A DNA stretch of 36,713 nt. It comes from Chloroflexota bacterium. GTDB lineage: Bacteria > Chloroflexota > Chloroflexia > QHBQ01. Below, one piece after another: positions 1-36,713 of the stretch (within the stretch, counting starts at the first letter, position 1; the number at the start of each line of letters is the position of its first letter). Below the pieces are notes generated by a model. The model worked only from the letters and a program-made list of their open reading frames with translations. It ran no database searches and had not been told where the DNA came from. The translations under genes were made by a program, and so were the position numbers. The stretch covers positions 1-36,713 of the forward strand of contig JAYUUN010000072.1 of NCBI GenBank assembly GCA_043754535.1, read 5' to 3'.

Positions 1-519
1 CGACATCCAGTTCCTGGCTTGCCGCAACATCGTTAACGGCGCGAACGGCCTGTTCCGCCCCAACGACAGCACCAAGCGTGGTGAGTTTGCCAAGATCGCC
101 GTCCTCGGCTTCGGCATTGCCGCCTTCACCCCGACCAGCCCGACCTTCGTGGACGTAGCTGCCAATAGTATCTTCTACAGTTACATCGAAGCTGCCGCTC
201 ATGCTGGGGTCGTCAACGGCCTGACCGCCAGCCAGTGCGCGGCCCTCGGTGCGCCCGGCACCTGCTACGGCCCCAACGTCAGCATCAGCAGAGCGCAGGT
301 GGCGGTGATCGTCCAGCGGGCGAAGGGCTACAGCCTCTTTACCCCGACCATTGCTACCTTCAGCGACGTGCCAGCGGGCAGCTTCGGCTACTCAGCGATT
401 GAGACGCTGGCCCACAACAACATCATCAGCGGCGCAGCTTGCGGCACCAGCCTCTGCTTCCGCCCCAACGACAACATCAAGCGCGGCGAGTTGAGCAAGG
501 TTGTGCGCCGCGCCATCGA
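1..519 (+). repeat. Dispersed SLH cassette repeat, copy 1 (copy 2 at ~35809-36336)
   Basis: Colinear with copy 2, including an identical 44-nt run aacggcgcgaacggcctgttccgccccaacgacagcaccaagcg. Confidence 0.9.
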
Positions 520-532
520 AACCGCCCCGTAG
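2..532 (+). CDS. 5'-truncated S-layer homology (SLH) domain protein, C-terminal triple-SLH anchor
   Basis: Frame open from base 2 (DIQFLACRNIVNGANGLFRPNDSTKRGEFAKI...) to TAG at 530-532. Three SLH-like units (FRPNDSTKRGE, YGPNVSISRAQ, FRPNDNIKRGE); FxDV motifs precede the second and third. Confidence 0.88.
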   Translation, partial: DIQFLACRNIVNGANGLFRPNDSTKRGEFAKIAVLGFGIAAFTPTSPTFVDVAANSIFYSYIEAAAHAGVVNGLTASQCAALGAPGTCYGPNVSISRAQVAVIVQRAKGYSLFTPTIATFSDVPAGSFGYSAIETLAHNNIISGAACGTSLCFRPNDNIKRGELSKVVRRAIETAP

Positions 533-555
533 GCCAGACAGTCAGCTTAGCTAGT

Positions 556-593
556 GAAGCCCCCGCTCTTACCAGAGATGGGGGCTTCTCTTT
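556..593 (+). terminator. Intrinsic terminator
   Basis: GAAGCCCCC...GGGGGCTTC stem followed by TCTTT, 24 nt after the SLH gene stop. Confidence 0.75.
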
Positions 594-682
594 GGGGGCA
601 GGCAACCTGCCAGCATTTTCGCTCCAATCCGCTGCCTGCTGCAACCTGCCACAGCCACGGCCACCAGCCCCATAGCAAAAGG

Positions 683-691
683 TGATATAAT
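683..691 (+). promoter_or_regulatory. Extended -10 promoter element
   Basis: TGATATAAT about 108 nt upstream of ATG 799. Confidence 0.6.
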
Positions 692-798
692 CTAGGGTAG
701 GGATATAAGCCAGCCAGATGCAACCGCACGGTTCGCCAGTACGTTACATTAGCAGGCGCACCCTCAAGCACCAGAGGTTTGTAGAGAAAGGGATTATT

Positions 799-2211
799 AT
801 GCAAGAACAACGATTGCGGTGGGCTGGGCTGCTGATCATCAGCATGATGCTGGTTGGTACGCTCGGTTGGGCGCAGGGAACAGCGGCGCAGGAGAACAGC
901 GTCACCTTCCCACAGACCGGCAAGACGCTACGGGGCGGCTTCCTCAGCTACTGGCAGACCCATGGTGGCCTCGCCCAGCAGGGCTACCCGATCACCGACG
1001 AGTTCCCAGAGCAGAACCTGACCAACGGCCAGACCTACACCACCCAGTATTTCGAGCGGTCACGCTTCGAGTTCCACCCAGAGAACCAGGACCCCAACCG
1101 GGTGCTGCTCGGCTTGCTGGGCAAGGAGAGCTACCAGGCCCGCTACGCTAACGGCGTAGTCAACCCCAGCCCGCCGGTCGTCCCTGGCGGCGGTAGCCTC
1201 GCCTTCCCGCAGACCGGCCACAGCGTCACCGGCCTGTTCCTCAGCTACTGGCAGACGCGGGGCGGCCTGGCGCAGCAAGGCTACCCGATCACCGATGCGT
1301 TCTTCGAGGTCAGCCAGACTAATGGCAACACCTACCTCACCCAATACTTTGAGCGCGCCCGCTTCGAGTACCACCCAGAGCAGGCCAGCACTGGCTCCCG
1401 CGTGCTGCTTGGCTTGCTGGGCAACGAGGCTTACCAGCGGCGTAGGGGCGGCGGCAATCCGACCCTGACTGCTACGCCGCAGCCCGGCCCGACCAACACC
1501 GCAACCACTCAGCGGATCACCCAGGTGACAGCCCAGGGTAGCATTGGTGGTGGCTCTACCCGCTCGGTCTCGGCAGTATGCCCTGGCAACAGCCTGGTGC
1601 TAGGCGGCGGCTGGGATGCTGGCGGCATCGTCGAAATCTACGCTAGCCTGAAGCAGGAGAATAGCTGGCGGGTCTCGGCCCGCAATATCGGCAGCGGCGG
1701 CGACCAGGTGACTGCCTACGCCTACTGCTTGAGCGGCACCAGCGGTAGTGTCAGCCAGGAGGAGGCAGGCAGCAACGTGGCGAGCGGAGCGACGGGGCGG
1801 GCCTTCGTCGGCTGCGGCAATGGCGTGTTGACTGGCGGTGGCTTCAGCAAAGACCTTGGCATCAACGTCAACCAGGCTGGCCCAGCACGGGACGGCTGGT
1901 TGGTCTCTGGCCGCAACAACCAGAGCGGTAGCCTCAAACTGACTGGCTATGCCATCTGCCTGAGCGGGGTCGCCAACCTGAACGTCAACCTGGTTGACGA
2001 GCAGATCAGCATCGGAGGGCGCGGCAACAGTGGCACCACTGCCCGCTGCCCCGATGGTAGCAGTATTAGTGGAGGCGGCTTTGACACCGACCTGGGGGTG
2101 AACATCTACGCCAGTCGTGGCGAGGGCAACGGCTGGCGCACCGCCGGGGTCAACACCACCAGCGGCAGCGTTGAACTCAATACCCATGCCTTCTGCGTCA
2201 AGCTACCGTAG
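799..2211 (+). CDS. Secreted protein with two Chloroflexi-type cell-surface repeats and three C-terminal Cys-containing beta-rich repeats
   Basis: GAAAGGGA SD before ATG 799 and a signal peptide. Two FPQTG...FLSYWQT.GGLAQQGYPITD...QYFER.RFE.HPE repeats, a P/T linker, then three 'C...GGG(W/F)...W...N...A.C' units. Confidence 0.85.
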   Translation: MQEQRLRWAGLLIISMMLVGTLGWAQGTAAQENSVTFPQTGKTLRGGFLSYWQTHGGLAQQGYPITDEFPEQNLTNGQTYTTQYFERSRFEFHPENQDPNRVLLGLLGKESYQARYANGVVNPSPPVVPGGGSLAFPQTGHSVTGLFLSYWQTRGGLAQQGYPITDAFFEVSQTNGNTYLTQYFERARFEYHPEQASTGSRVLLGLLGNEAYQRRRGGGNPTLTATPQPGPTNTATTQRITQVTAQGSIGGGSTRSVSAVCPGNSLVLGGGWDAGGIVEIYASLKQENSWRVSARNIGSGGDQVTAYAYCLSGTSGSVSQEEAGSNVASGATGRAFVGCGNGVLTGGGFSKDLGINVNQAGPARDGWLVSGRNNQSGSLKLTGYAICLSGVANLNVNLVDEQISIGGRGNSGTTARCPDGSSISGGGFDTDLGVNIYASRGEGNGWRTAGVNTTSGSVELNTHAFCVKLP

Positions 2212-2238
2212 CTAGCGAGCCTGCCCACAAGCTACACA

Positions 2239-2281
2239 GCCGCCCGCCCCTGCCGCAAGGTTGAGGGTGGGCGGCCTCTTT
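2239..2281 (+). terminator. Probable intrinsic terminator
   Basis: GCCGCCCGCCC...GGGTGGGCGGC stem followed by CTCTTT. Confidence 0.65.
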
Positions 2282-2338
2282 GCCCGCTAACAGGCCAGCT
2301 TGCGGCATCGCAATGTAAAGAAGTTAACTTGCCAATGC

Positions 2339-2367
2339 GAAACCTAAAGGCTCCCTTGTTCGTCTAA
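2339..2367 (+). promoter_or_regulatory. Putative ECF-sigma promoter of cvpA
   Basis: GAAAC-N17-CGTCTAA, matching the AAC/CGT consensus of SigW/SigM-type ECF promoters. Confidence 0.5.
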
Positions 2368-2417
2368 TAGGAGGGGCAAACAAAACTGCCCTAAATTACA
2401 AAGCAGATGGTAAAAAC

Positions 2418-2915
2418 ATGAACTGGTTTGACTTCACGATCATCTTCGGCGCACTCGTCTCCACCCTGGCGGGCATCTACTGGGGCTTCATTCGGCAGGC
2501 GATCACCCTGGCCGGGCTGGTCCTGGCGATCTGGCTGGCGGCGCACTTCAACACCCAGGTCGCAGGTATCTTCTTCTTTGTTAGCGATGAGCAAGGGCGC
2601 AAGGTAGCCGCCTTCCTGCTGATCCTGATCGGGGTCAGCGGCCTGATCGGGGTGGCGGCCAGTGTCGCACACACCACCGTTGGCCTCCTGTTCCTCGGCC
2701 TGTTCGATCACATCGCCGGTTCACTACTTGGCTTCGTCCAGTTCCTGGTGCTGATTACGGCGGTGATCATCGGCGGCACCATCTTCCAGGTTCCCTGGTT
2801 GAGCGAGGCGGTCAGCCACTCACTGATCGCGGGCTGGATTACACAACCACTCGGCTTCGTGGCGGGCCTGTTCCCCCCAGAGTTGGGTGGCCTCTGGCAG
2901 CAGTTCCGCTCCTAA
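2418..2915 (+). CDS. cvpA: CvpA family (colicin V production) membrane protein
   Basis: N-terminal MNWFD..I...G...GFIRQ motif, four hydrophobic helices, and FDHIAGSLLG matching the 'DR.LG..FG' motif. Confidence 0.88.
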   Translation: MNWFDFTIIFGALVSTLAGIYWGFIRQAITLAGLVLAIWLAAHFNTQVAGIFFFVSDEQGRKVAAFLLILIGVSGLIGVAASVAHTTVGLLFLGLFDHIAGSLLGFVQFLVLITAVIIGGTIFQVPWLSEAVSHSLIAGWITQPLGFVAGLFPPELGGLWQQFRS

Positions 2916-2949
2916 GCGGCCAGCCCCAGCTACCAGTACGGGCATAAGG

Positions 2950-3896
2950 TCAGTGGGCGGCTGCGTCCGCTGTGGGCTTGAACATCATTATGTCTCCTTT
3001 GTAGGGGCGGAAGCCAACGCTCTCGTAAAGCGGCATTGCCTGGGCGTTCTTGCCCTCCACGCCAAGCTCCACTACGTCCACCGACTGGCGCAGGTATTGC
3101 ACAGCAGAGCGCGGCCCAGCCCCTTGCCTTGATGGGCTGGCACAACCCCCAAGTCCTCGATCCAGCCAACGCGCATACCCCGCCGCTCGATCTCGGCGGG
3201 GTTGATCACAGTGTAGCACACCCCTACTACCTCCTCAGCGTGAGAGGCGAAGAACACCCCTTGCGGGTTGAAGGTCGGCCCTTCACTCAGGTAGACGATC
3301 TCTGCCAGCAGCACGTCCTCGTGCCAGTGGTGCTGGGCAAAGGCGGCGTTGACCGTGCGCCAGTAAGTCTCCACGTCCTGTCCCGACACGAAGGTGCGGA
3401 TCGTGTAGCCAGCAGGGATACGCGGTTTGGCTAGTGCCACTTCGGCGGCTAGCCGCATCTCCCAGCCATAGCGGTCGAACTGGAAGCCGTGCTTCTGGTA
3501 GAACTCGACCGCCAGCGTCGCCCGCTGGTCGGGTGAGGTACGCCACACCTTTGCGTCAACAACAAAGCGACTGAGCCGCTCGTACAGCGTGCTAGCCACC
3601 CCCTGGTTGCGGTAGGCGGGCAGCACGTGCAGGCGCAGCCAGGCTGCCTCACCACCATAAGCCAGGCCGTAGCCGACCATCTTCTCCTCGCTGCCATCCT
3701 CATTGTAGCGCAAGGCTAGCAGGCGGGTAGCAGTCGCCCGATCAGGGTTGTGCCAGACTCGTGTCCACTCCTCAACTGTGATACTCATCTCCATCGGCTC
3801 AAGCCTGTCAAGCTCATTGTAGAAGGCGACAAGGGTAGGGATGTCGCGCTCCTCCATCTCGCGGATCATGTAATCCAGCGTGGTCATCTTCATCAC
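2950..3896 (-). pseudogene. Double-GNAT (MshD-like) acetyltransferase, frameshifted near 3101
   Basis: ORF 3072..3896 matches the neighbouring GNAT up to GLGRALL. The remainder (VQYLRQSVDVVELGVEGKN...LYESVGF) is in another frame ending at 2950. Either a real lesion or an assembly error. Confidence 0.75.
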
Positions 3897-4902
3897 TCCC
3901 CATCTTCTTCCTCATGTTCACCCAGCCGTTGTGCTGCTGGAAGCCCACCCCAGTGTACAGCGGTAGGGCGCGCTCGTTCTTGCCCTCTACGCCAAGCTCC
4001 ACCACGTCGCACTCTTGCCGCAGGTAGGCTATGCCAGTGAGTAGTAGGGAGCGGCCCAGCCCAGCCCGACGGTGATTGGGCATTACGCCGAGGTGTTCGA
4101 TCCAGCCGATCTTTGCACCACGCCGCTGCCACTCCTCGCGGTTGATCGCCGACCAGCAGTAGCCCGCAACCTCGCCAGCCCCATCGGAGGCGAAGAACAA
4201 GCCTTCTGGCTGAAACCAGGATAGCTCAACCGTGTGCTGCATCTCCTCGGTGGTGCGCGGGGTGCTGCCGAAGTGGTCAGCGAAGGTCTCGTTACGTACC
4301 AGGCGGAATAGTTCCAAATCTTGGGCTGGCTGGTAAGTTCGGACGGTGTAGCCTGCTGGCAGGGTTGCTGGATCGACGGCTACGCCCGCTGGCAAGCGCA
4401 TCTGCCAGAAGTAGCGGTCGAAGGTGAAGCCCCGCCGCTCAAGGAACTGCTGCTTCAGCTTGTGCGCTGTGTTGCCGCCCATGTAGATGGCGGTGCAATT
4501 GCTGGCTCCCGCAATCTGCACAACCATGTCGTAGAGGTAGCTGCCTACGCCCTTGTTGCGGTAGTCAGGGTGAATCTGAAGGTTAGTCCAGGCGATCCTC
4601 TCGCCCGGCTTCTCCCGTGGCTCAAACTCCAAATCACCGATCAACTCGCCCTCGCTGCCGTCGGGGGCGATGGCATGAACGAGCAACCAGGTATTCTTCT
4701 CGCGGCGCGGGGCTGCCCACCACTCCTCCAACTGGCTGAGGCTGCTGGTCGTGGTTTCACCATCCATACCTGGTTCGCGGGTGGTCAGCAGGTTGTAGAA
4801 ATCGTTGACCGCGGTCAAGTCGCGCTCCGCAGCAGGGCGGATCGTGTAGCTGAAGTGAGCGGTGTCCACTCGCTGGCTAGCAGTCACGTTGCTAGCAGTC
4901 AT
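3814..4902 (-). CDS. Double-GNAT (MshD/mycothiol synthase-like) N-acetyltransferase
   Basis: Two acetyl-CoA motifs (IHPDYRNKGVG; VMPNHRRAGLGR) and N..ALPLY..VGF. AAGGAGG SD before ATG 4902. Confidence 0.88.
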   Translation of the reverse strand: MTASNVTASQRVDTAHFSYTIRPAAERDLTAVNDFYNLLTTREPGMDGETTTSSLSQLEEWWAAPRREKNTWLLVHAIAPDGSEGELIGDLEFEPREKPGERIAWTNLQIHPDYRNKGVGSYLYDMVVQIAGASNCTAIYMGGNTAHKLKQQFLERRGFTFDRYFWQMRLPAGVAVDPATLPAGYTVRTYQPAQDLELFRLVRNETFADHFGSTPRTTEEMQHTVELSWFQPEGLFFASDGAGEVAGYCWSAINREEWQRRGAKIGWIEHLGVMPNHRRAGLGRSLLLTGIAYLRQECDVVELGVEGKNERALPLYTGVGFQQHNGWVNMRKKMGSDEDDHAGLHDPRDGGARHPYPCRLLQ

Positions 4903-5864
4903 TAGTTAGCCTCCTTAAAGTTCTTGATCATCGCCAGGGTAGTTTCGTGTTGCTGAAAGCCGATGCTCTCGTAGAGCCGCACAGCAGTGGCGTTCTCGCC
5001 GTCCACGTGGAGGTCGATCGCGGAGCAACCGCGCTGGCGCAAGTAGTGGCAACCTGCCAACAGCAGGGCGCGGCCCAGGCCAACCCGGCGGTGGGCTGCC
5101 AGCACACCCAGGTTGGCAATCATGCCGTCGCCGCCCAGCGCAGGGTTATCTTCGTTGGTGAAGACTAGGGTTTCACAATAACCAACCGCTACCCCCTCCT
5201 GCTCAGCAAAGAAGAACCCAGCCATCTCGTGGGTGGGATCGTTGAGCATCTGCTCAATCTCGGCGGCAGAGAGGGTATGCTGCCCAAAGCCGCTGGCGAA
5301 CACCTCGCTGTCAAGCCGCTGCCACAGGGCCTCATCCTGCCCGCGCACGTAGGTACGGAGTGTGTAGCCGTCGGGTAGCTGCATTGGTGGCAGGGAGGCA
5401 GCCGCTGGCAGGCGCAGGTTCCAGAAGTAGCGGCTGAACTGGTAGCCGCGTTCGCGCACGAAGTCTTGCAGCCAGACGTTCTGCTGCCTGGGGGTAAAGG
5501 TCAGGTTGGCTAGCTGCTGCTCAAGCGCAATCGCTTCAGCCCGTTCGTAGAGGTCGGCGGCAAGCGTGACGCGGTAGGCGGGTAGCACAGAGAGGCTGCC
5601 CCAACTTGCCAGATCGTCACCGCTGTGGGCTACCCCAGTAATACCGATGATCTCACCTTCGCTGCCGTCAGGCTGGGTGGCGAGCGCAACCGGTATTGCC
5701 CAAAAGTCTCGCGGCTGGTTGAACCAGGTGGTCAGGTAGGCCAGGCTGCGGGTGGGATTATACGGCTCGGCGGCGTGTAGGGCAGCGTGGTAGGCAACCA
5801 GGGTGGGCAGATCAGCCTCGGTCAGAGGGCGGATGATGTGGGATGGCTGGTTTGGAATTGACAA
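4902..5864 (-). CDS. Double-GNAT (MshD-like) N-acetyltransferase
   Basis: TTG start at 5864, 7 nt after AGGAGG. C-terminal domain has LGVLAAHRRVGLGR and VDGENATAVRLYESIGF; the N-domain motif A is degenerate. Confidence 0.85.
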   Translation of the reverse strand: MSIPNQPSHIIRPLTEADLPTLVAYHAALHAAEPYNPTRSLAYLTTWFNQPRDFWAIPVALATQPDGSEGEIIGITGVAHSGDDLASWGSLSVLPAYRVTLAADLYERAEAIALEQQLANLTFTPRQQNVWLQDFVRERGYQFSRYFWNLRLPAAASLPPMQLPDGYTLRTYVRGQDEALWQRLDSEVFASGFGQHTLSAAEIEQMLNDPTHEMAGFFFAEQEGVAVGYCETLVFTNEDNPALGGDGMIANLGVLAAHRRVGLGRALLLAGCHYLRQRGCSAIDLHVDGENATAVRLYESIGFQQHETTLAMIKNFKEAN

Positions 5865-5881
5865 TTCAAATCCTCCTGAGC

Positions 5882-5912
5882 AAAAAGAGAGGGCGGCAAG
5901 TTGCGCGCCCCT
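5882..5912 (-). terminator. Terminator-like hairpin directly before the GNAT ribosome-binding site
   Basis: AGGGGCG-C-GCA-ACT-TGC-CGCCCT followed by CTCTTTTT on the minus strand. Confidence 0.4.
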
Positions 5913-6074
5913 GAGAAAATGTGTTAGCTGTGGTAGCAGGAACACGGGCAGGCCGCCTCCACTTGCGGGCAGTGGAGGCTAAGATAAAGAATGGCGGATG
6001 ATTGCGGCACGGCTGCGTTCCTGCATGGTGTGACCCCGCTGGGGAGCAGGCGGCTGCCCGCTCCACAACGGCGA

Positions 6075-6299
6075 TCAATACTTTAGTTGCCAGAGTTCGA
6101 GGGTGTTGGCCCGTTCGCGGTCGAGCCGACGGGCGATCTGTTCGCGGCGGAAGTTGCGCTCCTGTGGGTCAACCTGCTCTGGGGTTGGCTCCAGGTGACG
6201 AGTTGCGTCGGCACGCATCCCGATTTCGATGTGGAAGCGGATGTAGAGCCGACGGCGGGGCTGGTTCTGTAGCTCGTCGCGGTTGATGGTCGCTTGCAT
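6075..6299 (-). CDS. Small hypothetical protein (74 aa, charged, predicted helical C-terminus)
   Basis: AAGGAG SD upstream of ATG 6299 (MQATINRDEL...ELWQLKY). GC-rich third codon positions like the neighbouring genes. Confidence 0.65.
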   Translation of the reverse strand: MQATINRDELQNQPRRRLYIRFHIEIGMRADATRHLEPTPEQVDPQERNFRREQIARRLDRERANTLELWQLKY

Positions 6300-6382
6300 C
6301 GCGGGGTGGTCTCCTTGTGTCACTTTACTGCACTTGACAATCCGACTGCGCCGCCCCAACCAACATCTAGCGTTTGCGGGGC

Positions 6383-6430
6383 AAAATAAAACCGTGAGCG
6401 GCGAGTTTTGCACTCATGCCGCTCACGGTT
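6383..6430 (-). terminator. Strong intrinsic terminator / attenuator downstream of the leader ORF
   Basis: Perfect 13-bp stem AACCGTGAGCGGC/GCCGCTCACGGTT followed by TTATTTT. Confidence 0.85.
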
Positions 6431-6455
6431 CCTCGTAGTCGAGGTTCGACCTTCG

Positions 6456-6704
6456 CTAAGGTCTCCGCCTGATTGGCATAGTACACCTGTTAACATCGAA
6501 GCTGCTAGCGGACGCACCGCTACCACTGCCGTAACCGTTATCGTACTGAGAGACTCCGGCGGCGGGCTGCTGCTTGGCAACCGGGATCGGGGACAGGGTG
6601 ATGGTACTGGGCGGGGTCAGCCCGGCAAGGGCGCAGAGACGCGCAACAAGGCCACTGGTCAGACCAGCGAACCGTTGCATTAGCTCGGTGATGTTATCGT
6701 TCAT
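6456..6704 (-). CDS. Putative leader peptide (82 aa, ends PIRRRP*)
   Basis: Lies between a near-consensus promoter and a terminator, with a purine-rich SD (AAAAGGACAGGTGG) and a low-complexity body. Confidence 0.55.
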   Translation of the reverse strand: MNDNITELMQRFAGLTSGLVARLCALAGLTPPSTITLSPIPVAKQQPAAGVSQYDNGYGSGSGASASSFDVNRCTMPIRRRP

Positions 6705-6776
6705 TCTGCCACCTGTCCTTTCCTAAGATTTGGCTGCCGTAGCCATGTGGCGGCAAGTTCTGCCGCATCTGCCGCT

Positions 6777-6805
6777 ATTCTAGCACTACTCTAACCCTTT
6801 GTCAA
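6777..6805 (-). promoter_or_regulatory. sigma70 promoter of the leader/GNAT region
   Basis: TTGACA-N17-TAGAAT with extended TG. Confidence 0.8.
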
Positions 6806-6973
6806 GGGGTTTGCGCTATCTTCTTCCAAAATCGTCAGCACTCACCGATGCAGGGCGCAACCTGCTCCGACCGCTGTGTGCATTGTAGCACGCTGCACAA
6901 GTCTGCACATCAGTCTAAAGTCGTAGATTACGCTCCATCTTTGGTTGGCAGGTACAGGCTGGCTATAGATGCG

Positions 6974-7447
6974 TCAACCTGCGCTTGCGTCCTTCAGTGG
7001 CATGGTCAACACCTGATGCTGCACCTTGAGGCCAAGCGACTGCCAAAAGGCCAGGCCAGTCGTGTTGCTTGCCAGCACCCCCAGGCGCAGGCTGGTTGCA
7101 CCCTGGGCGGCCAGCGCAGCGAAGGCGGCCAGAGCCAACTCGCGACCCAACCCCTGACCGCGTGCCGCTGGCACGATGTAGAACTCCTCCAGATTGCCTA
7201 TCTTCGCGGCGGGGTCGAACCAGGTACCACTGACCAGGAAGATGACGAAGCCCACTGCTGCACCCTGCTGGCGGGCCAGCCAGTAATGCCACTTGCCCTC
7301 GGCCACATTGCTCTGGATCAGGGCGAACCACTTTTGCAGATCGCCCTCGTCGAAGTTGTGCGGCTCAAGTTCGCGGCTGTAATCACGTAGCATCGCCTCG
7401 GCTACTGGCAGGTCACTGACGGCAAAGGGTTGGATGTCCAGGCTCAA
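6974..7447 (-). CDS. Single-domain GNAT N-acetyltransferase
   Basis: FYIVPAARGQGLGR and N..GLAFWQSLG motifs. AAGGAG SD before TTG. Confidence 0.88.
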   Translation of the reverse strand: MSLDIQPFAVSDLPVAEAMLRDYSRELEPHNFDEGDLQKWFALIQSNVAEGKWHYWLARQQGAAVGFVIFLVSGTWFDPAAKIGNLEEFYIVPAARGQGLGRELALAAFAALAAQGATSLRLGVLASNTTGLAFWQSLGLKVQHQVLTMPLKDASAG

Positions 7448-7598
7448 GCATTGCTCCTTGCATAGTTGTTCCCACTGCTAAGTAGGGACGGAGAATAGAG
7501 GATAGGCGGGGCGGCAGGCTGCGCGCCGACCTACTAATCATAGCAGAGTAGGAGAGGGCCTGGCATCAGCCGATGGTAGTATCTCTTGGCAGGTAAGC

Positions 7599-7625
7599 AA
7601 AAGCCCCCCAGCAAACTGGGAGGCT
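7599..7625 (-). terminator. Intrinsic terminator
   Basis: AGCCTCCCAG-TTTG-CTGGGGGGCT-TTT after the prenyl synthase stop. Confidence 0.75.
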
Positions 7626-7645
7626 AATCTCTCTCGCCGGGCCGC

Positions 7646-8671
7646 TTAAGACTTACGGATCAGGGCGAAATCGGCGATCTGCTCAAGTGCTTGGCGCGCC
7701 TCGTTGTTGGGCAAACCAGCAAGGGCAGCCTTCGCTTCGCTGCTGAACAACTGTGCTTCGCGGTGGGCGCGATCCAATGCACTCGACTGCTTGATCAGCC
7801 GGATTACTTCAGTTACCTGCTCGTCACTGGTGATATCGCCCGCAATTACATCGTAGACCATCTGGCGGGCAACAGGGTCATTCGTCTCATCAATGAACTG
7901 CATAGCAGGCAGGGTGACAGTACCCTGGCGCAGGTCGTTGCCTACGGGCTTGCCGAGGTCGGCGGTGGTACTCTCAAAGTCTAGAATGTCATCTACGATT
8001 TGGAAGGCCATCCCCAGTTGTCGCCCATAGTGTCCGAGGGCTTCTACGTCGGTTTCAGGCGCGTGGCTGATGATCGCCCCAATTTGGCAGGAGGCCTCAA
8101 ACAGTGAGGCGGTCTTAGCGTAGATGCGGCTGTAGTAGTTCTCCCGCGCCTTCTCCAACGAACGCCCAGCAGCGACCTGGCCCAGTTCACCATTCATGAT
8201 CGTCACCAAGCTGTCAGCGAAGATACGCACAGCCCGCAGCGATCCGCTTTGGGTGCAGAGGCTGGCAGCCTGGGCAAAGAGATAGTCGCCAGTCAATACT
8301 GTCGCACCGTTGCTGAGGATCGAGTTGAGGGTGGGCTTGCCCCGGCGCACCAACGAGTGGTCAACTGTATCGTCGTGGACGAGGGTGGCAGTGTGCAACA
8401 GTTCGATGGCGGTTGCGGCGAAGACCAGATGTTCAACGTCGTAGTCGTGGAAGCGAGCGGAGAGGAGCAGCACTGTGGGCCGTAGCCGCTTGCCCCCAGC
8501 GGCGATGATCGCTTCCAGCACGTCGGCGAGGAAGCTGAAGGGCATCTTTGCTACCTGACGCAACTGCTCCTCAACCAGCCCCAACTCTGGGCGCACCAGG
8601 GCGGCACGGCTGAGGGGGTTGCTGGCACGGGTGTCGCTCTCGGCGGCAGTAGCGGGACTGGGACTGATCAT
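7646..8671 (-). CDS. Polyprenyl diphosphate synthase (HepT/IspB-like)
   Basis: GGKRLRP, LVHDDTVD...RRG (FARM), KTASLF, FQIVDDILD (SARM), GKPVGNDL. Confidence 0.93.
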   Translation of the reverse strand: MISPSPATAAESDTRASNPLSRAALVRPELGLVEEQLRQVAKMPFSFLADVLEAIIAAGGKRLRPTVLLLSARFHDYDVEHLVFAATAIELLHTATLVHDDTVDHSLVRRGKPTLNSILSNGATVLTGDYLFAQAASLCTQSGSLRAVRIFADSLVTIMNGELGQVAAGRSLEKARENYYSRIYAKTASLFEASCQIGAIISHAPETDVEALGHYGRQLGMAFQIVDDILDFESTTADLGKPVGNDLRQGTVTLPAMQFIDETNDPVARQMVYDVIAGDITSDEQVTEVIRLIKQSSALDRAHREAQLFSSEAKAALAGLPNNEARQALEQIADFALIRKS

Positions 8672-8746
8672 GAGCTACCTGGCTTCCAGAACGCACCTCG
8701 TTGGTGCGGGCGATCTCGGTGGGGTGTTCATCCGCCCCTGCCCCTG

Positions 8747-8776
8747 ATTATAACCGCCTACTCAATACTTTGTCAA
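8747..8776 (-). promoter_or_regulatory. sigma70 promoter
   Basis: TTGACA-N18-TATAAT upstream of the prenyl synthase. Confidence 0.8.
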
Positions 8777-8802
8777 GATATTCACAATCTTTTAGCTACA
8801 AC

Positions 8803-8827
8803 AAAGCCGCCTCGTTGATGAGGCGGC
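8803..8827 (-). terminator. Intrinsic terminator
   Basis: GCCGCCTC-N6-GAGGCGGC followed by TTTGTTGT. Confidence 0.7.
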
Positions 8828-8845
8828 AAGGCAGCAGCAAGTTGG

Positions 8846-9469
8846 TCAGCGGATGTAGGGGCTGGTGGGTATGATGCGAATAAAATCCCGCTCCAGGTTA
8901 GCATCGCTCTCGTTGAGGTTCAGATTGCGGATTACAGTGCGACTAGCAGCAGCCATGAAATCATACTCTACGCGATCCTGCTCGGTCGAAGCCTTCTGCG
9001 GGGTATTGCGCTCAGTGGCGGCCTTCGGGGGCTGCGGGTTGAGGCGGGGCTGCACTGACTGCGCTGGCTGCGCCGTAGCGGGGCTGGCAAGGGTTTGCAC
9101 CACGCTGGTTGCTGACCGCCCGCCACCAGAAACAAGGAACGGGGCCATAGAGGGGGCTGCAACCAGCAGGAGCAACAATACTGCTAGCATACTCTGCGTC
9201 AGGCGCGGTACTGGGAAGAACAACTGGCTGTGACTGACCTGCATCTGGGTATAACGATTGCTGAAGCTGCGTTTGGCAGGCGGGGCAGGCAAGGGCTGGT
9301 TGGCGAGGATGCTATATTGCAACTTCTGCCATGCGTCGGCGGGTGGCTCGGACGTAGCTACCTGACGCTGGATCGCATGGCGAATTAGCTGCTCGGTCAC
9401 CCCTTTTTCGGCAGGCAACTGTATCGTAGGCAGGCTACCAGATTGTTGGTTAGAAACCCTGCGTGTCAT
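8846..9469 (-). CDS. Putative membrane-anchored anti-sigma factor
   Basis: Overlaps the ECF sigma 3' end by 20 nt. PPADAWQKLQ helix, one TM segment, and a P/A/Q-rich extracytoplasmic tail. Confidence 0.6.
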   Translation of the reverse strand: MTRRVSNQQSGSLPTIQLPAEKGVTEQLIRHAIQRQVATSEPPADAWQKLQYSILANQPLPAPPAKRSFSNRYTQMQVSHSQLFFPVPRLTQSMLAVLLLLLVAAPSMAPFLVSGGGRSATSVVQTLASPATAQPAQSVQPRLNPQPPKAATERNTPQKASTEQDRVEYDFMAAASRTVIRNLNLNESDANLERDFIRIIPTSPYIR

Positions 9470-10082
9470 AAATAATCTCCCTGGTTAGCTCGGCCCCCGG
9501 TGAGGTAGCAACCGCGAACTCCTTCTCCAGACTGATCCGCAACACCTGGCGGGCATAGTGTAGGCGCGACTTGACGGTGCCGACCGGGCAATCCAGGATG
9601 TAGCTGATTTCTGGCAAGGAAAACTCTTGCAAGTAGTGAAGGACAACGACGACGCGATGCTTGAGCGGTAGCTTGTTGATTGCTTTTTGCAGGGTAGCAC
9701 TAAGTTCACTGTGTTCGGCAGCCTGCTCTGGAGAGCGGCTAGGGTCGGCAAAGAGGCGTTCGGCAAGGTTCTCCAACGGCTCCAACCAGGAGCGACGTTT
9801 CTTCAGCACATTGCAGCTAAGATTAACTGCCACCCGGTGCAGCCAGGGAGAGAGTGGCACGTCGGTGTTGATCCGATTGATGTTTTGATAGGTCTTGAGG
9901 AAACAGTCTTGCAGCACTTCTTCAGCCGCCCCGCTATCCCGCGTGACCGCCAGCGCAGTGCGGTAGATCATCCCCTTGTAGCGTATAAATAGCTGCTCGA
10001 AGGCATTTAGATCGCCTCCTTGCACGCGGATCACCAACGTAGCGTCATCAACGCTGGTTGCGCCAACCTGTGTGTCTGGCAT
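9450..10082 (-). CDS. ECF-family RNA polymerase sigma factor
   Basis: GDLNAFEQL, AEEVLQDCF, WLHRVAVN (region 2) and EISYILDCPVGTVKSRL (region 4). The ATG after CAGGAAA was chosen as start. Confidence 0.92.
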   Translation of the reverse strand: MPDTQVGATSVDDATLVIRVQGGDLNAFEQLFIRYKGMIYRTALAVTRDSGAAEEVLQDCFLKTYQNINRINTDVPLSPWLHRVAVNLSCNVLKKRRSWLEPLENLAERLFADPSRSPEQAAEHSELSATLQKAINKLPLKHRVVVVLHYLQEFSLPEISYILDCPVGTVKSRLHYARQVLRISLEKEFAVATSPGAELTREIIYDTQGF

Positions 10083-10280
10083 ATTGTTTTCCTGTGTGCG
10101 TGCTGACACAGACGAACCTGGGCGGCAGCCCTTCGGCACATTCGTGTCCACTACGATCCTCTCGCCCCAAACCCTGGGCGGCAGCGCAGAGCTATACACC
10201 ATATACCGATGCTGGGCGAGATCGGTTCAATCTAAGGCTCTCTATTCAGCAGACTTTAACCCTAAATACGGGATTGCCAT

Positions 10281-10309
10281 ATGCTACCACAGGTGGTTGA
10301 GGGAGTCAA
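10281..10309 (-). promoter_or_regulatory. sigma70-like promoter upstream of the ECF sigma
   Basis: TTGACT-N17-TAGCAT with extended TG. Confidence 0.5.
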
Positions 10310-10409
10310 GTTTGAGCCAGGCGAGGTGAACGTTCGCGGTTGCGGTGACGAGGTGGCGTACTCCCATGGCTTGACGCACTCTCGGCGCGTGGGCTGGCCT
10401 GCTGGTTTA

Positions 10410-11603
10410 CTACGTGGGTGGGCGCAGTGCATCACCAGCAAGGCGCAGGCGGCGGGCGGCTTCGTCCAACGTCGGCTCGACTTTGGCGAAGCAGAAGCGG
10501 GCGAGGTGGCGGGCTGCTACCCGGTCGCTCGCCTGGTAGAAGGCAGAGGGTGGGATGCAAGCCACCCCCACTTCGGTGGTCAGGTAGCGGGCAAAGGCTA
10601 CATCGTCGCTGAAGCCAAAGGCGGTGGTGTCGGCCATCGTAAAGTAGGTACCCTGCGGATTGAGCGGGGTGAGGCCGCCAGCGATGAGGGCTGCGGCCAG
10701 CTTGTCGCGCTTGGCGGCGTACATGGCAGCGAAGTCGGTGTAGTAGCCCCGCTCGTCCGCCTCGATCAGAGCGACGGCGGCAGCGACCTGGAAAGGGGTG
10801 GCTGTAGCGAAGGTAACAAACTGATGGACGCGGCGGACGGCGGCGGTCAGGTCGGCAGGGGCAGTCAGGTAGCCGATCTTCCACCCGGTCAGGCTGAAGG
10901 TCTTGCCCGTGCTGTTGACCGTCACCGTGCGTTCGCGCATCCCTGGCAAGCTCGCCAGCGCAACGTGCTGGTTGCCATCGAACAGTAGATGCTCGTACAC
11001 CTCGTCGGCCACCGCCAGCGCATCGTACTGCTGGCAGAGAGCGGCGATCAACTCAAGCTCAGCGCGGCAGTACACCTTGCCGGTCGGGTTGTGCGGCGTG
11101 TTGACTATCACCGCCTTCGTGCGCTGGCTGAATGCCGCTCGCAACTCCCCCTCGTCAATGTGCCAGTCAGGGGCGTGCAGGGTGACGTAGCGTGGCACGC
11201 CGCCCGCCATCACCACGTCGGGTGGGTAGGCATCGTAGAAGGGCTGGAAAATCACCACCTCGTCGCCCGGCTCGATCAAGGCCTGTAGCGTGCTGAACAG
11301 AGCCTCGGTTGCGCCGCTGGTCACCGTCACCTCGGCCTCGGCATCATACTGTAGGCCATAGTGCCGCTGCAACTTTGCGGCAATCGCCTGGCGCAAGGCG
11401 GGCAAACCAGGTGAGGGGGCGTATTGATTTTGGTCGGCGTTGATTGCCGCCACCGCCGCCTGCTTGACGTACTCTGGGCCGGGGAAGTCGGGGAAGCCCT
11501 GGGAGAGATTGACGGCGTTGTGTTCAAGCGCGAGACGGCTCATCTCGCTAAAGATCGAAGTGCCAAAGCTGCGGATGCGGGTGGCCGCGTGGTCACTGAT
11601 CAT
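10410..11603 (-). CDS. PLP-dependent aminotransferase class I/II (YbdL/kynurenine aminotransferase-like)
   Basis: VNLSQGFPD, NTPHNPTG, DEVYE, STGKTFSLTGWKIG (PLP lysine), RFCFAK. AAGGAGG SD. Confidence 0.92.
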   Translation of the reverse strand: MISDHAATRIRSFGTSIFSEMSRLALEHNAVNLSQGFPDFPGPEYVKQAAVAAINADQNQYAPSPGLPALRQAIAAKLQRHYGLQYDAEAEVTVTSGATEALFSTLQALIEPGDEVVIFQPFYDAYPPDVVMAGGVPRYVTLHAPDWHIDEGELRAAFSQRTKAVIVNTPHNPTGKVYCRAELELIAALCQQYDALAVADEVYEHLLFDGNQHVALASLPGMRERTVTVNSTGKTFSLTGWKIGYLTAPADLTAAVRRVHQFVTFATATPFQVAAAVALIEADERGYYTDFAAMYAAKRDKLAAALIAGGLTPLNPQGTYFTMADTTAFGFSDDVAFARYLTTEVGVACIPPSAFYQASDRVAARHLARFCFAKVEPTLDEAARRLRLAGDALRPPT

Positions 11604-11663
11604 GGTGGCGCACCTCCTTGTGCGAAGGGTAATGGATGATAACCTATTATAGCACGATCTCCC

Positions 11664-13310
11664 CTACTGCCCCTCGACCGCGTAGAGAGTGATGCGACTG
11701 TCGCCTGCGATCAGGTTGTTGGCAAGGTCGTACTGCTGCACCGGGCGCAACCAGGGTGGCAGGTCACCGATCTCCTGCTGCAACCAGCGCGGGTAGTAGA
11801 GCAGGTAGGTGACGCGTTGGGCGCGCAAGTAAGGCCAGGTGGCGGGCCAATCCTTGTAGCGGCCAAGCTGGGGGCTAGTGGTCAGGCCCACCACGTCCAC
11901 CAGCCGTCTGTCACTGAGCAGGCCCAGTGCGCCCGCCGGTTCGACCGCCACCACTGCATCGGCGGGAGTGTGCGCTTGCAGCCAGCGGGCGGGCTGGATG
12001 TGCGCGGTGTAGATGTTGCCCGCTTCCACTGCGTAGCGGCTGCCCGCCCACTCGCGCGCGTACCAGCCGCCGACTAGCACCAGCCCGGCCAGCACCGCTG
12101 CCGTCAACCAACCAGGAGTATTAACCCGCCAGTCGGTCAGGGCCAGGCTGAGGGCAGTCCTACCGATCAGCACGATGGTGACGAGCGGCAGCATGGGCAG
12201 CAGATAGCGGTTCTCCTGCCCGAACCAACTGAGGCTGAAGCTGAGGGCAAGATAGTAAGCGACGATCAGGGTGGAAAAGAGGGCCAGCGTATGGGGCTGC
12301 TCCACCTTTGCCTGCCGGTTAGGCGTGGGTGAGCGGCGGAAGCGTTGCCAGCCCGCGACTGCGATCACCACCCCAGTAATGGCGATGCCAGCAAAGAGCA
12401 GCACCGTCAGCCAGTGGCCGTCCTGCCAGAGTTGCACCGTCGCCTGGCCCAGCTTGCCGGGGCTGAAGGGGCGCACCTTTGCGTAGAAGCTGCTGGGCAA
12501 GGGGCGGCCATAGCCAAGATAGTAGATCGTCAGCAGCAGCCCGGTCAGGCCAGCACTACCCGCCAGCAGGCGCATCGCTCCACGCCAGGGCCAGCGACCG
12601 AGTAGCGCAGCCGCAAACACCACGCCGAGGAAGACAGCAGTCAGCACCAACAACTCAGGCCGCGCCCAGGGTAGCAGACCAATCGCCAGCACCCCCGGCC
12701 AGTCCCCCTCATAGCGGAGATCGCGCAGGTCGCGCAGGAACAGATAGCAGGCTAGCAGCACCATTGCCAGCGAGAGTGGTAGTTCGAGGCCAGAGAGGGC
12801 GGCCCAGATTACTTGCGGGTTCAGCAGCACTGCTAGCATGGTGATCACTGGCAGCAACCGCCCAGTCGCAGGCAGCAATGGGCTGATCACCTCCTGCGTC
12901 AGCCGATAGCTCAACCAGGCGGTAAGAGCCAGCAGCAAAGTTCCCAGCAGGTAGGCACTGCCCACCGCCAGCGTCAGTATGTCGCTGCTGAACAGGCGCA
13001 ACAGCAGGCGGGCGGGGAGCAACAGCAGATACCAGAGCAGGCTAGTAACCCCGCCACTCTGTTCGCCAGGGTTGTACTGGAAGAAGTGACCTTCACTGGC
13101 GTAGCGCACGTAGTTGCTGTAGATGTAGCCGTCGTCAATCGGGAAGCCAGGAACGGCCAGTTGCGGGTTGAGGAAGCGGTTAACCCGCAGGTAGATGATC
13201 ACCAGCAGCAAGCTAGCGGCTAGCAAGGCAAGATAGAGGGTCGGCCCGCCAGCCCGCAGGTCGGCATAGATTCTGCTAGCCCAGCGGCGGGTACGCGCAC
13301 GTTCGCTCAT
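11664..13310 (-). CDS. Polytopic membrane protein, probable GT-C fold glycosyltransferase
   Basis: DDGYIY..Y motif after TM1, G.TSLLW, SGLE, ARPE, RYLLP, about 11-12 hydrophobic segments, and a soluble C-terminal domain. Confidence 0.75.
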   Translation of the reverse strand: MSERARTRRWASRIYADLRAGGPTLYLALLAASLLLVIIYLRVNRFLNPQLAVPGFPIDDGYIYSNYVRYASEGHFFQYNPGEQSGGVTSLLWYLLLLPARLLLRLFSSDILTLAVGSAYLLGTLLLALTAWLSYRLTQEVISPLLPATGRLLPVITMLAVLLNPQVIWAALSGLELPLSLAMVLLACYLFLRDLRDLRYEGDWPGVLAIGLLPWARPELLVLTAVFLGVVFAAALLGRWPWRGAMRLLAGSAGLTGLLLTIYYLGYGRPLPSSFYAKVRPFSPGKLGQATVQLWQDGHWLTVLLFAGIAITGVVIAVAGWQRFRRSPTPNRQAKVEQPHTLALFSTLIVAYYLALSFSLSWFGQENRYLLPMLPLVTIVLIGRTALSLALTDWRVNTPGWLTAAVLAGLVLVGGWYAREWAGSRYAVEAGNIYTAHIQPARWLQAHTPADAVVAVEPAGALGLLSDRRLVDVVGLTTSPQLGRYKDWPATWPYLRAQRVTYLLYYPRWLQQEIGDLPPWLRPVQQYDLANNLIAGDSRITLYAVEGQ

Positions 13311-13315
13311 GCTGC

Positions 13316-13324
13316 ATTATAGCA
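13316..13324 (-). promoter_or_regulatory. Extended -10 of a probably leaderless transcript
   Basis: TGCTATAAT ends 5 nt before ATG 13310; no SD. Confidence 0.6.
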
Positions 13325-13398
13325 TACCGCCAGCCAGTAACAGCAACTGTGGCTTTGCGTTACACAAGGGCAGAGATCATACATTGGAGATGAGTAAG

Positions 13399-14595
13399 AT
13401 GGAAGACCAGGTACAAATACCCGCTACTCCACCCCCCAGTGGCCCAAACGTGCGGCGGGTGATGGCCTATACTGCCGCAGTAGGAGCGACCTTGCTCGGC
13501 TTCTACCTGCTCTATCGGGTGCTGTCGATCATCGTTCTCTTCTTCTTCTGCATCATCATCGCGACTGCCCTGGAGCCGGTAGTCACCCGCTTGCGGCATG
13601 GCCCGTTTAGCCGCATCCAGGGCATCATCGTCATTTACGTGGTCATCTTTGCGATCATCGGCGGCATCATCACCCTGACGGTGCCAGTGGTCGTCAATGC
13701 CGGTTCCAGCTTCGTCAACGAACTACCCAGCATTCAGCGACGGGCAGTGGACGAGATCGGCAAATGGGGCCACAACGTCTTCACCGACCAGGCGACTGAC
13801 TTCATCCGCAAGTTTGACTTCAGCCAGGTCAGCAAGGGTTCAGGAGCCGAGGGCATGAGCCTTGCCCTGGACGCGGCCAGCTTCGTCTTCCAACTGGTGA
13901 TCGCCTTTGTGCTGATCTTCTACTGGCTGGTAGAGCGGGTGACGATCAAGCGCAGCCTTACATCTTACTTCAGCACCAGTACCGCCAGCAAGATGCGCCG
14001 CGTCTGGGACGACATCGAGGAGAAGGTGGGGGCGTGGGTGCGCGGCCAACTATTCCTCATGATCTTCATTGGGGTGGCGGCGGCTATCGTCTACACGCTA
14101 ATGGGTCTGGAATACGTGCCAGTGCTAGCCTTGATCGCCGGGCTGTTTGAGCTTGTGCCAGTGGTCGGCCCCTGGTTGGCTGCCGTACCAACCATCGTGA
14201 TTACGATCACCTACAAGCCAGAGATGCTAGTCTGGGTGCTGGTCTACTCAGTGGTGATCCAGTTGTTCGAGGGCAACTTCCTCGTTCCCCGCGTGATGGG
14301 CGAAACAGTTGGAGTCAGCCCGCTACTGGTGCTGGTCAGCCTGCTGATCGGCGAGACCATCGCGGGGGTGACGGGTGCGCTGCTAGCGGTGCCGCTGGCC
14401 GCTGCGATCCAGGTGACGATCCAGGACATCCGCCGGGTAGCCGCCGAGGAAGTGGGTGAGCGCAAAGTGATCGAGCCGCCCGGCAGCCCCAACGTCAGTG
14501 GCACGGTGGCGGAGGGCGGCCTGGGTAGCAGTACCAATGGCCCGCTCTTTGGCGAGGAAACAACCACGCCAGAGCAGACAGCGGTCTCAGCCTAG
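13399..14595 (+). CDS. AI-2E family transporter
   Basis: ALEPVV..L, WVRGQL, ELVPVVGP, QLFEGNFLVPRVMG..VGVSP motifs. GGAG SD; alternative start at 13390. Confidence 0.9.
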   Translation: MEDQVQIPATPPPSGPNVRRVMAYTAAVGATLLGFYLLYRVLSIIVLFFFCIIIATALEPVVTRLRHGPFSRIQGIIVIYVVIFAIIGGIITLTVPVVVNAGSSFVNELPSIQRRAVDEIGKWGHNVFTDQATDFIRKFDFSQVSKGSGAEGMSLALDAASFVFQLVIAFVLIFYWLVERVTIKRSLTSYFSTSTASKMRRVWDDIEEKVGAWVRGQLFLMIFIGVAAAIVYTLMGLEYVPVLALIAGLFELVPVVGPWLAAVPTIVITITYKPEMLVWVLVYSVVIQLFEGNFLVPRVMGETVGVSPLLVLVSLLIGETIAGVTGALLAVPLAAAIQVTIQDIRRVAAEEVGERKVIEPPGSPNVSGTVAEGGLGSSTNGPLFGEETTTPEQTAVSA

Positions 14596-15998
14596 AACTG
14601 CACCCGATCCACCTCTGCTGCATGGCCGAACTGCGCCCGCGCCTCGGCCATGACGAAGATCGAGCCGGTGCAGCAGATCAGGTCGCGTGGCCCAGCCAAT
14701 TCCTGGGCCAGCCGCAGGGCATCCGTCACGTCTTCGGTGATATGAAGCACAGCAGTGGGGTTGGCAAGGGCGGCAGCGGTTGCGAGGCTGGCTGGGTCGC
14801 TGGCCCGCAGGTGGCGGGAGCGGGTAACGATCAGCACAGCGGCGGGGGGCGCAAGGATGCTGACGATCTCCGCTGGGGCGTGGGTCGCGCTGGTGCCGAG
14901 GATCAGGATTATTCGCTCGTAGTCGAACAGGTCATGGTTGCTCAGGTCGTCGCGCAGCCGCAGGGCGGCATCTGGGTTGTGTGCGCCGTCTACCACGAGC
15001 AGGGGGCTGCCCTGCTGATCGGCTAGCACCTCCAACCGCCCCGGCCATTGCGCCCCCGCCAGCCCCACTTGCACTGCGCTCAGCGGAAGTTGTGGCACGG
15101 CTAGCAAGGCAGCGGCAACGGCGGTAGGGGCATTGTCACGCTGGTAAGCACCCAGCAACGGCAGGCTGACTGCGAGCGGCGGCAGGTTCGCGCCCGCTGT
15201 CGGGAAGTCGGCAGCGAAAGCGAGGCTGAACTGCTGGCTGGCCGCCGCTCTCTGCCCAGGCAGGCGCAGCAGACGTTCGCTACCCGCCACGATCCAAAGT
15301 TCTTCGCCAACATGGGTGAGGGGGGCTTCGCGGATGTCGGCTACCGCGTCCAGCACCAGGCGCACTGCGTCAACCTGTTGGCTGCTGACGGCGGGGATGT
15401 TAGGCTTGATTATCCCGCCCTTCGCGGCAGCGATCTGGCTCAGGGTCGTTCCCAACACGTCCACATGGTCGAGACTGATGCTGGTGAGGACGGCGGCGGC
15501 AGGGGTAACCACGTTGGTGGGGTCGAATGCGCCGCCAATACCCGTCTCTACCACCACCCAATCTGGCTGTTCGGCGGCGAAGTAGAGGAAGGCCAAAGCA
15601 GTCCCCCACTCAAACAGCCCCGGCGTGCCGAGGTCAGGGTGCTGTTGCTGCAAGCTGGCAAACAAGGTGGGGAAGCGGCTGACGATAGCAGCCACCTCAG
15701 CTTCCCCAATCAGTCGGTCACCGATACGGATGCGTTCGCGGTAGCTGTGGATGTGCGGTGAGGTGTAGAGGCCGACGCGGTAGCCAGCCGCCATCAGGAT
15801 GCTCTGGATCAGCCGCGAAGTGCTACCCTTGCCCTTCGTCCCCGCCACGTGGATGCTGCGGAAGCGGTTCTGCGGCTGGTCAAGCAGGCTCATCAGTGCG
15901 CTGAAGCGGTTGAAGCTGAGCGCAGTGTGAGTGTCGGCCTTGCCACGCATCAGCCTCGCAAAGCTGTAGAGGTACTCTATCGCTGCATCGTAGTCCAT
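14592..15998 (-). CDS. folC: Folylpolyglutamate synthase / dihydrofolate synthase
   Basis: HVAGTKGKGS, LYTSPHI..YRERI, ETGIGG.FDPTN, SLDH..LG, WPGRLE, DGAHNP. Start uncertain (15998 or 16034). Confidence 0.93.
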   Translation of the reverse strand: MDYDAAIEYLYSFARLMRGKADTHTALSFNRFSALMSLLDQPQNRFRSIHVAGTKGKGSTSRLIQSILMAAGYRVGLYTSPHIHSYRERIRIGDRLIGEAEVAAIVSRFPTLFASLQQQHPDLGTPGLFEWGTALAFLYFAAEQPDWVVVETGIGGAFDPTNVVTPAAAVLTSISLDHVDVLGTTLSQIAAAKGGIIKPNIPAVSSQQVDAVRLVLDAVADIREAPLTHVGEELWIVAGSERLLRLPGQRAAASQQFSLAFAADFPTAGANLPPLAVSLPLLGAYQRDNAPTAVAAALLAVPQLPLSAVQVGLAGAQWPGRLEVLADQQGSPLLVVDGAHNPDAALRLRDDLSNHDLFDYERIILILGTSATHAPAEIVSILAPPAAVLIVTRSRHLRASDPASLATAAALANPTAVLHITEDVTDALRLAQELAGPRDLICCTGSIFVMAEARAQFGHAAEVDRVQF

Positions 15999-16079
15999 CG
16001 CGCCCGCCTGTGCTGGGAGTTGGCTGTTCGCCAACGCTATTCTACACCATCCTACCAGCCAGCGTGCGCCCTGCGCTGC

Positions 16080-16844
16080 TCATTCTGGCAGCAGCGACCA
16101 GCCGTGGGCGGCGGCGTGGGCGGCCAACCGCCGATCAGGGGCGACAGCGGTGGGGTGGCCGAACAGCGAGAGCAGAGGGATGTCGCCACCACCATCCGCA
16201 TAGCAGTAGCTAGCCTGCCAGTCGGGGGTCAGCGACTCGGCCCTAAGCAGCCGCTCCAATCCTTCGAGCTTGCGCCTGCCATAGTTGACCCCATGCGTGA
16301 GGCTACCAGTGTACCTGCCACCTGCGCTGTCGAGGTCGCTACCAACCGCATAGTCCATGCCCAAGTCATCAGCCAGCACGCGCAGCAGGTCTGTCCAGGT
16401 GCCAGAGACGATAGCGGTGCGGCAACCCTCAGCCTGGTGCTGGCGCAGCCTGGCGATCACGCTCTCGCGCAGCAGTGGCTTGATGTGTTCTTGCACCATA
16501 TAGCTGAAGTGCTGCTGGCTAGGAGCTACCTCGTCACCACGCAGCAAATCGCGGCTCATGTTTGTTTGCCAGCGTTGCAGGAAGGCTACGTCGTCAATCA
16601 GTCCCAGCTTCTTGAGGAAGTAGAAGGGGACATTGCGCGCGAGGAAGAAACGAACCTGGTTGCGCTTCAGTCCGCGGCTGGCATAACTTTGGGCAACGAT
16701 GCGCCCGCTCTGGCCCTTGATCAGCGTGCCGTCGAAATCGAAGACCGCCAGCTTGACCAGCCCGCTACCATCCTGGCTGAAAGCAAGATCGTGGTGCTTC
16801 TCCTCTATTTCCTCGCGGGGGAGGGCTGGGTGGGAGTAAGTCAT
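16080..16844 (-). CDS. HAD-superfamily subfamily IB hydrolase (SerB-like)
   Basis: VFDFDGTL, IVSG, K, and YADGGGDIPLL motifs. ATGA overlap with the thioesterase stop. Confidence 0.85.
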   Translation of the reverse strand: MTYSHPALPREEIEEKHHDLAFSQDGSGLVKLAVFDFDGTLIKGQSGRIVAQSYASRGLKRNQVRFFLARNVPFYFLKKLGLIDDVAFLQRWQTNMSRDLLRGDEVAPSQQHFSYMVQEHIKPLLRESVIARLRQHQAEGCRTAIVSGTWTDLLRVLADDLGMDYAVGSDLDSAGGRYTGSLTHGVNYGRRKLEGLERLLRAESLTPDWQASYCYADGGGDIPLLSLFGHPTAVAPDRRLAAHAAAHGWSLLPE

Positions 16845-17269
16845 AGGGCGGCCTCCGCTGCCTGGAACTTCGACAGCAACTCTGGCGGGATCGGGATCGG
16901 GCGCAGAGTCTGGTTGACGAAGCAGCCAGTCTGCCGCGCAACCGCGTGCAGCGTCTCGCCAACGACGAACTCTGCCGCCAGGCTGAAGCTGGTCTTGCCA
17001 TACTCGGCGATCCACATTCGGCCCAGCGGCTGGTCGAACAAGCGCAGGGGCCGTTTGTACTCGATCTCAGTCTTGATTAGGATCGGGCCGATCCCCTGGG
17101 CGATCTGTGCTTCCAGCGGGAAGTGGATCGCCAGCGAGTGCAGACGCAGGTCTTCTAGCCAACGCACGTAGACGATGTTGCTGACAATGCCAGCGTAGTC
17201 AATATCGTAGGTGCGGATCGGGATCGCCACTTCGACCGCAAGCGGCTTGCCGCTAGTTGGTGTACTCAC
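16841..17269 (-). CDS. Acyl-CoA thioesterase (4HBT/YbgC-FadM hot-dog fold)
   Basis: RTYDIDYAGIVSNIVYVRWLE and IEYKRPL motifs. Confidence 0.9.
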   Translation of the reverse strand: MSTPTSGKPLAVEVAIPIRTYDIDYAGIVSNIVYVRWLEDLRLHSLAIHFPLEAQIAQGIGPILIKTEIEYKRPLRLFDQPLGRMWIAEYGKTSFSLAAEFVVGETLHAVARQTGCFVNQTLRPIPIPPELLSKFQAAEAAL

Positions 17270-17874
17270 GACTGCTCCTTTTCAACTTGTAGGGTTTGGA
17301 TGTAGTGGTGCAGGTGGCTGGCGGCTCTCTGCATATGGACGGGGTCGGAGTACAGCTTGCTGAGCATCAGTGCGCCTTCCAGGGTGGCGATCACCACGCT
17401 GGCGAGGGCGGCGGGGTCGCAGGTGGGGCGCAACTCTCCCACTGCTACCCCGCGCTCTATCACGCGGGCTACCATGCTTTGCAGGCTGTGCATCGCTGCC
17501 TGCGCCCGCTGACGCAAGGCTGGGTGGGCATCATCGCTCTCGATAGCACTGTTCATTACTGGGCAACCACCAGCCAGGAATGGAGCTTCTACGTAGTCGC
17601 AGAAGCCCTGGATGATCGCGGCCAAGCGATCCACCGCCCCCCGCTTGTCGCGCAAGCCAATGATGAAGTGCTGGCGAATTATAGCCACCGCGTGGTCGAA
17701 CGCTTCCAGGGCGAGCTGCTCTTTGCTGGCAAAGTGGTTGTAGAGACCACCCTTCTGCAAGCCGGTTGCCGCCATGATCGCGGCTAGCGGCGTGCTGAAG
17801 AAGCCGTGCTGGTTGAGCAGCGGGGCAGCCTGCGCGAGGATGCGCGCCCGCGTGTCCATCCCTTTGGTCATCAT
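17266..17874 (-). CDS. TetR/AcrR family regulator (LmrA/NemR-like C-terminus)
   Basis: HTH ...GLQKGGLYNHFASKEQL, GGCPVMN, LEGALM. Confidence 0.92.
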   Translation of the reverse strand: MMTKGMDTRARILAQAAPLLNQHGFFSTPLAAIMAATGLQKGGLYNHFASKEQLALEAFDHAVAIIRQHFIIGLRDKRGAVDRLAAIIQGFCDYVEAPFLAGGCPVMNSAIESDDAHPALRQRAQAAMHSLQSMVARVIERGVAVGELRPTCDPAALASVVIATLEGALMLSKLYSDPVHMQRAASHLHHYIQTLQVEKEQS

Positions 17875-17893
17875 CTACCCCCTGTTACCAATT

Positions 17894-17911
17894 ACAAACC
17901 ACTCGGTCTGT
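17894..17911. promoter_or_regulatory. Putative TetR operator
   Basis: Imperfect palindrome ACAAACC-N4-GGTCTGT just downstream of the tetR -10. Confidence 0.6.
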
Positions 17912-17917
17912 TTTTAC

Positions 17918-17946
17918 ATTATAGCACAGGCACCCTGTTTGCACAA
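17918..17946 (-). promoter_or_regulatory. sigma70 promoter of the tetR operon
   Basis: TTGTGC-N17-TATAAT with extended TG. Confidence 0.7.
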
Positions 17947-17995
17947 GGGGGCAAGCGCAGGTGGATGTTTGCGCTTGCCGAGAGCAACTAGCGAG

Positions 17996-18025
17996 TTGAC
18001 CACCTTCGCGCTGGCGTGCTATAAT
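17996..18025 (+). promoter_or_regulatory. sigma70 promoter
   Basis: TTGACC-N18-TATAAT with extended TG. Confidence 0.7.
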
Positions 18026-18111
18026 CAGGCCATAAAGTTGTGATCATTATTGCCAACAACCTAGCGGTACCATAGCGCGGTGCTGCACCTTTAGAGGGAG
18101 ACGAACTAGCA

Positions 18112-19275
18112 ATGTCCAGCCCCAACCAGCAACTCTACTGCGCCCGCTGTGGCACGCCAGCTATTCCTGGCGAACGCTTCTGTGGCGAGTGCGGCAACAA
18201 TCTGACCGCCCTAGGCAGCCTCAAGACCACGCCGGGGGTCAGCCCCAGCCCGACAGCAGCCCAAGCAGGCGAACCCTCGCGCTTCGACCCACCGCCAACC
18301 AATATCGCTGCCAGCCAGCAGCCCGGTATCCCCACCCAGCGGATGCCCCAGGGCGGGATGCCTACGGGCTACCAGCAGGTTGGCTACGGCCAACCGCCAG
18401 CCCCCCCTCCGGCCCGCAAGGGCGGCAGTCCCTTGCCTGCGATCATCGGTGGTGTGGGGCTACTGGCGGTGGCTGCGATCCTGGTCGTCGTCTTCGTGAT
18501 CAAGCCTGGAGGTAGCAGCAGCAACGCGACTGCCACCCCCAGTGCGCTTGCCCTGGCAACCAGCACTGCCACCGATAGCACGGTAATCCCCGACCGCCCA
18601 ACCTTCGTTGCTATCAGCAGGGCCACCACTACGCCTGGATCAAGCAGCAAGGCCACCGCCACCTCAGGATCAAGCACCATTGACAGCGGTGATGGCAAGA
18701 GCCTGGTAGACAGCACGGCACGCACCATGCGGGCTATGTCTGGCTATCACCTCAAGATCAACGCTATTGTCAGTAGCACAGCCACTGCAGGCACCCAGAA
18801 GCTAGTAATTGAGGGTGATTTCGCCAAAGACAAGTCGCAGTATGATTTTACCGTCGGCAGCCAGAAGATTATGGCCCGCTCCCTCGGCACTGACACCTAC
18901 CTCAGCCTTGATGATGGCACCACCTGGAACAAGAGCAGCACTGGCACTGGTGTGGAGTTCTTCACTCAAATCTTCGACCGCGACACCTTCGCCATTGGCT
19001 CTGACGACAAACTGGAGATGATCGGTACAGAGGACATTGAGGGGGTTAGTACCCGCCACGTGCGCGTCAACAGTATGGGCGACCGCAGCTTGCTTGGCGC
19101 GGGCTATACTGGTACCAGCGATTTCTGGATCGCTGATGACAACAAGTATGGTGACGTTGCCAAGCGTGTAGACCTCGATGTAAACAACAGCAGAGATGGT
19201 AGTAACACTAACATCAGTGTCATCTACAGTGAGTACAACAAATCCTTCAGCGTGGAGAAGCCGACGGTCAAGTAG
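18112..19275 (+). CDS. Zinc-ribbon single-pass membrane protein with a probable LppX/LprAFG (LolA-like) extracellular domain
   Basis: CARCG...FCGECG, P/Q linker, one TM, S/T linker, then a beta-rich domain (GTEDIEGVSTRH, FWI, YSEYNK..SVEKP). The C-terminal domain call is tentative. Confidence 0.75.
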   Translation: MSSPNQQLYCARCGTPAIPGERFCGECGNNLTALGSLKTTPGVSPSPTAAQAGEPSRFDPPPTNIAASQQPGIPTQRMPQGGMPTGYQQVGYGQPPAPPPARKGGSPLPAIIGGVGLLAVAAILVVVFVIKPGGSSSNATATPSALALATSTATDSTVIPDRPTFVAISRATTTPGSSSKATATSGSSTIDSGDGKSLVDSTARTMRAMSGYHLKINAIVSSTATAGTQKLVIEGDFAKDKSQYDFTVGSQKIMARSLGTDTYLSLDDGTTWNKSSTGTGVEFFTQIFDRDTFAIGSDDKLEMIGTEDIEGVSTRHVRVNSMGDRSLLGAGYTGTSDFWIADDNKYGDVAKRVDLDVNNSRDGSNTNISVIYSEYNKSFSVEKPTVK

Positions 19276-19299
19276 TGCCACCCTGGTGGGTAAGAGCAT

Positions 19300-19332
19300 G
19301 AAGGAGCGGGACGAGTTGCCCGCTCCTTCTTT
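19300..19332 (+). terminator. Intrinsic terminator
   Basis: GAAGGAGCGGG-N8-CCCGCTCCTTC followed by TTT. Confidence 0.8.
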
Positions 19333-19358
19333 GTGTCAGTCGGTTTGTGACCAGGCAA

Positions 19359-19388
19359 TTGACAAAGGGGCTGCTTTTGTGATATAAA
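19359..19388 (+). promoter_or_regulatory. sigma70 promoter of the methionine synthase operon
   Basis: TTGACA-N18-TATAAA with extended TG. Confidence 0.65.
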
Positions 19389-19467
19389 TTGCAAGCAAAC
19401 GAAATCCTGTGCGGCCTGCTGCCCTGGCCGCCTTATTTGTATCACCAGGTAATAGAGAAGGAGTCTC

Positions 19468-20526
19468 ATGCACACAACTGCGGTAGGTAACTACCCCAAA
19501 ATCGGCAACCGCCGTGATGAGGGGCAGCAAACAGGCGCGCCCGTCGCCTTCAACCCCAATGCCACCTCGATCACCACTGCGACCGCTACCGAGATCGCTA
19601 CCCTGCCCACCAATCTGCGCCGCGCTATCGCCCTCTTTGATGAGGGCAAGCTGACCGCCGAGCAACTTGCCGAGGTCAGCAGCAACGTCACCGCTGTGGT
19701 GATCAAGGAGCAGGAGGAGGCGGGTCTCGACCTTGTAACCGATGGTCACATCCGCTGGGCCGACGACCAGACTTACCTTGCCAACGGCATCGAAGGCTTT
19801 ACCGTCAGCGGCCTGATCCGCTACTTCGACAGCAACACCTACTACCGCCAGCCGGTCGCCAGCGGCAAGTTGACGCGCAAGGGTTCGATCCTGCTTAAGG
19901 ATTACCAGTACGCTGTGTCAGTCGCGAGCAAGCCGGTCAAGGTATCCTGCGACGGCCCTTACACGCTCGCCCGCCTCAGCCAGGACGAGTTCTACGGGGG
20001 GGACATCAAGGCTATGGCCCTCGACCTAGCGGCGATCCTCAACGCCGAGGCGAAGGAACTGCTCGACGCTGGCTGCCCGCTGGTGCAATTCGACGAGCCT
20101 AGTATCCTCCGCAACAAGGGCGATTGGGAGTTGTTCAAGGAAGTAATGACCCGCTTGACCGAGGGGCTGGACCAAGCCAAACTCGCCCTCTACACCTACT
20201 TCGGTGATGCGACTGGCCTGCATGGTTACTTCGACCTGCCCTTCGCTGTCTTCGGCCTCGACCTCACCCCCACCTACGGCAAGGCCAACTGGGGGCTGAT
20301 CAACGAGTTCCCCCAGCACAAGACGCTGGCCGCTGGTATCGTGGATGCGCGCAACACCAAGCTGGAGAGCGCAGAGCAGGTTGCCGAACTGATCGCCCGC
20401 CTGCCAGAGAACATCAACCGCGAAACCCTCTACATCAACCCCAACTCTGGGTTGGAGTTCCTGCCCCGTGAGCGCGCTCAAGAGAAGCTGGCGAACATGG
20501 TCAAGGGCGCGAAAGGAGTGCAGTAA
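19468..20526 (+). CDS. Cobalamin-independent methionine synthase, N-terminal-half-like subunit (split MetE)
   Basis: GNYPKIG, RYFDSNTYYRQP, VQFDEP, YTYFGD, AGIVDARN. Zn ligands absent (PNSGLEFLP in place of PDCG). Confidence 0.82.
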   Translation: MHTTAVGNYPKIGNRRDEGQQTGAPVAFNPNATSITTATATEIATLPTNLRRAIALFDEGKLTAEQLAEVSSNVTAVVIKEQEEAGLDLVTDGHIRWADDQTYLANGIEGFTVSGLIRYFDSNTYYRQPVASGKLTRKGSILLKDYQYAVSVASKPVKVSCDGPYTLARLSQDEFYGGDIKAMALDLAAILNAEAKELLDAGCPLVQFDEPSILRNKGDWELFKEVMTRLTEGLDQAKLALYTYFGDATGLHGYFDLPFAVFGLDLTPTYGKANWGLINEFPQHKTLAAGIVDARNTKLESAEQVAELIARLPENINRETLYINPNSGLEFLPRERAQEKLANMVKGAKGVQ

Positions 20527-20528
20527 AG

Positions 20529-21500
20529 ATGGCACAAGGACTTTTGACTACGAGCGTAGGTAGCTTCCCCAAGCCAGCCTACCTGCTAGAGGCCCGTAAT
20601 CGCTTTGCCAAGAAGCAAATCACCACTGAGGAATTGGCCGAGCTTGAGAAGCAAGCTACCCGCGAGTGGATCGACTTCCAGGAAGAACTGGGTATCGACA
20701 TTCTGGTTGACGGTGAGATGTACCGGGGCGACATGGCGACCTACTTCGCCGAGAAGCTGGCTGGCTTCGAGATCAGCGGCCTCGTCCGCAGCTACGGCAA
20801 CCGCTACTACCGCAAGCCGGTGGCTGTCGCCCCAATCCAGTGGCGCGAACCGATCAGCGTGGAGATGTTCAAGTACGCGCAGGGGCTGACCCAGAAGCCG
20901 GTCAAGGGGATGCTGACTGGCCCATACACGATGATGGATTGGTCGTTCAACGAGTACTACGCCGACCGTGAGGCTCTGGCGATGGCGTTGGCCGAGGCGA
21001 TCCACCAGGAAGCGGTTGAGTTGGAGCAGGCTGGTGCGCTCTACATCCAGATCGACGAACCCGCCGTCTCTACCCGCCCCGAAGAACTGGAACTGGCGAT
21101 CAAGGCGATGGCGGTGGTCACCAACGGCCTCAAGGCTCATACCTTGACCCACATCTGCTATGGCGACTTTGAGAAGATTTACCCGCGGATGTTGGACATT
21201 CCAGTAGACCAGATCGACCTTGAACTGGCGAATAGCAACTACGACCTGCTAGAACTTTTCAAGCAGAACACTTTCACCAAAGCTATTGGCCTGGGCGTGG
21301 TAGACGTACACCGCCACACGATGGAGACGCTGGAAGAAGTGAAGGAAGGCATCCGCCGCACCCTGGAAGTGATCCCAGCCGAGCGCATCTACGTTGACCC
21401 CGACTGCGGTCTCAAGACCCGTACGGTGGAGGAGGCGAAGGAGAAGATGCGGATCGTCGCCGAAGCCACCCGCCAGGTCAGGGCCGAACTCGCCCGCTAG
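20529..21500 (+). CDS. metE: Cobalamin-independent methionine synthase, catalytic C-terminal-half subunit
   Basis: TTSVGSFP, DGEMYRGDM, SYGNR, KGMLTGP.T...WSF, IQIDEP, THICYG, DLE, PDCGLKTR (His/Cys/Glu/Cys Zn site). Confidence 0.9.
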   Translation: MAQGLLTTSVGSFPKPAYLLEARNRFAKKQITTEELAELEKQATREWIDFQEELGIDILVDGEMYRGDMATYFAEKLAGFEISGLVRSYGNRYYRKPVAVAPIQWREPISVEMFKYAQGLTQKPVKGMLTGPYTMMDWSFNEYYADREALAMALAEAIHQEAVELEQAGALYIQIDEPAVSTRPEELELAIKAMAVVTNGLKAHTLTHICYGDFEKIYPRMLDIPVDQIDLELANSNYDLLELFKQNTFTKAIGLGVVDVHRHTMETLEEVKEGIRRTLEVIPAERIYVDPDCGLKTRTVEEAKEKMRIVAEATRQVRAELAR

Positions 21501-21510
21501 GAGCTAGCCC

Positions 21511-21729
21511 ATGCCCCAGAGCGTAATTATCTATACCCGCCGCGACTCGACACGCAGCGAGGCAGTGCGGAAGCAGTACCGCAAGAAGAACGTAATCTTT
21601 GAGGAGCGGGCCATAGAGAAGAACCGCCAGTGGGCCGAAGATGCTTTCGACCTGAGCGGCCAGCCTGGTCTACCCGTGATCGTCGAAGACGGACGGGTGC
21701 TGATCGGCCTCAATGGCGAGACCGACTAG
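21511..21729 (+). CDS. Glutaredoxin/NrdH-like small protein lacking cysteines
   Basis: VIIYT..., FEE, SGQ.GLPVIVEDGRVLIG pattern. STRS at the CxxC position. AGGAG SD. Confidence 0.75.
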   Translation: MPQSVIIYTRRDSTRSEAVRKQYRKKNVIFEERAIEKNRQWAEDAFDLSGQPGLPVIVEDGRVLIGLNGETD

Positions 21730-21756
21730 CCAGCCCCAGTGAGCAAGGGCAGCCCA

Positions 21757-21810
21757 AAGCAGAGAGCCACCCGTCCGCGCACTAGCCGCAGGCGGCGTGG
21801 CTTTCTGCTT
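21757..21810. terminator. Long hairpin between convergent genes (probable bidirectional terminator)
   Basis: AAGCAGAGAGCCAC...GTGGCTTTCTGCTT. Confidence 0.65.
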
Positions 21811-21830
21811 GTAAGGTCAATGGCTCCCAG

Positions 21831-23159
21831 CTACCACTCCTGGATGATCCGCAACTGCCACATCTGGGGGCGGAAGGTGGCGATCAACGCAACGAACACG
21901 AAGCAGACGATAGCCCCCACGCCGAGAGCGGCTGGCGCACCAAAGTTCTCTGCCACTGCTCCAGCTTGGATGCTGCCGAAAGGGACGAGGCCCATGTTGC
22001 AGAGCGTCCAGATGCTCAGCACCCGCCCCCGCAACTCGCCAGGCACAGTAGACTGCAAAATAGTGTTGCCGTTAGCCATAAAAGTGATCATCCCACCACC
22101 TTGCACCACCAGGGCCAGCATCGAGAACCACATCTCCTGCGATTGCGAGAAGGCAAAGAGCGCGACCGAGAAGGTGAAGAAGCCGAGAACGGCCAGCCGC
22201 CCCTTGTTAGGGTAGTCGCTCATCCGCGCCAGGGTCAGTGCGCCAGCGGTTGCGCCCACCCCCATACTGGTCATCAACCAACCCTGCCCTCCAATCCCCT
22301 GGTGCAGAACATCGCGGGCCATCACTGGCATCAGGGCAGCGTAGGGGAAGGCGAAGATGGTTAGCATCCCGGCCATACCGACGAGGGTAAGCAGGTCGGG
22401 GTGCTGGCGCAGGTAGCTGAAGCCTTCGCGCAGGTTCGCCAACGCACTACCAGTTGCCAGCTTCGGCTTGGCTACAGCAGGGATGCGTAGGATCAGCAGA
22501 GAGGCGATTACCGCCAGGTAGCTGAAACCGTTGACCAGGAAGCAGCCCGCTAGCCCTACCGCCGCCGCCAGCAACACGGCAATCGTTGGCCCGATCAGGC
22601 GGCTAAGATTGAACTGGGTCGAGTTGAGGGCAATCGCGTTGGTCAAATCCTCCCTACCTACCAGTTCGCTCGTCAGCGACATATAGGACGGCGCATTGAA
22701 GGCGGTAGCGGTGCCAATGATTGAGCTGAGGGCAATAATGTGCCAGATGTTGATCATCGCCCCGAAGGTGAGCAGCGACATGATCAGGATGCAGGCCATC
22801 ATCACCGACTGGGTAAGCAGCAGCACCTTGCGCTTCTCCAGCCGGTCGGCCAGCAGCCCACCTGCCAGACTGAACAGGAGGATGGGCAGCGAGTTGGCGA
22901 AGCTGACCAGCCCGACCATGAAGGGCGAGTTAGTTAGCTGGTAGACAAGGTAGCCCTGGGCGACATTCTGTATCCAGTTACCAATATTCGAGGTGAACAC
23001 CCCTGCCCAAAAGAGGCGGTAGTTACGGTGACGCATCGCCCGGAAGGTTTCGGGCAGCCACAACCAATCGATATCATCCTTCAGACTATCGTTAGCCGCT
23101 TTAAGCGCGACCGGCTCCAGTTTGGCAAGCTCCAACGTACGTTCAGCAACAACTTTCAT
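21831..23159 (-). CDS. MFS transporter (DHA3/MFS_3-like)
   Basis: RHRNYRLFW, SNIGNWIQ, GLLADRLEKRK (motif A), NAIALNS..FN..RLIGP, LRGRV; 12 TM. Confidence 0.9.
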   Translation of the reverse strand: MKVVAERTLELAKLEPVALKAANDSLKDDIDWLWLPETFRAMRHRNYRLFWAGVFTSNIGNWIQNVAQGYLVYQLTNSPFMVGLVSFANSLPILLFSLAGGLLADRLEKRKVLLLTQSVMMACILIMSLLTFGAMINIWHIIALSSIIGTATAFNAPSYMSLTSELVGREDLTNAIALNSTQFNLSRLIGPTIAVLLAAAVGLAGCFLVNGFSYLAVIASLLILRIPAVAKPKLATGSALANLREGFSYLRQHPDLLTLVGMAGMLTIFAFPYAALMPVMARDVLHQGIGGQGWLMTSMGVGATAGALTLARMSDYPNKGRLAVLGFFTFSVALFAFSQSQEMWFSMLALVVQGGGMITFMANGNTILQSTVPGELRGRVLSIWTLCNMGLVPFGSIQAGAVAENFGAPAALGVGAIVCFVFVALIATFRPQMWQLRIIQEW

Positions 23160-23184
23160 AAGATATATGTCTAACCCCCAAAAG

Positions 23185-23213
23185 ATTATAACGCAGATGG
23201 GGGCTGGATGCAA
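23185..23213 (-). promoter_or_regulatory. sigma70 promoter of the MFS gene
   Basis: TTGCAT-N17-TATAAT. Confidence 0.7.
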
Positions 23214-23313
23214 GTTCCGGGCCGTGGCAGCCAGTGTTAACCACTCGCCCAGGCGAAGTCACTCTGCTTCAGCCAATGTGCTGGGTAGGAATAGAGCAGG
23301 TAGCCTGGCCGCT

Positions 23314-24117
23314 CTAACCAAGCAGCAGGTCGCGGTGGGCAAACAGATAGCGGGCGAGAGCAAGGCCACCGACCACATAGGCGAGGGCAGCAGCGACTGC
23401 GATCCCCGTCCAGGGCTGGAAGTGTGCCGTGCGGCAGAGGTCGTAGAGGGCGAGGATGGGAAAGAGAAGTGCGCCGAAGGGCTGGCCGACCACCTTCAGG
23501 CTGGCGGGCATATCGGGGCTGAAGCTGTAGAGGCTGAAGGCAACCAGGCTAACCAGCAGCAGCAGCAGCCAGCGTGGGCTAACCAGCGGCATCACCAGGG
23601 CGGTCAGGGTGGCAACCACTGCGCAGGCGAGCAACATTGCCAGTCCCGCTAGCAGCAACACCAGCACGCTGCACCAGCCCAGCCCCAGCGTCTGGCCCAG
23701 GCTACCAAGCGCGGATTGCATCTGCACAAGGGCGAGATCGAGGCCACGAGGGCGCACCAGGGCAAGGTACTGGAAGCCAAGCAGGTAGCAGGTGATCCAG
23801 CCCCAAAGCAGCCAGATCGGCAGCATGGCCGCCAGCAGGTTGCCGAGCAGGTAGGGGGTGCGCGTCCGCAGGCGGGCGATCACGGGGTAGGCGGTATTCT
23901 GCGCCGCCGCCCGGAAGACGAGGCTGGTCGTCAGCACCGTCTGCGCGATCAGGTAGCCACCGATCATCGTGCCATAAAAGTCCACATCGGCCTTGTAGCA
24001 GTCTTTGAACAGGAAGGTAATGACGGCGATAGCGGGTAGCAGAGCAAGCAGGAATTGCCAGCTACGTAGTTGCTTCGCCAGGGCGTGGTTGGCGATCAAG
24101 CGGGTCTGCCGCATCAT
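23314..24117 (-). CDS. Probable ABC-2 type permease
   Basis: About 6 TM segments, ATGA overlap with the ABC ATPase, and a C-terminal F..RDL motif. Confidence 0.7.
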   Translation of the reverse strand: MMRQTRLIANHALAKQLRSWQFLLALLPAIAVITFLFKDCYKADVDFYGTMIGGYLIAQTVLTTSLVFRAAAQNTAYPVIARLRTRTPYLLGNLLAAMLPIWLLWGWITCYLLGFQYLALVRPRGLDLALVQMQSALGSLGQTLGLGWCSVLVLLLAGLAMLLACAVVATLTALVMPLVSPRWLLLLLVSLVAFSLYSFSPDMPASLKVVGQPFGALLFPILALYDLCRTAHFQPWTGIAVAAALAYVVGGLALARYLFAHRDLLLG

Positions 24118-25121
24118 CGGCGGCTCCTCCCTTTGCCCAGCGGTTCAAGGAAGCGCGGTTGCCCGTTGCTGGGGGTGGTCGGTTGGGCGGCAGGCTGGCG
24201 ATAGCTACCCCGACTCACTTGCAGGTACAGTTCTTCCAGCGTACGACGCACTGGATTGAGGGCGACCACTACTACTCCCGCCGCGAGCAGCTGCCGCAGG
24301 GCAGGTTGGCTCTGGCGGACGGGGAGCAGCAGTTGCGGCCCCATTATGGTCAGCCCTTCGCCGAAGCTGGCCCGCAATTGCGCTGCTACCTCGTTGGGCA
24401 AAGCCGCGACGGTAATCCCCACCTGCTCACCGCTGTCCAGCAGGCTGGCGACTGTGCCACTAACCACTACCTGCCCGCGCCGTAGGATCGCCACCTCATC
24501 ACACAAGTCCTCCACTTCGGCTAGCTGATGCGAGGCAAGTAGCATGGTAATGCCCTCGTCGCGCAAGCGGTGCAAAATAGCGCGTACCTCCCACTGACCA
24601 CCGGGGTCAAGGCCGCTAGTTGGCTCGTCCACGATCAGTGCGGCAGGCTGGTTGAGCAGGGCAGCAGCGATGCCCACCCTTTGGCTCATCCCCTTCGAGT
24701 AGGTGGCGATGCGGCGTTCCGCTGCGTTGCTCAGGCTGACGAGAGCCAGCAGTGTCGTTACCCTGCGGGCCAGCCCTCCCCGCTCAATCCCACTCAGGCG
24801 GCCCAGGTAGGTCAGGTACTCGCGGGCAGTAAAGGCACGTTCGTACTGCGGTTGCTCTGGCAGGTAGCCGACCCGTAGGCGGCCCGCACCAAGATCGTCG
24901 CTACCAAACAGGCGAATCTGGCCTGCACTGGCGAAGGTAAAGCCAAGTAGTAGCTTGACCAGGCTGCTCTTACCTGCGCCATTCTCGCCCAGCACTGCCA
25001 GGCTGCCGCCCACTGGCACGCTCAGGCTAACCCCATTGAGGGCCATTATGTCACCATAAGCCTTGCTCAGGTTGACACACTCAATCGCTACTGGCTGCTT
25101 GTCTGTTGCTGCCTGTTCCAT
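24114..25121 (-). CDS. ABC transporter ATP-binding protein
   Basis: GENGAGKS, YSKGM, LIVDEPTSGLDP, SH. Start at ATG 25121, 6 nt after a TACACT -10. Confidence 0.9.
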   Translation of the reverse strand: MEQAATDKQPVAIECVNLSKAYGDIMALNGVSLSVPVGGSLAVLGENGAGKSSLVKLLLGFTFASAGQIRLFGSDDLGAGRLRVGYLPEQPQYERAFTAREYLTYLGRLSGIERGGLARRVTTLLALVSLSNAAERRIATYSKGMSQRVGIAAALLNQPAALIVDEPTSGLDPGGQWEVRAILHRLRDEGITMLLASHQLAEVEDLCDEVAILRRGQVVVSGTVASLLDSGEQVGITVAALPNEVAAQLRASFGEGLTIMGPQLLLPVRQSQPALRQLLAAGVVVVALNPVRRTLEELYLQVSRGSYRQPAAQPTTPSNGQPRFLEPLGKGRSRR

Positions 25122-25186
25122 GCCCGCAGTGTAGGGCAGGCGGCTGCCAACCGGCAAGCGAAACGCGATTAAGAGGCGATTAGAAG

Positions 25187-26119
25187 CTACTTCGCCAACT
25201 GCTGGTCAAGGAAGCTATACAACGTACTCATGTACAACTCTGGGTTGTCGTTGTAGGTTTTGACGTGCTGGCCTGCCTTGAGGATCAGCAGCTTGCTGTC
25301 AGGGTTGCTGCTGGCTGCCTTTAGCCGCTCGGCATTGTCGGGGGTAATAAAGGTGTCGCCGGTGCCGTGGAAGAAAAGGAAGGCGCGTTTAGGCAGAGCG
25401 CGTACCGCATCTTCTGGCTTGAGGTCTGCGTTCATGCCAAAGACGGGGCCAGCCAGCAAGATCGCGCTGTTCATGAAGTTGGGCAGGTTAGTGCGTTTTG
25501 GTAGCTCGCGTTCCAGGATCGGGCGCAGGTAGGAGAAGGTGCTGTCGATCACGATAGCCCCCACATCGGTCATCCGATTAGCCGCTTCGATCAGCGAGGC
25601 TGCGCCCATGCTGACCCCCAGGAAGGTCATCGTGTGAGGATCGTAGCTACGCGCCTTCATGAAGTCGTAGGCACCCAGCACGTCGCTATCCTCTTTGTTG
25701 CCGATGGTGAAGCGGTCACCCTGGCTCTCGCCGCAGGAGCGCAGGTCGAACATCAGCACATCGTAGCCGTGGGCCAGCAGATCGTTGGCAATGCCTTCAA
25801 AGCCAACCTCGATGCGGTTGCCCATCCAGCCATGCACAAAAACGAAGCTGCGCCCAGTCGGGTTGGCGGCCTTGAACACCCAGCCTTTGAGCAGCAACCC
25901 AGATTCGCGGCTGTTAAAGCTGACGCTCTCGCGCACGGTAGGTAGCTTTGCAGACAGAGCCTGGTCAATCGGCTTGTGGTTGCCAGTAGTCATCACTGAG
26001 GCGGCGTAAACGCTGATGCCCGTGACAGCAAGCAGGGCTACGACCAGGAGAGCGAGCAGCAGGCGCACGATGCGGCTAGCCAAGCTGCGCTGGGGACGAG
26101 AGTTGCGGGTACTAACTAT
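25187..26119 (-). CDS. Membrane-anchored alpha/beta hydrolase
   Basis: N-terminal TM, VHGW, GVSMG nucleophile elbow, HGTGD, His. Start uncertain: ATA 26119 behind AGGAG, or TTG 26083. Confidence 0.85.
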   Translation of the reverse strand: MVSTRNSRPQRSLASRIVRLLLALLVVALLAVTGISVYAASVMTTGNHKPIDQALSAKLPTVRESVSFNSRESGLLLKGWVFKAANPTGRSFVFVHGWMGNRIEVGFEGIANDLLAHGYDVLMFDLRSCGESQGDRFTIGNKEDSDVLGAYDFMKARSYDPHTMTFLGVSMGAASLIEAANRMTDVGAIVIDSTFSYLRPILERELPKRTNLPNFMNSAILLAGPVFGMNADLKPEDAVRALPKRAFLFFHGTGDTFITPDNAERLKAASSNPDSKLLILKAGQHVKTYNDNPELYMSTLYSFLDQQLAK

Positions 26120-26120
26120 A

Positions 26121-26951
26121 TTAAACTCCTACTTTCGTTTGGGGGTCAGAGACCACCGCTGTGAGGCTGTGGCGGCTAAGGAAGGAGGCAACCCGCTGGC
26201 AAACCAGGTCGCGCTCATAATCGAGGGTGATTACGTGGCTGGATTTGGTCAACCAGACTAGCTCTTTGCTGAAGGAGGCGATGCCATTGTAGATGATCTC
26301 GGCACTGGGTGGCAGCGAAACTGGGTCGAGGCGACTCTGCACGATCAGGGTTGGCACGCTGACGCGACCCAGCCGCTTGCGCGTCTCACCGATCAACCGC
26401 CAGACCTGCTCTAGCGCGCTGGTGGGGGTGCGGAGGTAGGTAAACACCTCGTCGAGCATAGATTTGTCTAGCAGGTTTACCTTCTCTGCTTTGCTGCGCG
26501 CCTTGCCGTTCCACCTCATCACGTACTTGAGTAGAGGCAGGAGGGGGGCGCGGCGGTCGGCAGTGTACATCGGGGAGGCCAGGGCGATCACTCCGGCGGG
26601 GAGTGGGAGGCTAGCAGCGACGGCGGTGGCAGCGTAGTTGAGCGATAGCACACCGCCCATGCTCAGGCCGCCAATGAAGGTAACGCGGCAACGGCTAGCG
26701 AGGTCGCTGAAGGCGCACTCCACCTCAGTGATCCACTGCCTGCGCTTGACCCTAACCATGTCTTGCGCCTCGGTGCCATGACCCGACAGCAGTGGTAGGC
26801 TAACAGTGTAGCCCTGCGTGTGCAGGTAACGAGCAAGATAGCCCAAGTCTGGGGGCGCACCAGTGAAGCCGTGGACGAGCAGGATGCCAACATCTCCGCC
26901 TGCCAGTTCGTATGCTGTTGGTCTGCTCTGTTCTTGCATCTTGGTTGCCAT
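26121..26951 (-). CDS. Carboxylesterase/monoacylglycerol lipase-like alpha/beta hydrolase
   Basis: LVHGFTG, L.GHGT, GLSMGG, DPV, SHVITLD. Start uncertain (26939, 26951 or upstream). Confidence 0.88.
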   Translation of the reverse strand: MATKMQEQSRPTAYELAGGDVGILLVHGFTGAPPDLGYLARYLHTQGYTVSLPLLSGHGTEAQDMVRVKRRQWITEVECAFSDLASRCRVTFIGGLSMGGVLSLNYAATAVAASLPLPAGVIALASPMYTADRRAPLLPLLKYVMRWNGKARSKAEKVNLLDKSMLDEVFTYLRTPTSALEQVWRLIGETRKRLGRVSVPTLIVQSRLDPVSLPPSAEIIYNGIASFSKELVWLTKSSHVITLDYERDLVCQRVASFLSRHSLTAVVSDPQTKVGV

Positions 26952-27303
26952 GAGGTGAAGGGGTGAGGGTTGTTGTTGTGCTGAGGTTTTACTTGCTAGC
27001 ATCATTTGCGCTGCTATGTAGGCTATACTGGTCAACCTGTTTCGTCTCAGGACTCCAGTATTGGAGAAAGCAACCTTTAATGCTGTGTCCAGTTTCAGGG
27101 AAGCTACGGCTGGTGCCTTGTGCCTGGGCTTGCAGGCTAAGAGTACCTGCAATGACACGGGTAAGCACCGATGCGGCAGTGGCTAGCTTCTTACCACTCT
27201 ATGCTCCTTGCTCTGTATGGCACCCTGGTCGGTTAGCCGGAGAGCCGTTGATAGGAACAGTATAGCACATTTCCAGCCTGCAAGTGCAGCCGCCTACGCC
27301 TCA

Positions 27304-28017
27304 CTATCCACTGCCGGGAGCGATCCAGTCTACGGTGTAGGTGTGAGTGTCGCCCTCGCTCGCTTCGCCGACACCGACGAAGCGGTGTTCGGAGCGCAGG
27401 ATCACGTCGCGGTGAAGCTGGTCAGCCAGCCACCAGGTCACGGCCTGGCTCACGCTGTCGGCACCCGACCCACGAGCAATGATCTCGCCAGCGTAGCTGT
27501 AGGCGATCCCCTGCGCGCTCAGCATCGGGCGGATGCTGTCGCCGTCGGGGGTGACATGGCCGAAGTAGTGGCGGGCTACCATATCTGCGCTGCGGCTGCG
27601 GGCGAGGGCTTGCAGGCGCGGCTCAATGCTGACTGGTAGCAGGCCCGCTGCCAGGCGGGCAGCATTTAGTTGCTCAAACATCTGCTGCTCCAACGGGTTG
27701 AGTTGGACAGTAAGCTGCTTGGCGGGCAAGGCAGTGGCAGTGACGGGCAGGCCGGGTAGGGTCGTTGTCGGTGCAACCACCAGCGGCGGAAACTCGTGGC
27801 TAGTGATCGGCACTGGCGTGTAGAGGATCACTTCGCTGCTGGCTGTCGGCTGGCTGGCGGGGATGACCGTCGCGGGCAACAGCGTGGAGGAAAATGGGGG
27901 CGGGTTGGTAGGACTTGAGGGCGCAGGGGTGGGAGCAGTAGTCGCGGGGTCGCCACCACAACCGACGAGCAGCAGGCAGAGGATGAACACTATGCTTTGG
28001 CGCGGCAGCTTAGGCAT
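27304..28017 (-). CDS. CAP (SCP) domain lipoprotein
   Basis: Lipobox LLVGC, P/T linker, LNAAR...GL, SADM..RHYFGH, AGEIIA, WW....HR..IL, VGVG. Confidence 0.85.
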   Translation of the reverse strand: MPKLPRQSIVFILCLLLVGCGGDPATTAPTPAPSSPTNPPPFSSTLLPATVIPASQPTASSEVILYTPVPITSHEFPPLVVAPTTTLPGLPVTATALPAKQLTVQLNPLEQQMFEQLNAARLAAGLLPVSIEPRLQALARSRSADMVARHYFGHVTPDGDSIRPMLSAQGIAYSYAGEIIARGSGADSVSQAVTWWLADQLHRDVILRSEHRFVGVGEASEGDTHTYTVDWIAPGSG

Positions 28018-28071
28018 GACCTGCTGCTAAACAAGAAGCGGGCCAGCAAGCCACTAGCCTGGGCATGATGA

Positions 28072-28093
28072 AGGGGCGGCTTGCGCCACCCCC
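28072..28093 (-). terminator. Hairpin downstream of the tRNA
   Basis: GGGGGTGGC-GCAA-GCCGCCCCT; weak U-tract. Confidence 0.45.
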
Positions 28094-28114
28094 ATACTGT
28101 GCTGCTAATTATCA

Positions 28115-28191
28115 TGGTCGGGGTGAGAGGATTTGAACCTCCGACCACCTGAACCCCATTCAGGTGCGCTACCGGGCTGCGCTACACCCCG
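28115..28191 (-). tRNA. tRNA-Pro (anticodon GGG)
   Basis: CGGGGTG TAGCGCAGCCCGGTAGCGC A CCTGA ATGGGGT TCAGG TGGTC GGAGGTTCAAATCCTCT CACCCCG ACCA; 77 nt, encoded CCA. Confidence 0.97.
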
Positions 28192-28210
28192 TCTCTTGTG
28201 CTGCCCACAT

Positions 28211-28239
28211 ATTATAGCACATCAAGCGCAGTTTGGCAA
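28211..28239 (-). promoter_or_regulatory. sigma70 promoter of tRNA-Pro
   Basis: TTGCCA-N17-TATAAT with extended TG. Confidence 0.8.
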
Positions 28240-28372
28240 GCGGGCGGCAGGCTGCGGGTTAAGGGCAGCGAATAAGCGATTGCTAGTGGCTACTACACAC
28301 ACGGCGGTTAGCATGAGCCTCAACCAGGCGTTGGCTGGTCCTGGGGCAAGGTAGCAGCAGAACAAGGAGCAA

Positions 28373-28897
28373 TTAGTCCATGAAGTAGAAGGTGCCAATC
28401 TTCGAGCGGTTGACTACCACCAGGTTTACTGAGCGCGGTTGTACGTTTGGCTGGGCCAGCATATAGAAGTTGCAATTGGTGAAGGGGATGAAGTCTTCCT
28501 GCATCAACTCAAACATATCGAGAACCTCTTGCTCAGCCCGCATATGAAAGTATCCGAGAATGGCATAAGGGCCGAAGGAGCAGAAGGCCGGGCGCGGGTT
28601 CTTCTTTACCCTGTACTCTGCTGCGCTGAAGCTGGAGGGCGGTTTGCTCTCCTCCACCATCAGGCCGCAGATCACCGAAAGGCGCGGCACAATCACCGTG
28701 TGCTGACCCTTTTGCGACGCGAAGGGCTGCTCTACCGCCTGCACCGTCCCCTCGCGCAGCGTAAAGAAGGAGCGGTCGCGTTGGTTGAGCATATCGGTGA
28801 AGCGACGGTAGGGCATCACGTCGATCAAGCCCCGTGCGGCCACGTGTTCAAAGTACAGGTCACTCAGGTGGGTACCCCTCAACTCGTTCTGCTGCAT
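28373..28897 (-). CDS. Hypothetical protein with two internal repeats (DUF6812-like, tentative)
   Basis: GGAGGAG SD before ATG 28897. Two similar halves (RGLIDV...TDMLN...FFTL / LGYFHM...LDMFE...FIPF). Confidence 0.7.
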   Translation of the reverse strand: MQQNELRGTHLSDLYFEHVAARGLIDVMPYRRFTDMLNQRDRSFFTLREGTVQAVEQPFASQKGQHTVIVPRLSVICGLMVEESKPPSSFSAAEYRVKKNPRPAFCSFGPYAILGYFHMRAEQEVLDMFELMQEDFIPFTNCNFYMLAQPNVQPRSVNLVVVNRSKIGTFYFMD

Positions 28898-28928
28898 CGG
28901 CTGCTCCTCCCCTGCTGGTGTCGCGGCT

Positions 28929-28988
28929 AGTATAGAGGAAGCAGTTGAGGCTGTCAACCTTGCAGCACAGGCGGGCAGGTGGTAGAAT
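28929..28988. promoter_or_regulatory. Back-to-back divergent sigma70 promoters
   Basis: Minus strand: TTGACA(28952-57)-N17-TATACT(28929-34). Plus strand: TTGCAG(28960-65)-N17-TAGAAT(28983-88). Confidence 0.7.
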
Positions 28989-29055
28989 ACTAGAGACAAC
29001 TTGCCAGCCAACACGCAGGCAGGCAACGATAACGCATGGCGAAGGTGGGCAACGG

Positions 29056-29859
29056 ATGATCCAAACCACAGGTTTGAGCAAGCAGTTTGGCGAGTTCCAG
29101 GCGGTAGACAATGTTAATTTGCAGATTGGTAATGGCGAACTGTTCGCCTTCCTTGGCCCAAACGGGGCGGGCAAGACGACGACGATCAAGATGATGGTCG
29201 GCTTGCTGCGGCCCACTACAGGACAGGTGATCATTGACGGCTTTGATATGCAGCAGCAGTCGCTTGAGGCGAAGGCGCGCATTGGCTACGTGCCAGACGA
29301 AGCCTACCTCTACGACAAGCTGACCGCCCGCGAGTTCCTGCGCTTCATTGCTCGCCTCTACCGGGTTGAGCCAAAGACGGCGGAGGAGCGCGCCGAGGCT
29401 CTACTCGATTACTTCGACCTGGCCGAGAAGGGTGACGAACTGGTGCAGGGCTACTCGCACGGCATGAAGCAGAAGGTGTCGCTGGCCGGGGCGTTGCTGC
29501 ACGACCCCGCCGTGATCTTCCTTGACGAGCCAACGGTCGGCCTGGACCCCAAGAGTGCGCGGCAGATGAAGGACACCCTGCGCTCGCTCTGCGCGAAGGG
29601 CGTGACCGTCTTCCTCACCACCCACATCTTGGAGATTGCCGAGCAACTGGCAACCCGCGTCGGCATCATCAACCAGGGCAAGCTGATCGCCGTCGGCACG
29701 ATGAACGAGCTACGCACCCTTGACCAAAACCGCGACGACAGTTTGGAGGACATCTTCCTGCGCCTGACCGATGAGGCAGAGGCCGAGAGCAGCGAATATG
29801 CCGCCCGCCAGCCAGTAGCTGCACCAGTCAAGCGCGGGCTGTTTGGGCGGGGCCGCTGA
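29056..29859 (+). CDS. ABC transporter ATP-binding protein
   Basis: GPNGAGKT, YSHGMKQK, IFLDEPTVGLDP, TTH. Confidence 0.93.
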   Translation: MIQTTGLSKQFGEFQAVDNVNLQIGNGELFAFLGPNGAGKTTTIKMMVGLLRPTTGQVIIDGFDMQQQSLEAKARIGYVPDEAYLYDKLTAREFLRFIARLYRVEPKTAEERAEALLDYFDLAEKGDELVQGYSHGMKQKVSLAGALLHDPAVIFLDEPTVGLDPKSARQMKDTLRSLCAKGVTVFLTTHILEIAEQLATRVGIINQGKLIAVGTMNELRTLDQNRDDSLEDIFLRLTDEAEAESSEYAARQPVAAPVKRGLFGRGR

Positions 29860-31688
29860 TGGTCGTCAAGTACATCGGCATCCTGGTCAACGCCCGCTGG
29901 CACGCTATGCTGGGTGGCTACCGAGCAGCCTCGCCAGGACGCAAGGCTAGCACAGTAATCCTCGGTATCCTCTTTGCTGTGCTGATCATCTTCAACTTCT
30001 TCTTTGCCTTCACGGTCGCCAACATCCCCTCGCTGCTAGGTTCCGCCGACTTCAGCCCTAGCACCTTGACCAGCAGTGCCAACATCAGCGACCTGAGCCA
30101 ACTGGTCAACCGCATCCTCGCCCTGATATTGCTGCTTGCCTTCACTGTGCTGCTATTTAGCGGCTTCAGCACTGCGCTGTCCAGCCTCTATCTTTCTAAC
30201 GACATGGATATGTTGCTGAGCGCGCCCGTGCCAATGCGCGCCGTGTTCGTGGTCAAGCTCAGTCTCGGCCTCGGTATTGCCTACATCTTGCTGCTCGGTT
30301 TTGGCCTGCCCTACATCCTGGGCATGGGTATCGGCCTGGGCTACAACGTGGTCTATTACCCGGTTGCCATCCTCGGCCTGCTGATCCTACCGCTGATCCC
30401 CACCGGTTTGAGCGCGATTGGCGTAATCTGGCTGGTTCGCATCCTCCCGCCTGGGCGCATCCGCGACATCCTGGCGGTGGTCGGTGCGCTGTTCAGCGTG
30501 CTATTCTACCTGCTCAGCCAGTTGCCAGGGCTGCTGGCAAACAACAGCAACCGCGGTGCCTTGAGTGGCACTGGACAGACGATCAGCCGCTTCGCCCTCA
30601 GCGACACCCCCTGGCTGCCTAGTACCTGGGCGGCGCGGGCGATGGAGGCGGCTGGCAAGGGCGATTGGAGGGGGCTGGCCGCCTGGGGCATCCTCTACTT
30701 CGGCCTATCGCTACTGGTCTTCATCGGCTGCCTGGAGATCGCCGAGCGCGCTTACTATGGTGGCTGGGCCAACATCGCTAGCGTAGGTGGGCGCAACCGC
30801 CGCAGCCTCGAACGTGAGCGCACCGCCCGCAAACTGGCCCACCCCGACCAGCCGCAGAACGGTTCGCCCAGCGAGCGGCTGGTGGCCGTAGTCACCGCTG
30901 CCCCCAAGCAGGAACGAGCAGGCGGCTTGCTCAGTGGCGGCACCCAGGCAGTGGTGGACAAGGACTTTACAGCCCTGCGCCGTGACCCAACCGGCTTCAG
31001 CCAGCTACTGTGGCCGATAGCAGTGGCAGTCGTGCTGCTACTCAACCTGACTAGCTTCGGGTCGCGCAGCGGCAGCAGCGGGGCTGACTTCGGCCAGTTC
31101 AGCCAGTTCACCCGCCGGGCCGCGGACCTCAGCTTTATCTGGCCGGTGGCGATCACCGTCTTCGCTAGCGCAGCAATCTGTGCCTACTTCGGCCTGGCTG
31201 CGATCAGCCGCGAACGGCGTAGCATCTGGATGCTCAAGATGGCCCCGGTAAGCTGGTGGGAGGTGCTGGGCGGTAAGTTCATCATCGCCTACGTGCCACT
31301 GGCTGCCTTCGGGCTGCTGATCAGCGTGGTCTATGGCCTACTGACTGGGCTGACCCCCGCGTTGATCGCCGCCTCAGTTGCCCTTTCGCTCTTTACCAAC
31401 CTGGGAGTGACAGGGGTCTGCATAGGGCTAGGCGGGATGTTGCCCAACTTTACGGCGGACAACCCGCAGCGGCAGACCAGCACTGCCGCCGGTTGCCTGT
31501 TCTTCCCCATTCTGATCCTCTACATCCTACTGACAGTGGGCAGCGTGGCGGGCGGCGTGCTACTGGGCAACGGTAGCTTTGGCCTGCCACTGATCCTCGG
31601 CCTGCTGCTAAGTGTGGTGATCACTGGTCTGGCCGCCTGGCTGCCCCTCAAGATGGCCGTTGACAGCCTCGAACGGCTGGAACTATAA
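29859..31688 (+). CDS. Putative ABC exporter permease (large, ~13 TM)
   Basis: TGATG coupling to the ATPase. LYLSNDMDMLLSAP...VF..KL, KD...LRRDP, SRE...WMLK.AP...GKF motifs. Confidence 0.82.
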   Translation: MVVKYIGILVNARWHAMLGGYRAASPGRKASTVILGILFAVLIIFNFFFAFTVANIPSLLGSADFSPSTLTSSANISDLSQLVNRILALILLLAFTVLLFSGFSTALSSLYLSNDMDMLLSAPVPMRAVFVVKLSLGLGIAYILLLGFGLPYILGMGIGLGYNVVYYPVAILGLLILPLIPTGLSAIGVIWLVRILPPGRIRDILAVVGALFSVLFYLLSQLPGLLANNSNRGALSGTGQTISRFALSDTPWLPSTWAARAMEAAGKGDWRGLAAWGILYFGLSLLVFIGCLEIAERAYYGGWANIASVGGRNRRSLERERTARKLAHPDQPQNGSPSERLVAVVTAAPKQERAGGLLSGGTQAVVDKDFTALRRDPTGFSQLLWPIAVAVVLLLNLTSFGSRSGSSGADFGQFSQFTRRAADLSFIWPVAITVFASAAICAYFGLAAISRERRSIWMLKMAPVSWWEVLGGKFIIAYVPLAAFGLLISVVYGLLTGLTPALIAASVALSLFTNLGVTGVCIGLGGMLPNFTADNPQRQTSTAAGCLFFPILILYILLTVGSVAGGVLLGNGSFGLPLILGLLLSVVITGLAAWLPLKMAVDSLERLEL

Positions 31689-31736
31689 GCATAATCAGAG
31701 GGATTAAGGTTCGGGCTTGTTGCAGACAGTAGAGGA

Positions 31737-33530
31737 GTGGCAGTAATGGGTGGACTCTTGACGGTGCTAGGGGTGCAGTGGACAGGTATTCGCAGCACCC
31801 TGCGGCGGTCAAACAGGGGTCAGCGGGTGAAGTATGCGCTGATCGCCCTCGGCGCACTACTGTTTGCCAGCAGCAACTTCCTGATCGTCCTCGCGCTGGT
31901 CAATCTACCGCGCTTGATCGACTACCTGAGCAAGGTAGGGGTGCGGTTGCCCAGCGAAGTAACCTCGACCAACCTGTTCGGGCTGGGCAGCCAGTTGCTC
32001 AGCTTCTTCTTCATTGGCGCGCTAATCTTCCTGCTGATCGATAGCATCAGCACGTCGCTACCCAATATCTACCAGGCCCGCGACCTGCCGCTGCTGCTCA
32101 GTAGCCCGCTCAGCGTGCAGCACGTCTTCTTCGCCAAGCTGACCGCTGGACTGGGCCGCCCCTACCTGCTCCTGACCATCCTCGGCCTACCCTACCTACT
32201 GGCAATCGGCATCGGCTTCAATGCTAGCTGGCCCTACTATCCGCTGGCAGTGGCCGCCCTGCTGCTGCTACCGCTACTAACCAGCGGCATTGGCATACTG
32301 ATCACCGCAGTGCTAGTGCGCTGGCTGCCCGCCCGCCGCATCAGCGAAGCCCTGGCGATCATCGGTGGGCTGATCGGGATTGGCATCGCCGGGGTGATCG
32401 TGATCACGAGCGTGACTGCTTCGCGGGGGGGCAACGTGCAGCAGGAAGCAACCAGGCTGATCACCTCAGTTGAGTTGACCGAGGCAGGGCCGTTGCCCAC
32501 TGGCTGGATTGCCTATGCGCTACGTTCGGCAGGGCGCGGCAACCTGGGTGAGGGGCTGCTGTGGGGAGGGTTGTTCGCCGCCTTCGCTATCTTCTGCTAT
32601 GTGGGTGGCACCCTGATCTCAGCCAACCTGTTCTATGATGGCTGGGTCAATCTGGGTGTGGGTAGTGGGGCCAGCCGGGCCGAGTTGCGTCGCCGAAGCG
32701 AGGGCCGCCGCCACTACAATGCTAGCGAGATACTTGAGCAGGTCTACGGTGAGCAGGTGCAGGTGACACACAAGCGATCAGCGATTCAACAGTCGGCACG
32801 GGTGGGGGCGGCGGTGTCAACCTGGCGCAGCGTGCTGCGTAAGGATTTGCGCGTCCTCTCCCGTGAGCCAGCCTACATCATCCAACTACTTGGCCCTGGC
32901 CTCGTCACCATGCTCTTTATCTTGCAGGCCAGACAGTCGGCTAACCTCAACTCGGCCTCACCCAGCACCGCTGGAGCCGCCTTCTTCACCGTCTGCCTCT
33001 GGGTGCTGTTCATCAGCAGCTTCGCTAGCGGATTGCTAGGCCTAAGTGCCTTCACCCGCGAACAGAAGGCGATCTGGATGCTCAAGCTGTCGCCGCTCGG
33101 CTTCACCCGCCTGGTACTAGCCAAGTTCCTGCTCACCTACCTGATCCTGGCCGCTTTCGGCACTAGCTTCAGCCTCCTATACAGCATCCTGGTTGGGGCC
33201 AAGTGGTGGCAACTGCTGGCCTTCATCGGCGTGGTGGTGGTCGGTGGGCTAGGTGCGGCCAGCCTGTGCGTGGGCATTGGCACCAGCTTCGGCACGCTCA
33301 ACTCGCTCTCACCGCAAAGCATCAACGTGCTGACCGCGATTGGTTCGCTGATCGGCCTGCTCCTCTACCAGGTCTTCCTCTTTGCCGCCGTAGTCATCAG
33401 TGGCACCCTGCTCATGCAGGGAGTGGCTATCGGATTGCTGGGCCTTGTTCCTACCATTCTCTACATCGCTGGTGCTACCGTGCTGCCTCTCTACATCGCT
33501 CGCCGCCGCCTGGAACGACTGGACATCTGA
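31737..33530 (+). CDS. Putative ABC exporter permease, paralogue of 29859..31688
   Basis: IYQARDLPLLLSSP...VFFAKL, KDLRVLSREP, TRE...WMLKLSP...AKF; ends LERLDI. Start 31737 or 31746. Confidence 0.82.
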   Translation: MAVMGGLLTVLGVQWTGIRSTLRRSNRGQRVKYALIALGALLFASSNFLIVLALVNLPRLIDYLSKVGVRLPSEVTSTNLFGLGSQLLSFFFIGALIFLLIDSISTSLPNIYQARDLPLLLSSPLSVQHVFFAKLTAGLGRPYLLLTILGLPYLLAIGIGFNASWPYYPLAVAALLLLPLLTSGIGILITAVLVRWLPARRISEALAIIGGLIGIGIAGVIVITSVTASRGGNVQQEATRLITSVELTEAGPLPTGWIAYALRSAGRGNLGEGLLWGGLFAAFAIFCYVGGTLISANLFYDGWVNLGVGSGASRAELRRRSEGRRHYNASEILEQVYGEQVQVTHKRSAIQQSARVGAAVSTWRSVLRKDLRVLSREPAYIIQLLGPGLVTMLFILQARQSANLNSASPSTAGAAFFTVCLWVLFISSFASGLLGLSAFTREQKAIWMLKLSPLGFTRLVLAKFLLTYLILAAFGTSFSLLYSILVGAKWWQLLAFIGVVVVGGLGAASLCVGIGTSFGTLNSLSPQSINVLTAIGSLIGLLLYQVFLFAAVVISGTLLMQGVAIGLLGLVPTILYIAGATVLPLYIARRRLERLDI

Positions 33531-33562
33531 GGACTGCGGGCAAGGCAGCCAACCTCCGCAGC

Positions 33563-33591
33563 TTGCAACCAGGGGTAGGATAGGGTATAAT
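33563..33591 (+). promoter_or_regulatory. sigma70 promoter of SRP RNA
   Basis: TTGCAA-N17-TATAAT. Confidence 0.75.
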
Positions 33592-33597
33592 AGGCAA

Positions 33598-33741
33598 GCA
33601 CGCAACACGCCCTGCCTGCTTCGGCCAGGTCTTACGCGGCGGGATGCCGCGAACCTCGTCAGGGTCGAGAGGCAGCAGCGATAAGTGGCTAACCGGGTGC
33701 CGTAAGGCTACCTGACCGGGGCAGATAGGGTGAATGTGTGT
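33598..33741 (+). ncRNA. ffs: Signal recognition particle RNA (small bacterial type)
   Basis: Helix-8 signature GAACC..GTCAGG-GTC-GAGA-GGC-AGCAGC.ATAAG at the apex of a long self-complementary rod. Has its own promoter and terminator; ends approximate. Confidence 0.88.
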
Positions 33742-33770
33742 AGGGCAAGGCTAACCACCTTGCCCTTTTT
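33742..33770 (+). terminator. Intrinsic terminator of ffs
   Basis: AGGGCAAGG-N7-CCTTGCCCT followed by TTTT. Confidence 0.88.
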
Positions 33771-33815
33771 GTTGTATTACAAAGTAGGCCCAACCCTGAC
33801 AACAAGGCACAGCTG

Positions 33816-33844
33816 TTGACGCTATGGCTGCCAAGTGCTAAACT
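33816..33844 (+). promoter_or_regulatory. sigma70 promoter of the subtilase gene
   Basis: TTGACG-N17-TAAACT with extended TG. Confidence 0.65.
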
Positions 33845-34039
33845 AGGACAAATCCTTTCGGACATACGTGTAAGTTGGCTGGCGCAGCCAACCTGGTTCT
33901 GCCCCAAACAGGTGGACTTGGAGGTGAAACGCTGATCCAGGATGGCAACCTGATGCTTGACAACCCCGCGACTGGAAACCGCGTGGGTAAGGTGATAGAA
34001 GATAGAGCAGAGCGGCCTAACCGCTCAGGAAAGGTAGTT

Positions 34040-36713
34040 ATGAGAAGATACAAGCTGTTTAGCTATGTGGCGTTGATGATCATGGTGTCCCTCAGCCTGT
34101 TCAGCGTCGCCCAGGCTAGCACCCCGTCCGCTGCCCCCAGCGTGGCGGTTGTGCAAGCCAGCGCGCCAGTAGTGCGCTCTAGTCGCGCTGAGGCTACCCG
34201 CAAGATTGATGCCGACCTGCTGGCCCAGATGAGCCGTGATGATGCTCGCGTCAGCGCAATCATTGCCCTCAGCGAACAAGCCAACGTCAACAACGAGATC
34301 AGCCCTAGCCGCTGGGCGGAGAAAGGCTGGTACGTCTACAACCAGCTTACTGCTACCGCCACGCGTACCCAGGCTAACTTGCTCAACGAGATCGGCAAGC
34401 TGGAAGCTAGCGGCCAGGTGACGAAGAAGCGGAGCTTCTGGATCTCCAACTCGGTTGTGGTTGAAGGTAGTGCTGCCGCGATCTGGCAACTGGCTGAGCG
34501 TAGCGATGTTGCCCGCCTGCGGCTCAATGGTCGCCACTTCCAGGCCGAGCAGAGTACGGAGAGTAAGACCCCCCTGAACAGCCCCAACACCCTCACCTAT
34601 GGTGTGCAGATGATCAAGGCAGATCAGGTGTGGGCGACAGGTAATCGGGGTGCCAACATTGTGGTCGGTAGCCTCGACAGCGGCGTGAATGGTACCCACA
34701 TTGCTCTCGCCTCCAAGTGGCGCGGTGCGGCTAGTGGCACGCTCCCTGGTCCTGACTACAACTGGAAGAATGTTGTTCCAGCTGGTGACAACGACAACCC
34801 TACCGACTACGACCCCGCTAATAATCACGGCACCCACACTACTGGCACGATGGTCGGCGATGACGGCGCAGGCAACCAGATCGGTGTAGCCCCAGATGCC
34901 AAGTGGATAGCCTGCGATGCGATTGCTAATGGCACTAGCGATGCAGACTTGCTTGCCTGCTTCCAATGGTTCCTTGCCCCAACTAAGGTTGATGGCACCG
35001 TGCCGCGCCCAGACCTGCGCCCACAGGTGATTAACAACTCGTGGACTTTCGGTGGGGTTGGCACCTGCGACCTGAGCTTGATTAACGAACTGCGCGCCTG
35101 GACTGCCGCTGGTATCTACCCAGCCTGGTCAGGCGGCAACCTCAATCATGAGACCCAAGGCCAGAACGCTTCGCCCAACAACTACCATGAGACTAAGGAG
35201 ACTGGCGCAATCTCCAGCAACGGCAACATTGCCGACTTCAGCAGCAGCGGCCCCTCTGTCTGTACTGGTGAACTGCACCCGCTCGTCGTCGCTCCTGGTG
35301 TGTCTGTGCGTTCGGCGCGTGGTACTAGCACCTATGCCAGTATCAGTGGCACCTCGATGGCTAGCCCGCACCACGCTGGCACGGTGGCCTTGATGTTGCA
35401 CACCAACCCCGCCCTTTCGATCACAGACACGATCAACATCCTGACCCAGACCGCTACCTTCTCCTCGACCTACGCCAACCCACCTGCGCCCTATAGCAGC
35501 ACCCGGCCCAACAACCTCTACGGCTGGGGGCTAATTAACGCAGAGTACGCAGTACGCGTAGCTGGTGGCGCACCGCTGAACACTCCAGCTGCGACTGCCA
35601 CCGCTACCCTGAGTGCCACTGCTACCCCGACTGCCACCGCCACCCTGAGTGCGACTGCTACCCCGACTGCGACCGCTAGCCCGACTGCGACCGCTATCTT
35701 GAGTGCCACGGCTAGTCCGACTGCCACCGCTACCTTGAGTGCTAGCCGAACCCCAGCATCTTGCACGATCAGCTTCACCGACGTGCTGACCAACAACATC
35801 TTCTACGACGACATTCAGTATCTCGCCTGTCGGGGTATCGTCAACGGCGCGAACGGCCTGTTCCGCCCCAACGACAGCACCAAGCGCGGTGAGTTCGCCA
35901 AGATCGCTGTCCTCGGCTTCAGCATCGCCAGCTTCACCCCGGTTACCCCCACCTTCAACGACGTACCAAGCAGCAACATCTTCTACGGCTTCATCGAAGC
36001 TGCCGCCCATGCTGGGGTGGTCAACGGCCTTGCGGCTGCCCAGTGCGCTGCCCTCGGCACCCCTGGCACCTGCTACGGCCCCAACGTGCTGATCAGCCGC
36101 GTGCAGGTTGCCGTGATCGTCCAGCGGGCAAAGGGTTACCCCCTCGCCACGCCGACCACCCCCACCTTCACCGACGTGCCAGTAGGTGCCTTCGGCTTCC
36201 AGGCCATTGAGACCCTGGCCGCCCGCAGTATCATCAACGGGGCAGCCTGCGTCGCCCCCCAGGTCGGCCTCTGCTTCCGCCCGAACGACAACATCCGCCG
36301 CGGTGAACTGAGCAAGGTCGTGCATCGCGCTATCGAGAGCAATAACGCTACGGCCACTGTCACCGCCACCGCTGCGGCTGCCACCAGCACCGTCACCGGC
36401 ACAGTGGTTGCTGCCACCGCCACCGCCACCGCTGCGGCTGCTACCGCCACCCCAACCCGCACTGCCACCGCTACTGGCCCTGTCGCGGTCGGGGTTGCCA
36501 ACTTCGCCTTCTCGCCAGCAGTGATCACCATCACTACTGGCACCACCGTGCAGTGGACGAACACTGCTGGCTTCCACAATGTTCATTCATTGACCGGCCC
36601 AGAGAGCTTCAGCAGCACCACTGCGGCTGCGCCCTGGGTCTACACTCACACCTTCACCATCGCTGGCGATTACACCTACCAGTGCGATATCCACCCTGGC
36701 TCCATGCAAGGGG
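34040..36713 (+). CDS. Secreted S8 serine peptidase (bacillopeptidase F-like) with SLH domains and a cupredoxin domain; 3'-truncated
   Basis: Not in the ORF track because there is no stop in the window. AGGAAAGG SD, signal peptide, propeptide, triad LDSG(34676)/HGTH(34826)/GTSMASPH(35354), T/A linker, 3x SLH, linker, then HNV...YQCDIHPGSMQG. Confidence 0.92.
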   Translation, partial: MRRYKLFSYVALMIMVSLSLFSVAQASTPSAAPSVAVVQASAPVVRSSRAEATRKIDADLLAQMSRDDARVSAIIALSEQANVNNEISPSRWAEKGWYVYNQLTATATRTQANLLNEIGKLEASGQVTKKRSFWISNSVVVEGSAAAIWQLAERSDVARLRLNGRHFQAEQSTESKTPLNSPNTLTYGVQMIKADQVWATGNRGANIVVGSLDSGVNGTHIALASKWRGAASGTLPGPDYNWKNVVPAGDNDNPTDYDPANNHGTHTTGTMVGDDGAGNQIGVAPDAKWIACDAIANGTSDADLLACFQWFLAPTKVDGTVPRPDLRPQVINNSWTFGGVGTCDLSLINELRAWTAAGIYPAWSGGNLNHETQGQNASPNNYHETKETGAISSNGNIADFSSSGPSVCTGELHPLVVAPGVSVRSARGTSTYASISGTSMASPHHAGTVALMLHTNPALSITDTINILTQTATFSSTYANPPAPYSSTRPNNLYGWGLINAEYAVRVAGGAPLNTPAATATATLSATATPTATATLSATATPTATASPTATAILSATASPTATATLSASRTPASCTISFTDVLTNNIFYDDIQYLACRGIVNGANGLFRPNDSTKRGEFAKIAVLGFSIASFTPVTPTFNDVPSSNIFYGFIEAAAHAGVVNGLAAAQCAALGTPGTCYGPNVLISRVQVAVIVQRAKGYPLATPTTPTFTDVPVGAFGFQAIETLAARSIINGAACVAPQVGLCFRPNDNIRRGELSKVVHRAIESNNATATVTATAAAATSTVTGTVVAATATATAAAATATPTRTATATGPVAVGVANFAFSPAVITITTGTTVQWTNTAGFHNVHSLTGPESFSSTTAAAPWVYTHTFTIAGDYTYQCDIHPGSMQG
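35597..35740 (+). repeat. Eight tandem degenerate 18-bp coding repeats (ATATLS/ATATPT-type linker)
   Basis: gccaccgctaccctgagt / gccactgctaccccgact type units at an exact 18-nt period. Confidence 0.85.
35809..36336 (+). repeat. Dispersed SLH cassette repeat, copy 2
   Basis: Colinear with 1-519, with one 2-codon insertion in the last Cys loop. Confidence 0.9.

Follow-up and report, generated by a model that had tools for sequence, protein, structure and literature searches.

A small open reading frame with a stop-codon hairpin and an intrinsic terminator resembles a gene-control device in one family of Chloroflexia

In the geometry of trpL, the first hairpin forms around the stop codon of the leader and is followed by an intrinsic terminator, while the TnaC leader peptide ends in proline directly before its stop codon. 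Small peptides are also encoded on dual-function RNAs such as SgrS/SgrT, and leaky terminators are known to follow precursor-peptide genes. The orf34 leader of Salmonella is described as an ORF of 34 codons with a consecutive pair of rare arginine codons, AGG;CGG, that serves as the sensing point at codons 12 and 13, and a hairpin "downstream of stop", where the position of the ribosome alters the fate of the mRNA via Rho, an SD-masking helix and RNase G (PMC6386406). For monitoring substrates, published search criteria include a sec or yidC gene downstream, an N-terminal signal or transmembrane segment, a spacer of >30 residues and a conserved C-terminus (PMC10987492).

We describe here a locus in the window, i.e., the whole stretch of 36,713 nucleotides that was analysed (contig JAYUUN010000072.1 of assembly GCA_043754535.1 from a bacterium of the Chloroflexota), in which a small ORF, a stop-codon hairpin and a terminator lie upstream of a gene for a 74-aa protein in an arrangement that looks like a gene-control device (Table 1). 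From its promoter through the 74-aa gene we read it as a single transcription unit that is confined to one Chloroflexia family. The 74-aa gene is the presumed regulated gene of this unit, and no promoter-like site was seen between it and the terminator in the window or in loci L016 and L017. A previous sequence-only reading had proposed a possible arrest or sensor peptide from the end of the ORF, two hairpins (H1 and H2), an alternative pairing, the terminator and two ACGGTT sites, and all of these elements are present at the positions given there, on the minus strand.

Table 1. Positions of the features of the unit within the window.
Feature	Position	Strand	Remark
Whole unit (promoter, 5' hairpin, 82-codon ORF, H1, H2, intrinsic terminator, 74-aa gene)	6805-6075	minus	
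Conserved element ATCTACGACTTTAGACTGATGT, inverted repeat (ACATC/GATGT in genus 2), upstream of the promoters	6907..6928	minus	alignment, 5/5 units
P1, upstream extended -10 promoter copy TGCTACAAT	6882..6890	minus	alignment
P2 promoter (TTGACA, 17 nt, TAGAAT, TG extension)	6777..6805	minus	11/12 consensus matches
5'-terminal hairpin of the predicted transcript (GCGGCA-GAACU-UGCCGC)	6750..6766	minus	
5'UTR block AAATCTTA with Shine-Dalgarno CAGGTGG, 4 nt 5' of ATG	6709..6731	minus	invariant alignment columns
Small ORF, 82 aa	6704..6456	minus	SD present
C-terminal block AAC AGG TGT ACT ATG CCA ATC AGG CGG (N R C T M P I R R)	6465..6491	minus	
Small hairpin H0 within the C-terminal block	6487-6475	minus	
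H1, GACCTT (6463-6458) / AAGGTC (6453-6448), stop at loop	6448..6463	minus	
H2, CCTCG (6444-6440) / CGAGG (6435-6431)	6431..6444	minus	genus-1-specific
Alternative pairing, GTCGA (6450-6446) / TCGAC (6442-6438)	6438-6450	minus	genus-1-specific
Intrinsic terminator, 13-bp GC-rich stem (6430-6418 / 6402-6390), structured loop	6383..6430	minus	
Terminator U tract UUAUUUU	6389-6383	minus	
Terminator-to-gene spacer	6300..6382	minus	100% identical to G001
SD AAGGAGA before the 74-aa gene	6316-6310	minus	
Arg-rich orphan 74-aa gene	6075..6299	minus	no family found

The unit is single-copy in each of five genomes of one uncultured Chloroflexia family, with the orthologue of the 74-aa gene adjoining every time, and our searches did not find it outside that family. 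These genomes, all of them MAGs, belong to two genera and represent only three independent lineages: genus 1 comprises the window genome and G001, a species of the same genus, and genus 2 comprises G002, G003 and G004. Among 41 relatives, the small ORF protein gave full-length matches only in G000 and G001 as well as three weak ones with internal stops, and the copies of genus 2 were reached only via the neighbouring gene. Profile and word searches of two protein collections with 5.8 and 1.8 billion entries returned no homologue of the small ORF outside the same-genus protein of G001; five further matches were long proteins with several short matching stretches each and were dropped as low-complexity. 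A search of genome contigs with the DNA pattern of the C-terminal block found six loci, four in MAGs of the family and two in unrelated phyla which we take to be chance matches, and the four-sequence alignment as query found one locus in metagenome contigs, in a strain 99.6% identical to the window. Between positions 5800 and 7100, Rfam searches at E up to 10 returned only miRNA/snoRNA-type noise under the gathering scores (best E = 0.96).

Among described leaders, the locus resembles orf34/SpeFL in having a translated upstream ORF, an Arg codon beside the stop, an AGG-CGG dicodon (here at 6470-6465 and in all five genomes) and a hairpin just past the stop that is ribosome-position-dependent in orf34; premature termination and altered mRNA fate would be a common output. 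Compared with orf34, our ORF differs in its length of 54 to 82 codons, its Arg codons that come last and its intrinsic terminator, and there is neither an ornithine decarboxylase gene downstream nor any sequence similarity of the peptides. With trpL, hisL, leuL and pheL it shares the succession of promoter, translated leader, stop hairpin, intrinsic terminator and promoter-less gene, and its Arg codons may correspond to the codon cluster for a single amino acid in such leaders, but it has no antiterminator that we could find, its leader is 3 to 5 times longer with a conserved N-terminus, and its downstream gene is not one of amino-acid biosynthesis. SecM, MifM, VemP, ApcA/ApdA/ApdP and CliM are similar as small orphan upstream ORFs composed of an N-terminal part, a spacer of tunnel length or longer and a conserved C-terminal motif, yet our locus has no sec or yidC gene downstream, no evident N-terminal signal or transmembrane segment and no RAPP/RAGP-like motif. 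Furthermore, the Sec/YidC monitoring substrates unmask an SD in a nearby stem-loop, whereas a terminator intervenes here. The genus-1 peptide ends in Arg-Pro-stop like TnaC, but three of the five genomes have Cys-stop and only two have Pro, so that Pro-stop cannot be kept as the ingredient that it had been in the sequence-only reading; TnaC also blocks access of Rho by its stop, whereas termination is intrinsic here. Finally, a short, stable terminated transcript with a small peptide, its most conserved segment beside the terminator and downstream genes that depend on read-through would recall SgrS/SgrT-type RNAs and leaky-terminator arrangements, though neither target complementarity nor core biosynthetic genes were found at this locus.

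At the 5' end, P1 is similar to the promoter of genus 2, which has only one; the second copy found in genus 1, P2, lies ca. 105 nt downstream and is conserved in G001. The predicted transcript would start with a 5'-terminal hairpin that has an identical stem and differing loops in all five units. The conserved ATCTACGACTTTAGACTGATGT element upstream of the promoters is a possible operator candidate.

By its coding signature, the small ORF is translated, because substitutions between the window and G001 show an excess of synonymous over non-synonymous changes (7 to 3 among 10) and because the indels between the genera preserve its reading frame. The pN/pS ratio of this comparison is 0.14 in frame 0 versus 1.65 and 2.71 in the other frames, and it amounts to 0.52 for G004 versus G002. 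The protein has 82 aa in the window and 54 to 58 aa in genus 2, matches no Pfam or NCBIfam family, and its Atlas model (pLDDT 0.34) predicts disorder; its identity between the genera (33-42%) is close to that of the 74-aa protein (35-43%). A variable linker joins its conserved N-terminal motif (with N4, S17, G18, R22, L23, A25 and A27 shared across genera) to a conserved motif at the C-terminus, and the N-terminal element ends ~55 residues before the end of the conserved C-terminus in genus 1, ~32 before it in G004 and G002 and ~28 in G003. A signal-peptide reading of the conserved RLxAxA motif was rejected by eye: the segment before the motif is not hydrophobic, and E, Q and R interrupt the would-be hydrophobic core of the N-terminal 27 residues. 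The conserved N-terminal motif and a body under purifying selection fit a functional small protein. The length of the ORF (54 to 82 aa), its conserved N-terminus and the purifying selection on the genus-1 body were all counted against an attenuator.

In the alignments, the C-terminal stretch of the ORF together with the 3' hairpins is the most conserved DNA within 8 kb. Over an 8-kb alignment of the window and G001 with 87.4% identity, the longest perfect run spans 298 nt (6166-6463), followed by runs of 98 nt, which lies inside the same leader unit, and 62 nt. Similarly, G004 and G002 share 98% identity over the 100 nt that reach from the C-terminal block into the 5' arm of the terminator, the maximum over 3 kb, compared with 80% for the middle of the ORF and 66-92% for the GNAT gene. 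Conservation of the C-terminus had been set beforehand as a test, and the proposal withstood it: the motif, both AGG codons and the stop hairpin are kept across the two genera. The motif NRxTxPI(F)RRxR of ~12 codons is conserved including its synonymous sites and AGG codons; N72, R73, T75, P77, I78, R80 and R81 are invariant in all five sequences, and the C-termini read PIRRRP in genus 1 and PIFRR(R/Q/F)RC in genus 2. Between genera, one of ~7 synonymous sites in the C-terminal block differs while pS is 0.73 over the remaining ORF, and G004 and G002 show no synonymous change in the last 14 codons against a pS of 0.27 upstream. The changes that did occur in the block between the genera are two at first positions (C/R and M/V) and one or two at third positions, and 3-nt indels within and just past the block preserve the reading frame.

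The window ORF ends in AGG (6470-6468), CGG (6467-6465), AGA (6464-6462), CCT (6461-6459) and TAG (6458-6456). AGG and AGA are uncommon in this genome, as the sequence-only reading had suspected from flanking genes, and account for 5.3% and 1.9% of Arg codons in 1596 ORFs of at least 300 aa (CGA 4.8%, CGC 56%), whereas none of the six Arg codons of the window ORF is CGC. Four of the last 11 codons of the window ORF encode Arg, as do 5 to 6 of the last 13 in genus 2, and the last 14 codons have a CAI of 0.319, which places them at the 0.75th percentile among random 14-codon chunks and at the 2.8th among gene ends. Both AGG codons and the AGG-CGG dicodon are present in all five genomes. The AGA codon, another supposed ingredient, turned out to be private to the window genome and is CGA in the same-genus species and in the 99.6%-identical strain. 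Taken together, these patterns suggest that the constraint on the module acts on nucleotides and codon choice, beyond the peptide alone.

A stop-codon hairpin is found in all five genomes, made from three unrelated stem sequences (MFE -9.1 to -11.2). In H1 of the window, the stop codon contributes its T to the closing pair of the stem and its AG to the loop, and the stem extends to 7 bp in relatives that carry C at 6464. A stop-touching hairpin of at least 5 bp occurs in 9.05% of the 2706 stop contexts of the genome, and 18% fold equally well; the stop-codon hairpin by itself is not above chance in this genome. That such hairpins are common in the genome was counted against an attenuator, as was the lack of an arginine link among the downstream genes. 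Folding of the 106-nt 3' region gives -50.3 kcal/mol (z = -5.88), which none of 200 shuffles equals. Genus 2 is without H2 and instead encloses H1 in an outer helix (AUCUUCaGGC/GCCcGAAGAU). Across all modelled states, the alternative hairpin has a probability of at most 0.28 and H2 one of at least 0.68. The mutually exclusive hairpins that had been proposed thus exist as sequences, but in genus 1 only, and they are not coupled to the terminator in masked folding. Two further ideas were rejected. Stop-codon read-through would meet a second in-frame stop 10 codons on in the window (read by eye). Long-range masking of the start region provides no conserved explanation either, as the region pairs with the C-terminal block over 10-13 bp in genus 2 and with ORF segment 6601-6592 in genus 1.

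The terminator, which a simple terminator scanner missed because its loop exceeds 8 nt, is well preserved: across four distinct sequences, 93.2% of 44 cells are paired, and two pairs show double-sided (compensatory) changes. Its response to translation was modelled by partition-function folding of five sequences with a 29-nt ribosome mask at nine positions plus a no-ribosome state. Pairing probability held steady under the masks at 0.88-0.94 in genus 1, 0.90-0.93 in G004 and G002 and 0.55-0.56 in G003, and a second folding calculation gave 0.98-0.99. Folding with the ribosome footprint masked had been suggested as a check, and it spoke against the proposed coupling: the masks weaken the terminator in none of the five sequences, no antiterminator was found in them, and we therefore see no classical antiterminator. 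The stop codon lies 25-32 nt upstream of the terminator stem, so that a terminating ribosome would be unable to cover the stem. The complementarity of ACGGTT to the 5' arm of the terminator had also been pointed out; the sites are present (ACGGTT at 6538-6533, ACGGTTC at 6675-6669), but 15.8% of 500 shuffles equal both matches, and one of them is eroded in G001, i.e., they are at chance level and not conserved.

For the 74-aa protein, the AlphaFold model has low confidence (pLDDT 68, pTM 0.28) and consists of one long C-terminal helix, and a profile search of 401 genomes of the class recovered the five family genomes plus one weak match (E = 4e-4). A two-domain GNAT protein that is MshD-like, below cutoff, is encoded downstream in both genera. 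The GNATs score 23-28 bits against N-acetylglutamate-synthase models with cutoffs of 280 and match a RiPP N-acetyltransferase model at E of 1.9e-5 to 1.3e-3, which falls well short of the cutoff of that model. Among 12 ORFs from 718 to 11603 that were scanned for families, there are GNATs, a polyprenyl synthetase, a sigma factor, an aminotransferase and CvpA, and this family scan of the neighbouring ORFs found no arginine-pathway, sec/yidC, decarboxylase or core RiPP enzyme gene nearby or downstream.

We tentatively favor, at a probability somewhat short of even, the explanation that the last ~12 codons, the stop hairpin and the terminator form a cis-acting, translation-coupled attenuator that operates at the RNA or codon level. 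Such an attenuator would set the share of transcription from a strong extended -10 promoter that gets to the 74-aa gene, and the module would be a sensor of translation rate or Arg-tRNA on the model of Salmonella orf34. Since the constraint appears to act at the level of nucleotides and codons, ribosome transit over the rare Arg codons (AGG ... AGG-CGG-CGA/AGA) while the stop hairpin is unwound would be the most likely input. The terminator may then be leaky or regulated and ribosome speed may be the signal; given that no antiterminator is visible, this signal would have to be relayed by a factor acting in trans, kinetically or through controlled mRNA decay. The main competitor, which we regard as rather unlikely but serious, is that the ORF simply encodes an abundant small protein, made up of a functional N-terminal motif, a flexible linker and a basic C-terminal motif, under its own strong promoter and with its own terminator, while the 74-aa gene lives on a constant low level of read-through without any sensing. 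This explanation is in line with the pN/pS values, the conserved N-terminal residues and a terminator that forms in every modelled state, and a strong promoter, 5' hairpin and terminator are the usual layout of a stable monocistronic mRNA. It offers no reason, however, for the cross-genus conservation of synonymous sites and rare codons in the last 12 codons, nor for a 3'UTR and spacer that are better conserved than any nearby coding sequence, and its product is predicted to be disordered with a same-genus copy as the only homologue in two protein collections. By comparison, a trpL-type arginine attenuator, in which the 3' arm of H1, released by a ribosome stalled on the Arg codons, would cause antitermination through a chain of hairpins (H1, GUCGA/UCGAC, H2), is largely refuted by the modelling and hardly tenable, even though the stop codon lies at the loop of a first hairpin, a terminator comes next and Arg codons are frequent near the end. 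The terminator is indifferent to every ribosome state, the alternative hairpin stays rare next to H2, H2 and the alternative pairing are missing in genus 2, the ACGGTT matches are at chance level, and no arginine-pathway gene lies downstream.

Alternatively, the peptide itself could be a nascent-chain arrest peptide of the monitoring-substrate kind, with an N-terminal sensor outside the tunnel while the ribosome sits on the C-terminal motif and with arrest and release controlling downstream expression. We judge this unlikely: the succession of N-terminal motif, variable-length linker and C-terminal motif as well as the basic run on rare codons that ends in Pro-stop in genus 1 are suggestive, but the changes in the C-terminal block look nucleotide-level and not peptide-level, Pro-stop is not conserved, no Sec/YidC gene follows and no RAPP-like motif is present. 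There is also no SD-masking hairpin within reach of a stalled ribosome, with the next SD ~140 nt off and past the terminator. Two of the four published criteria (PMC10987492) would be matched: the conserved C-terminus has a counterpart at this locus, and the long spacer may have one, with ~28 residues in G003 against the >30 asked for. If instead the RNA carried the main function, as a ~390-nt terminated dual-function RNA or a 3'-end RNA whose 3' block serves as trans seed or protein-binding site, this would be in line with nucleotide conservation that peaks at the 3' end beside the terminator, with stable-RNA features (5' hairpin and strong terminator) and with the 10-13 bp complementarity of the genus-2 block to its own ORF start region. 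Yet the 27-nt block has no second copy in the 3.87-Mb genome (up to 6 mismatches find its own locus only) and no extended complementary site there, with 11-mers matching at about chance rate, while the self-complementarity of genus 2 is lost in genus 1, Rfam offers no match and indels in and after the block keep the reading frame, all of which makes a trans-acting RNA quite unlikely. Another version of a translation-sensing attenuator without antiterminator would be of a new class and would combine N-terminal sensor, tunnel-length linker and a C-terminal motif encoded on conserved rare Arg codons within RNA hairpins in such a way that the ribosome either arrests at the ORF end or shifts +1 at a hungry AGG-C site, and we give it a low probability. 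The shift site of yeast Ty1 has AGG-C as well. A shifted ribosome would be carried onto or through the terminator and would open the way to the 74-aa gene. In genus 1 the +1 frame indeed continues past the terminator, but its stop comes 1 nt ahead of the stem in G004 and G002 and 10 nt ahead of the outer stem in G003; +1/-1 frameshift geometry is inconsistent across the three lineages and was set aside as a low-odds idea. A small disordered orphan peptide with a strong promoter and a terminator before its downstream genes could also be a RiPP-like precursor, with a leaky terminator followed by tailoring genes for the 74-aa protein and the MshD-like GNATs, and the two-domain GNAT downstream in both genera shows weak matches to the RiPP N-acetyltransferase model. 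This is very improbable, as none of the 12 scanned ORFs belongs to a core RiPP enzyme family, the GNAT matches are generic, and conservation is highest at the C-terminus, where the core would lie, and lowest in the middle. The usual pattern of RiPP precursors is not of this kind.

Should the locus be nothing more than a small-protein gene followed by a leaky terminator, it would be ordinary, and the unusually strong nucleotide conservation of the 3'UTR and spacer would then be unexplained. In any case, the unit adds two families of orphan small proteins (82 aa and 74 aa), which standard annotation overlooks in genus 2, and with one promoter, ORF, hairpin and terminator it is a compact case for separating selection at the peptide, codon and RNA level at the end of an ORF. 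If our favored attenuator is a working sensor, it would represent a form of leader-ORF control in Chloroflexia not foreseen by the classical antiterminator model, and it would mean that upstream ORFs as long as 54-82 codons and conserved at their ends can serve genes beyond Sec/YidC.

The unit is read on the minus strand from 6860 to 6050, with its parts ordered as listed in the table. Its 106-nt 3′ region is predicted to fold with an energy of -50.3 kcal/mol (z = -5.88). Neither the leader peptide nor the 74-aa protein matched any Pfam or NCBIfam entry, and no Rfam family matched the unit region. All five known units also share a conserved, inverted-repeat-containing element immediately ahead of the promoter (6907-6928 in the window), a possible operator.

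Features of the leader unit and the gene behind it (window coordinates)
Feature	Position	Strand	Remarks
Sigma-70-type promoter TTGACA-17-TAGAAT	6805-6777	-	TG extension; score 11/12
Hairpin GCGGCA/UGCCGC	6766-6750	-	start of predicted transcript
Shine-Dalgarno (SD) CAGGTGG of leader ORF	6715-6709	-	
Leader ORF	6704-6456	-	82 codons; ends AGG CGG AGA CCT TAG
H1, GACCUU/AAGGUC	6463-6448	-	stop codon at loop
H2, CCUCG/CGAGG	6444-6431	-	
Terminator stem	6430-6418 with 6402-6390	-	13 bp, GC-rich
Terminator U tract	6389-6383	-	
Second small gene	6299-6075	-	74 aa; good SD AAGGAGA; after 83-nt spacer

The source genome, from the class Chloroflexia, is a MAG of 89% completeness; all others compared are MAGs too, and the five genomes of the family amount to only three effectively independent lineages (n = 3), i.e., genus 1 (the source genome and G001), G003, and G004 with G002, the latter three genomes forming genus 2. 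The leader ORF of G001 shares 96% amino-acid identity with that of the window, and the 74-aa protein as query recovered orthologues in 3/3 sister-genus genomes. Each orthologue is preceded by the parts of the window unit, namely a promoter, a 5′ hairpin, a conserved AAATCTTA...CAGGTG-ATG, an ORF of 54 to 58 codons, a hairpin spanning its stop, a terminator and an SD-bearing spacer; synteny is preserved as well, with a polyprenyl synthetase gene upstream and a two-domain MshD-like GNAT gene downstream. Searched with a profile of the leader peptides from all five, 5/5 family genomes yield a single copy each. Of 401 genomes drawn from the class, 5 contain the 74-aa family, with one weak match besides; genome_contigs, metagenome_contigs and two protein collections, when scanned, contributed solely a strain at 99.6% identity. 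In genus 1, the extended -10 promoter is present in two tandem copies (TGCTACAAT at 6890-6882 and TGCTAGAAT at 6785-6777).

As far as sequence can show, the leader ORF is translated. Seven of its 10 substitutions between the window and G001 are synonymous and three non-synonymous (P ~0.004 for at least 7/10 under neutrality by a binomial estimate), giving a pN/pS of 0.14 in the ORF frame versus 1.65 and 2.71 in the other two. Start, frame and C-terminal block stay in register despite an inter-genus length difference of ca. 25 codons and 3-nt indels. The ORF body evolves faster in genus 2 (pN/pS 0.52 and 0.80) and the middle of the peptide varies in length, with conserved residues lying at the N-terminus (N4, S17, G18, R22, L23, A25, A27) and at the C-terminus (N72, R73, T75, P77, I78, R80, R81); the latter bear out the C-terminal conservation expected under the sequence-only reading, which had proposed an arrest or sensor peptide.

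Constraint on the DNA extends beyond these residues. In an 8-kb alignment with G001 (87.4% identity), the longest difference-free run measures 298 nt (6166-6463) and reaches from the last two sense codons and stop of the leader ORF through hairpins, terminator and spacer into the 74-aa gene, whose first 45 codons it covers free of synonymous change; the next-longest identical runs are 98 nt (5′UTR and ORF start) and 62 nt. The leader module alone does not account for a run of this length, to which an additional RNA or DNA element, or recent exchange, may contribute. Identity between G004 and G002 reaches 98% over the 100 nt that separate the start of the C-terminal block from the end of the terminator 5′ arm, the peak of a 3-kb alignment, compared to 80% in the ORF middle and 66-92% in the GNAT gene. 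The nine codons N-R-x-T-x-P-I-R-R differ between genus 1 and G004 at one synonymous site and two first-codon positions, while pS is 0.73 in the ORF outside them. These identity peaks and the scarcity of synonymous differences show that selection bears on nucleotides or codon identity and not on the peptide alone.

The GUCGA/UCGAC pairing that would exclude H1 and H2 and the two ACGGTT(C) words are present (6438-6450; 6533-6538 and 6669-6675), but the switch that the sequence-only reading built on them fared poorly. For each of the five units we folded the predicted transcript in full, thermodynamically rather than co-transcriptionally, either ribosome-free or with 29 nt masked as a ribosome footprint (nine A-site positions, codon -14 through the stop), and the pairing probability of the terminator was undiminished in every fold. 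For the window it stays at 0.98-0.99, with H2 never below 0.68 and the alternative hairpin at 0.28 at most. Among shuffles, 15.8% equal the complementarity of ACGGTT to the terminator arm, which a synonymous change at 6675 weakens in G001 and which lacks a homologous counterpart in genus 2. Because the stop codon lies 25-32 nt before the stem, a terminating ribosome would be unable to occlude it, and these results together leave a classical attenuation mechanism unsupported.

What does recur is a hairpin that places the stop codon at its loop, found in 5/5 sequences with three unrelated stems (GACCUU/AAGGUC, ACGGUG/CACCGU and GGUUCcGGU/ACCcGAACC). Alone it is not rare, as 9% of 2706 stop contexts in the source genome have one; that it turns up in three lineages with altered sequence is suggestive, at roughly 1e-3 if these are independent and under a definition chosen post hoc. 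Only genus 1 has H2 and the alternative pairing; in their place, genus 2 has an outer helix enclosing H1. The terminator stem is conserved (93% of cells paired, two double-sided changes). Right after the U tract, a G(C/T)CCCC word (6376-6382 and equivalents in genus 2) is kept in 5/5 units; RNAalifold predicts that it pairs with GGY of the first AGG codon, which would be relevant only to read-through transcripts. In the genus-2 units, 10-13 bp can form between the start-codon region (GAAGAUGGCA...) and the conserved C-terminal block, and in genus 1 the SD pairs instead with CACCCUGUCC inside the ORF (6592-6601); these non-homologous pairings may be long-range masks of the start site.

Both AGG and AGA, noted earlier as looking uncommon in flanking genes, are indeed rare genome-wide (5.3% and 1.9% of Arg codons, with CGA at 4.8%, vs 56% for CGC). 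AGA is private to the window genome and is CGA in G001 and the near-identical strain. None of the six Arg codons of the leader ORF is CGC, and its last 14 codons have a CAI of 0.319, which places them at the 0.75th percentile of random chunks. Two substitutions in the otherwise invariant unit are private to the window genome, A at 6464, which creates the AGA codon and costs one H1 pair (C gives seven pairs rather than six), and C at 6774 just after the -10 element; at both positions, the 99.6%-identical strain agrees with the sister species in having the alternative state.

No promoter-like site was seen upstream of the 74-aa gene in the three lineages inspected, this gene and the leader are strictly linked, and the most conserved DNA comprises the ORF end, 3′UTR, terminator and spacer, a combination characteristic of a cis-regulatory module and not of just a protein C-terminus. 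Together, these features lead us to favor, tentatively and at less than even confidence, a translation-coupled attenuator whose input would be the transit of ribosomes across rare, conserved Arg codons lying within hairpins, and whose signal would have to reach the intrinsic terminator ahead of the 74-aa gene. Among worked examples, Salmonella orf34 comes closest: according to PMC6386406, an AGG;CGG dicodon, also present in our leader ORF, and a hairpin beyond the stop there make mRNA structure, Rho termination and decay depend on ribosome position; orf34 acts via Rho, whereas the window leader has an intrinsic terminator.

A plain small-protein gene with a leaky terminator seems rather unlikely. 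A true nascent-chain arrest peptide of monitoring-substrate design, by criteria from the survey PMC10987492, is improbable; "Chloroflex" is absent from the main text of that survey, whose supplementary tables might list Chloroflexota candidates. A trans-acting or dual-function RNA is marginally less probable still, a RiPP-like precursor very improbable, and a classical Arg attenuator, given the undiminished terminator, hardly credible.

Downstream of the unit lie three tandem MshD-like two-domain GNAT genes (3072-5945) and upstream a single-domain GNAT gene (6974-7447), all four beneath the mycothiol-synthase cutoff; genus 2 has only one such gene at the equivalent place. A GC-rich hairpin without U tract (GGAGCGGGCAGCCGCCUGCUCC, 6040-6062) stands between the 74-aa gene and the first GNAT gene. 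At further loci of the genus-2 genomes (L019, L020 and L021), a second paralogue of the 74-aa gene directly follows a DUF2089 zinc-ribbon/HTH gene, with neither leader ORF nor terminator between them, a placement which hints that the 74-aa protein may work with a DNA-binding regulator.
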